The notes under the pieces were generated by a model. It was not told the origin of the DNA and did not search any database. It saw only the letters and a list, made by a program, of their open reading frames with translations. Shown here piece after piece: positions 1-64,000 of a stretch of DNA of 64,000 nt (position 1 is its first letter; each line of letters begins with the position of its first letter). The translations under genes were made by a program, and so were the position numbers. Origin of the DNA: Pelagomonas calceolata (lineage: Eukaryota); contig CAKKNE010000005.1 in the NCBI GenBank assembly GCA_918797485.1, forward strand, positions 3,100,001 to 3,164,000. Direction: 5' to 3'.

Positions 1-459
1 TTCGGTCAACTCATCCCCCGGGTCAGTATAAAACTCGAGCACCTTGAGCCTTGGGCAGCCGTTTCCGATAGCCCGCAGACTGTCGTCAGTGAGGCCATAC
101 ACCTTCAGCACCGTCAGATTTGGGCAGTTGGCACCGATGATTTTGATCGACGCCTCCGAGAGATCATTAGGAATCAGGCTCAAACATTTCACCCAAGACA
201 GCCGCGGGGCCTTGCGCAGGAAGGCCCGAAAAAATAATGTGTCGTTGATAATTACCTCTCCACGGGAGGGACGGGTGAAATCCTTTCTAGCGTCAAACTC
301 CCTCCAAAGCAAAGGCGCGCGCGTCGCGTGCAAAAAACCGCGCGACACCGCCTCCGCGCGTGCTCGGTCAGGCAAGGCCAGGAAGGACAGAGGACCCGCG
401 GACGCGTCCAGATCAATGGTAAGGTACGGGAACGCGCCGCCGCTGGAGGCGGCATTCAT
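1..459 (-). CDS. F-box/LRR-like protein, N-terminal part (runs off window start)
   Basis: Manual translation from ATG 459, open to base 1: MNAASSGGAFPYLTIDLD...LSFLALPDRARAEAVSRGF (F-box-like), then cysteine-containing LRR-type units IIGANCPNLTVLKVYG-LTDDSLRAIGNGCPRLKVLEF. Not in the ORF track because it is truncated. Confidence 0.7.
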   Translation of the reverse strand, partial: MNAASSGGAFPYLTIDLDASAGPLSFLALPDRARAEAVSRGFLHATRAPLLWREFDARKDFTRPSRGEVIINDTLFFRAFLRKAPRLSWVKCLSLIPNDLSEASIKIIGANCPNLTVLKVYGLTDDSLRAIGNGCPRLKVLEFYTDPGDELTE

Positions 460-475
460 TCGCGTTGCTATCGCT

Positions 476-683
476 GCGGTGGATTGAGCAGCGGAGCACA
501 ACTGACCCTGGTGGCGCACGGCGGCGTGTGATGAAGTGCTGCGGCTACCGATGCACAGCGTGCAGATCGCAGTCGTACAAGTTCACTGCTATATTTCTAG
601 CTTGTGAGAGGAGCGGTAACCACCAATTTAGCCCAAAAACTTTGCAAGGCAGAGGGGCTAGCGGCATGTAAGACACTAGCGAG
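476..683. repeat. Duplicated upstream region, copy 1 (copy 2 at 1835-2040)
   Basis: Shared blocks GCGGTGGATTGA(G)CAGCGGAGCACAA, GCGGCGTGTGATG.AGTGCTG.GGCTACCGA.GCACAG and TTCACTGCTATATTTCTAGCTTGTGA; each copy lies just upstream of a minus-strand gene. Confidence 0.9.
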
Positions 684-894
684 ACTTGGCACGAGTCTAG
701 CACCGTAACAATACCATCGCACGAGAACCTGTCCGAGTTCGAGCGCTTCCTGGAAAATAGAAGGAAGGGCGGGACGGACGCGGAGTTCTACGCCGCGAAG
801 GAGGCGAAGAAGGACGACCCGGAGGATGACTGGCTGAGCGAGATCAAGTACAAGCCGCCTAAGTAAGTAAGAGGTTGTATACAAAAGGGTCTAG

Positions 895-1809
895 TTAAAA
901 TGCTCCATCGAGTCCTTCAAGTTGGCGTTGGACAGACTCTCCGACAGAGCCCGGGAGCGCAAGCTCCACCTGCTGGACAAGCTCACAAGACAGGAGTCGC
1001 GCTTCGAAGGCGCGCCTGAGACTCGGGAAGGTCGCGCGCCCGCGGTACCTTCTCGAGGGGGCTTGCGAATCCCACGTCCGGTCCCACGCCCAAGAAGAGC
1101 CCCCCTGGCTTTCGACGAGCGCAGATAGAGCCGCGCCGTCTGCAGGAGTGTTCGTTCGTGTGTATATGATGACACCGCAAAGGCCCCGCCGCGCGAGGAT
1201 GGCATCTCGCCGGGCGCGAAGGGCGTCGGCACGAACCTCATCGCCCCGCGGCCGGTTCTCTGGCGGGCAGGTTCGCATGGCCTCGACCGCCAACTGAAGA
1301 ACGGCGCTCGCGGCGGCCCACGCGGCCGCCGGTCCTGCTTCGAAGGCATCGCAGGCGTGGAGAGCAGTTGCGAAGCCTCGCCGCTGCGGCCAGCGGGGCG
1401 GCCAGCGAGGCGTCGTGCGGCCCTCTGGCGGAAACAAGAGCTCTCCCTCCTGCGCTAGGTACTCGTAACACCGCGTAAGGAAGTTCTGGTTGAGCCGTTC
1501 GGCGTTCCCTCCGATACTGCGCACCCCCCCGAGATGCGCGCGCATCAAGGGTAAGACCCGCTCTCGCGCCACGTTCTCGCAGAATGAGCGCCCAGTCTCG
1601 TCCCTCTTGCCGAATGCCCGTGCGCACGCATTCAGACGAGCTAAAGACCTACCGTCGAGAAGCGGCATCAGCGCTCGCCGAGACGGAAACAGTGCGTTGG
1701 ATATGATGATTTGCGTCAGTACCTCCGGTTCCGCCGCGGCGCCGTCGAGCCTGATTCCAGAGAGATCACCGCTCAGAGCACCGCCAGAGGCTTGGTTCGT
1801 ACGTGCCAT
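895..1809 (-). CDS. Hypothetical protein with F-box-like N-terminus
   Basis: 304-aa ORF; LMPLLDGRSLARLNACARAF resembles an F-box; N-terminal ASGGA is shared with the gene at 1-459. The 3' end is uncertain. Confidence 0.5.
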   Translation of the reverse strand: MARTNQASGGALSGDLSGIRLDGAAAEPEVLTQIIISNALFPSRRALMPLLDGRSLARLNACARAFGKRDETGRSFCENVARERVLPLMRAHLGGVRSIGGNAERLNQNFLTRCYEYLAQEGELLFPPEGRTTPRWPPRWPQRRGFATALHACDAFEAGPAAAWAAASAVLQLAVEAMRTCPPENRPRGDEVRADALRARRDAILARRGLCGVIIYTRTNTPADGAALSALVESQGGSSWAWDRTWDSQAPSRRYRGRATFPSLRRAFEARLLSCELVQQVELALPGSVGESVQRQLEGLDGAF

Positions 1810-1834
1810 TGATGCAAAGCGTGAGCTACGTTAC

Positions 1835-2040
1835 GCGGTGGATTGACAGCGGAGCACAAACCGTAACAAGTGGCGCACGCGGCGTGTGATGGAGTGCTGG
1901 GGCTACCGAGGCACAGGCGTTTCGATCGCTTTCGTTCCACTTCACTGCTATATTTCTAGCTTGTGACAGGACCGGTAAGGCCACCGCTGACCCGCAAAAC
2001 TCGAGGGCCAAGACGCTAGCGGCCGATAACAACTAGCGAG
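1835..2040. repeat. Duplicated upstream region, copy 2
   Basis: Aligns by eye with 476-683, including the terminal CTAG motif. Confidence 0.9.
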
Positions 2041-2111
2041 CGGGACACGCCGTCGCCGCGACCCCCATGCCGCCACGCAAGCATCTACTACGTATATTTT
2101 AGGCTAATGGA

Positions 2112-4469
2112 CTATGGGTCGTCGTCCGGGTCCGTCTCCTCCTCGTCGCCGGCCCCGAGCGCCGCCGACAGGTCGCCGACGACGTCGAGCTCCTCCTCCT
2201 CGTCCATCGGCTCGTCCTCGTCGTCGTCGTCGTCGTCCTCCTCCTCCTCGTCATCTAGGTCCTCCTCCTCCTCCTCTTCTGCAACGGGAGCCTCCTTTTG
2301 CAACCTGATATCATCAGCAGCTAACCGCTCGACGTAGTCCGCCTTCCGCCGACCACTGACGGGTAAGCCCCTATCTCTGAGTAAATCCTTGAGGACCTTC
2401 ACGGTATACTTGGAGTAGTCCACATCAATATCTCCAGCGGTAGGTAGCGGTAGCGGCTGCTTCGGGCCCTTCGGTGCCTTTTTCGCACGTTTCTTCTTCC
2501 CTAGAGGAAAGAGCTCGTCGTCGTTCAACCGTAGACACGGCGGCGGCCGCTGATCTCGCGCCTCATCACTCGTAGCGTCGTCGCCCTCGAACAAAGGCGG
2601 GAGCCATTTGAAGCCCATGAGATCCAGGAACCTTTTTCTTTCCGCGAAGTGGCGCTCGAACACAGGCTGCTGGGCCCGGACTTCATTCACCCACCGTCCC
2701 AGCGGCGCATTCCTCAACGGTAGCGGCCAGGGGTCCTCGTTGGGGACCACAAAGTCCCACCTGACATTTAACGACCCCTTGATCTTGCTGAACGAGAAGA
2801 GGCACCCTAAGAACTCGTTCCAGGACAAACCGGAGATGCGCCGGTCGCCCCACTCAAACCCAAGCTCATCTAAGGTTTGTCGTTGCTCATCATCCACCCT
2901 AGCGTCTCCCACTCGTAGAGCATCGACGGCTCTCCCCAACAACAACCCTCGCGTGTGCTCGGGCCACGGCGTTTCCTTCTCTACAGCAGACGGCTCGACG
3001 TACGACTCCTCGAGAGCTAAGAGATCAGCTTCGGACGGCTCCTCGTCGAGCGACGGGAAATCACCCAACAAAGCGGCGTCTTCGTCTTCTGAGGGTGACG
3101 CCGCCGACAAAAACGCCGCTAAAGCCGCATCGAGATCCTCCACCTCCTCCTCGACGCCTTCTTCCTCAACCCCATCATCCTCGGGCACCACAAAATCAAC
3201 CGGAACGTCTAGATTGCCGAATCTCGTCTGGTACTCCCGGAGGGCATCGACGACATCTGCAAAGTCGAAGCCCCCATCGAAGTCGTCGAAGCGCCACCCC
3301 TCACTCTGTCTTCGCTGCAACTCCTCCGGGGCGATGAGCGACTCATCTAGGAAGTCTGCGTCGAGCGACGCAACGCGAGGCCGCGGCGGCTCCTCGACCT
3401 CTTCGACGTCCTCCTCATAAGCCTCACCACTAATGCCGGCCCAGGCCGGCACGGGTACCGCTTCCCCACTTGATTGTGATGATTTCAAGACCGCGTCTAA
3501 CAAGCTCCCCGGCTTTTCCGGGGCCGGCGGCGGCGCGTCGTTCAATGCCAGTCCCAAATCTCGCAACCGCGCTCGTCGCTCCGGATGGCGCTTGAGGAAG
3601 GTACCATGAGAACGAATGGCGTTCACTCGACTCCCGAGCTTCATCGCCCACGCGTCCTCGGGCCACTGATCATCAGAGGGCACGACGAACGTCTGCTGCA
3701 CGTTCAAATGCCCGTGGACGCGCTTGAAGGCTTCTAATGCACTATAGACGATTTCGAAGCGCTTGGCCGTGGATTGGCGCTCGGTCCGCCCGCCGCTTTC
3801 GCCCGCTGGCTTAAGCGCGCCCAAGGATATCAACTTCGCTTCGCGCTCCGCTAATTCCGGTCCTTCAAAATAGGGGTGGTCCGGGTCCCTGAGAGCCTCG
3901 ACTCTAGCGCCTAGAGGTAGCCCTCTACAACTGGGAGGCCAGGGGTCCGCGTTCGGCACGACGAAGGTAGAAGGTACTGTTGATTCACCGTTCTCTCGCT
4001 GGTAGACTTCCAAGGCAGTAACTAACACATCAAAGGGCTCGACGGGCTGCTTCGCCTGCTGACTTGCTGAAGGTCGTCGTAAACGCCATTCAAAGCCCAT
4101 GTCGTCCAGAACCCTTCTACGTGTCTCGTCGTCGACGTAGCGGCCCGTTGCTCTTATTGAGGCCACTCGTTGGCCGAGTTTCAATCCTCGGCATTCTTGA
4201 GGGTACGAGGGCTGATCTTCGGGCACCGTGTATCTGGTAGGAACTCGTAAATCGCCGTGCTCCTGCTTGTAAGCTTCTAAGGCCGTGATGAGCGTGTTCC
4301 ATTCATCTAGGTCCTTTTCTTCTCTTGTCCTCGGGGCGGTCTGTTCCTCGGTCGCGAGCATGCGGAGCCGGCTTGGTCGCTGTGGTGTGAGCGCGGTGCG
4401 GTGCTGGGGGCATCGCGGCGACGGCACGAGCGCGGCCGCGACGGCGGCGAGCGCTAGGCCTCGGCGCAT
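2112..4469 (-). CDS. Helicase-associated (HA) repeat protein with C-terminal SAP domain and predicted targeting peptide
   Basis: About five repeats of L..YK..HG.L.VP..F.VP....WP.....LG..V..IR...LDDMGFEW; SAP-like YTVKVLKDLLRDRGLPVSGRRKADYVERL; start MRRGLALAAVAAALV looks like a signal peptide; acidic tail. Confidence 0.75.
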   Translation of the reverse strand: MRRGLALAAVAAALVPSPRCPQHRTALTPQRPSRLRMLATEEQTAPRTREEKDLDEWNTLITALEAYKQEHGDLRVPTRYTVPEDQPSYPQECRGLKLGQRVASIRATGRYVDDETRRRVLDDMGFEWRLRRPSASQQAKQPVEPFDVLVTALEVYQRENGESTVPSTFVVPNADPWPPSCRGLPLGARVEALRDPDHPYFEGPELAEREAKLISLGALKPAGESGGRTERQSTAKRFEIVYSALEAFKRVHGHLNVQQTFVVPSDDQWPEDAWAMKLGSRVNAIRSHGTFLKRHPERRARLRDLGLALNDAPPPAPEKPGSLLDAVLKSSQSSGEAVPVPAWAGISGEAYEEDVEEVEEPPRPRVASLDADFLDESLIAPEELQRRQSEGWRFDDFDGGFDFADVVDALREYQTRFGNLDVPVDFVVPEDDGVEEEGVEEEVEDLDAALAAFLSAASPSEDEDAALLGDFPSLDEEPSEADLLALEESYVEPSAVEKETPWPEHTRGLLLGRAVDALRVGDARVDDEQRQTLDELGFEWGDRRISGLSWNEFLGCLFSFSKIKGSLNVRWDFVVPNEDPWPLPLRNAPLGRWVNEVRAQQPVFERHFAERKRFLDLMGFKWLPPLFEGDDATSDEARDQRPPPCLRLNDDELFPLGKKKRAKKAPKGPKQPLPLPTAGDIDVDYSKYTVKVLKDLLRDRGLPVSGRRKADYVERLAADDIRLQKEAPVAEEEEEEDLDDEEEEDDDDDDEDEPMDEEEELDVVGDLSAALGAGDEEETDPDDDP

Positions 4470-5003
4470 GCTCGCCCGGCGCTGGCAGTGCAACCTCGCT
4501 CGAGTGCAGGGCGGTGCAACTTTGCAGGCGGGCGCGGCGCAAGGCGTAAGCGCCTGCACGCAACGTGTGGTTGCCAAGCAGCTAGGAAACGCTGTCAACA
4601 GCTACGATGATAGCCGCGCGGTGGACAAATGGGCCGCTGTTCAGTGCTTAATCACACCAGGTCTAGAGTCCAGCTACACTAGCGTCGAGCAGTTCAGCTG
4701 ACTGATTGTTCGCCTGTTGGCGTTCTCCGAGGCGTGCTGCGAGCGATAGCTGCGAAAATCACCGCCAGGACTGCGGCGGGTCGAGAGCAACTCTCCACAG
4801 TCCGGTGATGGCATTGCTCCACGCTCGACGCAGCACTGCATAAGAGCTTAAGCAGCAGTCGCAAGAGAGTCTACGGTACCAATACTCAAACTGCAAGTGA
4901 ATAATTGCAGCGCTGAGGCCGGCGTTTGCGAGATTGTGCTGCCAGGCCTGCACCACTCTGCAGCTGATCGCTCGACGTAGCGCATAACTGCTTCCAAAGC
5001 GAG

Positions 5004-6419
5004 ATGTGCCGTAATGCGACGCCAGCCGAGCTCGAACTGGTCCACAAAGAGGACGACGTCACGACGATCCTCGTCGACGACGACAAATGGGACGAGCTCG
5101 CGAGCGACACGCCGCAGGGAGCGTACTCGCGCAAGCCGATCATGACACTGTGTTTTGCGATGTTCGCGAACAGTGTGGCATTGACGAACGTATTTCCGTA
5201 CGCGGGCTTTATGATTCTTCATTACGGCCTCACTGAGGACGAGACCCGAGTCGGCTTCTACGCTGGTTACTTGATGACGTCCTTCATGGCCGGGCGGCTG
5301 CTGTCGTCGTTCTACTGCGGCGCGCTGTCGGACCGCATCGGCCGCAAGGCGGTCATACGGATAGGGCTCTGGAGCTGTCTCGTGTTTTCGATAGGATTCG
5401 GTTTTTCCCCGACCTTCGCGATCGCGCTATCCATGAGGCTGTGTATGGGACTGTTCAACGGCCTCACGGGAGTCGCCAAGGCGGCAATACCGGAAATTGT
5501 ACCGAAGGGTCCCGAGCAGCAGACGGCCATGGGCTACGTAGCAGGTATGTGGAACGCGGGCATGGTCGTCGGCCCGGCCGCGGGCGGCGTGCTCGCCGAG
5601 CGCCCGGTCAATAGTCTGTTCCGGCGATATCCGTATGCGTTGCCAAATATTTTCGCCGCGGGCCTCGCGCTGCTTGCGCTGTGTGTCATCGAGGCCTGGC
5701 TGCCGGGGAAGACGTCGTACGCCAAGATCAGCGACGAAGATAAGGACGAGGAGGAGCCGGCGCCGCGCCGAGCGTGCGCGCGCGCGCCGCGGACGTCGTG
5801 GCTGCCCATCGGCGTCTACTGTTTCCTGTCGACGTTCAGCATCTTCTACGAGGACTGCTACCCGCTCTGGCTGCTGACACCTCGCGACGAGGGAGGCATG
5901 GGCATGGCTGTGGATGAGATCGGCGCCGTTCTGAGCGCTACCGCGGTATTTACGGTGGCTTATCAATTTCTCATATTCCCCTTTATCTCGGAGCGGATGC
6001 CGTCGCATATTTTGTTCCCAACGTCAGCCGGACTCTCGGCAGTACTGATGCCTGTAGCTGTCGTCATTGCTAGGATGAAGCCCGGCGCGGCGACGACGTG
6101 GGCTGCATTGATCGCTCACAATATCGTGTACCGTTGCGCGGTCTCCAACGCTTACACAGCTTGCTTCTGCACGATCAACAATTCCTGCGCGACCAATGCG
6201 CGCGGTGCCGTCAACGGCTTCGCGATGAGCGTCGCGTCGGCGTTCAAGGCGGTAGGGCCATCCATGGGCGCGTCGATGTACGCCTACGGCCTCGATAAAG
6301 CGCCCAACGGCGGCGTCGGCGTGCTGGCCGTGTTCGGCGGCGTTGGAGCGGCTTTAGGCGTGACGGCGTTGGTCGCCTGCAAGTACATGGGCGCGGAATA
6401 CGACACGCCCCTCGATTGA
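5004..6419 (+). CDS. MFS transporter (ZIFL-like)
   Basis: About 12 hydrophobic segments; motif A GALSDRIGRKAVI; VGPAAGGVLA; YPYALPN. Confidence 0.9.
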   Translation: MCRNATPAELELVHKEDDVTTILVDDDKWDELASDTPQGAYSRKPIMTLCFAMFANSVALTNVFPYAGFMILHYGLTEDETRVGFYAGYLMTSFMAGRLLSSFYCGALSDRIGRKAVIRIGLWSCLVFSIGFGFSPTFAIALSMRLCMGLFNGLTGVAKAAIPEIVPKGPEQQTAMGYVAGMWNAGMVVGPAAGGVLAERPVNSLFRRYPYALPNIFAAGLALLALCVIEAWLPGKTSYAKISDEDKDEEEPAPRRACARAPRTSWLPIGVYCFLSTFSIFYEDCYPLWLLTPRDEGGMGMAVDEIGAVLSATAVFTVAYQFLIFPFISERMPSHILFPTSAGLSAVLMPVAVVIARMKPGAATTWAALIAHNIVYRCAVSNAYTACFCTINNSCATNARGAVNGFAMSVASAFKAVGPSMGASMYAYGLDKAPNGGVGVLAVFGGVGAALGVTALVACKYMGAEYDTPLD

Positions 6420-6661
6420 TGTTTCATGTCAAGTTTGTGTCTAGTCTAAGTATCCTTGTTTTCTAGATTGATCGGTCCGTTTCGTGCGGGGGTGATGAAG
6501 CTGCGCGGCACCGTTGGCGGAATTATAAGGCTGTACGCGGCCGGGAGGAAGCCCAACCGGCACAGCGCGCAGATACGGGTACCATTTGGTGCGCTGACCG
6601 GTGGTGCGCGGCGTGAGGGGCAGCCGCTACGCGCAACAACAGCAGTTGGGCAGCAAACAGG

Positions 6662-9104
6662 ATGCTGGGCGGCCTGGGCGGCGGCGGCGACGATGAGGGC
6701 GACCCCTACAACTTCGACATGGGCGGCGGCGACGACTTCGGCGGCTTCGGCCAGTCGGACAGCTTTGATGATGCGCCCAAGCGGCCCGCGAAGAAGGCGC
6801 CCCCGAAGCGCCCCTCCAGTAAAGCCGGCCGCTCCCTCGGGCCCAAGCCCATCTCGAGTGATGTGGGCACGAAGACCTTCAAGAAGGCAAGTGCAAGCGA
6901 CGTCCTCGCGAAGGCCCAGGCTATGTTGAGTAAGGCGCCCACCGGAAGCGGCCAAAAAAAGAAGGAAAGTCGTAGGTCAAGGTCGCCGTCGATGGACGCC
7001 GATGGGATCATGGCCAACTTGAGCTCCTCAGAAGACGGCAGCCCGAAGAAGAAGACGACGACGCTGCGGAGGCTCGACACGCAGTCGTTCGACCCTGACA
7101 GTTCATTTGCGGAAGACGAGGAGGCCGAGGTGGACCTGCAGCCGCAGCAGGCCACGTCCCCCGTGAATGATGATGACGACGACGAGAACATTTTGAATTC
7201 GGAAATAGCACGGCAGTCCGTCTATGGGCAAGTGCGGGACGCGTCCGCGCTCGTCCAAGAGGAGGAAGTGTCAGAAGATGAAGTCGCAGAAGAGGAGGAG
7301 GAGGAGAATCCACCGTTGACGGAGACGGCGAAGGCCCAGTTCACCTCGTCGATCCACGGCAACGTCCGCAGCATCACGGACTTGCCTTCTCGATTGGGAG
7401 CGCCGCCAACCAGAGACTCGTCGCAGTTCGAGTTCGGGGCGGAAGTGCTCCAATCACCTCGCGCGCCGGCCGCGGCACCGAGTCAATCCCCGCAGAAATT
7501 ACCTCCACGTCAACCGAAGCCCAAGATGCGGCGCCAGGTCTCCTTCGACGCGGCGCACGCGTCTAGGGACGACGCCGTGCAGATGCGTGAGTCGAACGAG
7601 GAGGAGCCCCTCGACGAGAGCGTGGCCGACGAGTCTCTGGAAAGATCTCCGGCACTGTCGGGGAGACCCTTCGCGTCGGACAACTCCGGCGAGTTTTTAC
7701 GGGAGTCTATTGATGATGAGACGTACTCGGAGGAGTTCCACGAGGGCACGATGTCGCGGACGGCGTCGCCGCGAGCGCCCGCCGGGCCGCCCCTCGTGCC
7801 TCCCGTACAGCAGGGGCCGCCTGCGTCCGTCGTCGCGCCGCCGATTCCTGCCGTCGCGCCGGCACCTGCGCCGCCGCCGCCGCCGCCTCAGAAACCTACA
7901 ATAGTGGCCGACGACCTGCCCTGCGGCGTAGATTTTACGCTGCGGCTGGACAAGGTACCTCTATCAGAATTAGATGGGTCCGTCACTCGACTAGTGGAAG
8001 AGGACGTGTCGAGGGCGTTAGGTATACCACGACGGGTCGTGCAGGTAACAAGTGTGAGGGAGTCGCTGGCCGGGCCGCAGGCGTCGGTGCTAGAATGCCG
8101 CATCCAGGTTAAAGATGGGGCTTCGGCGAGAAGATTGGGCGAGGTGCTGACGCGCGCGCCGCCCATTTTGTTGGAGAGACAAGCGCCGGACTTTTCGTCT
8201 TGTAGATATTTAGACAGAGTGCGGGTCCGGGACGACCCTTCACCGAAAGCGATGCCCACGGCCTACCCCTTCGGCGAGGCGACGAAAATCAGAGGCCCGG
8301 CGTCGGGCCCGCAGCCCGTCCGTTTACTAGTCTACGACGAGGATGAAGATGAGGATGTGGACGTCGACGAGGCCGAGGGGGCCTTGCACTTAGTACGAAC
8401 GAGGGAGGTCGCCACCCAATTCTGCGGCAACGACGCTAGTATTCAGACGGCCTACGTCTTGGCCCGTGTGGAGATCCTTGCGAGAGACCTTCGCCGCCCT
8501 CCACGCCATCGAGCAGACGCAGCTACGGAGAAAACGCGTCGATGGCGTGGGGTGCCGACATCCAGTTTTCACACAGGTACCAGAGACCATGGGCGCCGCG
8601 CACCCGGCCTTCAAGGCCATGACCCGCGCGACGGACGCCGCGATGAACTCGCTGGATCCGGCGTCGTTCCTGGAGCAACCGCCGCCACCACCACCTCAAC
8701 CGTACATGTACGGCTACCCGCCGCAACCCTACATGATGATGCCACCTCCCCAAGTGTCTCCTACCGTAATGAAGGAGGCGAGAGCCGATTTTGATAGGAT
8801 GTTGAGGGACCAGCAGAAGTTGCATGATATGCTCGCCTCCGTGCGTCAAGATCTGGAGAAGGCCCACGCCGACGTCATGAACGCGGTGCCCCAGACCGCC
8901 ATGCCGCCCGCCGCTTCTGTGATCAAGGAGCCGCGGCCGCCGGACCTGCCCTACTGGAAGGCGTACATGGACGTCGACCCGGCGCTTACGGAACAGGAGG
9001 CGCGCGAGCTCGCCTTCAACGACGTCAAAGGCAAGTCCATGGAGGACGTGGGGACGGGGCCCGTCGGCGCCGAGGAGGCCAAGGCGGGCGGGCCGCGCGA
9101 GTAA
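6662..9104 (+). CDS. Low-complexity hypothetical protein, join(6662..8455,8577..9104)
   Basis: ORFs 6662 and 8466 join in frame (IQTAY|VPETMG) after removing the GT..ACACAG intron 8456-8576. Confidence 0.7.
8456..8576 (+). mobile_element. Introner-like intron (121 bp)
   Basis: GT donor 8 nt before CCGTGTGGAGAT; internal CCACGCCATCGA...TCGATGGCGTGG hairpin; ends TTTTCACACAG; TSD largely decayed. Confidence 0.75.
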
Positions 9105-9120
9105 GAGTCATAGACTAAAA

Positions 9121-10400
9121 TTACATAAACCCTGCCTTCGCCGCGTGGAGCCTCCTCTCAAAGTGGTTGATCTGCCGCTCGGCCTTGAGCAGGCGACAGT
9201 CCCCCCTATGTCTTTTCCAGTCCGCCTTCTGGCAGTCCTGTGTGGAGATGGGCTTTGTATCGATGCGTCGCGGCGATGGCGTGGGCGCCGCCTCCAAGCC
9301 ATCGACGCGTGAGGTGCGAAGATTCGGGGGACGCCGCGACGTACGGGCGAGCAGTACATGACGGACCGGCACCGCGCGCAGGTCTTGAGGGGCAGGCCGT
9401 CCGGCGCTCTAGCGCGGTCGCAGCCCTCGCGGCGACAGCGCGCGGAGGGGTCGCGAAGATTATATGGGCTCCCTGGCATCGCCGTCCGCGAGATGGACAC
9501 CACGCCGGTGTAGTCAGCGTGAAGAAGCCGCACAAGGGCGTCGAAGGTCCCCGACCGCACCCACCGCTTATGCAGGTCGTACGCGGTCGATGGACCAGCT
9601 GCGAACCGATGCCGCACGCCAAAGGGTTCCGTCGAGTCGAGGAAGTCCTCCCACGCGTGCTCCGCTAGCGCCCTGGCGCGCGCGTACTCCGCCTCGGTGA
9701 TCCCCCCGGACGCGCGGAGCGACTCGAGCGTCGAGATTCGGTCCGCCATGGAAGGAAGCTCAGGTCGCTCCGCGACGGCCAGCTGCAGAGGCGCAGGTGG
9801 AGTGTATCGGGGATCGGCCAGCTGCACGATGCGCTCGATGCACGGCCTGCAAAACAGGCGAGGCATCATGCGGATTTTGGGGCCCGTCTCTGTGATCTGC
9901 GCAAGCGCCTGCCAGACCATGAAATACGTGGCGTCGCCGCCCGGCGCGGCCGGCTGGGCGCAGCGCGGGCACTGGAGGCAGGCCCGGTGGTCGGGCCAGG
10001 GGCAGTCGGCGTCCACGCGGTACTGGACGCGCCAGTTGTCGACGTCTTCATTGGTGAGCCGTACCTCGCCGGCCCAGGCGAATGCGAAGCCGCCCAGCGA
10101 GCCCGGCGGCGCCGGCAGACTGTGTATTTCTTGTTCCTGGCGCCAGGTGCGCGTCGACTCTGCCTCGCGGAGCGTGAGAATGCGCCCGCCCTCGAACCGC
10201 ACCTGCTCGTCGCTCTGCCCCAGCCCGCGGTCGCGCGTGACGGTAACGTCCATCGGTTCTATTTCCGACCGCGTCATCTCGAACTCCATCTCTGGCGCGC
10301 CCTTGGCCGGGTCGAAGAGCGTGAGGCAGCAGCCTGCGGCTTTCATGGCCTCATGCTCCAGGGTCCATGTGTAGAGGTAATCATTGCTGCGGTCGACCAT
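9121..10400 (-). CDS. MYND zinc-finger protein, join(complement 9345..10400, 9121..9237)
   Basis: Splicing 9238-9344 restores the MYND finger CRREGC...LKTCARCRSVMYCSP|DCQKADWKRHRGDC. Confidence 0.85.
9238..9344 (-). mobile_element. Degenerate introner-like intron (107 bp)
   Basis: GTACGT...ATCTCCACACAG with CGCGTCGATGGC/CACGCCATCG core; interrupts the MYND motif. Confidence 0.75.
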
Positions 10401-10686
10401 GGTTGTGTTTTGGGCGTGGTTAGCGCAAGAATCTCTTCACGAATATCGCAGCGTCGGGCCTGCTCTCCAGCAGACTTGCTCTCACTGCTGCCTCGGGCCT
10501 GAACGCTCCTGCACCTCACCCCGAGACCAGGTACCGTCCGGGGCGGCTCTCAAGTCGCCTTCGACGCAAAATACTAAGCGGTGCGGGCTCACCAAGTCGA
10601 GGTTCGGCTCGCTTTTGTCACGAGGCCATCTAGTATGTTACTATACGCTAGCTGCTAGCTTGCAGCGGCCGCATTAGGCGGCAGAC

Positions 10687-11751
10687 ATGCACGTCCGAGC
10701 TGGATTTGGCTGGCATTTGTGCCTGTTAAATGCGTGCGCTGCGCTTTCGCGCCGCGAATTGCTGCTGCGCCCGCCTGCAGCCGCTGGCTTGATCGCATTG
10801 CAGCCACACGCTGCCGCAGCGGCAGCAAAAGCACCAAGTCCGCAGCGATCATCTGCGTTGGATGCCGCAGGCTACGCTTACGCGCTCGTGCGCGCCGCGG
10901 ACGGCGGTCAGGTCGTCACGCTTGATCTCGATCGCACTCAGAGAGTGCGCAGTGCGGTCTACCTCTACGAGACGCGGGCGCAGGCCGACGCCGTGCGGAA
11001 AGCCGTCATGTCGGCGAGAGACAAAAAGGCAGCGCCGCTCGCTCTTGCGAAGGTCCCGCTGGGCGAGGCTGCGGCACTGGTCCTGGCGCCACCCGCGAAG
11101 CGCGAAGGCGTGCCGGGGTATTTCTGCCACCGGCTGTTGGTCGAGCAGTCGCGGCTCGCGGCCGCGAGAAAAATAACGGGCATCAGCGACCTCGGCGACC
11201 GGTTCCTTCCCCTGTTTTATGTGGACGACTGTGTGGAAATCAAACAGTGCGTCGGGTGCACCTGGCTCGGTCAAGCGGCGAGGAACCGGCATCGCCACGC
11301 CATCGAGCAGGCGTCGCGTCGATGGTGTGGAGGCCGACGCGACGATTCAGCACGAACGCCCCGTAAAATTTTGATTCCCACACAGGTCGACGACGACACG
11401 GGTTCGCGCGAGGCTTCCGGAGGCGTGCAAGCCTTCTTCGACCCGAAGGCCGCAGAGCTCGTACGAAAGGAGGCCACGACCTGCAGCGATCGGCGCGCGG
11501 CTGCCTGCCAGGCATACGACGAGTCCGGAAGGAAGCGTGCGTTCACCGTTCGCGAGGCCGACGCGTTCGTCCTTCTCCGCAAAGGCGGCCTAGACGAGCT
11601 GGACCTCGTGCCTTCCACGACGATGGCAGCGGACGGTTCGAAGAGCGATGGCCTCGTTGCCCTCGACGACTCGGCGCCCCTCGAGGTCGTGCTCGAGCTC
11701 GAGTGCGACGTCGCGAACTCGAATTGTGTGATCTCTAAGATAAAACGATAG
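10687..11751 (+). CDS. Putative plastid-targeted protein, possibly Tic22-like; join(10687..11220,11386..11751)
   Basis: Signal-like N-terminus followed by LSRRELL; V.LGEA / FLPLFYV / AFFD pattern loosely recalls Tic22; the ORF reads through an in-frame 165-bp intron. Confidence 0.55.
   Translation: MHVRAGFGWHLCLLNACAALSRRELLLRPPAAAGLIALQPHAAAAAAKAPSPQRSSALDAAGYAYALVRAADGGQVVTLDLDRTQRVRSAVYLYETRAQADAVRKAVMSARDKKAAPLALAKVPLGEAAALVLAPPAKREGVPGYFCHRLLVEQSRLAAARKITGISDLGDRFLPLFYVDDCVEIKQCVGCTWLGQAARNRHRHAIEQASRRWCGGRRDDSARTPRKILIPTQVDDDTGSREASGGVQAFFDPKAAELVRKEATTCSDRRAAACQAYDESGRKRAFTVREADAFVLLRKGGLDELDLVPSTTMAADGSKSDGLVALDDSAPLEVVLELECDVANSNCVISKIKR
11221..11385 (+). mobile_element. Introner element (165-bp intron) with TIR and TSD
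   Basis: TSD GTGGACGA (11221-28) / GTCGACGA (11386-93); TIR CTGTGTGGAAATCAAA...TTTGATTCCCACACAG (15/16 match). Confidence 0.92.
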
Positions 11752-12079
11752 TATTTTTTGCAAAAACGCGACTCCTTGGTGTCTTCCGGGCAACGCCCAG
11801 CTGCGGCAACGACGTACGATGCGAGCAAGCCGCTTGCTAGTGCCTTACATGCCGCTAGTCCACAGGATTATTTTGCCAAGCCCTAGGCGTCGGCCCCTAC
11901 GCGCAGCGCACGTTGGGCTACGGGAAGCAAGACCTCTCTCTGTGCTCGCGCGCGTTGCGTTCCGGCAGTTCCGAGAAGCTGTGCGAAGCGCGAGCAGCCT
12001 TTGCAAGCAAAACCCCTCTCACAGCCAATTGGATAAAAGCGCTAGCTCGACAGCGCCAAAACACGCCGTCGAAGCGAAA

Positions 12080-12892
12080 ATGAGCTACCACTTCGTCACC
12101 GGCGATTTCACGCCGCAGAAGGTCTTCCTGCCGGACAAGGAGTACGGCCTCGCGCTCGACGCCCTCGTCAAGGGCTGCGCGGATGTCCTGTTGACGCGGG
12201 GCGAGGGCGCGTCGCTGCGCATTTTACTGGGAAAGCGCAAGGTGGAACCGCAGCCGGACTGGTGGTTCGTCGGTGGCAGGACGCGGCCCGGCGACACGCC
12301 GGCCGAGGGCGCGGCGCGGAACGTGAAGCGGGAGCTCGGCCTCGCGATCGAAACGCGGCGCTTCGTCCACGTCAACACCTACTCCTTCGTCTGGAACTAC
12401 CGCCAGCAGGCGCCGACGACGAACGGCACGGCGGACGCCTCGACGGTCTTCGAGCTGCCCCTTACACAAGCGGAGGCCGACGGGTTGGGACCCTCAAAGT
12501 TTGATGAGAAGGAGTACGCCGACGCGGCCTGGGTCGGGCCCCTCGACATCCTGGAGGGCGACTACCATCCCGCCCTGCAGCAGGCGGTGCGCGACTTGTT
12601 GGCGCAGCGCGCTTATAGGGACCTGCGGAACGTTTCAGGCGGCCCGCCGGCGGCCGTGGCGCGGTGCGCGCGCCGCTTTGTGGCATGGAAGGAGGCGGCG
12701 CCGCTGCGCGCCTGTAAAGTGCGGTTCGTCGACGGGAGCTATCAGTTTGTTGGCACGGACGGCGCTCGCGTGCCGCGGCCGACGAAGGCGTCGCCGTCAT
12801 TAGCACGGCCGCCCCTATTTGCGCTGCGCGACGTCGCCTTCTACGCGTCGATCGCGGCGGTCGCGTTCGTGGCCGGGCGGCGGTCGAAGTAA
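12080..12892 (+). CDS. Nudix hydrolase (GDP-mannose mannosyl hydrolase-like)
   Basis: ILLGKRKVEPQPDWWFVGGRTRPGDTPAEGAARNVKRELGL is a variant Nudix box; hydrophobic C-terminal tail. Confidence 0.8.
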   Translation: MSYHFVTGDFTPQKVFLPDKEYGLALDALVKGCADVLLTRGEGASLRILLGKRKVEPQPDWWFVGGRTRPGDTPAEGAARNVKRELGLAIETRRFVHVNTYSFVWNYRQQAPTTNGTADASTVFELPLTQAEADGLGPSKFDEKEYADAAWVGPLDILEGDYHPALQQAVRDLLAQRAYRDLRNVSGGPPAAVARCARRFVAWKEAAPLRACKVRFVDGSYQFVGTDGARVPRPTKASPSLARPPLFALRDVAFYASIAAVAFVAGRRSK

Positions 12893-13007
12893 CCTTGGTC
12901 GCGTGAACAGGGATCCGGCGCGGCGGTCGAAGGGGGGATACGGCGAGCGGGCACTTCTGTGCGCCCAAAATCGGAAAGTCTAACTGTCTATTGAGTACAC
13001 TTACAGT

Positions 13008-15062
13008 TCAGGAGCTCTCGTACGCGTCGTAGCGGCAAGCTTCGCCACGCACGGTCTTGCCCTGGATCGTCGCCGCGACGCGGACGCGGCCGTTGTTCCG
13101 GGCGCTGTCGAGGGCGTACGGCGCCGCGGAGGCTTCTTTGACCGTCAGGCGCATGTGCTCCTTTTTGGCGTGCATCATGCGGACGAACCCCGCGCGAATG
13201 ACTGCCTCGCGCTGGGCGTCGTCCAACGCGTCCCACCAGAGGTCCTTGTTCACCTCGAGCACCGGGCCGTGCTGCGGCGGCGTCCACTTGCCGACCTTGA
13301 CCGTGCCGTTCTCGACCTTGAACGTCGCGTTCTCCCACTGGCGCAGGTCATCCTTGATGGCCTCGAGCGCCGCATCCTGGTCCTTCAGTTCAAGCGAGCA
13401 CTCCTTGATCGCGATGGCTAGATCTAAATCGGGCGGCACCTCGTTGTCGCGGTCGCGCTGGCCCCGGAACGTGATGCGCACCACGGCCTTCTTCTCCGGC
13501 TTCAGTAGACCGTTCGGATCCTCGAAGATGAGCGGCGGCAGACCCTCTTCGTCATCGTCGCCGCCCTTGGCATCTTGCGCCGCCTCGGCCCGCCGGCAGA
13601 CCTCGAGGGTGCCGGCCATGCCGCCACCAGCGTCGACAAAGATCTGCTCCGCGTCTTCGGGGCGATATTGCGGGCCGCCGCCGCTGCTGGCGCCGGGCGA
13701 CTTGAACGAGGACCGGACGCCCGCGGGCTCGAGCACCTTGTCCAGCGCCGCGCGCTCCTCGTCGGAAATGCCGTACACGCCCGCCTCGAGCGCCCGCGGC
13801 CGGCCGGCCGACGCGTTCGTCACGGACAGCATCACGTGCGCGTCGCCCGGGTCCTCGCCTAGCGCTTCTTCCGTCACGTCTTCGGCGCGCAGCAATGCCT
13901 TCTTCGCGGTGGCCGTGGCTTCGTGGCCGCCGAGCGCCTCGTCGACGGTCGTGACCCCCGGCTCCGGTTCGGCGGGGGCTTCGTCGTCATCGATGATCAT
14001 CGCGTGCACGGGCGCCGCGGCCGGCGCGGCCATGAGCTGGACGTCGTCGTCGTCCATTGCGCCGCCGCCTCCACCGCCGCCGCCGAAGGGGGCCGGGATG
14101 AGCGGCGCGTAATCCTGCTCCTCGGTCTGCATCGCGAGGCCGGCGTCGGGCGCCGCGCGCGGCGCCGCTCTTCGAGCAGCGTAGACCCGGTGCCAGGTCG
14201 ACGCGTCGTCGGCGAGCGCCGCGAGCGTGCTGGACGTCTGGAAGACCGCGCTCAGCGACTTGATATCGAGTGCACCTAGCAACTCGGCCTTGCGCTTGAT
14301 GAGCACGCACTCGACGATGTTCTTCGGCAGCACGCTGGCCGTCCCCGCGGACGGCACCTCGGCCGCCGGCGCCGGAGCCGTCAGCGCCGCCAGCACGCTC
14401 GCCGACACGGGCCCGCGCAGCGTCGCGACGGGCTCGTCCGCGGCGTCGCCCGCTACTGGGTTCTCGGGCTCCGCGAGCTCGTCGAACGCCTCGGGCTCGT
14501 CGGCGGCGCGCAGGGCAGCCATGGCGGCGTCCGCGGCCGCGGCGGCCTCCTTGGCATCGGCTTCCTCGGCCGTCTCCTTGCGCTTGAGCGCCTCCTTGGC
14601 CGCGTCGGCCAGGGCCTTCGGGAGCTTGTCGAAGACGCGCTTGAGGCGCTTTTTCTTCTCCTCGAGGTCCTTGACGCGGCACCAGAGCGCCACGGCCGCC
14701 GTCGCGGTCTTGGTCTGGAGCTCCTTCTCCTCGTCGTCCGCGGCCGGCGGCGCCGGCTTCTTGCGCTTCGGCGGCGGCTTCGGGGCGGGAGCCGGCTTGC
14801 GCTTGGCCGGCTGCGGCTTCGGTCGCGGCTCGAGCTCGACCGGCTTCTTTTCGACCTTGACTGCCTCGCGTTTGACTTCGGGCGCGGGCGCTGGCTTCGT
14901 CTTCTTGCGCGCCACGGGCCGCGGCGGCGGGCTCTCGTCCTCGGACTCGGAGGTCGCGAGCGGGTCGGCGGCTGAGTAGCGCCGCTTGGGCTTCTTCTTC
15001 GCTATCGGGCGCGGCGACGGCGCGTCGCTGTCGTCGCTGTCGCTGGTGAGGCCGCGGACCAT
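13008..15062 (-). CDS. Hypothetical protein (basic/coiled-coil N-terminus)
   Basis: 684-aa ORF with strong GC3 bias; no family recognised. Confidence 0.7.
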   Translation of the reverse strand: MVRGLTSDSDDSDAPSPRPIAKKKPKRRYSAADPLATSESEDESPPPRPVARKKTKPAPAPEVKREAVKVEKKPVELEPRPKPQPAKRKPAPAPKPPPKRKKPAPPAADDEEKELQTKTATAAVALWCRVKDLEEKKKRLKRVFDKLPKALADAAKEALKRKETAEEADAKEAAAAADAAMAALRAADEPEAFDELAEPENPVAGDAADEPVATLRGPVSASVLAALTAPAPAAEVPSAGTASVLPKNIVECVLIKRKAELLGALDIKSLSAVFQTSSTLAALADDASTWHRVYAARRAAPRAAPDAGLAMQTEEQDYAPLIPAPFGGGGGGGGAMDDDDVQLMAAPAAAPVHAMIIDDDEAPAEPEPGVTTVDEALGGHEATATAKKALLRAEDVTEEALGEDPGDAHVMLSVTNASAGRPRALEAGVYGISDEERAALDKVLEPAGVRSSFKSPGASSGGGPQYRPEDAEQIFVDAGGGMAGTLEVCRRAEAAQDAKGGDDDEEGLPPLIFEDPNGLLKPEKKAVVRITFRGQRDRDNEVPPDLDLAIAIKECSLELKDQDAALEAIKDDLRQWENATFKVENGTVKVGKWTPPQHGPVLEVNKDLWWDALDDAQREAVIRAGFVRMMHAKKEHMRLTVKEASAAPYALDSARNNGRVRVAATIQGKTVRGEACRYDAYESS

Positions 15063-15525
15063 TTTTACGCGGCGCGCCGGCGGACGGAGCGGTTTTGCGC
15101 TGGGCAGAGTTTTGATTGATGCGCAGCGGTGGGGACGGCGGCGACCCAGAAAAGCTACAGCGCCCAGTTAACAGCGCACTTTTGCTTTTGCGCACCTCAA
15201 CTCGTGTGTGGCGCTTGTCTGTGACTCAATCCGCAATGCCAGAGACCAATCTCGATTCTAGTGTGTTGATGCCTCTAGTGTGTTGATACCGCTAGCTAAT
15301 AATGCACTGCCGGGCTAGTTTTTGGTGCGTTCGCGTCGATACGGCAGCAAGTCTCACATATTACTCGTCCAGCTGTCGCCCGAAGACCGCTGGCGCAGAG
15401 TATTGCAACATCACGCGGCGCTGATCACTGAACTCACCGCTGCAGCCTTGGCAGCCGTGCACAGCGTGCCGCCTCGCACGCCATCGACGCGACGGCTGCT
15501 CAAAAACAGGTATCCCTGGTAAAAG

Positions 15526-15786
15526 ATGAAGCTGGTAATCGAGCGCAACCGATTAGCCCACCTCGGAGTGCTGCTAAGCGTTAGCGCGGCCCTCGCGGAG
15601 ATTTTGCAGCGCTTCGACTTCAAGCCGCTAGCCGCGTACGGCTTCGCGGTGACCATGGTATGCCAAATTAATGGTGCCATCTTGCGCGAGTCTGAAAAGC
15701 GGGCAGAGCGCGCGGCCGCGGCCGAGGAAGCCGCGGCAGAGAAAGCGGCGTCGCGAGGCTCGAACCCGAAGAAGAAGAGACGATAA
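15526..15786 (+). CDS. Small two-TM membrane protein
   Basis: 86-aa ORF with two hydrophobic helices and a basic tail; preceded by a probable short 5'-UTR intron containing ACGCCATCGACGCG and ending AACAG at 15509. Confidence 0.55.
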   Translation: MKLVIERNRLAHLGVLLSVSAALAEILQRFDFKPLAAYGFAVTMVCQINGAILRESEKRAERAAAAEEAAAEKAASRGSNPKKKRR

Positions 15787-16613
15787 TGATGGGTAAGTTT
15801 CCAAATTAAATACACGGTCGATGTCAAGAGAGGGTCCCCGGAGGCGTGCTCCGCGCGTGTTAATAAACGCGCGGCGCGTGGTGTCAGCGCCCGTCGTCGT
15901 CGTCGTTGCTAATGACGACCGCGACGGCCGCGTCGCCCACGCACACGCCTACGGGCGCGGATTATCGTCCATCGTCATCTTTGTTGTCTCCCACGACCGC
16001 GATGACGGATGATGCGGAGGACGCCGCGAGCGCGCCGTCCAGAAGGGGCCGGCCGCCCAGCGCGAGCGGTGACGCCGACGACAGCAGCATCGGGGCCGCC
16101 TGTGCTGGCAGGTACTGGGCCACTGCGAGCGCTCGTCGGCGCGGCGGCGGGCGCCGCGCGTGCCGCGCCGCCACGCGCGTTGCAGCTCTGAGCATTGCCT
16201 TGTGTTTTTGCCGACTCCTTGGGCTTCCCGCGGCCTCGCGCGGACCACTGCAGTCAGTGCGTCCACAGCGGCCCAGTGTGCAGCCAGGCGTGGGACGCCT
16301 GCCGGCGGACCACGCGGCCGCTTCGAGCGGTCGCGTCGATGGCGTGGGTGTCCTCCCCGCGCCTCAGATACCAGTAGCGTCGGCGCGGGGCTTGCGGCAA
16401 AGTCGGGCTAGCGTCTTCGTAACACACTAGCAAAGCAGCCAGCCAGCCTGCCATTGCATGCGCTGTGCTGGCGCCACAACGAGGAAAACAACAAGTGATC
16501 ATAATTATTCGTCAGCCCGGGCACGCTGGGTCTCTGATCCAACGGCTTTTGCGCTGCTCGCCACGTGCGAGTGTGCTCAGCACTGCCACCCCTAGGGAAC
16601 GCGTGCGCACAGG

Positions 16614-18623
16614 ATGGCGCCAGTCCTCCCCTGGGTCCTCGACGGCATCTTGGCCAACGTGTCCCAGGGCACGGCGCTAGCGACCTATTTCTTCATCGAT
16701 CCCTGGAATTTACAAGCAGTAGCTTTGTTCTCGGCGACGACGCAAGTTTTATTCTACTTCTTACAGAGGCCGCCGGTGTGGATTTTTGTGTTCTGGAACG
16801 TGCTGCAGTTCTGCATCAACACGGTGCAGATCGTACGGTTGGCGGTCGATACGAGTGAAGTCCAGTTCGACGAGCGGGAGCTCCAGGCCCTGGCCTTGAC
16901 GCTGCACTGCTTCGACAGCGTGCCGAGTCGCAAGATCGCACGCGTGTTGCGAAGCGGGGAGTGGCTCCAGACAAAAAATGGAGACACCGTCTGTACGTTG
17001 GAAGACGGCGAGGGCGACCACGTGCACTTTGTAGTTGAAGGTACGGTAGAAGCCGTATCGCGCGACGGCCACGTCTGCTACCGCGCGGACACGGGCGGGT
17101 TCGTGGGCGAGGCGTCGTTGGCGCACGCCGTCTCCGGTACGTTACCAGATTATGATGCATTGGACGTGCCCGACGCGGCGCGCTGCGTGGCTCTGGGGGA
17201 CGTGCGGACGCTGCGGTGGCCCGTGCGGCGGCTGGCTCGGGTGTTGCGGCGCGACGCGGAGCTCTTGGACGCCTTCCGCGAGGCGCTGGCTCTAGATTTC
17301 TACGTGCGCGGCCGGCGTCCGTTTGTCGCGCGTCGATGGCGTCGCGGCGAGGCCTGGTACAGCTCGTACGCCATCGACGCGGCGAGAGCGTAGCGGCGAT
17401 GGCGACATTTAAACGCACAGGCCAAGCTAGAAAGAGAGGAGGCCGCCGCGCGCAAGAACGACCAGAGCCCCCCCAAAAGACCGTCCATCCGCCGCACGCC
17501 GCGCGCGCCCGAGACAACGTGCTGTCGCAAACCACCAGTAGTGAGGAGGACGCTCACGCCGCCGCAGTCCGCGTCGTCTAGACGCACAAGACGCCGCGAC
17601 GGCGTGAAAGCGGTCGCGGATTTTGTCACGGGTGCCCGGACCTCTTTGTATCGTCAGACGATGACGTACTCATCGATCGAGTCGCCTCCAACGAGGTACG
17701 AGGACGCGTCGCAGTCCGCGGCGGCCACGTCGCGACCGCGCGACGACCTATCGCTCAAAAAGGCGTACCAATACCGCGAAAAGATCGCTCGTTCATTGCG
17801 AAGCATGCTCTGCTGCGTCGTTGTGGGTGCTTCTATCTTCCTAGCGTACGACGACGGCGTCGGCTCCTTTTTAGGAAATGCGTCGCAGACGTTGGTGACG
17901 GGCGCCTTCGCGATCCAAGACCCTCTTAGATTAAACGTGGTAGCCGGCGTGGGCTCCTTGTTCCAAATATTGTTCTTCGTCATCAGAGACGAGCGCATCT
18001 GGTCGGCGATTTACTGGAGCGTGGCGCAATTAGGCTTGAATTTCTGGGCTATTTACAGATTGTACACGAAGCCGCTTGATTCAACACATGTCTTCGGGGA
18101 CAAACAGCTCTTCGTGGCACGCGTGCTGCAGCGCGCGGGCGGCCTGCACCTCTCTCCACCAGATCTGCACCAGTTGTTGTTGGGTGGGTCATTACTACCT
18201 CCCCCTGTATGGGATTACCTAGAACCAGGTGAACATATACCAGTGGACCGGGCCGCGTTGCTATGCAATGGGTCGGTCCTAGTGACGCGACCCGAGGACG
18301 GGTCGTCGCGCACCGCGCTGAGGGGCGCTTTATTACATTCCGACGTCGTCGCCAAGAAGCTGGACGCGTTGCCCCCGACGCCGAAGCCCCTCGCCAAGGG
18401 TCAATTGGTCAAGTCGCGGTCCTTCTCGTCCTTCAACGAGGAGCCCCCGACGACCTGCGCCGCGGCGGAGCCCTGCGAGGTGCTGAGCTGGGACGTCGAC
18501 GCCTTGGTCGAGTTCCTCCGTAAAAAACGGGACGTGCGCCTCTGCGTCAACGCGCTCATCGCGACGGCGAAGCTCGAGAGCTACATGCACCTCGACGCGA
18601 CGAATGAGCGCACGAAGTGGTGA
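16614..18623 (+). CDS. Popeye (POPDC)-like TM plus cNMP-binding protein, two tandem modules; join(16614..17303,17421..18623) or two genes
   Basis: Each module has 3-4 TM helices (..FWN..Q..IN..QI / YWSVAQLGLNFWAI), then a cNMP-like barrel (FVVEGTVE, GGFVGE; LLCNGSVLV, CEVLSWD) and a terminal AKLE helix. Removing intron 17304-17420 gives one open frame. Confidence 0.65.
17304..17420 (+). mobile_element. Degenerate introner-like intron (117 bp)
   Basis: GTGCGC...CGCACAG with the CGCGTCGATGGCGT/ACGCCATCGACGCG inverted pair; contains the in-frame stop of ORF 16614. Confidence 0.75.
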
Positions 18624-19130
18624 CTGTTGTACTAGTAAGTGAAAGTGTGTGATTACGCGGTGTCGTCGTCGGGGTAGTAGTGCTTGCGGTCCGCGCCGAA
18701 CTTCGGCGACTTGCTCTTGGACCGGAGGCCGAGCCACTTCGTGCCGCCCGAGATGCGCGAGCGCAGGCTCCGCGCCTTGCCGTCGGCGAGCGGGTCCGGA
18801 CCGGTGTTGTTCGCGAGCCTTGTCAGCACGCCGACGACGTGGCCGGCCGTGCATCTGACGCTCTGGTCAAAGTGCCAGGCCGTCGCGAGCAGCTCGCTCA
18901 GAGCAATCGAGTCTATCCCTGAGTCTATTTGTCACGGCGACGCGCCCACCACCACCACACGTCTCTAGTCGAACGTGCGCGAGCCCGCAGGGCCACGGCG
19001 ACGGTAGCAGCCGAGCTAGGTGAGCGATTCCAATGCGAAAAATCACTCGGGAGGCAAATGCAAAACCCCCCACTCGGATGTCTGACAACAGCCGGATGCG
19101 CCCTCACTACTCGATAAAACACGCCATACA

Positions 19131-21049
19131 TTAATCGCTATCCGCTTCGCTCCCCGTCGCCAACCTATGAGCCAACGCCGCGGCGCGGCGCTCGGCCCTT
19201 TTTGAGACCCACGCCTCCGTGTGCCAATCTAAATTCATCACGGGCCGTCTCACCTCCTCGGGCACCTCGAAGTACCTTTCGGCAAGAAACTGGTGCGGCC
19301 GGAAGAAGGGCCGATGCGAGCGTTGTACAGAAGGCGTCGACAATCCGCCATAAGGCAAGAAGAGCGACGGCACCCTAACGACAAGATCAAAGTCCTCCGG
19401 AGGCGGTTCATTTGGATACAAGCCGGCGATCCACCTCACGCGATCGACGTCGGCGTACGTCCGTTTCGGCCGCGGATCCACGATCTTCAACGGAGGCGGC
19501 GGCAGCTTCGGCTCCTTGCGCTGCTGTTCTATTGTAGGCGCCAAAAACTTCTCCTTCTCGGGCTTGGGGATCGGTTCCGGTTCTTCGTCCGACGAATCCG
19601 CTCCGTGATCGATGACCATCCCGACAGCTTCTGGAGGTTTATACGGTTCAGCAGGCTTCGGCGGCGCCGGTCGACGTATTGGTAGAGCTGCAACTAACGG
19701 CGCGCCCGGCTCCAGATCGACCAACAGCCGCCAGCCGATCGTATCGACCAGACCGTCGACGACCTCCAATCGTACATTGGGCTGGTCGTGGCGCACTAAT
19801 CTCCGAGTACGAGAATCTTTGACCGAGAAGCAGACGTCTCCGACAATCTCAAAGTCCTCACCCACACCTTCGCACCCGAACGTGCCCGGATCTCGCAATA
19901 CGTCGCCCGCTTTCAGTGATAAACGAGCCACGCAGGCGTCCTTCGCGCAGCCCGTCGCGGCGTCGAGCTTCGTGACGAGCTCGTCGAAGTTGTGGGAAAA
20001 GGCAGGCTGTTCCATTGGTTTTGCTGGTAACAATGCGTAGACCTCTTCAGAATTCGCGAAGTTGCCGACGCGCTTTTGCGGTTGTTTCGGCTTTGGTGGG
20101 GGCGGTATTTGGTCGGGCGACTCGGGCGACGGGTCGAAGACGATGCGCCGCTTCTTGCCCCGCGTTCTACTTTCAACAACGATGCCGCGGCCGTCGGCGT
20201 CGACGACCTCGATTGTCTTTTTTTTGGGCGCGCGCGCCGCCTTCGGGACGCACTTGTCCCGGACGCTGAGCCAGCACTCATCTAATTTCGCCGCGTCGAG
20301 CGTGCAGTAGCCCCGCCTGCGTGTGGCACGCTCGACGCCGTCGACGCGACGCGATGGCGTACGACACTCGCATCAGCCTCCACGCCGTCGACGCGGCGGA
20401 CGATCGAGAGGACGCCGCGGCGGACTGCACGTCGTACTTGAGGTGGCCCCAGTTGCCTTTTCGGGAGAAGAACTCGTCGACCGTCGTGGCCGTCATGTAC
20501 TGGTCGTAGTCCAACACAGAGTTCGACGTGTTCCCGCGCGCTCTTTTTGGATTGGGCGACACGAACGCGCAGGGCACGCGCGCCGCGCGCAGGGCCTGGC
20601 CCAGCTCCTTGGGCCAGTCCGTGGGTTTGGCTGGTAGATCCAAGCCCTCCATCGTCGCCGGCGGCTCCACTTCCTCGGCCGGCGCAGCGGTCACTTGCAC
20701 CGCGGGCGCGGCGGCGGCGGGCTTCTTCCTTTCTTTGACCTCGACGAGCGGCGCGTCTTCCGAATACTTCTGCTTGGCGGCATCGTCCAACGCGTTCCAC
20801 ATATCAGCCAACTTCTTCATGACGGCCTGGCTCTTTTCTTGCGTCGAGAGCTCGGGCGCCTCGGCCTCGACGGCCGCCCGCGCCGCCTCCCGCTGCTGGG
20901 CGTTGTGGTAGATGTAGCCCGACTGCTTCTTCATCTTCGGCTTGGCGTCTGGTGGTGGCACCGGTCTCGGACTGCTTGGCGGCCCGCGGGCCTTGCCGCA
21001 CGTGTGCTTCGAGTGGGCGCCGCGGCACGCGCGGCAGTCATCTGTTGTG

Positions 21050-21080
<31 letters not shown>

Positions 21081-21441
21081 CGACGGGCGTCGCCACGGCC
21101 GGCGCGACGGCGGGCGCGAGCGCCGCGGACAGGGGCGAGATCGGCGGCGCCGCGGGCGCGGGCGCGAGCGCCGGCATGCCGAGTTTCGCGCGCGACGCTT
21201 CCGTGAGACTGTCCCGCACCTCGGACAACTCGAGGTCCACCTCGAAGCCCGGCGTCGCGCCGTCGACATAGCGGACGCGGAAGAGGGGCACGGGCTCGCC
21301 GAAGAAATCCGTGCGGTCGCTTTTCGCCGCCGGCAGCCACGCCACGACCTCCGCCGTCGACCTGCCTCGTGCGGTCACCAAGCTGAGGGAGAGACCATGA
21401 TACATGGAGCCATCGGTCTGCCAGCCCGGCGGCAATTCCAT
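19131..21441 (-). CDS. HMG-box chromatin protein, join(complement 20426..21441, 19131..20316), 733 aa
   Basis: HMG box KPKMKKQSGYIYH...VMKKLADMWNALDDAAKQKY. Splicing 20317-20425 gives LKYDVQ|RGYCTL and fuses ORFs 20278 and 19131 in frame. Confidence 0.8.
20317..20425 (-). mobile_element. Degenerate introner-like intron (109 bp)
   Basis: GTCCGC...CCACACGCAG with CGCGTCGACGGCGTGGAGG core; its removal restores the frame. Confidence 0.75.
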
Positions 21442-21869
21442 CGCTACGCGCTCGGTTTTCAAACAAGCTCTGTCAACCGGGTAGCTCTGCCGGCTAGCAG
21501 CGGCGACAGCGGTGGCCGGGAGGCCGGAAGCGTTGTCTCAGCTGTGAAAGAGATACTACAGCGTGCAGCACGCTGGGATTGACGACGTCTACGCGCGAGA
21601 TTGGGCTCAGACTTGGTCGTCTGCTTGCTCGCTAGTGTCTTACCGGTCGCTAGCTATTCGAAGCGTTCGGGGTCCGTACTACCTGGGGGTGGGCACAATA
21701 AGCATCTCTCTCTCCGGAAGTATGGACAAGATATGATTATCATTGTGTCCTCTAATAGTAGTAGGGGGTGCATTTGATTCAATCGACGTCAACGGCATGA
21801 CGATATGACGGCAATCGCGCGGCGGGCGGCCATCGTCGAGTCGACGTCGACCGCGCGCGGCCGACCTCG

Positions 21870-22322
21870 TCAACTAAAGGAAATATTGCCATCTGTTACG
21901 GCCGATTGGGGAGGCATGAAGAGTCACAATCTATTCTCCGCGAGTGCTACACGAGGCTCTTGAAACTGGCACCATCGGGCGAGCTCTTCTTTATTTTTGC
22001 CCAAAACCTTGCGACCTCGTTGAATGACACAGGACGTCACAAGGAAGCGACGTGGATTACAAAACGGCACCTACCCCAGGCGCGGTGCTGTCTCGGAGCA
22101 GAACATCGGATCACCTTAAAGCTTCGTCATATGTACGCATTGTCCCTTTTTGTAGATGACGGAGCATCCCGAGACGACATTGTCAAATCCTTGGCGATCT
22201 TGGAGGAGCTACATGCCAACGTACTGCAGATCTACGGTGCCTCAAATCCTTTTACCAATACTACACAGCGGAGCCTCGCAGAAGCGCGATCGAAGCTCGC
22301 GTTGTTCGACGCCAGGTCATAA
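21870..22322 (+). pseudogene. TPR-like helical-repeat gene fragment without a start codon
   Basis: KGNIAICYGRLGRHEES...LGAEHRITLKLR...YGASNPFT helical repeats; more AT-rich than its neighbours; no in-frame ATG found near the 5' end. Confidence 0.5.
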
Positions 22323-22493
22323 GACTACATATATCCCTAACATTAAAACGGCCACCAGATCACAGGGACATTGGGAATTCTCTGCGAGAGGCGCGAGCGA
22401 GCCGCGCTCCACAGCTCCGAGGCGCCGCCATAGACAGTAAAATGCACACATAACGCTTAGTCGTGGGGAGCGCCACGGGCTACGAAAGCCAGG

Positions 22494-22554
22494 ACCGAAG
22501 TAATCATCGGGCCCGCCACCCGGGAGTGGGGGCGGCGGACCGTCATCGCTCGGC
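22494..22554 (-). promoter_or_regulatory. SECIS element of the GPx gene
   Basis: Minus strand GCCGAG cg AUGAC GGUCCGCCGCC cccacucccg GGUGGCGGGCC CGAU gauuac UUCGGU: AUGA/GA core, 11-bp helix II, helix I; starts 16 nt after the stop. Confidence 0.8.
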
Positions 22555-22570
22555 GCCGGCCGTCGATCGC

Positions 22571-23247
22571 CTAGAGTAACTCCTTGATCGCCGCGGCGAG
22601 ATCGACGCCTGAGGCATCACTCACCTTACCGTCCTTGGACACGAGGAAGCTTCCGCCGAAATTCCACGTCGGCGGCGACGCGCCGCTTTCGAACTGCATG
22701 GCCTGCCAGGCCTCGCGGTCGCCGAGATTTTTCTTCTGCAGCAATACTCCGCGGGGCGGCTGCGGGAAGTTCACGCGTCCGTAGGCGAAATCTCGGATTG
22801 CCTCGTCGGTGGGGAGTTCCTGCCCGCCGAACTCGCCCGTCGGGAAAGCCAGGATTGCTAAATCGTCTCCGAACTCGGCGCTGAGCGCGGCCATCGTTTT
22901 GTACGACGACCGCGTCCGGCCTCAGGCGGAGGCGACGTTTTGCGCGAAGCAGACTTTGCCCTCGAACTGCGAGAACGAGACCTGCGACGAGACTGTCAGA
23001 ACACGTCGACGGCGTTTGCTGCACAGGAATGCACAGCGCTGCCGTCCGTCGCGACGTCCTCGAGGTCGTAGAAGGCCGCGCCTGCGTAAAAATTCGTTTG
23101 CTACCAGTGACCGCCGTCAGCCTCCGCGCCATCGACCAGTCCTACGCGTCGAATTTCGATTCATGCGATCGTTTAGGCAACCAGCACACACTGCACACTG
23201 CAAACTGGACGCTGCAACGCACGGCTTGCGCCACCGCGGACGCTCAT
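22571..23247 (-). CDS. GPX: Selenocysteine glutathione peroxidase (Sec TGA at 22922-22924); exons 22571..22981, 23035..23081 and a short uncertain first exon
   Basis: AAFYDLEDVATDGSA|VSFSQFEGKVCFAQNVASA-TGA-GRTRSSY...ILAFPTGEFGGQE...PTWNFGGSFLV; the TGA is at the catalytic NVASxUG position; SECIS downstream. ATG 23247 is tentative. Confidence 0.88.
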
Positions 23248-23396
23248 CTTGCGAGTGGACTTCACAAGTGCCGACGCGACGGTCAGCAACCCAGCGCGAA
23301 CAACGCGCATAGCTGTGAGTGTGAGAGCACTGACTGCCACTCTTGCCAAGCTGGCAGAGCAGACGGCCGCCGTGCAAGAGAAATCCATATATTTAC

Positions 23397-24291
23397 TCAG
23401 CACACGAGGTCGAAGTACCCGCACGCATCGCAGGTCGCACAAAGGAGCGGGTAGCCCGTCCGGTCGTCCACGCGAAAGACGGGGGAGCGCGGGCACCCGG
23501 CCTGCGTGTGCGCTCTGAACGTCGCAGCTAAGGAAGCAGACACGTCGTCCAGGCTCAGGCCGTCGCGCTGGTCCGGCAATGCCAAATCACACTTGTCGCA
23601 CGCGATCGCCAGATCCGCGCCGCGCCGCCCCAGCCGCCCTCCCTCACAACAAGGGCATGGTACTGTGGGGCCCTCGAAGGCGTCCCGCAGCTCCTCCGCT
23701 TCGAACGCTAAGCCCGCGGCCTCCGCCGTTAATGCCTGCGTGGAAATCATATTTCCCTTGCCCCACGCCATCGACGCGCTTGATTCCGTAGCTGCGTCTG
23801 CGTCTGCGCGATGGCGTGGAGGCTCACGAAGGTCCACCCAATATTTCTCAGGATAACCTAACTCACTGGTTGATTTCCACACAGGTTCATGCTTCGATCG
23901 CCTCCTCGGCTTCGATCTCTTTATCCCATGCGCGGATCTCCCTTTCTAATTCCTCCATGAGCGCGGCCTCGTCCTCCGGCGTGAGGTGGAAGTCCGGTTC
24001 GTAGGGGTCTAGTTCAGGTGGTACCGCTTCCCGCAGTTTCTTCGTGAACTCGTCACCGCCGTAATCCTCATCGCGGACCCGCTTCCGCCGCCCAAGGACG
24101 TCGTCCAACAACGCTTGCGCGCGGTTGTGCGGCGTCTGCGTCCGTTTGGCTCGATGCTTCGCTTCTCTATCTGCTCGGATCCGCGCGAGGCATTTTTGCC
24201 TTACGGTCACGAGGTGCGCGTCGGGCTCGCGCTTTTTGGGCGGGAGGCGCGCGGGCGCGTCCTCACCGCCGGGCGTGACGAGGGTGGCCAT
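23397..24291 (-). CDS. RPAIN: RPA-interacting protein-like, join(complement 23893..24291, 23397..23735)
   Basis: RQKCLARIRADR N-terminal motif; C-terminal CPCC..CDKC..H...GC...CDACGY zinc motifs; GC-AG intron joins EEAIE|ALTAE. Confidence 0.75.
23736..23892 (-). mobile_element. Introner element (157-bp GC-AG intron)
   Basis: TSD GCATGAAC / GCATTAAC; TIR CTGTGTGGAAATCA...TGATTTCCACGCAG; internal CCACGCCATCG hairpin. Confidence 0.92.
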
Positions 24292-24647
24292 GCTGGGGTG
24301 CGCGCGCCGCTTGTTTTATGTAGCGTCGATGGCGTGAGGGCGCGTCGACTGCGTGCCGCGTCGACTGCGTGCCGAGGGCCAGTCCAGGGATCGTGCTCAG
24401 GCGTGCTGCCGGAGCTGAGGCGCCAGTCCAGGGAGTGCTCAGGCGTCGTGCCGAGCGATGAGGAGATGTGAGGAGCTCTGCCGCTTGCCGCAGTCGTCAA
24501 TAGCTTTTGTGCGGCGAGATGAAATGGACGCGCGCTATGTTAAAGCTAGCGTGAATAATGACACTAGAAATTTTGGCTGAGCGTCTCCTGTACGCCATCG
24601 ACGCGGCCACACGAGTCCTAGCACAGGCGTAACGGAAAACCGGGCCA

Positions 24648-26162
24648 TTACAAGGGACAGCAGACCAGCGCCTGGAGCGCCCGGTCGACGCGGTCCGCGA
24701 GCGACAAATCAGCATCGGGCCACTTCGTCAGGCCGATGCGCACGGCCGCCTCGACGAACTCGGGAAACGACATCAGCGCGTGGGCCTGCTTCAGATTCGT
24801 TTTTCCCGTTTCTACCGAGGGCGTGAACGCTGATTCGGACTGGGCCGCCGCGAAGGTCTGCCGCGCGTCGCGAAGTGTTAATGTCTTGCCGTCGCCGTCG
24901 CCGACCAGTCCCGCGCCATCGACGATGCCCACGAACTCCACTACTGAAAGTTCGTTCTTTACCGAGAGGGCTCTCGCCTCAAATAACCTCCTCAGATCAT
25001 CCTCGACGTCGTACACGCGCGCCAAGACCGAATCTGTATTGAGCGCAATTTTTCCCGCACTGCCAGGCAGCTTCCTGGCTATTAAAGGTGCGATCCGCAC
25101 CTCCAGCATGATCTCCAGCTTCTCGGCCTTGTTTTTTATGGTGGCGAACTCGGCGGCCCAGGCCGGCGAGCCCGGCGCGCCGCCGCCGTGCTCCGGAGAA
25201 CCATCGGTGGACGCCATAAACAACGAAAACCAGATCAGTGAATTGAGGAACTCGGGCCGCGCGACGTGCGCCGTTTGGATGGTACTACCACCCCTTCTAC
25301 TTCTCTTGTCCGGTTGCCGGTGCGAATGAGAAAAATCCCCATTACACTCCTGGAAGCACGACACCATGACGGACGTAGCATGCGGGCCCGTCGCCACGAG
25401 CGACGCCTGATGACAAAAATCCTCGAATTCCGACAGCTCCAAATCTTGGGCATCGGCAATCGAACTACCAGAAGCAGCAAAGGTCTTGAACAATTCATCT
25501 AACTGGACGTAGTGCTGCTTCAGGACGTCCTTGACGCGCCCCTGCTCCTCGGGATCTTCCACCAACGCATCTAAGACGCGCTTCTTGTTCATGCTGAACC
25601 AATCTTCTGATAGAGCTTCTTCCACCGCGTCCTGGTCGGGTAATTGATCTTTAATAATCTCGCGCACATGATCGGCCTTCCGCATGTTCTCGAGCCGGTC
25701 CGCTTCGTCCTCGATGGCCTTTGCTGCTACTTTTTTCGCATTTTGCGCGTCGTACTCCTCGGCGATCGCGGCGTCGCGCTTTGCCGAAGACGACGGCGAC
25801 ACGGCGAAGGCGATGGTCTGCCACCTCGACTTGACCGGCGAGCCGGCCTCGTCGACGTAAACGCGGGGCGCGACCTCGACCGTGAGGTGATCGCCGTCTT
25901 GTAATTGCTCAACGAGCAACGCGTCGGGGTGGAAGAAGTCCTGATCCTCCGTGTAGCATCGTGAAGGTACTAAATTGGTGTTCGCGGGGTTCGTGCAGGG
26001 GAACTTGCGCTCCCTTTGCCGCAATTTACCCTTTGGGCTCTCGCTGCCGAAGCGCTGCGCCGCGGCGAGGGCCAGCCACTTGAAGGACTTGCGGCCGTCG
26101 CCGACTTGTATTTTGAAGGTGCTCGTGCGGTCTCCCGATTCTACTCTTACGACGAGCTGCAT
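24648..26162 (-). CDS. Hypothetical protein with degenerate EF-hand-like helices
   Basis: Long ORF from MQLVVRVE; LELSEFEDF, LSVVEFVGI and MSFPEFVEA motifs. Confidence 0.7.
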   Translation of the reverse strand: MQLVVRVESGDRTSTFKIQVGDGRKSFKWLALAAAQRFGSESPKGKLRQRERKFPCTNPANTNLVPSRCYTEDQDFFHPDALLVEQLQDGDHLTVEVAPRVYVDEAGSPVKSRWQTIAFAVSPSSSAKRDAAIAEEYDAQNAKKVAAKAIEDEADRLENMRKADHVREIIKDQLPDQDAVEEALSEDWFSMNKKRVLDALVEDPEEQGRVKDVLKQHYVQLDELFKTFAASGSSIADAQDLELSEFEDFCHQASLVATGPHATSVMVSCFQECNGDFSHSHRQPDKRSRRGGSTIQTAHVARPEFLNSLIWFSLFMASTDGSPEHGGGAPGSPAWAAEFATIKNKAEKLEIMLEVRIAPLIARKLPGSAGKIALNTDSVLARVYDVEDDLRRLFEARALSVKNELSVVEFVGIVDGAGLVGDGDGKTLTLRDARQTFAAAQSESAFTPSVETGKTNLKQAHALMSFPEFVEAAVRIGLTKWPDADLSLADRVDRALQALVCCPL

Positions 26163-26392
26163 GCTTCTCTTGGTTGTGCTTGTTTTTGTGCTGGGGCAGC
26201 AGCTGTGGCTTCTCTGTTGGCTGCGCACTTGTTTTTATGTTGGGCAGCCTTTGTTCGTCGCGTATGCGTCTCGTTCGCGCGCCCGGGGCAGCCTTGCGTT
26301 GATTTCTTGGGCCTCCCTGCCGCTTGGGAGAGCTTTTGTCTGGCGGCGGTTTCGCCCGGGCGTTCGCGACCAAAAATACAAACAACAGACCC

Positions 26393-26809
26393 TTAGCCGT
26401 AGTCGAAGCCCGAGAGAAACTGGACGCAGAGCGTCGCGCCGACCGCGACGAGCGCGCCGACGAAGTTAATCGAGAAGGCGAACGCGGCCCTATCGTTCGC
26501 GACGTCCTGGGGCAGGCCGTACCAGTCGTCCTCGCAGCGCCGGCCGACGGTCAGGCCGCCGACGGCGCCGCCCGCGCTCAGCAACGCCTGCACCACCGTC
26601 GGCGCGGGGCACGTCGTCGCCCAGAGGCCGACCGCCACGCACAGCAGCCAGCAGGACATCTTCGGCATCCAGATGGACCGCACGGAAGTGAGCAGTACCG
26701 TGTCGCAATATGGTGTTTTTGATCGTGCATATGTCTGAGCGCTCTGTTGATCCAACGTGGCATAAAAACAGTGGTGGTCGTCTTTGGGGCTCGTGGCGGG
26801 GCTTGTCAT
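26393..26809 (-). CDS. Small membrane protein (start uncertain)
   Basis: Hydrophobic segments and GC3 bias in 26393-26670. Confidence 0.4.
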   Translation of the reverse strand: MTSPATSPKDDHHCFYATLDQQSAQTYARSKTPYCDTVLLTSVRSIWMPKMSCWLLCVAVGLWATTCPAPTVVQALLSAGGAVGGLTVGRRCEDDWYGLPQDVANDRAAFAFSINFVGALVAVGATLCVQFLSGFDYG

Positions 26810-27292
26810 CGTTGCGGTCGCTGCGACGCCTTATTACTGCGGTCGACGCTGGTGCCGTGCGGCGACGCCTGATTACTGCGCCGTGCGTCGACGGCGCTGA
26901 GGCGGTGCACTTTTTGGCAGCTGTAGTGTGATCGCTGCGGCGAGCCAGCGGTGGTGCGGCGTGGCCAAAATTGATGGCACTACTGCGTAGAGTCCCTTTG
27001 AAGCTCACACTGATCAATTGTGACCACAATTGCCTCGTTCACTCCTAACTTGCTTGCATGGCTTCCTAGTGTCTTACTGTCGCTAGCCGGCCCAACTTTG
27101 CTTGGCTTGCTTAGCGAGGCTAACCGGCCGACGGCGGGGCCTCAGGCGACGCATTAAGACGGCCCGAGGCCGGCGAGTCGAGCCAAGTCAACCGCGAAGC
27201 CTCTGACGACCGGGGGTTGAAAAAATTTCATATCCCCCTGATCAAGGCAAAAGACAAATCGTTGCGACGGCGAAGTGGTGCGATCAATACAA

Positions 27293-27943
27293 ATGGGCAA
27301 AGGCAGAGGTCCAGATTGTTGCGGCGCCTGCTCGTGCGGCATTTGCTGTGCCGTGTTTATCCTGCTCGCCGGCGTCGTGACGTGGGCCTGCGTTTGGGGG
27401 ATCGAATATAATCCAAACGTAAACGTCAAAACGCTCGATGTGGACCTGCGAGAGATCAGGGTGAACATCTATAATCGCAATCTCTACGCCACCGAGTTCT
27501 CCGAATTCGACTTGAGACTCGAAGCCAAGGCCGGGAACAAAATCAGAATCGGCGGGAACTACAAGACGAGCAGCTCGATCAACGTGAAGCCGCAAACCGG
27601 TAAACGGCGGGACCTGCACCGCGAGGGCGACGCGCTGTCGATGCAACTCGACCCCGACGACTACGCCAAGCTCATGGAGAAGTGCGCCGAGAAGGGCCGC
27701 CTCAAGGTCAAAATGAAGGGCCACCTCAAACAGCGCCGCGCGCAGAGCGGCGAGGCGAAAAAGAAGACGAGGGTGATCAGCCAGTGGGAGAACGTGGACT
27801 GTGGCGAGGTATTCTACACGGGCTCAGGCTGTACGACTTGCCTCGAGGGTTCGCCTTCTCCAACAGGCCCGTGCCAACAGTCGAACGGCCTGTGTTGGGC
27901 GCTCGACGGCGAGGTTTGCCCGACGGGGACGACGCTCTGCTAA
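27293..27943 (+). CDS. Single-pass membrane protein, LEA_2-like beta domain with Cys-rich tail
   Basis: CC-rich N-terminus, one TM helix, alternating beta pattern, C-terminal Cys-rich module. Confidence 0.65.
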   Translation: MGKGRGPDCCGACSCGICCAVFILLAGVVTWACVWGIEYNPNVNVKTLDVDLREIRVNIYNRNLYATEFSEFDLRLEAKAGNKIRIGGNYKTSSSINVKPQTGKRRDLHREGDALSMQLDPDDYAKLMEKCAEKGRLKVKMKGHLKQRRAQSGEAKKKTRVISQWENVDCGEVFYTGSGCTTCLEGSPSPTGPCQQSNGLCWALDGEVCPTGTTLC

Positions 27944-27950
27944 GGTAGTG

Positions 27951-29264
27951 CTATCTTAGTTTAACCGCCTCGACCACCGTCTCCGCCGCGCCGCTCGCCA
28001 CCGTCTCGGCGGCGGCTGCTACCGTCTCCGCGACGGTCTCCGCGACGGATTCGGCTGCAGCGGAGACTGTCTCCGCGGCCGCGCCGACGGCGGCGTTGAT
28101 GGTTGCCTCGGCCGCGGCCGCCGCGGCCTCGGCATTGACCTCGGCGATATCGGCCACCGTGCTCGCGTCGGCGGCGTCGGCCAGCGCATCGGCCGCGCCG
28201 CCGACGACGGGCCGCCACCGCTCCGGGATGAGGTCCACGACGCGGCCCCGCATCAACCCGAGATGCCGCCGGCACCACTCCAGCGCGAGATGCACGGCGG
28301 CCGTCACGAAGTGCTTCGCGTCGGCCGGCTTGAGCACCTCGAAGTGAACGGCCGCCGCGACGCCGCCTGCGACGACGCCCACGGCCCCGACGCGGTAGCC
28401 GGCCTTGGACAGCGCCACCCTCCTTTCCTCGGCGTCGTCGGCCTTCCAGCCGTGCTGCGCCGCGATGTCGTCGAATTTGCGCACGTCAAAGCTCCCGGCG
28501 ACGCGCGCCGTGCCGTCGGGCCGTCGGGGCGGCGGCCGCGGGCCCCGGCGCACCGGTCGCGGCGGCGGCGGCGGCGCGCGCCGCTTCGACGGCTTCTTCG
28601 TCTTGACGATGGACTGCTGCTTGACCACCTCCTTGGCCCACTCGGCCTCCTCGTCGGCCCAGGTCTTGTAGAGCTGGGGCGGCGCCGCCGTGGCCGCTGC
28701 ATTAATGGTCTGGACGGCGCCCCTCTTCGCTTGCGTGCCCGCATAGCGTAAGACGCGCCACCGGTGCACGCGCAGATGCTTGAGCTTCGTGTCCTTCCAG
28801 GTCTTTTTTGTGGACGATGATGAGGACGCACCGGTGGCGACGTGGCGGCCCAAAGCGCACTTTGCGTTCTTGTCTGCGAGGCCCTGCGCCACCAACCTCA
28901 CAACGTCGGCGCCGCCGAACGGGCCCCGCGTCTGGCCGTCGGAGCACGCGATGAAGTAGGGCCCGCCGTCCCTGACCTCTTCGGCGCGCTGCGCGTGGGG
29001 CGCTAATTCCACAACCTCGTAGCCGGCCGGCACGGCGGGCGGCTGCGGGTACGGGCCGTGCAGCAGGCCGCTGGCCTCGCGGACGTAGAACTCCGGTCCT
29101 GGTGGGAGCTGTGCTTCGTGTGGTCGCATCGGTGCGCCCATCGGTGCGCCCGGCATCGGTGCGCCGCCAGGCGGCAGGCTGGCACTTGCTGCAGCAGCAA
29201 GGGCGCCACAGATCAGGGCTCGACGTCGTAGCGATGCAGCGCTGCTGTGATGCATCTGTGCCAT
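27951..29264 (-). CDS. Membrane protein with GYF_2-like domain
   Basis: YFIACSDGQTRGPF...VVRLVAQGL resembles GYF_2; signal-like ALICGALAAAASA; one TM; AAETV repeats. Confidence 0.6.
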   Translation of the reverse strand: MAQMHHSSAASLRRRALICGALAAAASASLPPGGAPMPGAPMGAPMRPHEAQLPPGPEFYVREASGLLHGPYPQPPAVPAGYEVVELAPHAQRAEEVRDGGPYFIACSDGQTRGPFGGADVVRLVAQGLADKNAKCALGRHVATGASSSSSTKKTWKDTKLKHLRVHRWRVLRYAGTQAKRGAVQTINAAATAAPPQLYKTWADEEAEWAKEVVKQQSIVKTKKPSKRRAPPPPPRPVRRGPRPPPRRPDGTARVAGSFDVRKFDDIAAQHGWKADDAEERRVALSKAGYRVGAVGVVAGGVAAAVHFEVLKPADAKHFVTAAVHLALEWCRRHLGLMRGRVVDLIPERWRPVVGGAADALADAADASTVADIAEVNAEAAAAAAEATINAAVGAAAETVSAAAESVAETVAETVAAAAETVASGAAETVVEAVKLR

Positions 29265-29529
29265 GTCTTTGGCGTCGCGCAGCGCCACGGACGACGAGTT
29301 AACTGCGTTGCAGCGTGCCGTCCACCTGGAGCATGCTTGCTAGTGTCTTACGTGCGCTAGCTAGCGTTGCGCGCTGGTTTTTGATCGATTTTGGGCTGTA
29401 CCACGCCCACCCGCGCTCGTAGACGGCACAGAGAATTCGTCGTTCATTGCTCGCAGCGAGCAGTCGGCTGAGCGGGTTCAGTGAGGCTAATTGTGTCCTC
29501 AGACAGCAGGCTGGACCAGCTCTTGGTAG

Positions 29530-30372
29530 ATGGTCCCAGAAGATATCGGCGACGCAGCCCAGGACGCCGAAAACGATGCCGAAGCGGCTCGCGTGAAAGC
29601 TTGGCTCGATAGCGGAGGTGACGTAAATGACGTCGATAAGGACCGCTACACGCTGATTCATTGTTGTGCGATTGGGACCCGCGACAGGGCTTCTGAGGTC
29701 ACCGACGCACACGTCTCTCTGGCGCGAACGCTGATAGCGCTCGGCGCCGACGTCAACACCACTGACACTTTTGGGGACACCCCGTTACACAACGCTCTGG
29801 CAAACGCGTGGCGAGGTAGGGCTTGGCAAGATATGCTCAAGCTCTTGTTACAAGCAAAAGCGAACCCAAACGCCAGAAATAATGAAGACGAAACGCCGCT
29901 CCAACACGCGATCGCGATAGATCAAAAGTATGAACTATCAAACCCCCCATTGGATCTCCGGGCCAGCAGGTCGCTTATAGCTCTTCGCTTGCTACTACGT
30001 GCTGGCGCCTGGTTGGATCATAAGGAGCGGGATGAGGCTGCTTCCGATGGATGGAAGACTCTCATCACAGCCGAAGACATTATGACAACTCTCTATGGAT
30101 ACAATAACGAGGACGAAAAGGTCGTCGCGCTCAATGCCCTCGTCGACGGCGTGCGAAAGCACGGCACGTACAAGAGGTACATGCGCGCGCCGCACCGAGA
30201 ATTTCTGGCCGTCCGCGGCCTCGCCCAGCGCGGCAAATTATCGATTGAGGATTTTAGGGTCTACGGCACTTCCGGGACGACGCGGATACGGTCCGCCCTG
30301 AATTTCATCGCGCGGCTCGGCGACAACGGCGTCTGCTGGCACATCCTCACTTACTGGCGCGCGACGGACTAG
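29530..30372 (+). CDS. Ankyrin-repeat protein
   Basis: GGDVNDVD, GADVNTTDTFGDTPLHNA, ANPNARNNEDETPLQHA. Confidence 0.9.
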   Translation: MVPEDIGDAAQDAENDAEAARVKAWLDSGGDVNDVDKDRYTLIHCCAIGTRDRASEVTDAHVSLARTLIALGADVNTTDTFGDTPLHNALANAWRGRAWQDMLKLLLQAKANPNARNNEDETPLQHAIAIDQKYELSNPPLDLRASRSLIALRLLLRAGAWLDHKERDEAASDGWKTLITAEDIMTTLYGYNNEDEKVVALNALVDGVRKHGTYKRYMRAPHREFLAVRGLAQRGKLSIEDFRVYGTSGTTRIRSALNFIARLGDNGVCWHILTYWRATD

Positions 30373-30790
30373 GCAGTGAATGAAATAATTATGGGTTGTG
30401 TAACTGTACTTAGCGGCGGTGGCGCGCCTTGTGCGCAAGCGACCGCCCCGGCGGCCCCGCATGTTGGGATTTTCTGCGGGCGTCGCCATGATTCACCGTG
30501 AAATGACCGAATCCCAGAAAGGGCTCCACGAAGGCTTCTGCTGGTACCACGGTTCATTGGTACGAGCCCAGTAGCTCTTGATAATGGGGATCAAGACCGC
30601 GGGCAGAGTGAGGGGGCCCGTGCCCCTGCCGAGCAGGTCGATGAGCACGAACTGGTCCATGCGTATCTGGACATACCTCGTGTATCCCGAGGTGTTGCCA
30701 TATCTCAAATACTCCGAGAACGTCGGAGGGATAGCCCAATCGCGTGGCGCGGAACCAAAGCCATGTTCGGCCGACGAGTAAAAAACACCC

Positions 30791-31258
30791 ATGGATGCAA
30801 AAGCTAACCCAAATGCGAGAACTCGAAGCGGCGAAACCTCGCTCAAAATAGCGATAGCGGAAATTTACGACAGAGACACGTCGCTTGCAGTAATTCGCAT
30901 GCTACTGCGTGCCGGCGCCTCATTGGATTGCGACAAGCGCGGTGGCAAGTTCATTACCGCCGAAGACATTATGAGCGGTTGCTACGACGACGAGGAGGAG
31001 GAGAACGACGAAGCCGTCGTCGCGATCAAGGCCCTCATCGCCGGTGTCCGCAAATACGGCACGTACAAGCGGTACATGCGCGCGCCGCACCGGGAATTTC
31101 TGGCTGTCCGCGGCCTCGCCCAGCGCGGCAAATTAGCGGTTCAGCTCGCGATAACGGCTCGCGCGGCTAGGGAGAATCCCGCACTGAACTTCATCGCGCG
31201 GCTCGGCGACAACGGCGTGTGCTGGCACATCCTCACTTACTGGCGCGGGACCGACTAG
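30791..31258 (+). pseudogene. 5'-truncated tandem paralog of the ankyrin gene
   Basis: Starts mid-repeat at AKANPNAR; near-identical GTYKRYMRAPHREFLAVRGLAQRGKL and ALNFIARLGDNGVCWHILTYWR.TD. Confidence 0.65.
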
Positions 31259-31354
31259 GCAGTAAAAACCAAGTATGACTAGTAGCCAAAGATGATACAC
31301 AAGACCGGGCAACATCGATTCATACTACATAACTTAGACGCGCGAAGAGCCACT

Positions 31355-34300
31355 CTATACGGCCAAGCCCTTCAGCTCCGCGACGACCGTGTCGACTAAA
31401 CCTTGATCCGAGGCCTTCACGTCGACCTTGAGCCGCTTGTCGTTCGCCTTGACGAGCAGGGCGACGTGGCCGCCGCTTCCCGCCACGGCGTGCAGCGACG
31501 CCGCGCCGGCGGAGCGCTCGACGACCGAGGCGCGCAGTTTTGATGCGACGGCGCCGATGGGATCGTCAGAGGCGCCCGTCCGCTTTACACGTACTGATGA
31601 TGAGCACCAGCCGTCCGTCGCCGCGAGCAGCTGCGCGAAATCTGATGGAGACGTCTGCCCCGGCGACAAGTCCAACGACGGTCCGAGCAGCGCCTGCGTG
31701 TGTATATGATGAGCGGGGCTTTCGCACGCACGTATATATGTATAAAACAAAAGAAGCCTCGGCATATTGGGACCGTAGTGGTCATCAGAAAAAGTCAGCT
31801 TGCAGTTAAAAAGCTTGTATTGTGTGGGTAATCGTCAAAGGCCGTTCACAAATAACTAAGACGCCGGGCGACGCACGTCGACGGGAGGTGCTTGCGCCGG
31901 CGGCGCGTCGCCCGTGCCGAGCAGGTCGAAGACATCACCGGAAGGTTGTGGAGGCGGCGGCGGCGATGAAGTGCCAAAGCCTAGTAAATCTTCCTCCGAA
32001 GCAGCTTTCTCCTTCTTCTTGCTCTTCTTGGACTTCTTCTCCTTCTTCTCCTTCTTCTTCGGCTTTGCTGGTGCCGCCCAGTCGGGCTCGGAGCGCGGCG
32101 CCGCCTCGACGACGCGGTGCTGCCGCTGCGGCATGACCTCGTCCGCTCTTAAAGGAGCCGTCAGGTCGATCTGCGACAGGTCCAGGGCGTCGGGGTCCGC
32201 GTCCTCGGCGACGGCGGCGAGCTTCTTCTTCTTGTCCTTCTTCTTCCTGCGTGGCGAGGGACCGGCGTCGCGTCGACGGCGCGCGGGCGGGTCGAGGCGC
32301 TCGCGCGGACGGCGTCCGACCCCAGGACAACGACCGCGGACACTACTGGACGCCGCGACGCGCCGCTTGCCCTCGTCGTCGCTCACGCCGTCCGGCAGCG
32401 AGTCCTCGACGTAGACGTCGGCGCGCCCGACCTTCCGCGACTTCTTCTTCTTGCTCTTCTTGTCCTTCTTCGATGATAGGTCCTTCTTCGACAACCTAAC
32501 CACAGGCACGTCGTCCACAGAAACGTCGCCGGGCCGCACGTGCCCGCCGCCGATGTAGAACGGGTCCTCGTGGTCCGGGTTGAGCCTACTACTGGATTTC
32601 TTCTTCTTCTTCTTGTCCTTCTTCTTCTTTTTCTTCTTCTCGCCTTCACTCGACTCGTCATCACTACCTTTAATATCATAAAAACCACCGGTCTCCGCGA
32701 ACGCGTCGTCGTCGTCAAATCCCGCGTCGAAGGTCTCGTCGGCCTCCCCAAAGGAGCAGGGCTTCGTCGCTGGATCCGGTTGCTCGAGGAAGGCTGTCAG
32801 AGTTGTTTCCGAGAAAGGTTTTGATAGATCTAAACCTTGTGGTTTGGGCACTCGCGCTTGCGCCTTGGGATTCACGGGGACCATGCGCTCGGAGACCGTC
32901 GCTCGGAGAGCTGCTGACGAATTACGACATTGTTGGGCGTTCGACCAGGCGCCCAAGGTTGTTAATAAAGATTTCAATGCCGTAGCTCGCTCTTGCACCT
33001 CGACGTGTCCTGATCGCAGGAAGACATCTAATCGCTCGGACAATAACTGTAATGCTGGAGATAACTCGTCGGAATCCTCCGACGAGAGCACCGTGATGAC
33101 CTTCAGCGTGTTCTGGAGGTAGACGGCCTGGACTCGTGCCGGTAGTCGAGTGGTGCCCGGTCTCGTGAGCACATCTACTAACGTCACTCTAGGCTGTTCC
33201 GACGGGAATGCAGGTAACGCGTCCTCCTCGTCATCAGATTCATCATCTGATTCATCCTCCTCCTCCAGTAAGTGACTTGCAAACTCGCCCGCGATCCAAG
33301 CTGCGGCCGCGAGCACGTCTCCTACAGCCGCGAGACCTTGGCCTACCTCCAACTTGTCGTCTAAGAGTAACCGTAAAGCGTCTCGGGCCGCAAACGCTCG
33401 CACCGGCCTTACTCGCATGGTGATATCGACCAGTTGCGAAGCTAGTAAAGCACCGTGCTTCTGCGCACCTCGTAAGCGAGCTAACTGTACCAGTACATTA
33501 AGATACCAGACGAAGTCCGACAGATAGGCATATTTGTCTCTTGAACACACCAGAATGATCCTCGACACGAGTTCGTCTCGATACGCGCCGTCGGCCTGTC
33601 TGACATGAGCTAACAATTTCAGAACTAAATCCTCCAACGTCTTCCGCGTGACCATGCCCGTCAACAATTCTAAAGCCCTCGTGCGAATCGTAACGTCGTC
33701 ATCCGACAGACATAGCAGTACTAACTCCCTATGTTCTACAACCGCCCGCGGATGCGACTTCATGAGCTCAACAAACCCGACCAGCCCCAGATACTTCAGG
33801 TTCTGGTCCGGGTCGTCGACGAACTGCCTGAGATGGTCCGCGCACAACCGCACGACACCAGGGGCATTTCGGGAATCACTACCATCAGCCTTTTTTGTAT
33901 ATGGTAATGCTAGCGTTAAGGTATGGATACACTCGTACTGTAACGACTTGGCGGCCGTGTTCTGCACTATCGTAGCTAAAGGTTCCAGTAGCTTCCTAGC
34001 TAACCGAGGCTCGCGAGGCACCAGAGCACCCATCAACTTAACGACCTTAATGAGCATCCAGTTATTTGATGACGTCGTGAGCAACCGAAAAAACTGGGGC
34101 GCCATACTCAAGTAGTTGTTCGGGTTCTTGTTGGCGAGCTCGCAGACGACGTTCACGGCGCACGACGCCACGGCCGGTTCCGCATCATCTAAGCGAGCCT
34201 TGAGCTTGTCAAAGGTCAACCGCAGGCCTTGCGGGTACCTTACAAAAAGCTTGAACATGGCGCTCGTCGCCTTTTTTCTCACGTAGGGTTTCGAGTGGGC

Positions 34301-34729
34301 CATCAGCAAGGTACAATCTTGTAACAGATCTCGTCCGAGGTCTCTGGTCACGATGTTGGCCAGACAATTTACCGCTAGTCCTACCTCATACTGTGAGGTA
34401 CTTTGGAACTCCTTCTTCAGTAAGTTCGTCGTAAGTAGGACGACATCCGTCGTCTCGCAGAAGCACTGGCAGGCCGCCAAGTATCCTATTCTTTTATGAG
34501 CAAAGCGCGGTTGCGACATCGTCTCCACAATCGCAAACGACGCCCACGACACGTCATACCCCAACATCTGCAGATAAGTAAGTTTCCGGACCGCTTGGGC
34601 CTTGACGAAGGGGTCCACATTCTTCAACTCTTTTTTACATTCCGCGATGGCCGTGGACACGAAGGCCGCGGGGTCCCGTTTATGTGCTCTTATCCCCTTC
34701 ACCAAGTCCTGGAGGGACTTCTCGAACAT
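31355..34729 (-). CDS. AP3D1: AP-3 complex subunit delta; introns 32247..32351 and 31694..31876
   Basis: MFEKSLQDLVKGIRAHK, KRIGYLAA, LLTTSSNNWMLIK, DPDQNLKYLGL. A GTGCGT..CGCAG intron links to the terminal exon 31355-31693 in frame. Confidence 0.95.
32247..32351 (-). mobile_element. Probable in-frame degenerate introner-like intron (105 bp)
   Basis: GTCCAG...CCACGCAG with CGCCGTCGACGCGACG core; translates as an out-of-character Arg/Pro insert. Confidence 0.55.
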
Positions 34730-35344
34730 CTTTGTCTATGTATGAGTGTTTCGTTCGCGCCGCGCGCTTTGCGCCGCAGTGGCTGGCAAGCAGTTTTGCC
34801 CTGGACAGCGCTGCAGCGGCGCGGCGGCCGTCGTTGGCGTTAGGTAGTGGTCAGTGGCAGCGATGGCAACAACTACGCCTACTCAACGACCGCAACAAAG
34901 GTATGCTGGGTTACGCCGCAGCAAATAAGCTTGCGCGACTGCGCCCCGGCTTGCTAGTGTCTTACTGCCGCTAGCCTTCGGAGGGCTCGTTTTCTGTTTG
35001 GAGCTCTCTTTTCTAGGCATTTGAAGGCATGAATGCAATCGATTTGCGGCCAGCAGCAGGTCGCGGCGCTCGAATTTCAGCTTTTTTGGCCGGCGGCACA
35101 GGGCCATTGTGCAATCACTGTGCAGCATTTGACGCTTCGAACACAGCTGGTTGCAGTAATTTATCACAATAAAGCTGCTGCACCCGTCAAAAAGCTGCGA
35201 CGCACCGCTACAGTAGCCCCAGGCAAGCACAGCCCACCCAAGCTGCTGAGCGCGGCGCGACAGCAGCACGCGCAGCGTTGCGGTGGAAGCAAGCACGCGA
35301 ACGCAGCAGCACGCGAACGCAGCAGAGCAAGCACAGCATCGGCC

Positions 35345-36802
35345 ATGCGACAGCGCCGCAAGTCCCAGAGCATCATACGAGGCCGCGACCTGCTCCTCAT
35401 AGGACTCATCGCGACCTGCGTGCTGCATTTGTACGTCGTGACACAGACGCACCACCAAGCAGCCGAACCGGAAGACATCGTCGAGATCGAGCTCTACCGA
35501 GGAGAAACCCCTCCTGCCGGCTACGTGGGCTACTACTGCCAGTCCGACGGCGTCAAGTGCCACACGGAAACGCACAAGTGCTGGGACTCGGCGATCTGCG
35601 CCGAGGTGCCAGCAGAGCGACGACCACCACCACCACAAAAAAAGAAGAAAGTCATCGCCTACGCCATCTCCGTGACCGGCGACTCGCCGGGCTGGAACGG
35701 CATCGACGGCGCCGCGGTGTTGGGTCATTCTGCCGTACGAGCACATAGAAACTCGTCGTACGACGCCGCGCTCGTGGCCTTCGTGTCGCCTTCAGTCTCA
35801 GAAGCAGGACGACATAAGCTGGAGAAGGTCGGGTTTCGAGTCCTGGAGAAGAAGCTGCCGGTCGAAGTAGAAGAGATACAAGGTAAGTTACTGAGGGAGA
35901 AGATTTCCAGTAATGGGTGCTGCGGCGCGTGGGAACTGCTGAAGTTGTACGCGTGGACCCTGACGGAGTATCATAGGGTAGTCCACTTAGATGTAGATAG
36001 CTTGGTGCTCCAGAACTTTGATGAGCTCTTCGACGATGACCCCACGGTGGGGGGCGCCGTCCTATCACCTACAGCTATCAGTACAGCCAAAAAAAACTTC
36101 GAGAAGCGCGACACGTCCTTACCAGTATTGGAAGGTATCTACGCCCAGTACACCATGGACTGGAACATGGCCCAAAGACCGTGGGGTAGTAATCCCCCGG
36201 TCCAGGGCGGTTTTGTGATTGCGAGGCCCTCTCTAGTTGTATATGAGGAGATGGTTGCTATCGTGCGGAAAGGAGACTTCCAAGGTGGCTGGGGCGGGAC
36301 GCGGGCCGGCGCCTTCTACGGCGGCATGACTATACAAGGCTTGCTACCTTACTACTTCATGCACTACCGACCCGGGACTGGTCGGGAAGTTCGGGGCTGC
36401 GTCTACAACAACATGGCCTCGAACCCAAGAAATGTCGGAGGCTTCGGCAAGGGCGACTGCCGGGACGGGACCGTGCCTCCCGCGTCAGGGGCGTACACCG
36501 GCGATATTAACAAAGGAGACTGCGAGGACTGCCGGTTGTCGCGCGTCGAGGACGTGAAGGTCGTGCATTTTACGATCTGCCAGAAGCCCTGGGAGTGCCA
36601 CGGCACTTCGACGTCGTGCTACTACTGCAAGATCTGCAACCAGTTTCATAGGAAATGGTTCGAGATCAGGGAGGAGCTGGAGCGGGAGCGCGGCGCCTAC
36701 CAATCGGAATTGTACGCCCACGGCAAGACGCCGGCTCGTCGAAACATGTGCCGGTCCTACAATAGGGCGGGCTACATCCCGATCGATGTGAGTAAACTGT
36801 GA
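35345..36802 (+). CDS. Glycosyltransferase family 8 (glycogenin-like), type II membrane protein
   Basis: N-terminal TM; LLKLYAWTLTEYHRVVHLDVDSLVLQNFDELF (DxD); VVHFTICQKPW. Confidence 0.88.
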   Translation: MRQRRKSQSIIRGRDLLLIGLIATCVLHLYVVTQTHHQAAEPEDIVEIELYRGETPPAGYVGYYCQSDGVKCHTETHKCWDSAICAEVPAERRPPPPQKKKKVIAYAISVTGDSPGWNGIDGAAVLGHSAVRAHRNSSYDAALVAFVSPSVSEAGRHKLEKVGFRVLEKKLPVEVEEIQGKLLREKISSNGCCGAWELLKLYAWTLTEYHRVVHLDVDSLVLQNFDELFDDDPTVGGAVLSPTAISTAKKNFEKRDTSLPVLEGIYAQYTMDWNMAQRPWGSNPPVQGGFVIARPSLVVYEEMVAIVRKGDFQGGWGGTRAGAFYGGMTIQGLLPYYFMHYRPGTGREVRGCVYNNMASNPRNVGGFGKGDCRDGTVPPASGAYTGDINKGDCEDCRLSRVEDVKVVHFTICQKPWECHGTSTSCYYCKICNQFHRKWFEIREELERERGAYQSELYAHGKTPARRNMCRSYNRAGYIPIDVSKL

Positions 36803-36812
36803 TTAATACTTA

Positions 36813-36868
36813 TAGCTTCAGTCGCGGCCCACACCATGTTAGGAGTGTGGGCCGGTCACGTAGAACTA
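36813..36868 (-). promoter_or_regulatory. SECIS element of the cysteine synthase-ACP-Rdx gene
   Basis: Minus strand UAGUUC uac GUGAC CGGCCCACAC uccuaacaug GUGUGGGCCG CGAC u GAAGCUA: UGA/GA core with a perfect 10-bp helix II; begins at the TAG stop, about 220 nt after the in-frame TGA. Confidence 0.82.
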
Positions 36869-38494
36869 AAAATGGGACGCGATGGCGGCGGCGAGCGTCG
36901 CCCTACGACCAGGTGTGTCCACGAAGCCGTAGGGCGACAATACTGTCTCCTCGGTACCACATACAAGAGTCACGCGGAACGCGCCAGTCATACCACTTTC
37001 GACAAACCCTTCAACCACCAAACCCTCGAAGAGCGACGCCAGGAAAGCTTTGAGAGCTTCGAACTGGGCGCCGAAGAGCGGGTCTCAGCCGCCGCAGTAG
37101 GCTACCCTTATCACACAACCATCAGGCGCCTTACCGCCGTGGAACGGCGCGTCGTCCGCATCCAGCCTCAATAGAACCCTTGCTAAATCGCGCACCGACC
37201 CCAACAGCGCCACCTTCAATAAAGCTACTTTTGCCCCCGGCATTTGAGAATCGCGGCCCGCTAATGCCAACTTCCCCAGCAATCGCGCCGCGGTGAGCGA
37301 CGAGGCCCCGAGGTCCTCGAGGCGCGCCTCCACCGGTATGTTTTCGCAGTTGAGGAGCTCGGCGGCCATCCTCGCGAGCTCATTCTCGAGCGCGCGGCGC
37401 GTCTCCACGACCGGATCATTCGATGAATGCACTGATGGCTCTGGTCGGGAGAGGTCTTGGAGTTTCCGCAGCTCCCTCCCATCGTCCACCACAACATCAG
37501 TGAGGCCGAGCTCCGCCTCCGCTTGTCTCCGGTGCGCGTCAAAGAGCGGGTGCGTGAGGTAGCGCTCCCCTGCTGAAGGTAAGATAACGACGACGCGCTT
37601 GCCTTCGCCCAGCTCCGACGCGACGTCCCGCGCCACTCTGAGCGCCGCGCCCGACGACGGCCCCGCCAATACCCCATCTCGCATGGATACGGCGCGCGCC
37701 TCGTCCAACGCATCAGCCAGGGAGCAGCTCCGGAATTCATCAACTTGGACCCGTTGGCCTTCGTCTGTTTCATCTTTATTGCACACGAACGCGAGAGGTA
37801 CACCTGCTCCAATACCCGTGACTCCATGCCCGTTGTGGTGCACTCCACCAGATAAAGTTCGGGAGAGCTCGGGCTCCACTACCACAATTTTCGGAGGTTG
37901 TACACCACTCTGCGATGCGAGGGACCGTAGAGCTCTTGTAATACCAGAGGCCGTGCCGCCCGTGCCCGCGCCCAATACAACAGCGTCCAGCCTCCCACCA
38001 CACTGGCGCCAGAGCTCCGGTCCCGTCCCATTTAAATGTGCTTCCGCATTACAGGGGTTCGAGAACTGAGCCGTGTAGTAGGCCCGGTCTCCCAAAGCTT
38101 CAGCGGCCTTTTTGGCCAGCCGCAGCATCCCCTCGGCGCCTTCGTTCGGCTCACTTAGTAGTACAACACCACCGTACGCTTTGATGAGCGCGTACCTTTC
38201 GACATTCGTGCACACGCGCGGCATACTTACAACACACCCATAACCTTTGGAGGCGGCGACCATGGCTAATGCTATACCAGTATTGCCGGAGGTGGCATCC
38301 ACTAGCACGGAGCCCTTCCTCAACAACTGGCGCCGTTCCGCGTCCTCCACGATAGCTAACGCTGCTCTATCCTTGACCGAGCCGCCGGGGTTGAGGAATT
38401 CGAGTTTTGCGAGGAGTTCGGCGCTGTTTGACTGGAGGCGCAGCAGCGGCGTCCTTCCTATTAAATCTGTGATGCTGGAGGCGATGTCCTCCAT
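36866..38494 (-). CDS. Cysteine synthase (PLP) / acyl-carrier-like / SelW-Rdx fusion selenoprotein, 542 aa, Sec470 (TGA 37085-37087)
   Basis: CysK motifs KLEFLNPGGSVKDR, ATSGNTGIAL, GAGTGGT, GPSSGA; carrier-like LEDLGASSLTAARLL; then IRVAYCGG-U-DPLFGAQFEALKAFL...GMTGAFRVTL...GFVDT...LAAAIASHF-TAG. Confidence 0.85.
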
Positions 38495-38784
38495 TTTATG
38501 AACTACGGCATGGCTCGGCTATGGGCAGCCCATATGGCTGTCGAGCGCTCGAGCGCTCTGCACTTCAGGCAAGCGCTCTGCGGCCTCTCACGCGGCGATT
38601 TCGGGTTTTGCAGGTCCGCGCGCAGGCGTCAGGGGGCAGCCCCGCGACGGCTCCGCCCCCATGGAATAGTCCTCGGACCCGGCACGTGGGGGTCGGCGAC
38701 AGCGCCGGCAAGTGCAAAGCAGTTTCACCTTCGCTGCGAAGTGGCTTATTAGCGGCGAGCGAGGCAGCGCAACTTGCAGCGAAG

Positions 38785-39846
38785 ATGCAGGAGCCGACGG
38801 CGGCCGCCATCGGCGAGGTCCAGGCGGCCTTCGGCGCCGACCCGGTAGCAGCGATGTGCCTGTACAAGGCCAGGAGCACCCTCCAAGATGGCCTCTGCAC
38901 CAAACTGAGCTTCCCGAACACGCCGGAGCACGGCGAGACCGTCGTGGACGAGCCGCCGACGATGCCGGGCGGCAAAGACGCGGGGCCGAACCCCATGGAT
39001 GTTTGTCTTGGTGCTCTGGCGACGTGCCAGGAGATCTCGTACAAGGCCTTTGCTACCGTGATGGGGATTGAGGTCAAATCCGTGGCTTGTTCTGTGGAGG
39101 GCGAGCTCGACTTGCGTGGCTTTCTCGGTGTGGACGAGAGTGTAGCGAAAGGGTTCACGAAGATCACCGGTACGGTGACCGTGGACGCTCCTGATGCCTC
39201 CCAAGAGCAGCTGGACCAGCTCAAGGGCGCCGTGGACGCCCACTGCCCCATGTGCGATTTCCTATCCGGCACATGCACGCTGACGTTAGACGTTAAAACG
39301 CAAGCTCCCACGGATGCCACGCGCGACGACGGTTCACTAAGCGCGCAAGCCATCGGGGAGCTCGGCGCTGCGTTGGGCGCGGACCCGTCGGCCGCCCTGT
39401 GCACGTACAAAGCGTCCTCGAAACTCGAGAAGGGCCTCGCGTCCTCACTCACTTACCCGAACACGCCGCACCACGGCCCCTACGCGACGGACGAGCCCCA
39501 ATCGATGCCCGGCGGCCAGAACACGGGCCCGAACCCCATGGATTTGGTGCTGGGCGCGCTGACGACGTGCCAGGACATCACGTACAAGGCCTACGCGACG
39601 GCGCTAGGCATTGATGTGCAAAGGGTCGAGACGGCTTGTGAAGGAGACCTGGACCTGCGCGGCTTCCTGGGTGTCGACGAGGCCGTGCGGAAGGGCTTCC
39701 AAGTCATAAGAGGCACGGTGACGCTCACGACGAACGCTGATGAAGCGACGATCACAAAACTCAAGGGCGCGGTCGACGCCCATTGCCCGATGTGCGCGAC
39801 GATTTCCGACAAGATTCCCGTCTCCTTGACGGTCGTGAAGGCGTGA
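38785..39846 (+). CDS. Tandem double OsmC/Ohr-family protein
   Basis: Two ~170-aa repeats, each DEP..MPGG...GPNPMD..LGAL.TCQ.I.YKA...EG.LDLRGFLGVDE...LKGAVDAHCPMC with both catalytic Cys. Confidence 0.9.
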   Translation: MQEPTAAAIGEVQAAFGADPVAAMCLYKARSTLQDGLCTKLSFPNTPEHGETVVDEPPTMPGGKDAGPNPMDVCLGALATCQEISYKAFATVMGIEVKSVACSVEGELDLRGFLGVDESVAKGFTKITGTVTVDAPDASQEQLDQLKGAVDAHCPMCDFLSGTCTLTLDVKTQAPTDATRDDGSLSAQAIGELGAALGADPSAALCTYKASSKLEKGLASSLTYPNTPHHGPYATDEPQSMPGGQNTGPNPMDLVLGALTTCQDITYKAYATALGIDVQRVETACEGDLDLRGFLGVDEAVRKGFQVIRGTVTLTTNADEATITKLKGAVDAHCPMCATISDKIPVSLTVVKA

Positions 39847-40040
39847 TGGCACGCGACGAGCCCCCCTTCCCTGCTTGCGGAACGCCAATATGACGCGTGC
39901 CGGCGCTTTCTGGGAAAGTGCCGGGACGCCGAGGAAATCCAGAATCGTTCCCTCTCACCGCGGGACTGCCTTACAAAGGGTAGTCTAACCCCGCGGTGGC
40001 GCTTCGCCCGCCCGCCATAATACTAGTCTGAATGAATAGG

Positions 40041-41711
40041 TTACTTATACCACTCCCTCCTCAATAAGAGCTGGGAGAAGGCCCAGTCCCCCAATATCAC
40101 TGCTAAACCACCGGCGACGACGGACGCCGTGATCGCCCGCGGCACGTCCCGAGGGGCTAGGTCCGCTCTCCGGGAAATAATTTCCGCCACGACGACGATC
40201 AACGTGATGTAGACCAACGCTTTGAAGACGTTGTGCGCGGGCGGCCACGTCGCCAATTCCACAAAATTACGGTAGAAGGACCATTCATGTGAACATCGTA
40301 ATGGAGGCAACAACGCGTCCTTCACGCCCTCGAAATACCAGCTCTCGTCGATGTCGTCACCCAGACCGTAGATCCGCGCGACCGGCCCGCCTATACACAC
40401 GGCTAGCAACGACCCGAGCGCGGTCAAGACCGGCGCCGCGGCCCACGCCGCCACCAGTGAAGGCAGTAGGGACCACGATCTCGGAGAGCGCCCCAGCGTC
40501 TTGAGGAGCTTGTTCTGCGCCGTGGCCTGCATCGTGGCCACTTCACCAGCGTAACTCCCGCCTAATCTTCCACTCAACAACAGAGCTGCTAACAGTGGTC
40601 CTAACTCAATAACAAAGAGCTTCGCCAGGCCCTGCGCATAGAGAACTCGTTTCGCTTTAGGTAACGCAGACCTAACCATGCCCTGGGCCTTGCCTTTGAC
40701 GGCCATGCGCGTCATCATCTTTTGTAGGTCCGAGGCTTCTTTGCCCGACAGCAAGTCGACCATCGGTAAAACTTCTTTCTCTAGTATCTGGTCGACCTGG
40801 TCTGTCACATCTAATTTGGCGAGTAAGTCGGCCGTGAGCATGGCGACGGCGACGCCGGCGGCCGCGAACGCCAAAAGTATCAAAGGTAAGGATAGGGCGA
40901 AGTAGTCCACGGTCTTCGCTCGCATGCGAAACAAGACCCGAAACGCGCTTCTACTCCTTACGTCTCCGCGTAGCCAGGCGCAGTAGCGCGCCTTCCGTTT
41001 TATCGTGTCTTCCCGGATGGCTGGTACCAAGGCTATTGATCTAGGTGCGTCGCAGACAAGCTTCACTAAAGCAGGCTGGTGCGACACTAGTAATAAAGAA
41101 GCGCCGTGTTCTCGCCTTAACACTCCTAACTCCTTCGCTACTGCTCTGGCTGCGCGCTCGTCCAATCCGGTAAAGGGCTCGTCTAGGACCACAACGCGTT
41201 TCCTCTGTGCGAGTTGCAATGCTAAAGATGCTCTTCGAGCCATCCCACCGGACAGCTCCTGGGGCATCTTGCGCCCATCCCTCGCCCAGTCAAGGCCCAC
41301 CGCCTCGACGAGTCTTTTTGGTTCCTCTACCGAGTGGACGCCGCACGCGGCCAACGCGTTCGCCACGTTGCCGCCCACGCTCAAGGCATCGACTAACGTC
41401 GTCTGCTGAAATAGAGCACCGACGCGCTCCCGCTTGTCTATGCTGGCATCCCAGTCGACGCTGACGTGGATGCCCAACCGTCTCGCACTGCCTAACCCCG
41501 CGACCTCCGCCGCTAATGTAGTTTTCCCAACACCAGAAGGCCCCTGGAGCCAGACGACCTCGCCCCGCGCCAATTGGAACTTTACTTCTCCATCGTCCCG
41601 GAACGGGCATTTTGATGGATCGACACAACTAGCCGAAACAGTAGCGTAGGGCGCCCGCATTGCCTTCTCGGCGCCGTGCCAGTCCGGGCGGCTGGACCAG
41701 TTGCGGTTCAT
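40041..41711 (-). CDS. ABC ATPase (MlaF/TGD3-like) fused to MlaE/TGD1-like permease
   Basis: GPSGVGKTT, LSGGMARR, VVVLDEPFTGLD, LVSH; then ELGPLLAALLLSGRLGGSYAGEVATM...LKTLGRSP, matching the MlaE signature. Confidence 0.85.
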   Translation of the reverse strand: MNRNWSSRPDWHGAEKAMRAPYATVSASCVDPSKCPFRDDGEVKFQLARGEVVWLQGPSGVGKTTLAAEVAGLGSARRLGIHVSVDWDASIDKRERVGALFQQTTLVDALSVGGNVANALAACGVHSVEEPKRLVEAVGLDWARDGRKMPQELSGGMARRASLALQLAQRKRVVVLDEPFTGLDERAARAVAKELGVLRREHGASLLLVSHQPALVKLVCDAPRSIALVPAIREDTIKRKARYCAWLRGDVRSRSAFRVLFRMRAKTVDYFALSLPLILLAFAAAGVAVAMLTADLLAKLDVTDQVDQILEKEVLPMVDLLSGKEASDLQKMMTRMAVKGKAQGMVRSALPKAKRVLYAQGLAKLFVIELGPLLAALLLSGRLGGSYAGEVATMQATAQNKLLKTLGRSPRSWSLLPSLVAAWAAAPVLTALGSLLAVCIGGPVARIYGLGDDIDESWYFEGVKDALLPPLRCSHEWSFYRNFVELATWPPAHNVFKALVYITLIVVVAEIISRRADLAPRDVPRAITASVVAGGLAVILGDWAFSQLLLRREWYK

Positions 41712-42531
41712 CGCTTTTTCGGCGTTTCAACCGCAGTGAGAGCCTGTGCTCTCTTGCTGTTTTTGCTGCAGAGCGCAACGCCGGCCGAAGATCTCGCGCG
41801 GGCAAGGCGGCCTTATAAAAGGATGCTGCGCCACGCAAGTCTTTGGGAGAAATGTCCACGGAGCGGTGAACTGCGGCCTGCACCGCAGTATGGCTCTTTG
41901 TTGCAAGCCATGACGGCCCGACGCCCACGGGACTCGTCCGGGCGAGCCCATCCGTCGGGCCGTAAGATGAGGTTTCGTAACCCGAGGAAGCGGTGCGGGA
42001 GCCCGGTCGGCAAAGTGGAGTTTGTTTCAAGTTCGGATGCCTAGTTCGGGCCCTCCGTGCTGCAGCCATGCGACGGCTCCACGGAGCGGTCGCCGGAGCC
42101 GTGCGGGCGCGGGGACCCACAGAGTGCGGGGTTTGGGTGGGGGCAGCCGAGCAAGAGATTGGCCTTGGCATAACAAGCCAGCGAATCTCAGCTTCCGGGG
42201 CCGCGGATACCGGCGGGACACCATCCGGTACCAAACCCAGACGTTGGGCGCGCACCCTGACCCCAAGATCGCCGCCCCGCGAGCGGCATCCCTTAATTCG
42301 GCAGCCTAATCGCGAGGCGAATATCAGCGTCCCGCGCCCCCCGCCGCGCCCCCGCGCCACCCCCGCCCCCGCGCCGCGTCCGCACCCATATCCCAGACAT
42401 GCGCGCGGCGCCGCCGCCGCCCCCCCACCCCCTTTTATCATATGCTGGGCGCGCGCAGGCCGTACGCCGTCGCGCGAAGCAGAACACGCGTCGCCGGTGA
42501 TAGTCAACACCCTAGCACGAAAACAAAAAAG

Positions 42532-44751
42532 ATGGAGTCCCCGCGCCGCAAGAGCGCGCGCAACGAGGCGCCGGCCTGCCCGATCTGCGGCCGCTGCTTC
42601 CCGGCCGACGAGATCGAGGCCCACGCGGCCGAGTGCGCGGCCCGGGCCTTTGGGGAAGATGAGCCTGCTCAAGAGCCGCCTCCCGAGGCGCCGCACCCCG
42701 ACGAGGCCGAGCCTCGGCGAAGAAGGCGCCGGACGGATCGCGCGCGCGTGCCCGTGAACACGCAGTACGACAAGCACCTGCCTTCTGCCCGGTCGAGGGC
42801 CGTTGCTAGATCCGCCCCAGCACATGGCCGGACCTGGGCCGTCCCCGGTGGGGAAGCGGCGCAGTTACGAGGCGGTGCGGTCATTTACGCCGCCGAATTA
42901 CCGGAACACTTGCAAGCTCGGGTCGACGCGGCCGACGATGCTTTGGCATTGCTCGCTCCCGAGGCCGTGTCCTTCACGAATAGTAGAGGCGCTTTGGATA
43001 AACGCAAAACAGAAGAGTACAGAAGAAGGGTCCAGGAGGAAGAGTACCAACTGGAATTATATAGAAGCACGATGGGCGCGTCCAAGAAAGCGGATGTTCA
43101 AGAGCCGCCCGAGCCCCAGCTGTCGCTGCGGATCGCCTTCGATTCCGAGGGCACCGCCTCGGCCGTCAAGGTCGAACCGAAGCCGCGGCCCTCCGTCACA
43201 AGTCCGCGCGAAGCGGCGGCGGCGGCCCGGGCGCGGCGACGCGGCCGGGACATCCAGGCCGCGCGCGAGCGGGAACGGCGGCGGCGCGACGTCCGCAATT
43301 CTGCGAGACCGACGTCCAATGAACAAGCCTTAGAATATGTTGGAAGGATGCGGAAGATCCTGCCGGAGCGCACCGTGGCTACTTTCGTGGAATTGTTAAG
43401 AGCCTACAAGCGCAAGACGTTTCCTGCCATGGACGTGGCTGAAAGAGTCGCTTCATTACTAAAGGGCTACCCCGAGTTAATCCGGGACTTCGAGCACTTC
43501 CTGCCGGCGCGGGACGCGTCCCGTGATTTCCTGCGGTCGGCGGCGGCGCGGGATCCTGGTATTAGCGAGACTGAACCGCCGTCGGAGTACACGCAAATGT
43601 GGTCCGAGCGCGCCGCGGGTTCACAACCGGACTTGACGTTATTAGCTCACGACGAGGTCGAGGCGCCTCCCAATGATCCCGCGGGCGACGCGGCGGCCGC
43701 CGCTGTGGCCGCGGATGCCGGCGCGGAGCCTCCGACGAAGCGTAGGAAGTCCGAGGCCGTGCACGCGACGTGGCGCGCGGCCTGGGCCGACTACAAGGCC
43801 GCTACCGAGGGCGATTCGGACCGGACCCAGGTCGCCGAGGCGGCGCGGCGCGTCGTGGCCGCCTCCCAAGCCATCGCGCAGGTCCAGGGCTCGGCCGTCG
43901 TCTTACCGCCCGAGGTCGCGCCGCCGCCGCCGCCGGCTTTGATCCATGGGGCAAACACGAACCCCTGGGCGCCGCCCATGGGCCACATCCACGGGCCCGA
44001 GGCGACGCCGCCCGTGACACAACAGCCTATGTTAAACGCCATCGGCCCGCCGATGATGGCCGCCGTCGCTGCGGCGGCGGCATTGCAGGCCGGCGCCGGG
44101 CCGCTACCGTCCCAAGCGACGCCCTGGAAGCTGCCCATCCCCTCGGTGACGCCCCCGGAGCAGCCGGACTACGAGGCACCGCCCTCGATCAGCGAGGGCG
44201 ACGGCGGCTTCTGCGACGGCAAGGGCGACCTGGACGTCGACGCGACGTCCGACGAGGAAGAAAGTGATGCGGAGCCGGTCTTCGCGGCGCCGGAGCGGTC
44301 GTTGGAAGATCCGGTCGACGGCGCCGGGCCTTTATTACTGAAGGGCGTGGTTGAAACGGACGACCGCTTGCAGCGGCGCCACGCGCAGCTCGTGGCCCAG
44401 GTCACGGGCCGCCGCGCGCCGCCCTACGGATCCTCCTTGACAGTGGCGCCCCGGCCGCCTCAAAGAGTCGACGATATGAGAGTCGGCCGCTGGGTCGAGG
44501 TCTGGTGGCCCGGCCCCGGCGCCTGGTATTTGGGACGCATCGTCGCCGAGGGGGCCGGCACGCTCAAGATCGCCTACACGGACGGCCAGACCCACGACCA
44601 GAAGTTCCAGGACCACGCCTTCCGGGGCGTCGGCCCGCCGCCGGCCGAGATGATGGGCGAGGCCGCGACGTGGCGCTTCGCCAAGGGGCCGGCCCGCGGT
44701 CCCGGCCGGCCCGTGGCGCCCGCCGCGGTGCCCATGGAGGTGTCGGCCTGA
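42532..44751 (+). CDS. UBZ-type zinc finger + PAH + Tudor-like nuclear protein
   Basis: CPICGRCFPADEIEAHAAEC; ALEYVGRMRK...FVELLRAYK...VASLLKGYPELIRDFEHFLP (PAH); VGRWVEVWWPGPGAWYLGRI...IAYTDG (Tudor-like). Confidence 0.8.
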   Translation: MESPRRKSARNEAPACPICGRCFPADEIEAHAAECAARAFGEDEPAQEPPPEAPHPDEAEPRRRRRRTDRARVPVNTQYDKHLPSARSRAVARSAPAHGRTWAVPGGEAAQLRGGAVIYAAELPEHLQARVDAADDALALLAPEAVSFTNSRGALDKRKTEEYRRRVQEEEYQLELYRSTMGASKKADVQEPPEPQLSLRIAFDSEGTASAVKVEPKPRPSVTSPREAAAAARARRRGRDIQAARERERRRRDVRNSARPTSNEQALEYVGRMRKILPERTVATFVELLRAYKRKTFPAMDVAERVASLLKGYPELIRDFEHFLPARDASRDFLRSAAARDPGISETEPPSEYTQMWSERAAGSQPDLTLLAHDEVEAPPNDPAGDAAAAAVAADAGAEPPTKRRKSEAVHATWRAAWADYKAATEGDSDRTQVAEAARRVVAASQAIAQVQGSAVVLPPEVAPPPPPALIHGANTNPWAPPMGHIHGPEATPPVTQQPMLNAIGPPMMAAVAAAAALQAGAGPLPSQATPWKLPIPSVTPPEQPDYEAPPSISEGDGGFCDGKGDLDVDATSDEEESDAEPVFAAPERSLEDPVDGAGPLLLKGVVETDDRLQRRHAQLVAQVTGRRAPPYGSSLTVAPRPPQRVDDMRVGRWVEVWWPGPGAWYLGRIVAEGAGTLKIAYTDGQTHDQKFQDHAFRGVGPPPAEMMGEAATWRFAKGPARGPGRPVAPAAVPMEVSA

Positions 44752-45237
44752 GGCGCTCTCCCCCTGCTTTTATCCTCTCTAAGCTTTACTCTACATATCT
44801 GTTGCTTTGCTTAGAGCTAGGCCGCCTAGCCACGACCCGCCGCGGGGGCTGCGTGACCGCACGCCCGCCCCGCCCCCGGCCCTCGCCCGCCGTCGCCCCG
44901 ATATGTTCGTCGCGCACGAAATGGCGAAAACCCCGACGGCTGGGATAGATGTTGTTGTTACGGTGCTAGGACTAGTCACTAGTGGGCGGATAGATCTCGG
45001 CTGTTTTCTAGTGTCTTACAGGACGCTAGCAACCTGCATTTTGCCGGCGCCGTCTGTGCGTGTTATCGCTGCTAATAGGCCCACCAGTGACACCTGCGAG
45101 CGAGCCACAGCGAGTGCATCAGATATTCTGACCTGTGCGACGAATTGTCAATCTCTGTGCTTGTTGCACACTGTGCGCACTGCCAACTGCACCCGACGCC
45201 GCGACGCCACGACGCTGCGACGCCATCGCCGCGAACC

Positions 45238-46621
45238 ATGTCATCCATGCGCGACAAAGTGGCTGCTCTCAGCGCCAAGCTGAGCGGCAAGAAGAAAAAA
45301 CGAGGCGGCGGCGACGCCAGCAGCACGGCGAAGCGCTCCAAGAGCGATGCAGACCCGAGCGCGCGCTACCTCGCCAATCCCTTGACGGCGCCGATCGTCC
45401 AGCGCTGGCACGCGTACTTCCGGTCGCGGCTGGCGACGCCGCCGCGTGTTTTTGTCGGACCCAAGACGGGCTGGCGCGGAGTGGCCAAGCTCGCGGCACG
45501 GCGCGTGAACGGTAGAGTGCTGCTGGGACTCTTCGCGCCGGGCACGCACGACGTCGTGACCAGTGCTTCGACCTCGGCCGCCCACGCGCCCGCGCTGAAC
45601 ACCGCCATCAAAGCAGTGGAAGCAGCCCTCGCCGAGGAGCGCATCTACGCCAACGGCGCGGCCGAGGGCGACGGCTCGGTATCCTACGTCGGTTTGGCCC
45701 ACGAGTCGACGACGGATAGGGTCCAGGTCGTCGTCGTCGTGAACGGCGACGACGCGGCGCCGGCGCGGCGCGTGCGGGCGCGCCTCGAGGGCCGCGGCTG
45801 GCTCCACTCCTTCTTCGCGCACCTGAACCCCGTGTCGCGCCACGACAACGCCATCTACGGGCGCGGTGCGTGCCTCCGGGTCCTTTTTTTGGGGGTGTTC
45901 AGCTTCGACGGGCGCCGCATCGACGGCGTGGGAGGGGGTGTTCATCCCAACGTACGCCATCGACGCGACACGCAACGCAGGCGGGCCGGAGACGTGGCGC
46001 CCCCTGCCCCAGGGAACTTGCGCGAACTTCGCATGCACCGCGGGGCAATGCGTGCAGGAGGCGCCGCTCGGCGTGGGCCTCTTCTTCGCGCCGGCGTGCT
46101 TCCGCCAGGCGAACCTGGCCCAGTTCGCGGAGATCGTCAGGGCCATCCAGAAGGCCGTGCCAAAAAACGCGCGCGTCGTCGAGCTCTACGGCGGCGTGGC
46201 CACGATCGGCGCTCACCTGCTGGAGCGCGCCGCGCGCGTGCGGTGCTCGGACGAGAACCCCTGGAACGCCGCGTGCGTCGACCTGCTGAAGCAAGGTCTT
46301 GACGAGGCGCTCGCGGAGAAGCTCTCCTACGAGACGGCGCCGGCCGCGGTCGTCGCGCGGCGCGGCGATTTGGCCCACGCAGACGTGATCGTTGTGGACC
46401 CGCCGCGCAAGGGGCTCTGCGCGGACGTGCTCAAGGCCCTCCTGCGGCCCGCGCCGAAGCCAAGGAAACTCGTCTACGTGTCCTGCGGCTTCGACGCGCT
46501 GCAGCGCGACCTCGCGGCGCTCGTCGCGGGCCGCTGGCGCCTCGACCGCGTCGAGGGCCACGTCTTGTTTCCCGGCGCGGACCACGTGGAAACGCTGGCC
46601 GTGCTGGACGAGGGTGGGTAG
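45238..46621 (+). CDS. TrmA/RlmD-family RNA (uracil-5) methyltransferase, join(45238..45865,45981..46621)
   Basis: FRQAN, VVELYGGVATIG, VIVVDPPRKGL, LVYVSCG, LFPGADHVETLA. Confidence 0.88.
45866..45980 (+). mobile_element. Degenerate introner-like intron (115 bp)
   Basis: GTGCGT...ACGCAG with ACGCCATCGACGCGAC core; its removal joins two ORFs in frame. Confidence 0.78.
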
Positions 46622-46881
46622 GTTCGCGGCGTCCTTTTTATGTCGTCTCCACGCAAGTTGTCGATGGCGTGGCCGCGCTGCTCCGCGTGTCGAGACTGGT
46701 CGGGAGCCAGTTCCTTCTCCTCGTCGTCGGTTCCAGCGAACTCAGATGCTTTAACTTTGCTGCGCCTCACGTCCCAAACCTCCACGAAGTCCTCCACGCC
46801 ATCGACGCGACGTCCATCCCCCTTGTCCCTTGAAGTTCTACCTTGAAGTAACATACTCTTTCTTACCAGCCACGGAGACTC

Positions 46882-49176
46882 TCAGCCCGGCGTCGTGCCC
46901 ACGCGGTCGGCGCGCATGTGCGACGCTTCGGCGCAGCGGCAGAGGACCGCCTCGGGGTTCGACGGCGTGTCGAAGTAGTGCGTGAGGCGGCTGTTGCAGT
47001 CGCCGCACGCCCAGCAGCGGAGGATGGGGACGCCCTTGATGTGGTCGGCGACGATGACGCGCGCGCCGATGGTGGGGAGCGAGAGCTCCTCGTCGTAGGC
47101 GACCTCGACGACGTCGAGGCCCGCGAACGACGACGCCGCCTCCTCGACGCGCGCGCGCTTGTCCCGCCCCCGGAGCTCCGGCACGACGCCGTCCCGCCAG
47201 ACGCAGAACTCGCAGACCGCCGGCTTTTCGCTCGTCGCGGCCGCGGCCGCCGCGCACCGGCGGTCGTAACCCACCAACCACCCGACGTCCACGTCTCTCT
47301 CACTGACGTGGCCCCGCAGCGCGACGATCATCGTGCTCCACGACAGGTCGAAGTTGATGAACCACGGCCGGCGCCCGCGGCCGTCCGCGCACGAGCTCCA
47401 GAACCTATACCACGACTCCAAAAAGACGCAGTGCTCCAGGTTCTCGAAGTCGACCTCGGCCGGTAGCGTGGCGAGCAGGTCGTAGCTGTCCGGCCGGGCG
47501 CGGAACTCGTCGAACTGCGCCTCGATCTTCCGCGCGCGCGTCGCGTTGTCGTCGTCGGCGTCCCAGTACAACAAGAAGTCGAAGACCTCCTCCCCGAACT
47601 CCGGCATGTTCTTGGGCCGCCGCCCCCGCTCAAAAGAGCCCAGGGTCCGCCTCGACCGAGCCGTCACGCGGTTCGCCAGCTCCGCGCGTATCCGCTCGTG
47701 CGCCTCCGTGGCGAGGAAGGGGAGCGTCCTCGGCACCGGCCGGTCGTGGAACTGGATCGCGCGGTCCAATAACTCGACGACGGACACGCCCTGGCCGTCG
47801 CGGCGCAGCTCCATGACCCAGGCCTGGTCCGTGACGCTCAGCATCCGCAAGAGGCGCGACGCGCCCGCGACGGCGGTGTCCTCCTCGGGAGCTTCGGCAC
47901 CAGGCGTCTCGTCGCGCGTCGCCACGTCGCGCGTCGATGGCGCCGCGTCGCGGCCGCCCGCGCCGTCGACGTCGCGCGCGTCGACGTCGCTCGCGCCCGT
48001 CGCGACCGTCGCGCCCGCCCCGGTGCCGAAGTAGCCGCCCGCGCCGGCGTTGGGCGTCGCCTCGAGCGACGTCAAAGGCGGTACCGTCGCAGACGCGGCG
48101 CCGGCGTCGCGCGCTAGGGCCCGCACCGCGTTCCGTTCGCACGTCGCGTAGACGAACGCCCCGTAGAGGTCGACAAAGCGCGACAGCGACGGTTTGCCGA
48201 GGTTGTCCCAAAGCCACGCCTCGACCGCCACAGCGCCGCCGGCGTCGACCATGGCTTGGTGCGCGTCGCCGAGATCCTGGCCCCGCGTCGCGTCCTTGAA
48301 GAGCGAGCAGAGCTTCAGGTCTTTCTGGTCGACGTTGGCGCGGCGCACCGTCTCTTTTGCGAGGTGCAGCGTGTCCATGACGATTGCTGTTAACAGCGGC
48401 CCCGGCGCGATGCCGAGCCTCCCGAGGCAGCTCTTGAGCATGAGCGCGTCCATCTCGCCGTGCTCGACCAGTACGATCCGAGCCCCGCCCGCGGAGTCGT
48501 TCAGGAACTCGAGGAGCTTGCGGAGCTGCACGCCCAGCGGCTGAGCGCCGCGCGCCTCGAGGACGTCCGAATCGAGACCGTGTATCGAGAGGGCCTCGGC
48601 GGTGATCGGGACGTCGTCTTCCGGCAACACGTAGAGCGTCACGCGTACTTTGGGCTTGTCGACCTGGAACACGCACATCGCCAACGGCGTGTCGAACCGG
48701 TGGTCCGTGCTCGAGCTCTCGATGTCGATACCGAACCACATGAGAGGAGAGTCGGCGACGGCCGTCATGAAGAGCTCGTGCCGGGGCTCGACCACCGTCC
48801 TGCTGTAGTCGCGCAGCGTCTCCAGCGTGGACGCGCCGTCCGCCGCGGGCGTCGCCGCGAAGACGAGCGGCGCCGCGGGCAACGGCACCGGCGGCGGCGC
48901 GCGGCCCGTCGGCAGGGCGTGGTGGTCGGGCGACGGCTCCGGCGACGCGGGCGGCGAGGGCGTGTGCGGCGGCGTGCCCGGCGCGTGCAGGTCGAGGTCC
49001 ATCGCAGCGGATTGCGCGCCGTCGTCGCCGCCATCGTTCGGCGCGTTCACGTCCTGAGCTGGTGGTACTTGTTGCGCTTCGGCTCGCACTCGTGCAAGCG
49101 CCTGCTCTAATACAGTAGGGTCTACAGCACCCAGCACTCGTGCAAGCGACCGTGGGGTCAAGTGGGAGGGATCCAT
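46882..49176 (-). CDS. DEDDh 3'-5' exonuclease with possible C-terminal His-Me (endonuclease VII-like) finger
   Basis: GIDIESS (ExoI), SIHGL, VEHGEMD (ExoII), MDTLHLA, AHQAMVDA (ExoIII); C-terminal CEFC...ADHIKG...RCWACGDCN. Confidence 0.75.
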   Translation of the reverse strand: MDPSHLTPRSLARVLGAVDPTVLEQALARVRAEAQQVPPAQDVNAPNDGGDDGAQSAAMDLDLHAPGTPPHTPSPPASPEPSPDHHALPTGRAPPPVPLPAAPLVFAATPAADGASTLETLRDYSRTVVEPRHELFMTAVADSPLMWFGIDIESSSTDHRFDTPLAMCVFQVDKPKVRVTLYVLPEDDVPITAEALSIHGLDSDVLEARGAQPLGVQLRKLLEFLNDSAGGARIVLVEHGEMDALMLKSCLGRLGIAPGPLLTAIVMDTLHLAKETVRRANVDQKDLKLCSLFKDATRGQDLGDAHQAMVDAGGAVAVEAWLWDNLGKPSLSRFVDLYGAFVYATCERNAVRALARDAGAASATVPPLTSLEATPNAGAGGYFGTGAGATVATGASDVDARDVDGAGGRDAAPSTRDVATRDETPGAEAPEEDTAVAGASRLLRMLSVTDQAWVMELRRDGQGVSVVELLDRAIQFHDRPVPRTLPFLATEAHERIRAELANRVTARSRRTLGSFERGRRPKNMPEFGEEVFDFLLYWDADDDNATRARKIEAQFDEFRARPDSYDLLATLPAEVDFENLEHCVFLESWYRFWSSCADGRGRRPWFINFDLSWSTMIVALRGHVSERDVDVGWLVGYDRRCAAAAAATSEKPAVCEFCVWRDGVVPELRGRDKRARVEEAASSFAGLDVVEVAYDEELSLPTIGARVIVADHIKGVPILRCWACGDCNSRLTHYFDTPSNPEAVLCRCAEASHMRADRVGTTPG

Positions 49177-50645
49177 GGCTTCTCGTCGATGCCTCGTTGA
49201 TTGCACAAAGCTCCAACTGCTTGCGTATCGGTGTGGAAGCCGCAAATTGCGCGCGCGGCGAGGAGGCTGCTAGCGTCACAAATACTAGGAACCGTGCAGG
49301 CAGCCCTGCTGCCCGGTGCAGCCGGGCGCATCGTGCCGCCTCCCGACCGTCTTGTGAGCTGCCGTGACGCATTTTGCGCGCGTAGGAGCAGTTGCACGCA
49401 GCGCACTGCGTCGGCAGTCGCGGCGCACAAAATTAGGCTAACTAGGGCATCTCGAGACTGGAGGTTACGCGGACCTCGCCCCAGGTGGAGTCGCGGACCG
49501 CGAGCGAGCTACTCGGCAGCCTCGGGACGCTTAAAGGACCTGACTGGCCTCTTCTGTTTGATCGAGCGGCGCGGGCGCGGCGTTAGCGGATCACTAGAGG
49601 GCCCCAACTCCTCCTAGGTCCAATGAGGTTCCGTCCCGTAATTTTTGGACAATCTCGGAACGAGCGTCGAATGCACAGACACACTCACTTACTCGACGGC
49701 GTCCGACCGTGCCACGTCCGGTTCGGCTGGCGGAATGTCGGAATGACCAGGGACGCCTCCCTGACGACGCAGCTCCAAGTAGAGGTCGAAAGCGGATCGA
49801 AAGCCGCCTATTCCCGTAGACAAAAAGGTGCTCAATCCTACTAGACAAAAACAAACTCCACCACCAAACCTCCACCACCTCGGTGCCCAACGTCTGTCTG
49901 CGCAAACAAATGCCCGGAAGGGCTGCCCCAAAGCTTTTGACACGCTACAACACGCGTACGCGTACGCGGTGAGCGTCGGAGAGCACCGATTTGAAAAACT
50001 GCTCTCCTGCCTCTGAGAGCAGCGCGGCGTCGTCGATGCGGCCGTCGCTGCACGAAGCGGACGCGACCCCATCGCCCCGCCACGCCTCGGCGTGCGCACC
50101 AACACGCCCGTGCCGCGGCAGCGCTTCGTTAGAATCCGCCGCGCCCTGACGCGTCGCGGCGATGGCGGGCTTACTTGGTAGTCGGAGTTCTCCCCGATAG
50201 GACGGCTTCGTCTACTACTTCGACGGGCGTCGCCGCGGCCACGCCGCTCTCCCAGTACAAAAGCCGACAACGAGCTGCGCGCTTCCGACGGCGCGGTGGA
50301 CGCCTCGCGGAACAGCTGGACGATCTTCTGGTCGAGTGCCAATGCCTCAACGAAGCGACGTACGCGGAACCGTGTGCAGAGGCCGTCCGTGCGCACGCGG
50401 ACCTCGTCGACGACGCAGATACGCCGTCGAGAGCGCGACCGGCGCGGGCGTCTGCACTTCCACGGGTACCCGACAAAGCACGACGGCGTGTCCATCACAC
50501 GAGGGCGCCGGATCCGTCGCGTTTCGGACGGATGCGGTGTGGTACTGCCTCGCCGCGTCGGTAGTCTGGAGCCGGGCCGTCCCTCGGGTTACTAGTACCA
50601 TTGCGAATACAATCTTGAACATAATACTTACTACAGCGTAGAAGT

Positions 50646-52478
50646 TCAGTCGTACTTCCACGCGCGCCGGCGAGGACTCAGGTGCCCCCACCGCTTGTTG
50701 GCGGCGACGGCGATGTCGCGCTTCTCGCGGAGCGTCTCGATCTTGAACTCCCGCGCGAGCTTGTCGAAGAACTCGATCCACGATGTATTGCACTTGTTGC
50801 CTGTGTGGAAATTAAACAGTAACACCGACCAAGCGACTGACGAGGCGTGTAGACGTCGTCTTCGAAGGCGGCGCTCAAATGATGGCGACGCGGCGAACTC
50901 GCAGGCACCGTTGTTCCTAATCGCACAACACCCTAATTGCACGTCGTGGGCGTGCTCCAGGCACGTAGCAAAACCGTTGTCTTCGTACAGGCCGAGGCAG
51001 CACGTGCAGTCCTGCGCGGCGTCGTACTTGACGTGCGGCTCGTACGGCGGTCTAAAGAAGTATTCGTTCAAGAGCGGCGCCATGCGGGTCGACGGCGCCT
51101 CGTGGGGCTCCAGGGCAAACTCTCTGAAACACAAACACATCAGGTTCTTTTGGGAGAGGCGCCCGTAGACGGCTGCGTCGGTACGTACGAGGTCGTCCCC
51201 GTCGCTCGGCGACTCGAGGCGCGCCTCCGACGCTTCGAGCGAGGCCAGGACCTTGCGCCGCGGGAGCATCTCGGAATTCAAGGCCCGCTGAAACCACACC
51301 GAGCTGGCACGCTTGAAGCTCGTCGCGCCGTTCTCGCACGGGTCCAGGGCACACATGTCCGCCTCGACCAGCGCGTCGATCAGCTTGTCCCGGTCACCCC
51401 TTATAGCATGAGCCCCGAGGTTGTAGGCGTCCCCCAACCGTTCGTAAAGCTTTTTCGTCGACACTTCCTTGAAGGCGTCGGCTTCGAGCGCTGCCTTGCC
51501 GCACGGGATGCTCTCGTCCAGGCCCGCCGCCCGCAGCAAATGCTCCATGGCGCGGGGCCTCCAGTTTTTCATGGAGGGGTCGTAGATGTGCGCGTCCGGC
51601 AGTTTGGCGTGTAGGTAGCCTTCGCCAGACGCGCGACAGTAGCACTGCTTCCCGGTGTAATCCCGGCCTGCCGCCGCCGACACCGTTTTGGCGATGGCGT
51701 CCCACGTCGCCGTGTCGCTCAGCGGCGGCGTCTCATCTAAGGGGTCGAGCGCCTCTTCGAGCGCCTTCGTGCCTTTATCGCCGGCGGCGTCGGACCAGTT
51801 CACGGGTGCGGCGCGAATCACCTGTGGCCCGGCGCTCGCGGCCGTGCGCGGGCCGTCGCCGAGGTTGCGCAGCTGGCGGTCGCCGGACAGTGTCTCGCGC
51901 CACGCAGCGTAGCGCGCTTTGCGGTGCGCCAAGAGCTTATCGATGAGCTCTCTGTCTTCCTGCGCTTCGGACGCCAGGAGTTTCTGGGCCAACACGCTCG
52001 CTTTCAGCTCTTCGCCAAATCGCTCGCGCGCCGCGGCTAAGAGGTCCGCCCGTTCCCGCATGGCGCCCGCGACAACATCTAACCCTTCCCCGGCCTCGCG
52101 ATAGGGCACCGGGCCGGCGTCGACGACTCCGGCGGCGGCCTTATCTTCGGCGCGGCGCTCCTTGTTCCACTGCTTGATGGCTTTTCGGCGGTGATCTAAG
52201 ATGTCCCGCTCCAGGGCCTTGTCGCTCTTCAGCAGCTCCATGAGCGCATTTTGTTTTTGAGTTATGCCGCCTGTGAGGCTCGCGTAGACTCTCGTGTGCT
52301 TGTCGCGCTTCATCTTTCTCAAGATGGCCAGCATGGTCGACTTGGCCTCGCCGGTGGCGGGATACTTGTGCTTGTTTTTGAACCGGCCGGGATAGTCGCA
52401 CTCCACCTCCTCCTCCTCCTCTTCTTCCGGCGGCGTCTCCACCTCCATCGGCGCGGGCTCGGGCGGCGTGTCGGCCAT
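50646..52478 (-). CDS. Hypothetical protein with C-terminal Cys/His cluster; in-frame intron 50801..50908
   Basis: Long ORF from MADTPP; spliced C-terminus CTCC...CLEHAH...CCAIRNN|GNKCN. Confidence 0.65.
   Translation of the reverse strand: MADTPPEPAPMEVETPPEEEEEEEVECDYPGRFKNKHKYPATGEAKSTMLAILRKMKRDKHTRVYASLTGGITQKQNALMELLKSDKALERDILDHRRKAIKQWNKERRAEDKAAAGVVDAGPVPYREAGEGLDVVAGAMRERADLLAAARERFGEELKASVLAQKLLASEAQEDRELIDKLLAHRKARYAAWRETLSGDRQLRNLGDGPRTAASAGPQVIRAAPVNWSDAAGDKGTKALEEALDPLDETPPLSDTATWDAIAKTVSAAAGRDYTGKQCYCRASGEGYLHAKLPDAHIYDPSMKNWRPRAMEHLLRAAGLDESIPCGKAALEADAFKEVSTKKLYERLGDAYNLGAHAIRGDRDKLIDALVEADMCALDPCENGATSFKRASSVWFQRALNSEMLPRRKVLASLEASEARLESPSDGDDLVRTDAAVYGRLSQKNLMCLCFREFALEPHEAPSTRMAPLLNEYFFRPPYEPHVKYDAAQDCTCCLGLYEDNGFATCLEHAHDVQLGCCAIRNNGACEFAASPSFERRLRRRRLHASSVAWSVLLFNFHTGNKCNTSWIEFFDKLAREFKIETLREKRDIAVAANKRWGHLSPRRRAWKYD
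50801..50908 (-). mobile_element. Introner-like intron (108 bp, in frame)
   Basis: GTGCCT donor; ends TTTAATTTCCACACAG, the family right TIR. Confidence 0.7.
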
Positions 52479-52918
52479 TGCGCAGTCCAAATGCGCAGTT
52501 TGGCTTTTAAAGGCTGTGAGGCAGTCAAACGCACGCGCGAGCAGCAGCGCAGCGGCAGCGATGCAAAAGTTGAAACCTCGGTGGTTCGAGCACGTTGCGC
52601 CCACTAGTTAGGTGTCCTTCGAGCGCGGCGCAGTTTGCAAACGACTAGTGCCTTACACTCCGCTAGCGAATTAAAATGCCCCCATCTTTCCAGAAGAGGC
52701 GTGCGTCGACAGCTCCCCGGTCGACGGCTCGGCAAGTGAGGGACCAAGGCGCGGCCTGTCACACAGCGAGAGCAAACAACACCGTCGTGCAACGAGGCCC
52801 GTCGAGCAACAAGCGCTGTCAACAGACAGCTGCGCAGCCCCACCAGACCAGCCAAGAACAGTTGCACCAGTCCTCGTGCCAAGTAGCGCTTGAGAAAGCG
52901 AACACAGGCACTGCAACC

Positions 52919-53882
52919 ATGCTCAGGACACTGTGCGTCGCCGCGATGGTGGCTAGCTACGCGCCGCGACGACGGCCAGCCGTCGCGCGGCCGGTCTGCG
53001 CGCACCAGCGACGGAGTCTGCTGCGGTACGCGGCGGACGGCGACACCGACGAAGACGTCCAGCACATCATCACGTGTGGCTCCTGCAAGGCCGTCTACGC
53101 CATCGACAAAGACATTCTTGGCAAGGGTGCCGGCGCGAAGGTGCAGTGTGAAGTCTGCGGCAACGTCTGGTTCCAGGCGACGGCGCGCGTCAACACCTGT
53201 GTGGAAATCAAAAGTTTACGGCGCGTTCGTGCTGAATCATCGCGTCGTCCTCCACGCCATCGACGCGAGGCTGGCACCCGACGCAGTGGTTGATTTCCAC
53301 ACAGGTGAACACGCTCTTCGACGGCTTTGAACTAAAAGAGTACGACGCCGAGAAGGCCCAAGAGGCCATCGACAAGCAAAAGGCCCGGGCCAAGGAGGCC
53401 GCGGACCGGCCGCCGCGCAAGCGGGGCGCCGCGACGTTGTTCGTCGCGAATTTGCCTTTTCGTTATAGTGATGACGACGTCGTCGCGCTCTTCGCCGAGG
53501 TCGCGCCGATCACGTCGGCCCAGGTCGTCATGGACGACGACGGCCGATCGCGGGGCTACGGCTTCGTCGACGTCAGTGCAAAAATCAAATTGTCGCGGCG
53601 CGTCTCACGGCCTCCACGCCATCGACGCGACGCCAGCTCGAGCACCCGACTCACTGTTTGATTTGTGCACAGGTCGAGATCGAGGTCGCGGCCGACGCCG
53701 AGCGGCTGATCTCGGAGTTCCACGGCTCGGACGTCGGCGGCCGCGACCTCATCGTTCGGCCGGGTAAGCAATCGGGCGGCGACGGCGGCGGGCGCGGCGG
53801 CGGCGGGCGGGGGCGCGGGCGCGGCCGAGGACGTGGACGTGGAGGCGGCCGAGGCCGTGGTGGTGGCGGCGACCAGTTCTAG
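52919..53882 (+). CDS. Zinc-ribbon (MJ0042-type) + RRM + RGG protein with targeting peptide; introns 53189..53304 and 53566..53672
   Basis: IITCGSCKAVYAI...GAKVQCEVCGNVW; RNP2 LFVANL; RNP1 RGYGF|VE restored by splicing; RG-rich tail. Confidence 0.88.
53189..53304 (+). mobile_element. Introner element (116-bp intron)
   Basis: TSD GTCAACAC / GTGAACAC; perfect 15-bp TIR CTGTGTGGAAATCAA...TTGATTTCCACACAG. Confidence 0.93.
53566..53672 (+). mobile_element. Introner element, variant subfamily (107-bp intron)
   Basis: TSD GTCGACGT / GTCGAGAT; ends CAGTGCAAAAATCAAA...TTTGATTTGTGCACAG. Confidence 0.88.
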
Positions 53883-54394
53883 ATTGAGTAAAGTTCGTTA
53901 ACGATACGCGGCGATAGCGTTTCTCCGGACAGAACACCTTTATACAAAAGACAGACAAGACAGAAACGACAAGACACAAAAATGACATTTTTGAATGCAC
54001 GCTCCGCGTGGCGCCGACGCCGTGCGGCGTTCTTGAAGTCGAGCGTGAACGCCGCGACTTCCGCCGCCGCCGCCTTGGATCACAACTCTGCCACCTCCAG
54101 CCGGCCTCTCGTTTGCTTAGTACATGTCTCTGCGGCGCCCGCGAGGGTTCGTTCGTGAGCGTGAACAAGTAGGCTTCCTGCGCTAGTTGCGTGCGGGGCT
54201 CACTGCTCACCAGGCAGGCTGGCGCGGCCGCATCGGCCCTTGGTGCCTCTCGGGCTAAAAAACCACGTGGCAGGGCCCAGCTATTGAGCCTAGTCCTCTC
54301 GAACAAGAAACGAGCACGCCTTAGCCCACAGCGACAGAGCACAGGTCACTGCTCTCCCAACACACTACAGAGAGCACACCGCCTAAGCGAAGCG

Positions 54395-55261
54395 ATGCGC
54401 CCAAACACCCTCTGCGCCCTCACAGCGCTGGTAGCGACGCACGCCATCGCCGCGTTCGCCGCTCGGCCACCTTCAGCCCTCGACGAATGCTCCGGGCCCG
54501 TCCAGCCGGCGCTCAATTACGGCATCTCGCGGCGCACGACGCCGAGGGGTGTGCCCGCGCCCATCGACATAAACGAGTCGCTGGCGGAGGCGGTGTGCTG
54601 CGACACGCGGGCGCTGCCGTTCGCCGAGCCGCAGTTTCTGTACAAACAGCCGGATGTCGGGCTGTTTCGCCACGTGACGAAGACGACGACCTTCTACGAC
54701 AGCGTCTGTGGTTTGCCGCTCTTCCGGGCGCCCGTGAATCGAACACTATCTGATTTCAAGGCCGACACGGACGAGCACGGCTGGCCGTCGTTTCGGGCGG
54801 CCGAGGTCTTCACGGAGAACGTGCGCGTCGCCGGCGGGCTCGTCACGTCGGCGTGCGGCACGCACCTCGGCACGTATCTGCCCGACGACAAGGGCCCGCG
54901 CTGGTGCATCGACCTGGCCTGCGTCGCCGGGCATCGCGCGCTGAACGCAACGCTCTCCACGGACAAGTGCGGCGGCAAAGATGCGAAGTCGTACGTGACG
55001 CCCTTAGATACGTGTTACAGCCCGCCGGCGCTCTTCCAGAACGATTCGCAATGGGGTTCCTACGACGTCCGCGACTCGCTCACGCCCCTCACGAGGCGGC
55101 TGCGCCGCGCGTTCTACGACACGAAGGACGGGTCCTGCGGCGCCGAGACGGACCACTTCGACATCCCGCTGGACCAGTGCGTCGGGCCCTTCGGGACGCC
55201 GCGGCCGTGGGGGGAGTTCCGTGTTGTTGGAAGCGCGGCGGCGGCGTCGGTTGTGGCCTGA
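54395..55261 (+). CDS. MsrB/SelR-like protein with signal peptide and Cys-rich C-terminal domain
   Basis: DSVCGLPLF, HGWPSF, CGTHLG and RWCIDLAC match the MsrB fold pattern; N-terminal hydrophobic leader. Confidence 0.7.
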   Translation: MRPNTLCALTALVATHAIAAFAARPPSALDECSGPVQPALNYGISRRTTPRGVPAPIDINESLAEAVCCDTRALPFAEPQFLYKQPDVGLFRHVTKTTTFYDSVCGLPLFRAPVNRTLSDFKADTDEHGWPSFRAAEVFTENVRVAGGLVTSACGTHLGTYLPDDKGPRWCIDLACVAGHRALNATLSTDKCGGKDAKSYVTPLDTCYSPPALFQNDSQWGSYDVRDSLTPLTRRLRRAFYDTKDGSCGAETDHFDIPLDQCVGPFGTPRPWGEFRVVGSAAAASVVA

Positions 55262-55361
55262 GGCGACGGCCGGTGTGTGATGTTGTTGTGTAGTACTTCT
55301 AGTACTGGATTTATTGAAAGTTACACGGGGGGAACGGGGATCACTACAGGACACTTCTTCC

Positions 55362-57062
55362 TCAGTCTTCGGTGGCCTTGACGCCGTGGAGCTCGAGCGA
55401 GAGCTTGACCTGGGCCGACTTCTCGCCCTCTTTCAGGGGCTTGTCATCGGCCGGCTCGATGTCGTACCACTTCTCGACGGCGGCGTTGTCTATGAGCTCG
55501 CGTAGCGGGATCTTCAAAGTCTTGCCTAACTGATCGTCTTCGGCGAAGATGCGCCGGTCGTAGACCTGAATGCGCACGTCTTCCTCCAAATCAGTGATGG
55601 GCGATAACGTGATCGTTTTCCCCCAATCCGGATTGTTGGAGGCCGGCGCGGCGGCCGTTTTTTGCTTGACCCCCTTCTTGCCCACCTGTATTTTTAGGTA
55701 CGCCGCCGGACGCTTCTTGTGACCTGTGTGCGTACGGCTGAATCACGCATCCACGCCATCGACGCGACAACTGCTCGATTGCTTGATTTCCACACAACTT
55801 TGGCACCTGCCGGTAGGTGCTTCGCGGAGTGGCAGACAATAACTAATGAATCCGCCACCGCTTCCTTGCCCTTCAGACGCGCGTTGACTTGCTTGCCGGT
55901 CGTCTGGCCCATATTTAAGAGACCTCTCGCTGCCGTGTTGTTGACGGCGTTCGCACCACCAGCGATGCCCGCGCCGAGTTGGTTCCCAGCCGCGCCGAGA
56001 CCCATCTTAATGTTGGTGAAACCATTCGTCGACATAACAGTCTTGACGCAGCGGACCACGACCATTTTTATGATATCATCTAAGTAGAGGCCCGGGTAGT
56101 TGCCTTTCTTGTCCTTCTTGCCGCGACCTGTGTGGAAATCAAATGGGTGGAAATTCAATTTACGGCGCGTTCGTCCACGCCATCGACGCGAGGAATTATC
56201 GGGTGCACCCGACACACTTAGTTCCACACAGGCCGGGACCGTCGAAGACTTCTAATATCTGCATTTTGATTATATTGCTCTGAACGTCCTTGGCCGTGGT
56301 CTTGGTCTTGCGCATGAACGCGTCAATGTCGTAGCGGTGGCCGCGCAAGCATACGCGCTTGACGGCGAACATGCCGAGGACACCGCCAGCATGCTTCGCT
56401 TCCTCCTTCTCCCGCTTCGACTTCTTAACTTTTTTCTTTTCTTTCTTATCCATGCCCTTGTACTCATCTTTTCCGTCGTCTTCGAAGGCTTCCGGGTCCA
56501 GGTCCTGCTCCTGCTTGTCCGACGACTTCTGGGCGTCGGCGTACGCCGCTTCGCCGGCCGCCGCGTCCATGCCGAGCGCCTGTGAGTAATCAGCCAGTGA
56601 GTCGGGTGGATGAGACGCGACAATTTGATTTTATGCACTGCGAGGCGCGGCCCAGCAGTTCATCTCTCCCTTCCCATCTCTTTCCATGTGCAAGCGCATG
56701 CGCTCGATCTCTACGTTCTCGACCTCCATGGGGCGCTTTTTTTTCAGCCAATCGAGGAACGACCGCGGATTAACGCGGCACGAGATGCGGTCGATCTTGA
56801 TGAGGAACGGCGTCATCTTGAACTTCTTCGGGTTTTTGAACGTGATCGGGCCGATCGTGAGCGTCAGCTCCGTCCAGCCGTAGTCGACGCGGATCCAGCG
56901 GATGTAGAAGTCGTACGCGCCGCCCGACTTACTTTCCATCACGTAGCGGGCGCCGAACGTCGCCAACGCTCCCAGTACATAATCAAACATCAGATACGCG
57001 ATGAACAGCGTCGCGCAGATGTTGTACCCCAACACGGAGTAAATAAACGAGAGGAGACCCAT
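55362..57062 (-). CDS. N-terminally anchored C2-domain protein, 4 exons (introns 56580..56648, 56128..56239, 55724..55806)
   Basis: Spliced length 1437 nt, open throughout; C2 motifs SNNPDWG, IQVYDRRIFAEDDQLGK, KWYDI; N-terminal TM followed by a beta-rich segment. Confidence 0.85.
55724..55806 (-). mobile_element. Introner-like intron (83 bp)
   Basis: GTGCC...TGTGTGGAAATCAA...CGCGTCGATGGCGTGG...CACACAG. Confidence 0.82.
56128..56239 (-). mobile_element. Introner element (112-bp intron)
   Basis: TSD GTCCCGGC / GTCGCGGC; TIR CTGTGTGGAA...TTCCACACAG. Confidence 0.92.
56580..56648 (-). mobile_element. Internally deleted introner (69-bp GC-AG intron)
   Basis: TSD-like GCGCCTCG / GCGCTCGG; CAGTGCATAAAATCAAATTGTCGCG and CACCCGACTCACTG are shared with the 53566 element. 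Confidence 0.8.
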
Positions 57063-57396
57063 GCTGTGCTGTGGTCTTACTTGTGGACGCGCTGCGGCGG
57101 CGTGCGCGCTTGGCGTCGAGCTGTTTGAGAATGAGTGCTGTGAACTCGCTGCGAAACTTTCGCCGCGAATACCTGTCGATTTTTGAGGATCAATGGCTGC
57201 TATGCGAAGCTGCTCTGCTGCCGCTTTCACAGGCATCCTATCGATTGGCGACTCTCGGAGGCCTCCTGCCACGCCTACCGGAGCCACAGGACTCGTCAGA
57301 GCAGGATGAGAAGACAACGAAGCCGCGGACGACTCGGCGTAGTGGCAGTCGCGCAAGGTCGCGGCCGTCGCGAAGCCACGCATCAATCAAACTAAA

Positions 57397-60300
57397 TTAC
57401 CCCAGCCCCCCACCCGGCGAATCGAACGAGTGCCGCCCGACGGGCGGCGCGACCCGCGCGTTGATCACGACCTTCTGCTTCGTCCTTTGTTTCCGTTGCT
57501 GCATCGCCAGGAACACGTCGGGCGCCTCCATGGCCAGCGCGAAGTCGTCGGCGCGCAACCGTCGCGGAGGGGTCGCAATGCGGACCTGCCTCCGATCGAC
57601 GGGCGCGCGCGTCCCCGCGACGTCCAAGTCCGCGGTCGACGAGGGCGGCATCACCCCCAGACTCCGCTGTCTGGGCACCTCCGGGATCTCCTGTTTCTGA
57701 GGATACTGGTAGGGCCGGTTGCACGCTAAACATTTTGTCGAGAAGATGCCATCGGCGGCCGCGCCGATCGGTTCCGGAACGACGAATTCGGCGGCCTTGG
57801 ACTCGACGCCGTCGACCCGTCCCCGAATCTCCGTCGTGACGCGCGCGACGGCCTCGGCGTCTGCTTTTCTTGAAATGAGCCTGCGTCGCGGCGATGGCGT
57901 GATGCTGGGCGCGTCAAGCTCCAGACCCCGAAACACGGGAGTCGGAATCTCGGAGTTGCGGGAGGCTTGGCTCGTCGCCGTGGCGTGACATCATGCTCAT
58001 GTAGACTCTCTCCGGCCGCGGCGACGGCGTCGCGGCGCCGCGAGATCACGAAGGCACCGCGAGATCACGAACGGTGCAAAAAGTAGGACGCCGCAAAACG
58101 CACTGCTCGAGCCGCTGGAACCGCGGCGTTTTTGCTTGAGACGCCCTCACTTGGTCCGCCACCCTCTTCAGCTGGAGCTCATAATCAGATAACCCTGCTT
58201 TGTTCGAGGCGATTTCGTTCGCCGTGCCGCGCTGGATGGACGCCAGCCTCCGCAAATGCTCTTCGACCTCTTGTAAATCAGCCTTCGACGCGAAGCCGCC
58301 GCGCATCTGCGCGACGACCTCTTCCAGCGCGGCATCCAGTCTCAAACAAGTGCGCTGCGTGAGCTCGGCCTTGGCCTTCACCAAGTCGAGGTCCTTTTTG
58401 ACGGGACCAATCTCCTCGGGGTCGGACGTCCACGGGCGCTCGTCCCACGATCCTCCCCAATTGTCTTCTTGCGTCTCCTCGGGCGCGTCTTCATTTGAGA
58501 GTGTGGCCACGACGCGCCACTGGCGCGCGTCCGGCACCTTGCCAGCGTCTAAACGGCGGCCCCACTCGTCGAGGGCCTCGTCCGTCGAGCAAGGATGCTC
58601 GTCCTCGGGCGCGCGCCGCCGCCGCTTCATGAGTCGCACGACGTCCAGCGACGTCGAGGAAGCCGACGCGTGGCGATCCAGCAAAGCACACGCCGCGTCG
58701 AGCGCGTTCGCCAGCGGCGCGTGCCACGTCGAGTAGGCGTCGAAGTCTGCGTCTTCCAACCGGTGCGCGGAGCGGCGCGCGTGGTTCAGCGCGCCGGGCC
58801 GCGCGAAGGGCTCCTCGAGCGTCGCGTCCATGACTTTATCGAGCGCCGCGGCGGCCATGCGCACTCTTAGGAGGGCCGACGGTTTGAGCACGCCCGGGGC
58901 CCGGTCCTGCAGTATTTTCTCTCTAGTAGGCAGGCTCGCGAGCGTCCTCCGGCACACGCCGTCCAAAGTCTCGAGCTCGTGGCCCGTCACGCCCTCGACG
59001 CCGCGCGCGGCCCCTACTCCGTCCCGCAGCGCCTGCAGCGCGTCGACGCACGCGAGGCGCGCGCGGCGCTCCTCGTCGTGCGCCTCGCGCTTCCGCGCCT
59101 CCTCGAGGCCCGCGTTCCGCCGGAAAAAGTCCTCGCACCTGATCGACAATCGGTCGACGAAGTGCGTGAGGTTGTTGACGTCGTGGCGCAGCCCCTCCGT
59201 CGCGTCCTCCGCCGGGTCCGGCAGCGCCTCGTACGTGTCAGCTTCAATTCCACACTCCTCCTCGAGCTCGGCTCTATCTCTTTCCTCGCGCGCCACCTCG
59301 AGCTCCGCCAGGCGGTTTGCCAGGCCTTTGTTGATCGCGCTCTCCCCTGCGTGCAAATTTACCGGTGAGATGGCGCGCAGGTCATGATTCAGACACCGGG
59401 CCGTGCATTCGTCGATGTCTAGCTCGCCGTCCTTGCTCGTGTCGAGCGCGTCGAGGCTCGCTTCTAAACGATCCGGCACGAGCAGAAACTGCAGGTTCTC
59501 CTCGCCGCACGTCTCGAGGAAGGAGATCACTTCAGCGTCCTCCTTGACGGCTCTCACAATTTCGCCCTTGTCCAGGGTCCCGCCTTCGTCTTTGTCGATG
59601 AGCTCGAAGCAGCGCCGCGCGGCGTTCTTGAAGTCGAGCGTGAACGCCGCGACTTCAGCTGCGGCCGCCTTGGCTTGTGATTCGCGCTTGGCCTCGCGCT
59701 GTTCCAGCTTGGCCGACAGCGCGACCTCGATGCACTCCTCCCATTCACTCTCATCGATGTGGCCATCGCGATCTGTATCCAGCTGCTGGAGCGCGGACTC
59801 GAGGCGCGCCGGCACCAACAAATACTGGAGGTTCGAGTTGCCGCAGGTCTCGAGGAACTTGATGACCTTTTGGTTGTTCTTCACGGCATCAACCACTTCG
59901 GCCTTCTCCAGCGTGCCGCTCCCGTCGGCGTCGATCATGCGGAACACCGCGCGCGCCGCGTTCAGGAACTCGACGCTGAACTCCTCGTCCGCCCGCTGCG
60001 CCGCGCGCTCGCGCCGCTCCTGCTCGACCTTGAGCTGCTCGACGCGCTTCGAGAGGCCCCGGTTGATAGCTTCCTCCCTGCGCGCGTTTTGATTTTATAC
60101 CTCTACGCGGCGGCGACGACGCGTCGATGGCGTAACGATGGAGGACACTGCGCGACGCGCCACTCGTCGGCGTCGACCTCGCCGCTCTTATCCGTGTCCA
60201 GGATCTCCAAGGCTTTCTGCAGCCGCGGCGGGTGCAATAAGAATTGCAGGTTCTCCTCGCCGCACGTCGTCAAGAATTTTATAACTACTTGATCTGACTT

Positions 60301-62052
60301 GACGGCCTCGACGATCTCGGCCTTTGATAGGGACCCGCCTTGATCTTTGTCGATCAAGCGGAAGCACTGCCGCGCCGCACTCAAGAACTCCTCCTTGAAC
60401 GCGGCGACCTCCTTCTCCGCCGCGGCCTTCGCTCGCGCCTTGCGAGCTTCGGCGGCCTTCTTCGGGATGACGCTCTTCTTCGCCGTAGACACGCGAGAAG
60501 GCCCGCGGCTCCTTCCAGCAATCCGCTCCTCGCCCGACGCGATGGCCTGGATCCGCTTCTCCAATTCCAAAGACTGCGCCGCCCGCAGCTCGACCATCTG
60601 CTCGAGGCGGAAGAACGCGTCGGCGCACCGCTTCTCAAAGTCGATCAACCGCTGCTCCACACAGCCATCGTCGGCGACCTCCTTCTCCAGATCCGGGTGC
60701 TGCTTCAGGAAGTTCACCAAGTCGTCGGACGCGCCCTTCGCCGCCGCGGCCTCGGCTCGAGCTTCCGCGGCCTCGCGCGCCGCCCGCTCTTCCCTCTCCA
60801 AGGCCTCCACGCGCGCTCGTGCCGCCTCGGCCTTCGCGAGGTCGGCAGAACGCTTCAAGGCATTTTCTCTTTCAATGGCCTCGGCCTTCGCGCGGCCGGC
60901 CTCGGCGCTCGCGAAGAGTTTCATACGCTCGGCCTCGGCCTTGGCTTCCGCGCGCGCGCGCTCGCTCTCGGCGCCCGCCTCGGCGCGCGCTTGCTCTGCT
61001 TCCGCCTTGGCTTCGGCGCGCGCGCGCTCCGACTCGGCCCGGGCGCGCTCGGCCTCCTCTTTGGCTTCGGCCCGGGCGCGCTCGGCCTCTTCGCGCGCCT
61101 CCGCCCGCGCGCGCTCGAGTTCGGCGCGCGCCTCGGCCGCGCCGCCCGCGGCGGCCGCCTCGCGCTCCTCCGCTAAAGCCTCGAGCCGCGCGATATCTTC
61201 CTCGCGCGCGCGCTGGGCCGCGGCGCGCTCCTCCTCACGCTCGCGCGCCGCCGCGGCGCGCTCCTCGTCGCGCGCCCGCGCGTCGTCGTCACGCTCCCTT
61301 TGTAAAGCCTCGCGCTCCGCGGCGAGCGCCTCGCGCTCGCGGACCATGGCCTCGCCCTCCCTTCTCAAAGCCTCGTCCCTTTCAGCATCCCTTGCTTGTT
61401 GTGCAGCATCCCGCTCGTCGTCGCGTTTCAACAATTCGGCGTCGCGCTCGGCGTCGCGCGCCCGCGCGGCCTCCTCGAGCTCCCTCTTGGTAGTTTCCTT
61501 GAAGGCCGCGAGCTCCGCCAGCGCCCGCGCCGTGGCGTCCTCGCGCGCGGCGATGCGCCTCCTCCGCAAAAAGCCGCGGACGCGCTTCTGGACCAATGTG
61601 ACGCGTTGCTCGTCCGTCATATGTACCGAAACGTGCGAGAACGCCGTCACCGCTTGCGCAACCAGCAGATCGCGAGCTTTTCTTTTACCGGCGGACAACG
61701 ACGAAATTAATGTTTCGATGGCATGAAATGACTCGCCGAGCGAGCTCTCGACCTTGTCGAGGCGCTGCTCTATTTTCTGAGTTAATTCGGGCAGCTTCGC
61801 GTTGATGCGCTCCTCTACGGCCTTCACTTGAAAGTCGACGCCCTTGTAGATCTGCGCTTTCAACGCCGTGATCTGCTCCTCTTGGGCCGCGATGCGCGCT
61901 TCCTGCAAATGCTGCGCCGCGGCGAGCTGAGCGAGGCCGTTCAGCAGCGCCTCCTTCTCCTGCTCGGCCGCCGCCTCCTTCTGCCGCTTCGACTTGTCCA
62001 GCAGATCTCTCAAACCCACGATGGCGTCGGGGCCGCCCTGGCCGGCCTCCAT
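57397..62052 (-). CDS. Large coiled-coil, multi-EF-hand protein with several introns (60078..60160, 59347..59406, others near 57880-58103)
   Basis: Three repeats of F..ID.D..G.L.K.E.V.AVK....VI.FL.TCG..NLQ.LL.P.RL...L..LDT..DG..D..EW; IQ-like VQKRVRGFLRRR; long Ala/Glu/Arg coiled coil. The 3' exon structure is not fully resolved. Confidence 0.75.
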
Positions 62053-62386
62053 GCTGCAGGCTGCTTGTGTGCTGCTTCGTGGGGCTGCCCCTGGTGGGCT
62101 CACGTCTTTTTGGAGGTATCCCGATGCGATGGCGTCATGGTATTGTCTGTGTGTCCGCGGGCGCCCTTGTGGCGCGCGCTATGCCAACGAGCTGCCAAAA
62201 TCGGCAGCCGCGCTATGCCAACGTGCGGGGCACCCGCTCGAGCTAGGTGTACGCTGTCCGTGATCCGTGCCGGCGCTTCGTAGAGGGCCTCTCTTCTACG
62301 GCGTCCGGGCAACAAAAAGCGGGCGAAAACCCCGCAGTCAAAGTGCGCTCAACGTCGCGACGCGCGCAAGCTAAGAACTACCGCAT

Positions 62387-63130
62387 CTACTTACTCCTCG
62401 CGGCCCACTTCGCGGGCGAGTACGTCTTCACGTTGAACGCGTGGACCTTCGCGAGCTCGTCCTTCGCGACCGTGTTCACGAGGCGGTGCTGCTTGATCAT
62501 CGTCAGGCCCTCGAAGTCCTTGGCCACGACCAAAATCTGGAGCTTCTGGCCGCAGCCCGAGCCCTCGGCCGTGACCTCGACGCGCGACGCGTCGAGGCCG
62601 GCCTTCAGGGCCGTGGCGACGGGGTGCTCTTCATGTGAATGGGAGTGCTCGTGGCCGTCGTGCGAGTGCGAGCACTCATGGTCGTGGTCGTCCTTGCCCT
62701 TCTGCGACGCCTCGTACTTGGCGATCTGCGCCCGCAGGAAGTCCTTTGCCGCGGCGTGCTTCTCCTCGTGGCCGCCGTCGTGCGAGTGGCCGCCGTCGTG
62801 TGCGTGCCCGCCGTCGTGCGAATGGTCCTCGGAGCAGGCGCTTTTTTTGTGGCCGTGCTCGTGCGCGTGCGGCGCGTGGTCGTGGTCCTCGGTGCACGCG
62901 TGGCCGTCGTGCTCGTGGGCGTGGGCGCTCGCCTTGTCGTGCGAGTGCTCGCTCGAGTGGTCCGCGGTGCAGGCGTGGCCGTCGTGGAAGTGAGCTTCCG
63001 GCTCCTTCTCGGCCTCCAATTTGGCCTTGGCGGCTTGCGCCTCTTCTAAGGAAGACAGGGGCTGCTGCTCCGGGACGGCCTGGCCGTACTTTTTGAGCAT
63101 GTCGGCCGCAGAGCCGCTGAAAAACTCCAT
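62387..63130 (-). CDS. BolA-family protein with long His-rich insert
   Basis: C-terminal GCGQKLQILVVAKDFEGLTMIKQHRLVN...VHAFNVKT is BolA-like; repeated HDGHACT(A/E)DH and HSHDGG. Confidence 0.85.
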   Translation of the reverse strand: MEFFSGSAADMLKKYGQAVPEQQPLSSLEEAQAAKAKLEAEKEPEAHFHDGHACTADHSSEHSHDKASAHAHEHDGHACTEDHDHAPHAHEHGHKKSACSEDHSHDGGHAHDGGHSHDGGHEEKHAAAKDFLRAQIAKYEASQKGKDDHDHECSHSHDGHEHSHSHEEHPVATALKAGLDASRVEVTAEGSGCGQKLQILVVAKDFEGLTMIKQHRLVNTVAKDELAKVHAFNVKTYSPAKWAARSK

Positions 63131-63522
63131 GGTTTGTGAGAGGCTTTTGGGCTGTCGCTGTCTACTCTGCGCTGCTATGAGTGACAAGTACGGCAGCAGA
63201 AATGACAGAGAAATGTTACCAGCGCCACGCAATTCGTAGCGCGACAAATCGGCGCGGGGCTGGGAGGAAGCTAGCGTCCAGTAAGATACTAGCAAGCAAG
63301 CCGGAGGCGCGCCCAAGCCCAATCTAGGGCACAGCAGTGGTATTCGTCGGACTCGGCCAGCTTCTGGAGCAGTACTCCACGCCTTGGACCCGCCGCGGCA
63401 GCGATTTCGCTCGGTAGGCCGCAGAGAGTTCAAACAAGCTCTGCCAAGCAGAGAGAGGAAAAGCCGCGCACGCGACGGCGGGCTGTCCAGGACTGCGGAG
63501 AGCTGAAAACAACACAAAAAAG

Positions 63523-64000
63523 ATGCCGACGCTCCGTCGCCGCAAAGCGAAAGAACAAGACAAGGAGAACACCGACGACGCCATGGTCGACGACGACGAC
63601 GAGGAGGAGGAATATGACGACGGCGACCACGCGAGCGACGCGGACTTTGAAGGTTCTCCGGCCAAGAAGAAGCCCAAAGACGACGAGGAATTGCCGCAGG
63701 CGCCTCCCTTAATGGATGGCGGCGCGGCGCGGCCGCAAGCACCTGTTGACGGCGGCGCGGCGCGGTGCGGGGCGAATGTGGATGTGGGCGACGGGTGCGG
63801 CGTCCCGCAAGAAGACGCCAGCATGGAGCCGAAGGACATCCTGCGCTTAGATCCACTCGTAGTGAACCAGATCGCCGCGGGAGAAGTCGTGACGAAGCCT
63901 CCCAATGCGTTGAAGGAGCTCCTGGAGAACGCCCTGGACGCCGGGGCTTCTACTATCTCCGTCGAGGTCGAGGGCGGCGGCTTGGATCGGTTGCGCATTT
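63523..64000 (+). CDS. MLH1: MutL homolog (MLH1-like), N-terminal part
   Basis: Manual translation: [54 protein letters not shown]; open to the window end. Confidence 0.85.

What the first reader, a model, noticed from the sequence alone, without database searches (positions are those of the whole stretch)
36813..38494. Hidden selenoprotein: cysteine synthase / acyl-carrier / SelW(Rdx) CxxU fusion
Seen: the ORF track stops at IRVAYCGG-TGA, but the frame stays open for 72 more codons (DPLFGAQFEALKAFLASLFEGLVVEGFVESGMTGAFRVTLVCGTEETVLSPYGFVDTPGRRATLAAAIASHF-TAG), and a SECIS-like hairpin follows immediately. Established: SelW/Rdx proteins begin V.V.YCGxU and carry tGxFEV and GYVDT motifs; these correspond to TGAFRV and GFVDT here, downstream of the TGA. 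The N-terminal ~330 aa is a PLP cysteine synthase (SVKDR lysine, TSGNTG loop), and the middle resembles a phosphopantetheine carrier. Inference: one polypeptide couples a beta-replacement sulfhydrylase, a swinging-arm carrier and a selenol redox domain. It might reduce a persulfide, S-sulfo or selenium donor to feed (seleno)cysteine or thioether synthesis on a tethered substrate. I know of no description of this architecture, but could not search.
Basis: partly seen in the sequence, partly recalled or inferred. Interest (0 to 1): 0.95.

Follow-up and report, generated by a model that had tools for sequence, protein, structure and literature searches.

The report
Hidden selenoprotein: cysteine synthase–carrier–SelW fusion
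A marine alga's gene that databases cut short at a TGA codon very likely reads through it as selenocysteine, joining a cysteine-synthase-type enzyme, a swinging-arm carrier domain and a selenoprotein-W-like redox domain in one conserved protein that is predicted to make or move sulfur amino acids on its own tethered arm.

Summary
Confirmed. One intron-free minus-strand mRNA (38494-36866) runs through YCGG-TGA-DP into 72 more codons, followed by a SECIS-type hairpin. All 17 of 18 homologous loci that cover the site keep the TGA, down to about 35% identity. The post-TGA peptide is conserved with third-position-biased changes. 22 of 28 database homologues end at exactly [YF]CGG, and no Cys form was seen. 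The domains are a distinct CysK-like PLP clade with a remodelled pocket, a carrier domain with its serine, and a SelW-like domain (weak HMM score here, top structural match mouse SelW). New: a tandem OsmC-like gene (NF041052) neighbours the fusion both here and in one distant lineage, where a second SelW-like selenoprotein gene also sits. Most likely mechanism (inferred, about 40%): a persulfide on the pantetheine arm attacks the PLP aminoacrylate, and the CxxU domain reduces the mixed disulfide to release cysteine. Not found in six literature searches, but the key Aureococcus selenoproteome papers and one supplement could not be read. This scan noted the same fusion earlier in another genome (e1-9762709). 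Sec insertion and activity are untested.

The parts
36866..38494 (-). Fusion gene CDS, 542 aa with TGA read as Sec, plus TAG stop; no intron
   Evidence: stranded RNA reads cover 36808-38578 with no joints
37577..38473 (-). CysK-like PLP domain (aa 8-306): Lys41 in SVKDR, TSGNTG loop, GTGGT; family-specific A67, R93, Y101, R212, H220, T226, H315
   Evidence: Pfam PALP E 5e-64; TIGR01139 277 bits, below cut-off 351; residue table; Foldseek CysK top, TM 0.84 over target
37169..37414 (-). Carrier-protein (PP-binding) domain, aa about 361-442; predicted pantetheine site Ser399 (37300-37298) in LGASSL at the start of helix II
   Evidence: PF00550 21.9 bits, cut-off 20.8; best PDB matches are NRPS carrier domains, E 0.002; helices in model; motif in 25 of 28 homologues
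36869..37117 (-). SelW/Rdx-like domain, aa about 460-542, with CGGU motif
   Evidence: TIGR02174 matched by 13 of 15 members at E<=1; profile hits MIEN1 and SelW; mouse SelW is the top structural hit (Foldseek E 0.009; VIA Z 7.5, rmsd 2.4, 79 aligned)
37085..37087 (-). In-frame TGA, predicted Sec470
   Evidence: kept in 17 of 17 loci that cover it, of 18 fetched
36813..36868 (-). SECIS-type element in the 3' UTR: core GUGAC 36859-36855 and CGAC 36824-36821, 11-bp helix II, AA in the loop, about 226 nt after the UGA
   Evidence: RNA 3' pile-ups at 36802 and 36816
38579..38756 (.). Short untranscribed gap between the fusion gene and the OsmC gene (likely shared divergent promoter)
   Evidence: near-zero read depth 38579-38732; plus-strand RNA 5' ends at 38757-38758
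38785..39846 (+). Tandem OsmC-like gene (two TCQ...HCP repeats), likely partner; also adjacent to the fusion in distant locus L016
   Evidence: PF02566 x2; NF041052 106 bits, cut-off 95; 42% identical to L016 OsmC

Best explanation
This is a transcribed, conserved three-domain gene whose in-frame UGA is very likely decoded as selenocysteine, and its product is predicted to be a self-contained persulfide-dependent cysteine synthase with a tethered thiol arm. Steps: (1) The mRNA spans the UGA and the SECIS hairpin without splicing [shown]. (2) UGA is read as Sec, giving a CGGU SelW-like domain [strongly inferred]. (3) Ser399 carries 4'-phosphopantetheine [inferred from motif]. (4) The PLP domain turns a free activated serine, likely O-acetylserine, into the aminoacrylate [inferred from family]. 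(5) A persulfide on the arm (Ppant-SSH, possibly the selenium analogue) attacks it through a widened, more basic pocket, leaving a cysteine-S-S-Ppant mixed disulfide [hypothesis, by analogy with GSSH use by CysK/CysM]. (6) The Sec of CGGU cleaves that disulfide, releasing cysteine and resetting the arm; the linked tandem OsmC dithiol protein may load the arm or recycle the redox domain [hypothesis]. Odds: about 0.95 for steps 1-2, about 0.4 for the whole mechanism.
For: Readthrough: TGA kept in 17 of 17 covering loci of 18, across 33-94% identity and 37-72% GC, once beside an intron. Post-TGA changes at codon positions 1/2/3 are 76/58/195, with 144 synonymous against 82 non-synonymous codons (9 loci against the window). 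22 of 28 database homologues end exactly at [YF]CGG. SECIS-type cores follow the stop in 13 of 17 regions by strict scan. In L005 and L014 the same gene ends at a true TGA stop, so TGA is not globally reassigned. The window holds a second Sec gene, a GPx with its own SECIS. RNA: 2,736 reads from 4 runs of one sample, no joints, depth 50-128 over the TGA bin. Mechanism: catalytic Lys and TSGNT are kept while the pocket differs from bacterial CysK (P67A 18/18, Q-to-T/V/L 21/21, new R93, R212, H220, H315). P67A and loss of Q227 are the changes that distinguish the more open OASS-B pocket (PMC3805590, passage). Five cysteine synthases turn OAS + GSSH into a GS-cysteine disulfide that needs two electrons to free cysteine (PMC13188885, abstract and section 8). 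The carrier serine is conserved, canonical GADSL in P0217, P0219 and L012. OsmC is adjacent in two lineages about 40% identical, in different orientation, and no other neighbour is shared.
Against: No protein-level evidence of Sec insertion, pantetheinylation or activity. The window's Rdx domain is below the Pfam and NCBIfam cut-offs; its structural Z of 7.5 is in the range the tool calls ambiguous. Rfam finds no SECIS. L014 has no canonical SECIS in 330 nt, and shuffles gave a hit in 0-9 of 40 per region. The single-sequence model of the carrier is low-confidence (pLDDT about 48) and matched no solved carrier protein. The residue before Ser is usually T rather than D/H (76 of 87). OsmC linkage rests on one distant lineage; L014, the only other distant locus with over 1 kb on both sides, has different neighbours. 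The RNA comes from one sample. I know of no precedent for a pantetheine persulfide on a protein arm feeding a PLP enzyme.
Confidence: 0.42

Rival explanations
1. Same Sec fusion, run in the catabolic or sulfur-delivery direction: the PLP domain eliminates sulfur from cysteine, cystine or an S-substituted cysteine onto the pantetheine arm, and the CxxU domain with OsmC releases or detoxifies it.
For: Same anatomy. The PLP domain is below the curated cut-offs for CysK, CysM, CBS, CapA and SbnA. Distant bacterial OsmC relatives (about 32-38% identity) sit beside methionine gamma-lyase and dmdD, or in a thiol-redox cluster (2 of 3 regions opened).
Against: Best sequence and structure matches are all synthases; Cds1 desulfhydrase scores only 45 bits. 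The third OsmC region showed no sulfur genes.
Confidence: 0.2
2. A selenium-specific enzyme: the Sec domain reduces selenite or a selenotrisulfide, the arm carries selenide, and the PLP domain makes free selenocysteine or a Se-amino acid for storage.
For: No Cys-for-Sec homologue was seen. The partner belongs to an OsmC family labelled '(seleno)protein'. L016 clusters a second CxxU selenoprotein gene with a SECIS.
Against: Strict Sec use is common among SELENOW-type proteins in algae (80% Sec-containing; PMC7539508, passage) and says nothing about substrate. Both OsmC proteins carry Cys, not Sec.
Confidence: 0.15
3. A regulatory or moonlighting protein: the PLP domain senses a metabolite or binds a partner, the carrier is a vestigial spacer, and readthrough acts as a selenium-dependent switch between a 469-aa and a 542-aa form.
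For: The pocket is remodelled at positions invariant in CysK (M120, Q226). A stand-alone member of the PLP clade without carrier and Rdx exists (P0019). Many distant members carry an N-terminal hydrophobic anchor that the window's protein lacks.
Against: The carrier serine motif and all core catalytic motifs are conserved across the family.
Confidence: 0.13
4. A biosynthetic module in which an aminoacyl or acyl group loaded in trans on the carrier is modified by the PLP domain to give a thioether or other secondary metabolite.
For: The carrier's nearest relatives are carrier domains of large multidomain proteins and NRPSs.
Against: No shared adenylation, condensation or PKS neighbour in the loci. 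The free-carboxylate loop TSGNT is intact.
Confidence: 0.07
5. TGA is an ordinary stop, is spliced out, or is a reassigned codon, and the downstream frame is chance or a separate gene.
For: All public models stop or splice at this point. The Rdx score is weak and Rfam finds no SECIS.
Against: Invariant TGA inside CxxU, coding-type constraint after it, SECIS-type hairpins, unspliced reads, TGA used as a true stop in L005 and L014, and the only downstream Met is absent from the distant clade.
Confidence: 0.03

Closest known systems
Selenoprotein W / Rdx family (SelW, MIEN1/Rdx12; PF10262, TIGR02174; PDB 2NPB, 2LJK, 2FA8)
   Same: CxxU after strand 1, TGxF motif, (G)F(V/L)(D/S)T motif, same predicted fold, UGA plus 3' UTR SECIS
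   Different: Fused C-terminally to an enzyme and a carrier; CGGU-DP variant; below curated cut-offs in this organism
O-acetylserine sulfhydrylase CysK/CysM (TIGR01136/01139/01138; PDB 8SRT, 2Q3B)
   Same: Fold-type II PLP core, SVKDR, TSGNT, GTGGT; about 41-47% identity
   Different: Separate clade against the 22 bacterial CysK tested (100/99); P67A, R93, R212, H220, Q-to-T/V/L, H315; keeps Gly at the OASS-B R210 position; extra domains
Persulfide- and carrier-dependent cysteine synthesis (CysK/CysM with GSSH, PMC13188885; Mycobacterium CysO/CysM, recalled)
   Same: Sulfur arrives on a carrier; the product is released in a second step
   Different: Here the predicted carrier is a pantetheine arm in cis and the predicted releasing reductase is a Sec domain in cis; no ubiquitin-like thiocarboxylate
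Algal selenoprotein fusions (SELENOM-pVHL, SELENOM-ShKT, GST-MSRA; PMC7539508 section 11)
   Same: A known selenoprotein domain fused to another domain in marine algae
   Different: Those are single-species fusions; this one spans many lineages and joins a PLP enzyme and a carrier; it is not among those listed in the main text
NRPS/PKS carrier domains (PF00550; PDB 4PWV, 2MR7)
   Same: Four-helix layout with Ser at the start of helix II
   Different: No loading enzyme nearby; GATS(L/M) predominates over GxDS/GxHS

Membership tests
Eukaryotic selenoprotein | In-frame UGA conserved at a redox motif with coding sequence beyond it | tested here: met
   17 of 17 covering loci; codon-position bias
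Eukaryotic selenoprotein | 3' UTR SECIS with UGAN/NGAN core, helix II and apical A or C (definition: PMC3753652, passage) | tested here: met
   The 3' core CGAC deviates from the KGAW consensus; Rfam gave no match; SECISearch3 was not available
Eukaryotic selenoprotein | UGA and SECIS on one unspliced mRNA | tested here: met
   (short reads, one sample, continuous depth, no joints)
Eukaryotic selenoprotein | Selenium present in the protein | not testable with these tools
   needs 75Se labelling or mass spectrometry
Eukaryotic selenoprotein | Sec machinery (tRNA-Sec, EFSec, SBP2) in the genome | not testable with these tools
   no whole genome held; a second Sec gene in the window is indirect support
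SelW/Rdx family | Score above curated cut-off (PF10262 22.6; TIGR02174 34.2) | tested here: inconclusive
   window 16.6 and 25.0 bits; homologue L013 27.7 passes Pfam, L011 22.1 and L015 19.0 do not
SelW/Rdx family | SelW fold with CxxU and TGxF | tested here: met
   mouse SelW is the top hit in two structure searches; Z 7.5, rmsd 2.4, 79 aligned; profile alignment
CysK (cysteine synthase A) equivalog | TIGR01139 above 350.95 bits | tested here: not met
   277, 297, 303 and 274 bits for four members
CysK/CysM/CBS PLP superfamily | PALP domain with Schiff-base Lys, TSGNT and GTGGT | tested here: met
CysM / O-phosphoserine-using synthases | Arg at the OASS-B R210 position (PMC3805590, passage) | tested here: not met
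   Gly retained in GIG(A/T)G
Phosphopantetheine carrier protein | PF00550 above 20.8 with conserved Ser at helix II | tested here: met
   21.9; P0219 28.1 and P0214 25.5 pass, P0217 18.0 and P0216 do not
Phosphopantetheine carrier protein | Covalent pantetheinylation by a PPTase | not testable with these tools
   needs an assay or mass spectrometry

The most novel reading that the evidence does not exclude
An undescribed, old family of protist selenoenzymes in which phosphopantetheine serves as a swinging sulfur or selenium arm between a PLP enzyme and a selenocysteine reductase, working with a clustered tandem OsmC protein (and in one lineage a second SelW-like protein). It is a new route of sulfur or selenium amino-acid synthesis in marine plankton and supplies a built-in substrate for a SelW-type domain.
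Probability: 0.35. Interest if true: 0.92.

Novelty: new variant of a known kind. Interest (0 to 1): 0.76.

Why it matters
New eukaryotic selenoprotein architectures are rare. This one is hidden because gene callers stop at the TGA or splice around it: 22 of 28 database homologues end there, and two Aureococcus models skip it. The substrates of SelW/Rdx domains are a long-standing open question (recalled); a fusion that places one next to a thiol arm and a PLP enzyme gives a concrete, assayable substrate. It would also tie the selenium requirement of abundant marine algae to sulfur amino-acid metabolism rather than only to peroxide defence, and would be an unusual use of a pantetheine arm outside acyl transfer.

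Tried and rejected
Rfam SECIS search: nothing for the window or 6 homologous loci. MAFFT alignment of 10 SECIS candidates was too poor for covariation counting; only TGA was invariant. Viral contigs: 25 pattern matches, none a relative; no match for OsmC. GTDB genomes: 1 weak hit of 40 candidates (L019, E 3e-5, 62 query residues), not followed. These are pattern-seeded searches, so prokaryotic absence is not shown. ESM Atlas: no usable hit for P0012; only generic PALP clusters for P0019. The single-sequence model of carrier plus Rdx gave no carrier-protein match; that half of the model is low-confidence. Cluster look-ups named no organism for the distant clade. Reading the OsmC stop TGA as Sec was rejected: the frame would run through its own hairpin, and both catalytic positions are Cys. 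Global TGA reassignment was rejected. Gobler 2011 (PNAS) and 2013 (ISME J), the Aureococcus selenoproteome papers, are not held, and the supplement of PMC7539508 was unreadable; either could list the Rdx part, or the fusion, as a SelW entry.

Full report
Observation. The minus-strand ORF at 38494 encodes 469 aa ending IRVAYCGG before TGA 37087-37085. With TGA read as Sec it continues 72 codons to TAG at 36868-36866. A hairpin follows at once (z -3.42, 0 of 200 shuffles), with GUGAC/CGAC core, 11-bp helix and AA loop. This fits the SECIS description in PMC3753652 (passages read), except that the 3' core is CGAC rather than KGAW. Rfam did not recognise it.

Organism. The closest named homologues are two Aureococcus anophagefferens gene models (P0011, P0122; 64-68% identity over the C-terminal region), so the window is inferred to be a pelagophyte alga. 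A database protein identical to residues 1-469 is held by NCBI, UniRef, JGI and MMETSP and ends at the TGA (P0174). The window also holds a GPx-like gene with an in-frame TGA (22924-22922) and its own SECIS-type hairpin, so the organism appears to decode Sec. No genome was held to check the machinery.

Transcription. Four stranded poly(A) runs of one sample (6-12% of each run read, 2,736 reads laid) cover 36808-38578 on the expected strand. They show no joints or indels at a 3% threshold, depth 50-128 over the TGA bin, and 3' pile-ups at 36802 and 36816, beyond the SECIS core.

Conservation. A metagenome scan gave 18 loci from 71 pattern matches: eight close (best segments 72-94%), two at 63-64%, and eight at 33-44%. 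Sixteen show contiguous YCGG-TGA-DP, L017 shows it once an intron is removed, and L018 does not reach the site. The 72-77 residues after the TGA align with invariant TGxF, P, F, T and R. Against the window, changes in 9 loci fall 76/58/195 on codon positions 1/2/3, with 144 synonymous and 82 non-synonymous codons; these are pairwise, non-independent counts. In L005 and L014 the gene ends at a second, true TGA stop, which excludes a changed code. Of 28 database homologues, 22 end exactly at [YF]CGG. Of 87 stored proteins with a family signature, 78 do; one is the window's own read-through product and 8 end otherwise; none showed a residue between CGG and DP. Two Aureococcus models and one EukProt model skip the TGA yet keep the downstream peptide. 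A strict SECIS scan hit 13 of 17 regions (L007 and L018 left out); shuffles hit 0-9 of 40. L016 was found with a looser core and L015 by eye at 831; L012 is cut by its contig end; L014 has no canonical element.

Domains. PALP aa 8-306, E 5e-64. Four family members fall below all curated cysteine-synthase cut-offs. In a tree of 42 PLP domains, 19 fusion members plus one stand-alone protein (P0019) form one side of a 100/99 branch against 22 bacterial CysK. The tool warned of long branches, and no plant, CysM or CBS sequences were included, so no origin is claimed. Catalytic motifs are intact, but the pocket differs from 111 bacterial CysK: A67 for P (18/18), R93 for E/D (18/18), Y101, R212, H220 (21/21), T/V/L226 for Q, H315. 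PMC3805590 (one passage read) states that P67-to-A and loss of Q227 mark the more open OASS-B site, and that R210 replaces G230 there; this family keeps the Gly. The carrier passes PF00550 as an isolated domain, matches NRPS carriers, and has Ser399 at the start of helix II in the model (mean pLDDT 76.9). The C-terminal domain is below cut-off in the window, but 11 of 15 members match Rdx and 13 of 15 match TIGR02174 at E<=1. L013 passes Pfam, the profile finds MIEN1 and SelW, and mouse SelW tops both structure searches.

Neighbourhood. The gene shares a gap of about 180 nt with a divergent tandem OsmC-like gene. In L016, whose fusion protein is about 40% identical, a 42%-identical tandem OsmC lies immediately downstream, convergent; no other neighbour is shared between the window and the distant loci. 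Both score above the cut-off of NF041052, 'OsmC-related (seleno)protein', and carry Cys. Next to it L016 has a small gene with CGA-TGA and a SECIS-type hairpin, probably a second SelW-like selenoprotein (only a weak profile score). L014 has other neighbours on both sides, L009/L010 have others downstream, and the rest have too little flank. The link is therefore one independent distant case.

Mechanism. PMC13188885 (abstract and section 8 read) reports that five cysteine synthases convert OAS plus glutathione persulfide into a GS-cysteine disulfide that needs reduction to free cysteine. The fusion supplies, in one chain, a PLP site with a widened pocket, a predicted thiol arm, and a CxxU disulfide reductase. 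I therefore propose arm persulfide attack on the aminoacrylate followed by Sec-mediated release (about 0.4). Rivals are catabolic sulfur transfer (0.2), selenium-specific synthesis (0.15), a regulatory role (0.13), modification of an acylated carrier (0.07), and no readthrough (0.03). Only gene structure, transcription and conservation are shown; every chemical step is inferred.

Prior art. Six searches of the held library bore on prior description: selenoprotein + cysteine synthase + fusion + algae, algal selenoproteome terms, selenoprotein/cysteine synthase/SelW/acyl carrier, Pelagomonas + selenoprotein, selenoprotein/O-acetylserine/phosphopantetheine/SECIS and Aureococcus selenoproteome/SelW. 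Their listings showed no description of this fusion; most papers were seen only as listings. The algal selenoproteome paper PMC7539508 (section 11 and passages read) has no 'cysteine synthase', 'carrier' or 'OsmC' in its main text and lists other fusions; its supplement was unreadable. The 2026 prokaryotic review PMC13188914 (passages) has no 'cysteine synthase'. Gobler 2011 and 2013 were not held. An earlier, unchecked note of this scan reports the same fusion in another genome; it is not independent support.

Verdict. It is best filed as a new multidomain variant of SelW-type selenoproteins and CysK-like enzymes, apparently undescribed, with a testable mechanism and a candidate partner gene.

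Noticed in passing
window 39890-39933 (+): Strong SECIS-like hairpin (ATGAC...CGAG, 12 pairs, -26.6 kcal/mol) in the 3' UTR of the OsmC gene, which has no in-frame TGA except its stop; lacks an unpaired AA/CC. Relict, regulatory or chance; unexplained.
   Followed up: partly
window 22571-22972 (-), SECIS core at 22546: Glutathione peroxidase-like selenoprotein gene with in-frame TGA at 22924-22922 and a C-rich SECIS-type hairpin (GSHPx E 9e-14).
   Followed up: partly
L016:5434-5981 (+), hairpin at 6043: Small intron-containing gene with a CGA-TGA (CxxU) motif and SECIS-type hairpin, divergent from the OsmC gene; likely a second, divergent SelW-like selenoprotein.
   Followed up: partly
L002:1890-1917, L003:1830-1857: In two close relatives the normal stop is lost, so the reading frame runs into the 5' arm of the SECIS and ends at a TAA in its loop.
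   Followed up: no
L008 (about 1340-1784); P0176, P0185: Close relatives carry an insertion or intron inside the carrier domain that the window lacks; intron presence/absence variation.
   Followed up: no
P0012, P0207-P0209, P0211-P0213, P0218: Many distant members have an N-terminal hydrophobic segment like a signal anchor; the window's protein lacks it, so location may differ by lineage.
   Followed up: partly
P0019: Stand-alone member of the same PLP clade without carrier or Rdx domain (381 aa).
   Followed up: partly
P0013, P0204, P0205: One cluster ends a few residues before the CGG motif; possibly an intron at that point or loss of the Sec domain. DNA not available.
   Followed up: no
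window 40041-41711 (-): ABC ATPase fused to an MlaE-like permease in one ORF.
   Followed up: no
window 35033-36802 (+): Glycosyltransferase family 8 gene, convergent with the fusion gene; the two transcripts' 3' ends nearly touch.
   Followed up: no
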